Shown in pieces: positions 1 to 17,768 of a stretch of 17,768 nucleotides of DNA. Each line of letters opens with the position of its first letter. The first letter of the stretch is position 1. Source of the stretch: Histomonas meleagridis 2922-C6/04-290x (Eukaryota > Protista > Parabasalia); the NCBI GenBank assembly GCA_020184695.1, contig JAANOX010000118.1, forward strand, positions 1-17,768, in the 5' to 3' direction. A program made the translations under genes and the position numbers. The notes beneath the pieces were generated by a model. It had not been told where the DNA came from, did no database searches, and saw nothing but the letters and a program-made list of their open reading frames with translations.

Positions 1-206
1 GAGTAGCTGCTGGTTCGGTTACGTATCTTTATTTACTAGTTTATATGAAAAGTATGAAACGTTATTCAAAACCGATTTTCCTTCATTTTTTCTGATTTAT
101 AACTTTTAATAGATTATTTAGAATAACTTTTCAATGTAATAAACCACCATTTTTTCTGAGAAATTGATGGACGATTCGAGTTGAATCTGTAAATTTCCCT
201 CTTGAA

Positions 207-812
207 ATGAGCGGTATCAGTGCGACAATACAAGGATTCATTTCATTGTGTGTTAACCCTGTTGGTAAATCATGCCTTGTCTTCGTTTTGGTGAGAGTCG
301 TTTCAACCAATTCATGATGTTTACAAATCTGGATGATATCACCTCAATTCAAATTAATAAAGAATTGAAGATAGAAACATTAAAGTGCCGTCTGGATACA
401 GCGGGTCAAGGGTTTCAGATCTGTACGAGGTTGTCTCAGATAGCGTTTCCGTACGTCATCATCTTGATATATGAATAACCTTCCTTTGAAAAGGTGGAAG
501 ATTGGATCAAAGATGTTTGCATATTAGCACTCTAGAAGATTGTATGATAGCTGTATTTGGAAATAAACATGATTGCGAGGCACAAAAGACACTGCACCAC
601 ATCACTGGGTCAGCAGAGCTTGCTGACCGACACGGAATAATGTTTGCCCGACATCAGCACTTTAATGGGGATCTAATGCTGAAAATGCATTTGATCTATC
701 GCATACCATCTGTCTGTTTGTACTGAAAAGAAAAATAGAGAACAATCCCCAAATTTTCACAGTTCAGATCTCATAGCATTCAAAATGGGAAAATGAAACC
801 ACAGGTTGCTGA
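207..812 (+). pseudogene. Rab-family small GTPase pseudogene (multiple frameshifts and stops)
   Basis: The GTPase boxes occur in the correct order and spacing but across changing frames: VGKSCL (261-278, G1), DTAGQ (395-409, G3), SFEKVEDWIKDV, GNKHD (559-573, G4), TSAL..G.NAENAF (651 onward, G5). A C-terminal ...TTGC* ends at 810-812. Confidence 0.85.
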
Positions 813-1645
813 GGAATCGCTTTAAAAGAAATATGCAATTATCTTGCTCTATTTTCAAACCTCAAAATTTTAGACAAACAAAACATTTGGCCAAATGTAG
901 TACCATATTCGGTGTGTGTATCTCGATGTGAGTTTTCTTCCTGTTTCCTACTCTGAATTTCCAGAAGGCTGAGAAAAGAGACTCCGATTCAGTCTATTTT
1001 ACCTTTTGTATAAATGAATGGATTTTAATCGTCTGACTTGGTGATAGTGGTTTTGATTGACAGCTGAGACGGAACTACTCTCTTGTCTTCTAACATTTAA
1101 AATCACGCGTAACTACACATACGACATAAGGCATGACTTCTAGATTATACAATAACAAATGTATTTACTTATAATTGTTATAATAAGTTTTCTTTTAATA
1201 CCTATGGCATACAATTTATACATGGAGGAGTTCCAAAATGTATACATTATGAATTTGAATGAAATATTTTGTGGTAAAAAGGGTTGAAAACATTGTTCAA
1301 GTTTGCTAACATATTAATTGAGTATTGATATGGCTTAGATAATAAAAATTGCTTATTTTTCCAAATTTACTTTTAATATTATATTGAAGATATTTCTACA
1401 TAATTTCTTAAAATTTCATAAAATCAATTCAACACACATGTAAAACAAGAGTTAAGATATACCTTTAGAATAAATATATAAACATTATGTTTTGATAATT
1501 TGAAATTATCGATTTTTATAACCCCAATTAATTTTGAAAATGTGCTTACACAACAACCATTTATAACTGAAATTTTCCAAATTAAACAAATTTAACACTT
1601 TGATTGGATCACCTTCTTCGTCTGATATAGGGTAAATCTTTCTCG

Positions 1646-2793
1646 CTATTTATATCTGTATAAGATGTTCCCCGAAATGGCTCTTGTTCTGTTTTCCTGT
1701 AAATTCATATTTAAGGGATCAATGTATGTTAAACTATTTCTTGTTGTTTTGCGATGCTTTCTATGATGTGGTTTTTGTTGTTGTGCATCGGTGGTTGTAT
1801 CTGTAGGTGTTGTACGATGTTTCCTTCTTCTTTTCTTTTCTGCTGATTCAAAATTGCTAGTAATTGAATTTGATCGACGATGTTGTAAACCAAATGCTGC
1901 TATTGTTACGCTTTTCCTGTTACAAGTTTCATATTGTATTTTGCTGAGGGATGTAGTTGTATCCTCTTTATTTTCTGTTCGAAGAATATGTGAGGCACCC
2001 CGCGGGGTTAAAAGAAAACGGAGCTTCAAGAGCAGTTTGAATAGCTGCGGGAAGAATTGGAATGAAGGATCCGGGCCATGTAAGTGGATAAAGAAGCCCA
2101 AGAAGGGAAAATGCAGTATCACTTAGAACCTTGGCCGAGGATGAAACAACAATAATTCTGTAGTCAAAAAGCATTGCAACGGTACAGTGAAGAATATCTG
2201 TGATATTATACTTCGAAAAAAGATATAAATAAATTTTCAAAAGTTCATTTGATGGACTAAGGTGGTCAATACTTTTAATGTTGAGAAGAGAAGCAGCAGC
2301 TGTGTCTAATGTATTATCATATGGAAATACATTAAGTTTTAAATTGATAACTTCCGAAATATTCTTTTTGCTGAATTTTATCTAATCCTGCAATGTTACT
2401 TATTATCTCTGAATAGAGTGTAGGGTGATATCTTTTTGATATGAGACAATAAGCATGAATTTTATTATCTTCTGCAATATGATAATGAACAAAAGCAAAA
2501 AGTAATTTGCGATCAGAATCAGTAAATGCGAAGTTAAATTGCTCAAGATTTTTTATATCGCATTTTTCAAAAGGAAAACAAAATGTTTTGAGATTATTGC
2601 TAATTGATTCTGGAACTTCTGATGTTTTCTGATAAATTGAAACAGATTCAGATCCTTGGACTACGTTATAAACATATTCGAATAGAAAATCCTGCTCTAG
2701 TTTAAAAATGAAAGCATCCTTTTTAGCGGTAAAATATCCCTGATTGTAAAGTTTACATTCAAATTTCATAGAAAATAAAATATTTGTGAGCAT
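1646..2793 (-). pseudogene. DENN-domain (Rab GEF-like) gene broken by two frameshifts
   Basis: ORF 2332-2832 has uDENN-like motifs (TFCFPF, FNFAFTDSDRKLLFAF, YCLISKRYHPTLY). A 1-nt shift near 2359 gives the open reading ISEVINLKLNVFPYDNTLD...KIYLYLF into ORF 1968-2240. That ORF has core-DENN motifs (LFDYRIIVVS, LLGLLYPLTWPGSFIPILP, LEAPF). A second shift near 2000 leads into ORF 1646-2122 (GASHIL..., basic low-complexity tail). The start and 3' end are uncertain. Confidence 0.78.
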
Positions 2794-3669
2794 TTTATTA
2801 CTAGTTGTCAGACATTTGTATTTGGTTTGCAAACATTTGTTAACGTCAAAAACCTATAAAAATATTCATTGAGTTATATCAAAAAGGTCAATTTCACATA
2901 TATGTTATCTTGTAAGTTACATGAGAAAATCATTTTTTGTTTTTATTATATATAATGTTTTAACTTTCCAATACCGATAGCTTTGTTCAAACGTGGTTGA
3001 ATCTAACCAACGTTGTGGATATCTAAATGTATAACTATTATATTTATTAACATTTGTTAATTCTTTTTCATATGAAACTTTCATGTTAAATCTTAATTTG
3101 TATAATTTTCTTCTCTAGAAGATAAATGATTATCAGTTTTGTACATTTAATGAAAAATAGTCATAACAATAACCAATTTGCTAGAATAAAATTCATTGTA
3201 AAAATCTTTTCAGAATAAGAATAGTGTTGTAAATCAAAGTAAAACTTCGATACATTATCTAATGGAATATATTTCACAACAATCGATAGTATTGATAAAT
3301 CTTTCATATTACATATGGCAGGTATCATTTAATAATAAATCCTTGGATAATCGTTTTACTTATAAATAATATTTTAGTGAAAGAATTAACTGTTAAACAG
3401 TTAAACATTATGAATATGCATTATTTAAATCAAATGTTTAGCAAAATTAACACTATAATGGATTTGTAAAAAAATATAAATCGTTTGTTAGTAAATATAA
3501 TTAATGGTTATTCTATTAATCATAATGCTTTGAAAAATCATATTCATAATATTATTAACAATGATTTAACTATTAATGGTAGTCTTGTAACAAATAGTAT
3601 TAACGGATATTATATAGGGTACGGCAAAACAATAGAAATTTCTCATACATATCTCGCTACATATATAAT

Positions 3670-4600
3670 TAGTGACCAGTCTCCATGCACTCCCAAACCA
3701 AATCGAAAATATGTTTTATTAACAAATTTAGAATAAATTTTTTTCAAAATTATATTATCTGATATCAGAAAAAGCCAAAGCTCATTAATAAAAAGACCCT
3801 CTTTCACAGCATATTGTTTCCAACACATTCATGGATGAGAATAAAATCAAAAATGTTTATTTAAGTCAAATTTGGTAAATTGACCAAGATTAACTTATTG
3901 TATCAGGGCTATTGTCTTCCCAAGCATTGCATTGAGAATAATTCAAATATGTTTCGAAATTGTCTTGTTTCATCCATCTTGATGAGTTATGGTATGAAAT
4001 GTTATCAATCTTTGTTCTTTCGACCAAATTAGTCGTTTCTCTAGCTATATGAAACAATGGCAGCTTGGTGCCTGCAAATATAAAACTGAGGTTATCACAG
4101 AGGTCATAGTTTCTTCTGAATCAAGAACTATGATATTAACAGCATCTGATCCAATATGTGCCCATGTCTTTATAAAATAAGACAGTATATGCTATGGTGT
4201 TTCATCACAGTTGATGATTTGATTAACTGGTTTAGTTTCAATCAGGTTTCTCACGGCTTTCATTTAAACATCAATTGAAAATTTCTTCTGCTACGCCTGT
4301 TACGTTTTTTAAGATCAAATACAAAATTTTGAACTAAACATCATATCTGGGATACATGATTAATAGAGTCTGTTTTTTGTAATAGTATATCTTGTTGAAT
4401 AAAATTCGTTCTGATTAAAACTTAAATTGATTTTCCTTCATTATCTGTGAAGACTTTATGATAAGCTCCATGAACAGATCCAACATATGGTATCCATTCC
4501 TTATCCATTTCCCATTTGTGGTACCATCCACAGATTCAGGAATGTGATACTGTTTTGATAATCGAACTTTTACAATACCAATAGATAAAAAATGGGATTA
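3670..4600 (-). mobile_element. Decayed pogo/Tc5-like (DDE_1 family) DNA transposase
   Basis: Manual minus-strand translation across frameshifts gives SVDGTTNGKWIRNGYH, then IINCDETP* (D at 4204-4206, with TAG where W is expected), KTWAHIGSDAVNII..DSEETMTSV, AGTKLPLFHIARETT (4075 onward), SYHNSSRWMKQDNFETYL and IFDLVWECM. This motif order is typical of DDE_1 transposases. No terminal inverted repeats were identified. Confidence 0.72.
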
Positions 4601-4802
4601 GAGATAATAGTATTTGACTATGAATAGTCAAGAAAATCTGTAAAAAACTCAAAAAGTGTATTCATTTAGAAAGATCCTCATTGAAAAATATTCATATTCA
4701 AGTATCTCAATAAAATGCAATGTAACAAATCAAATCATATTAAAAGTTTTTAGAGATGATATGTTTTTCAGAAAATATGTTCGAAAATAGATTTCATATG
4801 AA

Positions 4803-6357
4803 TTAATGGTTAAAATTGTAAATCTCTTTAGGCTTCCCATTAATATGAATCAATTCCATCTTTGTATGATTATTTCTAGACTCGTACATAAGTGCTGTCC
4901 ATATTTTAAATAATTTCCAAATATTATTTTGAAATATAAAATTATTAAAAAATATTTTAATCAAAACAAATAAATATTTTTAGCATTAATATCAATTCCT
5001 TCTTGTTCAAGAAGTAATTTAACTATTTCTGTGTAACCATTTTCAGATGCTAACATAAGTGCTGTATTAAATATTTTAAATAATTTTCAAATATTATTTT
5101 GAATTTCCAAATTATTAAAATAAATAATAAATAAAACAAATAAATATCTTTAGCATTAATATCAATTCCTTTTTGCTCCAAAATATATTTGACAAGTTCC
5201 GTGTTTCCTGATCCTGATGAAAATACCAATATATCTTGCGGATTTGAATGCTCTTTAAGAAAATATTCAACTAAAAAAATATTTCCAATATTTGCTGCTT
5301 CATTAATGATATTTTCATTAATTTTCATTCCTTCTTTTTCTAAATATGTAAAAATTTCATAATTAAAATATGAAACACATTTTTCTCCTAATTTTTTTTA
5401 ATTTGTTAATATCTTCAATTTTATTTTCATAAAGAAAATGAAAAATATCATTTCGATGAAATTCAATTGCTGTTTCATATGCATATTTAAATGACGAATG
5501 ATTTTGTTCACATAAATGAATGATTTCTTCATTTCCACCTGCAACTGCATATTCACCTGTATTTTTTATATCAGAACCATTCATAAGTAAATATTTAAAA
5601 CATTTAACAGATCCAAAAAATGCTGCATAATCAATTAATGTAACATTTCTATTTATAAATGAACATCTTTCATAAAGTGATGGTTCAATTTTTTGATTAA
5701 AATTAAAATTTGTTTGTGATGATATTTCTTGAAGTTTTTCGATTTCATCATTTCGAATTATTTTTGCAATTTCATTTGGATTATGTCCTTCTTTAACATA
5801 TTTCTTATGAAGTTCCCAATCATTCTTTGATAGTTCTTCATAATTTTTTAAAAAAATTGATTCTAAAGGTTGAAAATATTTTCGTTTACTTTGTTTTTCT
5901 GTTTTATATTGTGCAAAATATTTTGAAATATTATTATTTTTTATATCTTCATGAGGTATTTAGATCAATCATTTTACTAATTTAGATAGTTTGATTCTTG
6001 TGATGCAATATTGCATATGTATCCAATGAAAAAATCAAATATTTTGGGATTACTTTTATCCATTTCTTCTTCTTTTGTTTGAATTGATTTCAAATAATTA
6101 ATATAAACAGAACTTTTGTTCTTTCGTGATACAAAAGCCATATAAATTAATTCACTAATATTAATATTAAATGAACGAGGGAAATTTGTGTCAAATAATT
6201 TCAGCGTTTGTTGAATTTATGAATTAAGATTTTCTTCAGTTAAATTAAATATTATATGTTCGAGCGAAAGAAGTGATTCCAGATAAATATTTTCACTTTC
6301 CTTTTCTGAATAATTTGTTGTCGTTGTTATTTGATCTTGGGTGATACCATTATCCAT
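4803..6357 (-). pseudogene. DUF3447/ankyrin-repeat gene, inverted paralog of 12879-15341, with spacer-interrupted ankyrin units
   Basis: ATG at 6357 gives MDNGITQDQ...ENIYLESLLSLEHIIFNL, with a TAA at 6217-6219 and further breaks around 5990-5850. Region 5846-5149 is nearly identical to 13325-14022. It is followed by a 77-nt spacer (5066-5142), the unit TALMLASENGYTEIVKLLLEQEGIDINAKNI (4973-5065), a 74-nt spacer (4899-4972) and a degenerate unit TALMYESRNNH...* ending at 4803. Confidence 0.85.
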
Positions 6358-6381
6358 CAGCTCCAAAAATGATCATTGAAA

Positions 6382-6417
6382 TTTAACGGTTAGAAGTGTC
6401 CCCTAATGACCGTTAAA
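6382..6417. promoter_or_regulatory. Inverted pair of Myb/M3-like sites (TTTAACGGT-N18-ACCGTTAAA) upstream of the minus-strand ankyrin gene
   Basis: A 9-bp perfect inverted repeat containing TAACGG lies 25-60 nt upstream of the ATG at 6357. AACCGTTA fits the trichomonad M3 core-promoter consensus DRCSGTTD as I recall it. Confidence 0.4.
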
Positions 6418-6453
6418 GATAACTTCGCTAAAAACGGCTTATAACACTAATTT

Positions 6454-7020
6454 TCAAGAATGATAAATAGCTTGATCCTCATTAGCCAAAAATACGTCTG
6501 TCGAACTCACTGTTGGCAAATTATTGCAGTGATATTCAACCATCTTTGCCAAAAAGCCAATGAGTTCCATGTTAGCTATGCGTTTGATAAAAATTGAATT
6601 TAGTTTAACGACACTTTGATTAATTTCTTCTTCTTTTATTTGAATTGTCTCTAAAAAATTTATGTAAATATCAAATACACACTTTCGTGATGAAAATGAA
6701 TGGAAGTTTCCTTCGTTTAAACTGAATATGGTTTTCTCAAGTTTAATAAGGAATTTCATGTAAATTGATGATTGATGATTCAAATTTTTATCTCCTGTGT
6801 TTATGTTAGTAGTATCATCATAAAGCACGTGTTTTGACAATATCATGGCTTCATACAAAATGGAATCGCACACACTGGGTTACGATTTTAAACGGTAAGC
6901 TAAAGGAATAATTTTTCGAGTATAGCAATATATACTTCAGAGATAAAAGCTTTTCCATTCAGCAAAATTAACTTTGTTTCCATATTTTTATATGTTAGAA
7001 TTAAGTTTCGGTAAAAACAT
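6454..7020 (-). pseudogene. Unknown protein pseudogene
   Basis: ATG at 7020 is in frame with ORF 6454-6873. The reading MFLPKLNSNI*KYGNKVNFAEWKSFYL*SIYCYTRKIIPLAYRLKS*PSVCDSILYEAMI... has three in-frame stops. No family was recognised. Confidence 0.45.
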
Positions 7021-7376
7021 AAAATTCCATCATAAACCATTTACAGTAAAAATTATGCTTATAGAATATCTATAATGTATTTTTACAAATTAGCTCCATC
7101 CATTGCTTGCATATTTTGAAACATAAATGAAATCATCTTTTGAGAAAAAGATATATTGTTAGAATGAAAAAATATGATTCTCACTAACCTGAAATTCTCA
7201 ATATTATTTTTCATACATATTTAGAAATCAAATAAAAACATGTAAATTGAAATTTGATACATTTCTAAATGTACAAAAAATGTTTATTTTGTTTTATGAC
7301 ACAAAGAACATGGTGTAATGCATTGCAAAAATATTCTGAAATGTTATGGGATCATTTTGAAAAAACTATAATTTTC

Positions 7377-7394
7377 AAAAAAAAAAAAAAAAAA
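7377..7394 (+). repeat. A18 homopolymer
   Basis: 18 consecutive A in intergenic DNA. Confidence 0.95.
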
Positions 7395-7554
7395 GTCATG
7401 AATGTAGTTGTCCGTTAATATGGATTGTAAAAAAAAGGTACTCAATCTTTGAATGATGTATACAATTTTTCAAATGTTTACAAAAAAACGACACAGAATG
7501 ATCATTTGGCGGTTATATACGACACTTTTTCTATTCTGACAACCTAACAAACCG

Positions 7555-7559
7555 TCATT
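7555..7559 (+). promoter_or_regulatory. Initiator (Inr) element TCATT
   Basis: Matches the trichomonad Inr TCAY(T/A) and ends 7 nt upstream of the ATG at 7567. Confidence 0.55.
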
Positions 7560-7566
7560 CCACCAG

Positions 7567-9087
7567 ATGAGTAACATTGTGTTTTCAAGACTTGTCAATC
7601 CACAATTTTCGTTCTTATTTTCGAACTATAACCCTGCAAATGCAAAGACTACAATGAAGGCACAACTGAAGATGCAAAATCTGCAACTTCATCCAAAAAA
7701 CATCTCGTTTTTTTTATCAGCTTTTGGTCCATTCAGACTCACCAGTGGTACAGTGTCTAAACTTTCTATAAAGAAATCTGTTATCAATTCTGATACAACT
7801 CCTATTAGAATCAGTTGCGACCAAGTTGTTGTAAACATAGACCTAATAACGGGAGAAGATATAGCAATGGAGTATGACCTTAGCAGCATTCCATCGCTTG
7901 GATTTCCTGCTGATTCCATCCAATCTGAACTTGATGTCTCATCAATCAAAGTCAAAAGCCTCAAAGTTAACCTTAACGTTGCAAACTCTTATACAGTTTG
8001 TCTCACATTTTCTAACTTTGTTCAATATGCAACCAATAACAATTTTCTTATTGATACTTCTATGGCACTTCGCCAACTCATATCTCAAACCGGGTTTGTT
8101 TACAAAGAGATGAAGCTCACACTTGACAGCTTTTACATTGTTGAACACAAACATAATTTTGATCAATTTCTTGGAATGGTCATTGAATCTATACCCGTAA
8201 CAGCTCGTACTGTTGTTAAGAAGCGGATGAATCTTCAGTTCAATCAATCTGAGATGGATGTTTTTCTTCATAAAGATCTTACGTTCAATCTTAGTCCTGA
8301 ACTTATGGAAGCCATTACCTCTATTAAGCAACTTGTATCGGACTCATACAAAGGGTGGGATGTCACCAAGCGGAATCTTCAAGTATGTAATCATTTGCCA
8401 TCAATGCTATCGTTCCTATCGCGCATAACGGTCACCTTCAAAGGGTCCATATTAATACATGTTCAAATTGACTCGACGATAGTTGTTGATTTGATTGTTA
8501 ATTCAGGGACAACATTTACGTCGAATAACTTTAGTGATTGTCCATCAATTTCTAAAGCGTTTCTGACGATACCGAATATTCAATTGTTTATAAACGGCGA
8601 AGAATTCATAACAGCGAAAGATGGCGGAGCAATGTCATTATCTATTCCTACGATTGATCCGACAGAAAGAAGTTACCTAAACCCAAGTAATTTCTCGATA
8701 TCGATTGAGGACCATATGAATTCGAAGGCGGAAACGAATTGTTCGATATTTAATGTTCCAGGAAACATATTAATCGATGTAACAATTGCGGATTTTGAGA
8801 ATTTGAAGAACAAAATTAAGGAATTGTCTGAGAAAAAGTTAAATGGGACACAAGCAAAAGGAAAAATTAATAACATAAAGTTCGTTTTCATGAAGGATAA
8901 AGTAAAAAACGAAGTGCAAATGGAAAACGTAAACTTTAAGTTGTACATGAACGAACAGAAAACAGTTAACTTGGAAATGACTTCAAAGGACATGTGCTTC
9001 AAAAACGTAGATAACGAAAATGAAAAAATTGTTATCGGGGAACTGAACGGATGCGGATTGTTCCCCTTTTTGTTTTCTTTTGCTTAA
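7567..9087 (+). CDS. 506-aa protein with a chorein-N-like (VPS13/ATG2/BLTP3-type) N-terminus; putative bridge-like lipid-transfer protein
   Basis: Intact 506-codon ORF with an Inr and a TAAA at the stop. The N-terminal pattern MKAQLKMQNLQL...FRLTSGTVSKLSIK....DTTPIRISCDQVVVNI resembles the chorein-N pattern (NL.L...I..G....L.I.......T.PI....D.V.V). The rest is beta-strand-like. The CDS is well supported; the domain call is by eye only. Confidence 0.6.
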   Translation: MSNIVFSRLVNPQFSFLFSNYNPANAKTTMKAQLKMQNLQLHPKNISFFLSAFGPFRLTSGTVSKLSIKKSVINSDTTPIRISCDQVVVNIDLITGEDIAMEYDLSSIPSLGFPADSIQSELDVSSIKVKSLKVNLNVANSYTVCLTFSNFVQYATNNNFLIDTSMALRQLISQTGFVYKEMKLTLDSFYIVEHKHNFDQFLGMVIESIPVTARTVVKKRMNLQFNQSEMDVFLHKDLTFNLSPELMEAITSIKQLVSDSYKGWDVTKRNLQVCNHLPSMLSFLSRITVTFKGSILIHVQIDSTIVVDLIVNSGTTFTSNNFSDCPSISKAFLTIPNIQLFINGEEFITAKDGGAMSLSIPTIDPTERSYLNPSNFSISIEDHMNSKAETNCSIFNVPGNILIDVTIADFENLKNKIKELSEKKLNGTQAKGKINNIKFVFMKDKVKNEVQMENVNFKLYMNEQKTVNLEMTSKDMCFKNVDNENEKIVIGELNGCGLFPFLFSFA

Positions 9088-9955
9088 ACTTTTTTATCTT
9101 TTATTGTATTCGAAATATGAATGTGAAAATCAGAAGAAAATGAATTACTTTGGACATTTGATGAAAAATGTGTTTCAAAATTATTTTCTTAAAGTTTTAT
9201 AATTTTCCTCCATTAGATGCATTTTTAAAAATTTCTTATAACATTTTTTATAAACACTTCTATATAATGATACATAAGAATTGAATATTGTTGACAAATA
9301 TCTGATAATCCAGTATTGTCGATTTTACATAGGGAAGGTATTTCTGATATTAGGGTTATATTGCTTTATTTATATTAATCGCCTTTATATATATAAAGAA
9401 ATTATCCAAGAAATTACATAAAACAGCGCAGATATAAGGAATGTTTGTAACAATAAGATCATATATTATCAATAATATCTTATTAATTGTATCATAATGA
9501 GCAAACATCTTGAGAAAGATTTTAATATCAAAAACAGATGTCCAATTGGACTTGATTATTCATAATAATATTCGCAATATATTTGTGAACAAGTAACTAA
9601 AAAAATAATCAATCATAAATATAAATGACATTGTTATGAAATCAACCACATTTCAGAATGATTAATAACTATTTTTCCACATTCGGAAAGAGCATTTGGC
9701 TTGCATTGCATCATTCTTCAAATTTGAAATTTGTTCGAACAAAAAGTTATCATCCAACAGAAATCCCAACAATTATTTGTATACACATTTCAATGTTTTT
9801 ACATTTCATCTTTTTGACAGAAATCACTTATTTCTGGATAATATTATTTAGATTTTCATCATAACTGCCAAAATTTAACGTCGGCCTGTTTCAGTCGCAC
9901 GCTGTCTAACGGTCTCGCCTACTGGCCGTGGTCGTGGAATTGAGAGGTGTCAGAT

Positions 9956-9962
9956 TCACTTT
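9956..9962 (+). promoter_or_regulatory. Initiator (Inr) element TCACTTT of the EF-2 gene
   Basis: Consensus trichomonad Inr a few nt upstream of the ATG at 9968, at the end of a GC-richer upstream island (about 9880-9955) that also has TAACGG at 9907-9912. Confidence 0.65.
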
Positions 9963-9967
9963 GATTC

Positions 9968-12493
9968 ATGGTTAACTTCACGATCGAACAACTTCGTGCA
10001 GTTATGGACAAGAAGAGGAACATCCGTAACATGTCCGTTATCGCCCACGTTGATCACGGTAAATCAACACTTACCGATTCTCTTATCTCCCGTGCAGGTA
10101 TTATTTCTAACGATGCAGCAGGTGAAATGCGTTACACAGATACACGTGTTGATGAACAAGAACGTGGTATCACAATCAAATCCACAGGTGTTTCTCTTTA
10201 CTACACAATGCCAGATGATGAAGTTCCAGCAGATTCTGAAGGCAATGGTTTCTTAATCAACCTTATCGATTCTCCGGGACACATCGATTTCTCCGCTGAA
10301 GTTACAGCAGCTCTTCGTGTTACAGATGGTGCACTTGTTGTTGTCGATTGTATCGAAGGTGTTTGCGTACAAACAGAAACTGTTTTACGTCAAGCCCTTT
10401 CTGAGCGTATCAAACCAGTCGTTATTGTTAACAAGATTGATCGTTGCCTTTTAGAATTAAACTCTGACCCAGAAGAAATGTACCAAACATTCTCCAAATC
10501 CGTTGATAATGTCAACGTTATCATTGCCACATACACAGATGAAGAAGGTCCAATGGGTAATCTCACAGTTTCACCAGCCAAGGGTACAGTTTGCTTCGGC
10601 TCTGGTCTCCACGGTTTTGGCTTCACACTTACCAAATTCGCCAAGATGTATTCCGCCAAATTCGGTGTTCAACAATCCAAATTCATGCCACAACTTTGGG
10701 GTGAACGTTACTGGGATGCATCATCGAAGAAATTCCTCCACAAGTGCACAAACGATAAAGGCCAAATGCTCGAACGTACCTTCTGCCAATTTGTTCTTAA
10801 GCCAATAGTCACATTATCACGTGCTATCATGGCCGGAGAGAAGGCTAAGTACATGGAAATGTTCAAGAAGCTCGGCATCAAGCTTAGGGAAGATGAAGAA
10901 TCAATGGAAGGCCGTGAACTCCTTTCTGCTGTCTACCGCCGTTGGTTACCAGCTGCTGAAGCACTTCTCGAAATGATTGTCCTTCACTTACCATCACCAG
11001 CAGTTGCCCAAAAGTATCGTTGCGAAACACTTTACACAGGTCCAATGGACGATGAATGCGCCATTGCCATCCGTGACTGCGATCCAAACGGTCCATTAAT
11101 GCTCTACGTCTCCAAGATGGTTCCAACAACAGAACGTGGACGTTTCTATGCATTCGGACGTGTCTTCTCAGGTACAGTTGCAACAGGCCAACGTGTCCGT
11201 GTTATGGGCGCTAACTATGTTCCAGGCAGTAAAGAAGACTTACACGTCACAAACATCCAACGTACAATCCTTATGATGGGTCGTAAGGTCGAAAACATCC
11301 AAAACTGCCCATGCGGTAACACAATTTCATTAGTCGGTATTGATCAATACCTCGTCAAGTCCGGTACTATCACCACATCAGAAGTCGCATACCCACTCAA
11401 GGCTATGAAGTTCTCTGTCGCACCAGTCGTTCGTGTAGCCGTCGAAACTAAGGTAGCATCCGACTTACCAAAGCTTATCGAAGGTTTGAACCGTCTCGCC
11501 AAGTCTGACCCATGTATCCAAGTCTCCCATGAAGAAACAGGAGAACATATCATTGCAGGTGCAGGTGAATTACATCTTGAAATCTGTCTCAAGGATCTCG
11601 AAGAAGATTACGCAGGTGTTCCAATCAAGCGCTCTCCACCAGTCGTTTCATTCCGCGAAACAGTCACACAAACATCATCAGTTGTCTGCATGGCTAAGTC
11701 TGCAAACAAGCTCAACCGTGTCATGATGCAAGCGCAGCCATTAGGCGACGACTTGCTCAAGGCCGTCGAGTCCAACGAAATCACATCTCGTATGGATAAC
11801 AAGACACGCGCCAAGGAACTCGTCAACAAGTACGGATGGGAGCAAACAGACGCACGTCGTGTTTGGTCATTCGGCCCAGACACAACAGGTCCAAACTTAC
11901 TCGTCGATACCACCAAATCCGCCGAATACTTACAAGAAATTAAGGAGCACCTTGTCTCAGCCTTCCAAAACGCTACAAGAATCGGTGTCCTTTGCGAAGA
12001 GCCATTACGTGGTGTCCGTTTCAACGTCGTCGAAGTATATCTTCACTCTGATGCATCACACCGTAACGGAGGCCAAATTGTCCCATGCGGCCGTCGCGTC
12101 CTTTACGCCTCAGAGTACACAGCCGAGCCAACATTGATCGAGCCAGTCTACTTAGCAGAAATCACAGCACCATTGACCGTATGCGGTGGTGTTCACGGAG
12201 TTTTGTCAAAGCGTCGTGGAAAGGCATTCGACCAACAACAACGTGAAGGTACACCATTGATGGTCATCAAGGCTTATCTTCCTGTTATGGAATCATTCGG
12301 CTTCGATAAAGATCTCAGATCAGCTACATCAGGTCAGGCATTCCCACAAATGATCTTCGACCACTGGGAAAATCTCCAAGGTGACGCATTCGAAGATGGA
12401 AACCAACTCAGCGCTACAATTAAGGCTGTCCGTAAGAGGAAGGGTCTCTCTGAAAATATCCCATCACTCGACCACTACCTCGATAAACTTTAA
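9968..12493 (+). CDS. EEF2: Eukaryotic translation elongation factor 2
   Basis: 841-aa intact ORF with MVNFT...[20 protein letters not shown] (G1), [21 protein letters not shown] (G3), NKIDR (G4), domain [14 protein letters not shown] and a C-terminal RKRKGL...YLDKL. Codon bias is strong and typical of high expression (CGT, CCA, TTC, AAC, ATC). No introns. Confidence 0.99.
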
Positions 12494-12494
12494 A
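12491..12494 (+). promoter_or_regulatory. TAAA polyadenylation signal overlapping the EF-2 stop codon
   Basis: The stop TAA plus A gives UAAA, the trichomonad polyA signal, which often overlaps the stop. An AT-rich tract follows. Confidence 0.5.
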
Positions 12495-12878
12495 TTTAAA
12501 TTAATAAATAAAAGCCTTCCTGCAAATTTTTCAAATATTTAATAATAATATTGTTGCAATGAATTGTTTTTGTTATCTATTTCTATTTATTTTCAATCTA
12601 TTTCACAAATTATTACATAAATAAAATTTCATTTCAGATTTATCACTTTTTGCACTTTACCATAAATTGACCGGTGTTGAAAATAGTGACCGGGCATAAA
12701 ACGATGACATGCTTCAAATTTGAATTGATATATCGGTTCTTTTTCTTAAAACCGTTAAGAATTGAAATTGTTCCAACCTAATATGGACTTGGATTCAAAA
12801 TTTAAATTCAAATTTCATCGGTTTTGACATTTTAACCTCATGAGTTCATTCAAAAAGTGAAGAAAGTCAATTTTCCAA

Positions 12879-13808
12879 ATGAGACCAAAGGAAAATTGCT
12901 ACTGGGAAACACTTCTATCAATAAGCCAAGCAATTTTTGGTTTGAATGAAGTAAATTCCTCCAAATCTTTAGGTTTAATAATCGACAAATTTGATGAAAT
13001 CCATCCTTTATCTTACGATTTAATTATTATTCAAATGATATATTATTCCTTTGTGATTAAAAATAATAACGCAGATTTATTTTTGAATATTATAAAAGAA
13101 ATAAGAGCATTTGAAGAGAGTAATAAAATCAAATCCAATATATTTGATATATTTGGTCGATTTCTTATCAATAAGTATACAAATGAATCATCTTATCTTC
13201 TTGAATCGATGATTGAACATAATTTTCTTGAACCAAATATTGTAAAAAACAACCAGAGTGCTTATTTTGTACATTATATGTCTAAAGAAAAATTAGCAAT
13301 CTTTTTAAGGGAACATGATTTTGTAAATTATGAAGAACTATCAAAGAATGATTGGGAACTTCATAAGAAATATGTTAAAGAAGGACATAATCCGAAGGAA
13401 ATTGCAAAAATAATTCGAAATGATGAAATCGAAAAACTTCAAGAAATATCATCACAAACAAATTTTAATTTTAATCAAAAAATTGAACCATCACTTTATG
13501 AAAGATGTTCATTTATAAATAGAAATGTTACATTAATTGATTATGCAGCATTTTTTGGATCTGTTAAATGTTTTAAATATTTACTTATGAATGGTGCAAA
13601 TGTTAAAAATACAGGTAAATTTGCAGTTGCAGGTGGAAATGAAGAAATCATTCATTTATGTGAACAAAATCATTCGTCATTTAAATATGCATATGAAACA
13701 GCAATTGAATTTCATCGAAATGATATTTTTCATTTTCTTTATGAAAATAAAATTGAAGATATTAACAAATTAAAAAAAATTAGGAGAAAAATGTGTTTCA
13801 TATTTTAA
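12879..13808 (+). CDS. DUF3447-type ankyrin-associated protein, N-terminal part (309 aa as read; the homologous reading continues in the +1 frame)
   Basis: Motifs typical of trichomonad DUF3447/ankyrin proteins: IIRNDEIEKLQ, FNQKIEPSLYE, TLIDYAAFFGSVKCFKYLLMNGA, FAVAGGNEEIIHLCEQ, AIEFHRNDIFHFL. Removing one A from the A8 run at 13772-13779 gives ...KLKKLGEKCVSYFNYEIFTYLEKEGMKINEN, which fuses to ORF 13843. Confidence 0.85.
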   Translation: MRPKENCYWETLLSISQAIFGLNEVNSSKSLGLIIDKFDEIHPLSYDLIIIQMIYYSFVIKNNNADLFLNIIKEIRAFEESNKIKSNIFDIFGRFLINKYTNESSYLLESMIEHNFLEPNIVKNNQSAYFVHYMSKEKLAIFLREHDFVNYEELSKNDWELHKKYVKEGHNPKEIAKIIRNDEIEKLQEISSQTNFNFNQKIEPSLYERCSFINRNVTLIDYAAFFGSVKCFKYLLMNGANVKNTGKFAVAGGNEEIIHLCEQNHSSFKYAYETAIEFHRNDIFHFLYENKIEDINKLKKIRRKMCFIF

Positions 13809-14067
13809 TTATGAAATTTTTACATATTTAGAAAAAGAAGGAATGAAAATTAATGAAAATATCATTAATGAAGCAGCAAATATTGGAAATATTTTTTTAG
13901 TTGAATATTTTCTTAAAGAGCATTCAAATCCGCAAGATATATTGGTATTTTCATCAGGATCAGGAAACACGGAACTTGTCAAATATATTTTGGAGCAAGA
14001 AGGAATTGATATTAATGCTAAAAACTATGTTTATTATAATTATTTTATATTTCAAAATAATATTTAG
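13780..14067 (+). CDS. Continuation of the DUF3447 gene: first ankyrin repeats, ending at a TAG inside the first spacer
   Basis: LGEKCVSYFNYEIF...EAANIGNIFLVEYFL...SSGSGNTELVKYILEQEGIDINAKNY. The TAG at 14065-14067 is in frame with the next unit, TALMK, at 14089. Confidence 0.7.
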   Translation, partial: LGEKCVSYFNYEIFTYLEKEGMKINENIINEAANIGNIFLVEYFLKEHSNPQDILVFSSGSGNTELVKYILEQEGIDINAKNYVYYNYFIFQNNI

Positions 14068-15375
14068 AAATTATTTATATTATTTGAAACAGCACTTATG
14101 AAAGCATCTTCAAAAGGTCATACAGAAATAGTTCAATTACTTCTTGAACAAGAAGGAATTGATATTAATGCTAAAGATATTCATTTGTTTTATTTGAAAT
14201 TTATTTTAATAATTTGATATATCAAAATAATATTTGGAAATTATTTAAATAATTTAATACAGCACTTATTTGGGCATCTGAAAATGGTCATATAGAAATA
14301 ATTAAATTACTTCTTGAACAAGAAGGAATTGATATTAATGCTAAAAACTATGTTTATTATAATTATTTTATATTTCAAAAATAATATTTAGAAATTATTT
14401 ATATTATTTGAAACAGCACTTATGAAAGCATCTTCAAAAGGTCATACAGAAATAGTTCAATTACTTCTTGAACAAGAAGGAATTGATATTAATGCTAAAG
14501 ATATTTATTTGTTTTATTTGAAATTTATTTTAATAATTTTATGATATATCAAAATAATATTTGGAAATTATTTATATTTTTTAAAACAGCACTTATTTTG
14601 GCATCTTCAAATGGTCATACAGAAATAGTTCAATTACTTCTTGAACAAGAAGGAATTGATATTAATGTTAAGGATATTTATTTATTTTATTTGATATTTA
14701 TTTTGATAATTTTATATTTCAAAATAATATTTAGAAATTATTTATATTATTTGTAACAGCACTTATGATAGCATCTGGAAATGGTCATACAGAAATAGTT
14801 CAATTACTTCTTGAACAAGAAAGAATTGATATTAATACTAAAAATATTCATTTGTTTAATTTAAAATTTATTTTAATAATTTGGAAATTCAAAATAATAT
14901 TTAGAAATTATTTAAATAATTTAATACAGCACTTATTTGGGCATCTGAAAATGGTCATATAGAAATAATTAAATTACTTCTTGAACAAGAAGGAATTGAT
15001 ATTAATGCTAAAAACTATGTTTATTATAATTATTTTATATTTCAAAATAATATTTAGAAATTATTTATATTATTTGAAACAGCACTTATGAAAGCATCTT
15101 CAAAAGGTCATACAGAAATAGTTCAATTACTTCTTGAACAAGAAGGAATTGATATTAATGCTAAAGATATTTATTTGTTTTATTTGAAATTTATTTTAAT
15201 AATTTGATATATCAAAATAATATTTAGAAATTATTTATATTTTTTAAAACAGCACTTATTTTGGCATCTTCAAAAGGTCATACAGAAATAGTTCAATTAC
15301 TTCTTGAACAAGAAGGAATTGATATTAATGCTAAAGATATTCATTTGTTTAATTTAAAATTTATTTTAATAATTT
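14029..15375 (+). repeat. Tandem array of eight 93-nt ankyrin modules alternating with conserved 60-80 nt AT-rich spacers
   Basis: ACAGCACTT (TAL) starts at 14089, 14259, 14413, 14586, 14756, 14926, 15079 and 15249 (periods 170, 154, 173, 170, 170, 153, 170). Each module reads TALxxASxxGHxEIxxLLLEQExIDINxKD/Nx. The spacers are 60, 77, 61, 80, 77, 77, 60 and 77 nt, plus a partial spacer after 15341. Confidence 0.97.
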
Positions 15376-16196
15376 AATATATTATAATATAGGATTCAAT
15401 AGGACATGCTCGGATCGATTTTTCTAATAATTTCATAAATAGTTATATTTTTTAATAGCATATATTAGTTTATAATTAATTTTTTAGAAATGTATTTCTG
15501 TTTTATTTTAGAAAAAAATCAGTATATTTTAAGAGGAACCGTATTTCCAGGGCATAACGGTCGTCATAAACGGTCGCATCCTCCTTCAGCGTTAAAAGCC
15601 CGCCAAAATTGATATCACAAAACAATTGTTTGGGTCTTTTATATCATATACAGATAATCTCAAATTACAATGGATTAGTAATCGCGCTTGAAGAGTACTC
15701 TTCATAATTTAAATATAGGATATATTTCACTTATGGGTGCATTTTTATTCTTAACTATAACAGAAAGGATGAAACACTTCACAACAATGTTTTATATATG
15801 TTTAATCATAAATATAGAACAAGATCCAACAAATTATTTATGATATTCCACCGATTATTGCAGAAGAATATAGTACTGTTTATGAAATCATTCAAATGTG
15901 ATAATTTAACAAACAATTTTCCTCATTATTATGGATAATTTAACTCTGAAAGCTTTCCAATTTATTAATATTAATATTTTTTTCTATGTAATAATAATAA
16001 TTTTTATGTTTCTCAGAACATTCATATAATTTTTTTGTATGAAATTTGCATACGAATTTCATATAATATATATTGACATTTTTCTAATATAGATTCGAAT
16101 CGCTACATGAAAATGGGCAAATCTTTTTAATTGATTCATCTTTTATTGTTGTCTTTTTTTCATTAAATTCAGTGATGTTTCTCCCTTTCAAGTTAT

Positions 16197-16463
16197 TTAA
16201 AAAGTTAATGAAATTGGATGGTGTTTCATAGCATTCGTCATTTTTGGTGATGGATTTGTGAGTCCTAAACTTTCTAATTCGTGATTTATTTTGTCTGAAA
16301 TGCTTAATAGAGCATAAGAATCATAATGGTAGTCTTTTGAATTTCTTCTGATGGGATGCTCACTATTCTGTTGTTCATTTCTAAGTATTCGACAAATGCT
16401 TCCATGAGATACATTATTAATGTTTGGGTGGATGGTTACTTCTTCATTTAAATTGATAAACAT
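16197..16463 (-). CDS. Short hypothetical ORF (88 aa), possibly a gene fragment
   Basis: ATG-initiated ORF with visibly higher GC than its flanks. No recognisable motif. Confidence 0.25.
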   Translation of the reverse strand: MFINLNEEVTIHPNINNVSHGSICRILRNEQQNSEHPIRRNSKDYHYDSYALLSISDKINHELESLGLTNPSPKMTNAMKHHPISLTF

Positions 16464-17009
16464 CTTTTACTATTTTTATAAAATAACGTTCTAATTTTAT
16501 ATATATACAAGTAATGCCACTTTTTGGGCTTTGCTCAAGAAGTGTCTCCGCCATTCAACTAATATTTTTTATAAAATTATTATTGAGAAAATAAATTGAT
16601 TAAATTTTAATATTAATTAATGATATAATATACATGTCTATTTTATTAACTTTAAGGATACAATAATCAGAAAAATATTATATTTAATTTAAAAAACATT
16701 AATATATCAATCATAGATTACGCACAAAATCAAAAATAATGAAAACAAAATAACAGGAATGATTGAAGTTAATATCTGAAAAATAATTTGAATCAATATT
16801 CTATGAGCAGGAAGCAAAGGCTTGAATTTATAAATAATCAATTTTTATATTTTTTTTTCTCGTTTTAAATTCTGAATATAATATTACAATATATAATTAA
16901 ATAGCTATTTATATAATAAGTTCATTTATTAATTCCGAAAAATATTGTTTATTAAATAAGATATATTTGTTTCGTTTTGGCATTCAATCACTTTTTCTAT
17001 AAAACGGTT

Positions 17010-17237
17010 AAACCCATTTTATAATAGACATAAGTGACGTATCAAAATATATAAATAATTTACAAATATTATATTGAAATAAATTTTATAAGAAAACAAA
17101 CAAATATCTTTAGCATTAATTTCAACTCCTTAATGTTCAAGAAGTAATTGAACTATTTCTAGATTCCCATTATTAGATGCTTTCATAAGTGATGTGTCAA
17201 ATGTTTCGAATTATTTCCAAATATAATTCTGAAACAT
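17010..17237 (-). pseudogene. Third, diverged relic of the spacer-interrupted ankyrin array
   Basis: On the minus strand: a spacer hairpin (17201-17237), the unit TSLMKASNNGNLEIVQLLLEH*GVEINAKDI (17103-17195, 31 codons, one TAA), a 62-nt spacer (17041-17102) and a degenerate unit TSLMS... from 17040. Confidence 0.85.
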
Positions 17238-17716
17238 AACATTAATCACCCACTTTCGATCGTGATCTGTATTTTTAATAAGTCGAGTTTCTGTGAGATA
17301 TAATATAAATAATGTAAGAAGAAATGTTAAGCCATATATAGTAATTAAAATCAAAGTTTAATATAATTATTTTGTTATTAGATTAAAAAAATTATGTATC
17401 AATCAACGGGAAAATCATTGTACCTCTATATAATTGATACATCAATAGATTGATATATATAATAGGAACAAAATTATTATACTATTATAATTAGAATAAC
17501 CATTATTTGTATTATTATAAAAAAAATGATTTGTAGGGAAATTTTATAATATTCAAAATATCCAAATTTAACAAAAAAAAGAAAATTTTATTTAAGGGTC
17601 CATTCCACTAAATTGAATAGAAAACGATGAAGAAAGGAAAAAGTACGTAAGTAAATCATTTAATTCCAAGACGGTAATATCGTTTTCGATAGCGAAATCG
17701 AAAAAAGATGGGAAAA

Positions 17717-17757
17717 ACACACACACAGCGGGGCCTCCATTCCACACACACACAGCG
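17717..17757 (+). repeat. Direct repeat ACACACACACAGCG x2
   Basis: Identical 14-mers at 17717-17730 and 17744-17757 in a GC-richer patch at the window edge. Confidence 0.9.
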
Positions 17758-17768
17758 CTATGTGAGCT

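Follow-up and report, generated by a model that had tools for sequence, protein, structure and literature searches.

How can a gene be read when each of its repeats is followed by a spacer that breaks its frame? The question is raised by an ankyrin array in a 17,768-nt stretch of contig JAANOX010000118.1 of Histomonas meleagridis (hereafter the window). A first-pass annotation, made from the sequence alone, had described eight clean 31-codon ankyrin modules separated by homologous spacers of about 90% A+T, each introducing a stop, a frameshift or both. The spacers (S1–S8) are as described: they measure 63, 80, 64, 80 + 3, 80, 80, 63 and 80 nt (i.e., 63, 64, 80 or 83 nt), are homologous and about 90% A+T, and every one of them disrupts the frame or holds a stop. 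The modules (M1–M8; TAL...AKD/N) indeed contain no stops or indels, but they comprise 30 codons each, and M1, M3 and M7 share one sequence and M2 and M6 another, while M4 is nearly the same as M8; the array was therefore amplified recently and offers only about four independent sequences. Their identity as ankyrin repeats is indicated by the per-position conservation of the modules, by the hairpins that appear after the removal described below and by Pfam Ank/DUF3447 matches: the repeats are of 33/34 residues and display the TAL..A..G.....V.LL...G.D.N pattern and the D-x-x-G-x-T hairpin.

The spacers prove to be composite, each consisting of a multiple of 17 nt plus whole codons (80 = 4 × 17 + 4 × 3; 63 = 3 × 17 + 4 × 3; 83 = 4 × 17 + 5 × 3), and TRF detects period-20 sub-repeats within them. 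The codons retained between the 17-mers of S1–S8 (YYRE, EDGN, YYRE, EYDGK, DYRV, KGRN, YYRE and EDRK) are the very hairpin that seems to be missing between the repeats. The first-pass annotation had thus located the spacer correctly at the hairpin site, but had taken it for one unit replacing the hairpin, whose codons in fact persist singly between the 17-mers; their being scattered in this way is why the frame could not be restored sensibly with any one pair of ends. Its estimate that 51–71 nt must be removed per spacer agrees with the actual amounts of 51 (3 × 17) and 68 (4 × 17) nt. When the 17-mers are deleted, the frame from 13774 is open over 361 codons and includes all modules (Table 1). 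The extra A of S3 lies inside a homopolymer, and homopolymer errors are seen elsewhere in the assembly. A single GT...AG or other end pair per spacer was rejected as a candidate: no such pair preserves the reading frame throughout the copies, and relatives have GG where the window has AG.

Table 1. Features of the ankyrin locus and of its surroundings in the window (mini-intron, 17-nt unit between codons)
Feature	Position	Strand	Composition or basis
EF-2 ORF, intronless	9968-12493		841 aa, 47% G+C
N-terminal ORF of the ankyrin gene	12879-13808	+	Pfam DUF3447 match
5' part: DUF3447/ankyrin-type N-terminal region to first module M0 (13936-14025)	12879-14025	+	
Eight ankyrin modules M1-M8, 90 nt each	14089-15338	+	module alignment, repeat periods
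Starts of M1-M8	14089, 14259, 14413, 14586, 14756, 14926, 15079, 15249	+	
S1	14026-14088	+	TAT, then mini-introns 14029-14045, 14049-14065, 14069-14085 with TAT, AGA, GAA (YYRE)
S2	14179-14258	+	mini-introns 14179-14195, 14199-14215, 14219-14235, 14239-14255; GAA GAT GGA AAT (EDGN)
S3	14349-14412	+	S1-like, YYRE; middle mini-intron 14372-14389 of 18 nt (A5 vs A4)
S4	14503-14585	+	mini-introns 14503-14519, 14523-14539, 14546-14562, 14566-14582; GAA TAT GAT GGA AAA (EYDGK)
S5	14676-14755	+	mini-introns 14676-14692, 14696-14712, 14716-14732, 14736-14752; GAT TAT AGA GTA (DYRV)
S6	14846-14925	+	mini-introns 14846-14862, 14866-14882, 14886-14902, 14906-14922; AAA GGA AGA AAT (KGRN)
S7	15016-15078	+	S1 copy; mini-introns 15019-15035, 15039-15055, 15059-15075; YYRE
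S8	15169-15248	+	mini-introns 15169-15185, 15189-15205, 15209-15225, 15229-15245; GAA GAT AGA AAA (EDRK)
Array tail	15339-15390	+	mini-introns 15339-15355, 15359-15375, codons AAA, AAT, then unrelated sequence and stop
Inverted, 5'-truncated duplicate of 13325-14269	4888-5846	-	94% identical
Decayed single unit	17029-17248	-	77-82% identity to the array

Upstream of the array lies an ORF whose closest named relative in a protein search is a Histomonas meleagridis protein (64% identity). At the A8 run near 13772 (13765–13772), the RNA contigs of four runs are one A shorter than the assembly, which fuses this ORF to the frame opening at 13774; the discrepancy reflects a homopolymer error in the assembly or else transcript slippage. 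As part of the overall reading argued below, we consider it very likely that the locus is one gene, coding for a DUF3447/ankyrin protein of about 660 residues. Its joined frame ends in ...AKDKNIL and a stop, so the array has no C-terminal capping repeat. The tandem array (14026–15375) shows periods of 153–170 nt and higher-order periods of 323 and 493 nt (TRF), and its eight modules would have expanded lately via unequal crossing-over on top of an older layout. The first-pass annotation had noted that the layout recurs elsewhere in the window; the recurrences lie at 4899–5145 on the minus strand and, in decayed form, at 17041–17237. The former belongs to the inverted duplicate, which features spacers of 80 nt (5066–5145) and 77 nt (4899–4975; 4 × 17 + 3 codons) and a capping module closing at a natural stop; the latter has an in-frame TAA inside its module and a 65-nt spacer that no longer parses into 17-mers. 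With its missing capping repeat and its truncated or decayed neighbouring copies, the array gene of the window may be degenerating. The Nei–Gojobori pN/pS across the modules is 0.64, a measure that does not separate the frames.

A protein search with the ORF running from a module into a spacer recovered relatives on metagenome contigs, of which L001–L008 were compared. Their modules are strongly diverged, yet open, and 22 of their 23 distinct spacers are exactly 80 nt long at a mean identity of only 69%, a constancy of length that rules out a merely broken, recently copied unit. Recent amplification of such a unit had been one of four options in the first-pass annotation, and a pseudogenic minisatellite was considered besides; the amplification is real, but it leaves both the spacers and their conservation in relatives unexplained. 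At offsets 18–20, 38–40, 58–60 and 78–80 of 22 related spacers, the codons read NDGQ, EDGW, KDGK, NNGK, KYGN, etc., with Gly at the third loop position in 19/22 and a single stop among 88 codons (TAA as the first loop codon, L002:25), and no other register of the related 80-nt spacers yields canonical hairpins. These retained codons are the least conserved columns of the spacer. After deletion of the 17-mers (and of one 18-mer in an 81-nt spacer), each related array becomes one frame that stays open until a natural stop or until the contig ends (184, 233, 240, 194, 123, 134, 474 and 464 aa, against 69–131 aa before), the arrays finishing in natural capping repeats or, in L003, continuing into a 190-aa C-terminal domain. 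Removal of the units restores a conserved open reading frame in the window and in the eight related contigs alike, and the conserved protein needs this removal. In the related organisms, the arrangement, the unit length of 17 nt and the sense of the retained codons as a hairpin are all conserved.

The number of units per loop is 0 (first junction of L007), 3 or 4 at a constant number of loop codons, which implies that gain and loss of units proceed by exactly 17 nt at a time. In L007 (1845–1870), the first inter-repeat junction lacks any unit (loop VMFE) and the next one has four. Both 81-nt spacers (L001:396–476 and L010:245–325) are one base longer because the T8 run of their first unit brings it to 18 nt; either removal tolerates 18 nt or these copies are impaired. 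L001:1–184 and L002:310–493, which come from different samples, lie in about 3.07 kb of identical sequence (one difference) in which an array unit has been swapped for another; array units hence turn over between strains.

Whether the units are taken out of the transcript can be read from RNA contigs of four runs (assembled contigs, not reads) aligned to 12600–15800. The intergenic segment 12600–12813 has a depth of about 0 in all four, which identifies the runs as RNA and not DNA. Numerous contigs span a spacer site but show 6–15 different letters there. Across S1, the RNA passes from 14028 to 14086 with TATAGA between (four of four runs). Across S5, it passes from 14675 to 14753 with GATTATAGA between, in runs X1 and X3 and with M4-/M5-specific flanks of 30–33 nt. 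Across S6, it passes from 14846 to 14256 with AAGGAAGA between, giving AAA GGA AGA and then AAT ACA, where the landing at 14256 is equivalent to 14923 because M2 = M6. The letters that replace the spacers agree to the base with the codon strings predicted for S1, S5 and S6, so that among the joints listed at least three of the five distinct spacer types have joined forms; the form predicted for S7 is the same as that of S1. The joined forms reach RNA word depths of 136–4246, similar to the unique 5' region of the gene, as against 4–68 in spacer-keeping contigs (e.g., an unspliced contig in run X4 that matches 15196–15274, at S8, exactly at depth 68). At contig level, gene sequence is thus lacking in the RNA of the same locus for S1, S5 and S6: the units are present in DNA and absent from the abundant RNA contigs, which keep precisely the string of single codons. 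The first-pass annotation had proposed a look at RNA for precise spacer removal, and the joined contigs of S1, S5 and S6, with their locus-specific flanks, display it. On the whole, we hold with considerable confidence that the ankyrin loop codons are single-codon exons and that the 17-nt inserts are excised from the pre-mRNA.

The joined contigs could, in a different reading, derive from spacer-free sister genes, with no excision taking place and the 17-nt insertions sitting in pseudogenes, i.e., in dead arrays accompanied by intact paralogues. The ankyrin family is huge and highly expressed, with word depths to 2 million and many RNA joints that bear other hairpins; moreover, truncation or decay has affected two of the three copies that the window holds, and the array itself was amplified recently, all of which would suit such an origin. 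Against it, the joined contigs carry M4-, M5- and M6-specific variants on both sides, and their ascription to normal-hairpin paralogues is wrong for at least three of them. Neutral decay, moreover, does not predict conserved loop codons, a 17-nt length or restored frames, whereas in the relatives the isolated loop codons keep Gly/hairpin residues and are G-rich inside 89% A+T with stops in only 1/88, the inserts are exactly 17 nt despite 30% divergence, and whole arrays, including the C-terminal domain of L003, are open only after removal. We accordingly regard an origin from paralogues as improbable. The reading of the arrays as silent cassettes, another of the options first listed, is not supported.

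The removal could instead take place in the genome, the 17-mers being cut out in some nuclei or cells in the manner of ciliate internal eliminated sequences (IES), with transcripts made from the processed copies. Short, AT-rich and precisely bounded inserts without GT-AG do recall the sequences eliminated in ciliates. However, DNA runs of the same organism contain the spacer-bearing words, a result which also shows that the spacers are not an assembly artefact, and the low-depth spacer-bearing contigs of the RNA runs are what would be expected of a precursor. Neither nuclear dualism nor programmed DNA elimination is known to occur in parabasalids. Elimination at the DNA level is accordingly a very improbable alternative to excision from RNA.

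A further proposal would leave the spacer in the message and have it translated as an aromatic insert of 21 to 27 residues in the downstream frame, entered at the spacer start by a ribosomal hop or a frameshift of −1. The 63-nt spacers are indeed in frame, public ORF calls read them as ...VYFNNLIFQNNIWNFFKLF..., and stops are depleted in the downstream frame relative to a simple neutral simulation. Yet that same simulation over-predicts stops in frame 0 too, stops occur in the downstream frame of 8/22 related spacers, and 51 nt of T-rich intron amount to 17 codons by arithmetic, with the apparently conserved W made up of the intron end TTT and the GG of the Gly codon GGA. AlphaFold gives the insert a pLDDT of 45–60, and neither a slippery site nor covariation of take-off and landing was detected. 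Most directly, the sequence is missing from the RNA, and the joined contigs refute translation of the spacer for the bulk of transcripts, leaving it a chance that we rate as minimal. Translational bypassing, known from phage T4 gene 60 and the mitochondrial byps of Magnusiomyces, likewise concerns short non-coding gaps within an ORF, with the gap staying in the mRNA and absent from the protein; here the RNA contigs are without the gap, and take-off and landing codons match no more often than by chance (p = 0.06–0.5). Among the four options first offered, recoding is not supported, and a non-canonical intron class is the one that the evidence favours.

Two narrower versions were rejected as well. 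The coding insert of the in-frame ORFs (P0032, etc.), with its stop depletion, is a by-product of 3 × 17 = 51, the neutral model being unreliable and the AlphaFold confidence low; neither a slippery site nor covariation backs a frameshift of −1 or a hop of 20 nt from one direct repeat to the other (spacer positions 1–8 and 21–28). An exhaustive profile search returned public short ORFs (P0032, P0073, P0147, P0179 and others, as well as L009:1–650) that run module–spacer–module in one frame; these in-frame ORFs are unspliced 63-nt spacers, and ...VYFNNLIFQNNIWNFFKLF... is a spurious conserved peptide between modules. In L009, TAG replaces the TGG of TALIWAS and a TGA lies within one mini-intron.

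What, then, marks the unit? The consensus of 111 mini-introns is A-T-T-T, nine mostly A/T bases and A-T-T-T, with a length of 17, rarely 18, and the best conservation at positions 3, 4 and 14–17. All 111 lie in phase 0, between codons, and their G+C content is 11%, compared with 35% in the retained codons. None of the 111 can be placed as GT-AG, even with equivalent placements allowed, in contrast to U2-type introns, and universal terminal dinucleotides are absent: a 5' AT is possible in 64/111 and a 3' TT in 81/111. An upstream codon ending in A pins the borders to AT...TT or AA...TT. The trichomonad type A and B motifs (GTAYGT-like at the 5' end, (A/T)CTAAC...ACAG at the 3' end; PMC12316389) are not seen and the position weight matrix has no CTAA, in agreement with the first-pass annotation. 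Nor do the units match the U12-type AT-AC pattern (5' ATATCCTT, TCCTTAAC branch site, 3' AC): their consensus contains neither motif, and their 3' end is TT, TA or TC. For structure-defined introns (bulge-helix-bulge, IRE1-type or euglenid), 27 spacers yielded no covarying set of pairs; such motifs are beyond what 17 nt of A/U can form, and an RNA helix or hairpin was rejected as a candidate for want of covariation. In the units, neither a conserved terminal dinucleotide nor a branch motif nor a covarying helix was found that could account for recognition; all that they have in common is their length and the U-rich ATTT ends.

The nonconventional introns of euglenids belong to nuclear pre-mRNAs, lack GT-AG and fixed border dinucleotides, vary in length and have ends thought to pair in a helix. 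The 17-nt units likewise lack GT-AG and fixed border dinucleotides, but their length is fixed at 17 nt, which leaves no room for a helix, and they show no covariation and stand in tandem. The ultrashort introns of the Mikrocytos, Stentor and Bigelowiella type are single introns scattered across housekeeping genes. Extreme shortness, near-invariant length, a conserved A+T-rich sequence and removal from mRNA are common to these and the Histomonas units, whereas the latter are without GT-AG (0/111), come three or four in tandem with 3-nt exons and have so far been seen only in ankyrin loops. The introns of Mikrocytos mackini, of 16–17 nt, are sequence-conserved, treated as spliceosomal and the shortest known of fixed length (PMC10245619); another study cites 15 nt for Stentor and 18 nt for Bigelowiella (PMC12316389), whose introns are likewise treated as ordinary spliceosomal ones. 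Trichomonad introns, from the same phylum, are of type A (56–196 nt) or type B (23–28 nt), with GT/AG, an extended 5' motif and a CTAA branch site that is merged with the 3' end; normally a gene has one of them (PMC12316389). Type B is likewise short and U-rich, but the 17-nt units show neither GT/AG, the 5' motif and CTAA nor the one-per-gene pattern. For the H. meleagridis genome, introns are reported to be scarce, with at most one per gene (PMC8529796). Microexons down to 3 nt, i.e., spliced single-codon exons, are on record for animals and plants (PMC8042270); those sit between long canonical introns and require special enhancers, in contrast to the runs of four single-codon exons spaced by 17 nt found here. 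In the literature on parabasalids, Histomonas, Dientamoeba and 17-nt introns, our searches turned up neither tandem 17-nt introns lacking GT-AG nor strings of exons with one codon each.

We envisage a four-residue loop between ankyrin repeats that would be broken up into exons of one codon each. A 17-nt insert would stand before every loop codon, and the inserts would probably be cut from the pre-mRNA one at a time and always between codons. Recognition cannot rest on the GT/AG ends, 5' motif and CTAA of trichomonads or on a helix, as these are absent; instead, the 17-nt U-rich unit itself might be measured or recognised. Three-base exons pose a severe problem for any known spliceosome, and the choice between an unusual use of the spliceosome and a different enzyme system is nearly balanced, tilting slightly toward non-canonical machinery. 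In a more tentative extension, which we would place somewhat below an even chance, Histomonas and its gut relatives possess a non-canonical RNA excision system with a 17-nt ruler (ATTT, nine bases, ATTT) that joins three-base exons, its units spreading and being lost by exactly 17 nt in ankyrin loops. The joined frame predicts the junction peptide ...INVKDDYRVTALMIAS....

If the excision reading is correct, nuclear introns would not need GT-AG or AT-AC ends, the assumption of a minimum exon size would fail and neighbouring introns would not need room for separate spliceosome assembly, all in a lineage thought to be almost intron-free (PMC8529796). Units repeating every 20 nt would offer a compact, testable substrate for how length could define an intron. 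On the practical side, gene finders mistake such genes for pseudogenes or annotate them as short ORFs, spurious peptides from unspliced 63-nt spacers are already present in public protein collections, and the ankyrin repertoire of Histomonas, an important poultry pathogen, is probably under-counted.

Several other features of the window were recorded. Searches of it found no Rfam match and no tRNAs. The EF-2 ORF stands out with its 47% G+C against 20–30% in the rest of the window. A DENN-domain-like gene on the minus strand (1600–2850) is spread over three frames that shift at short homopolymers (A5, C4), a pattern suggestive of indels in the assembly or of a pseudogene, not of 17-nt units. 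At the window end, two copies of a CACACACACAG motif (17715–17755), which resembles the 3' end of trichomonad introns but is without CTAAC, flank a G+C-rich stretch. Finally, the unique sequence 3' of the array (15376–15800) is covered by RNA contigs at a depth of 30–100 in four of four runs and may represent a 3' UTR or else belong to a transcript of its own.
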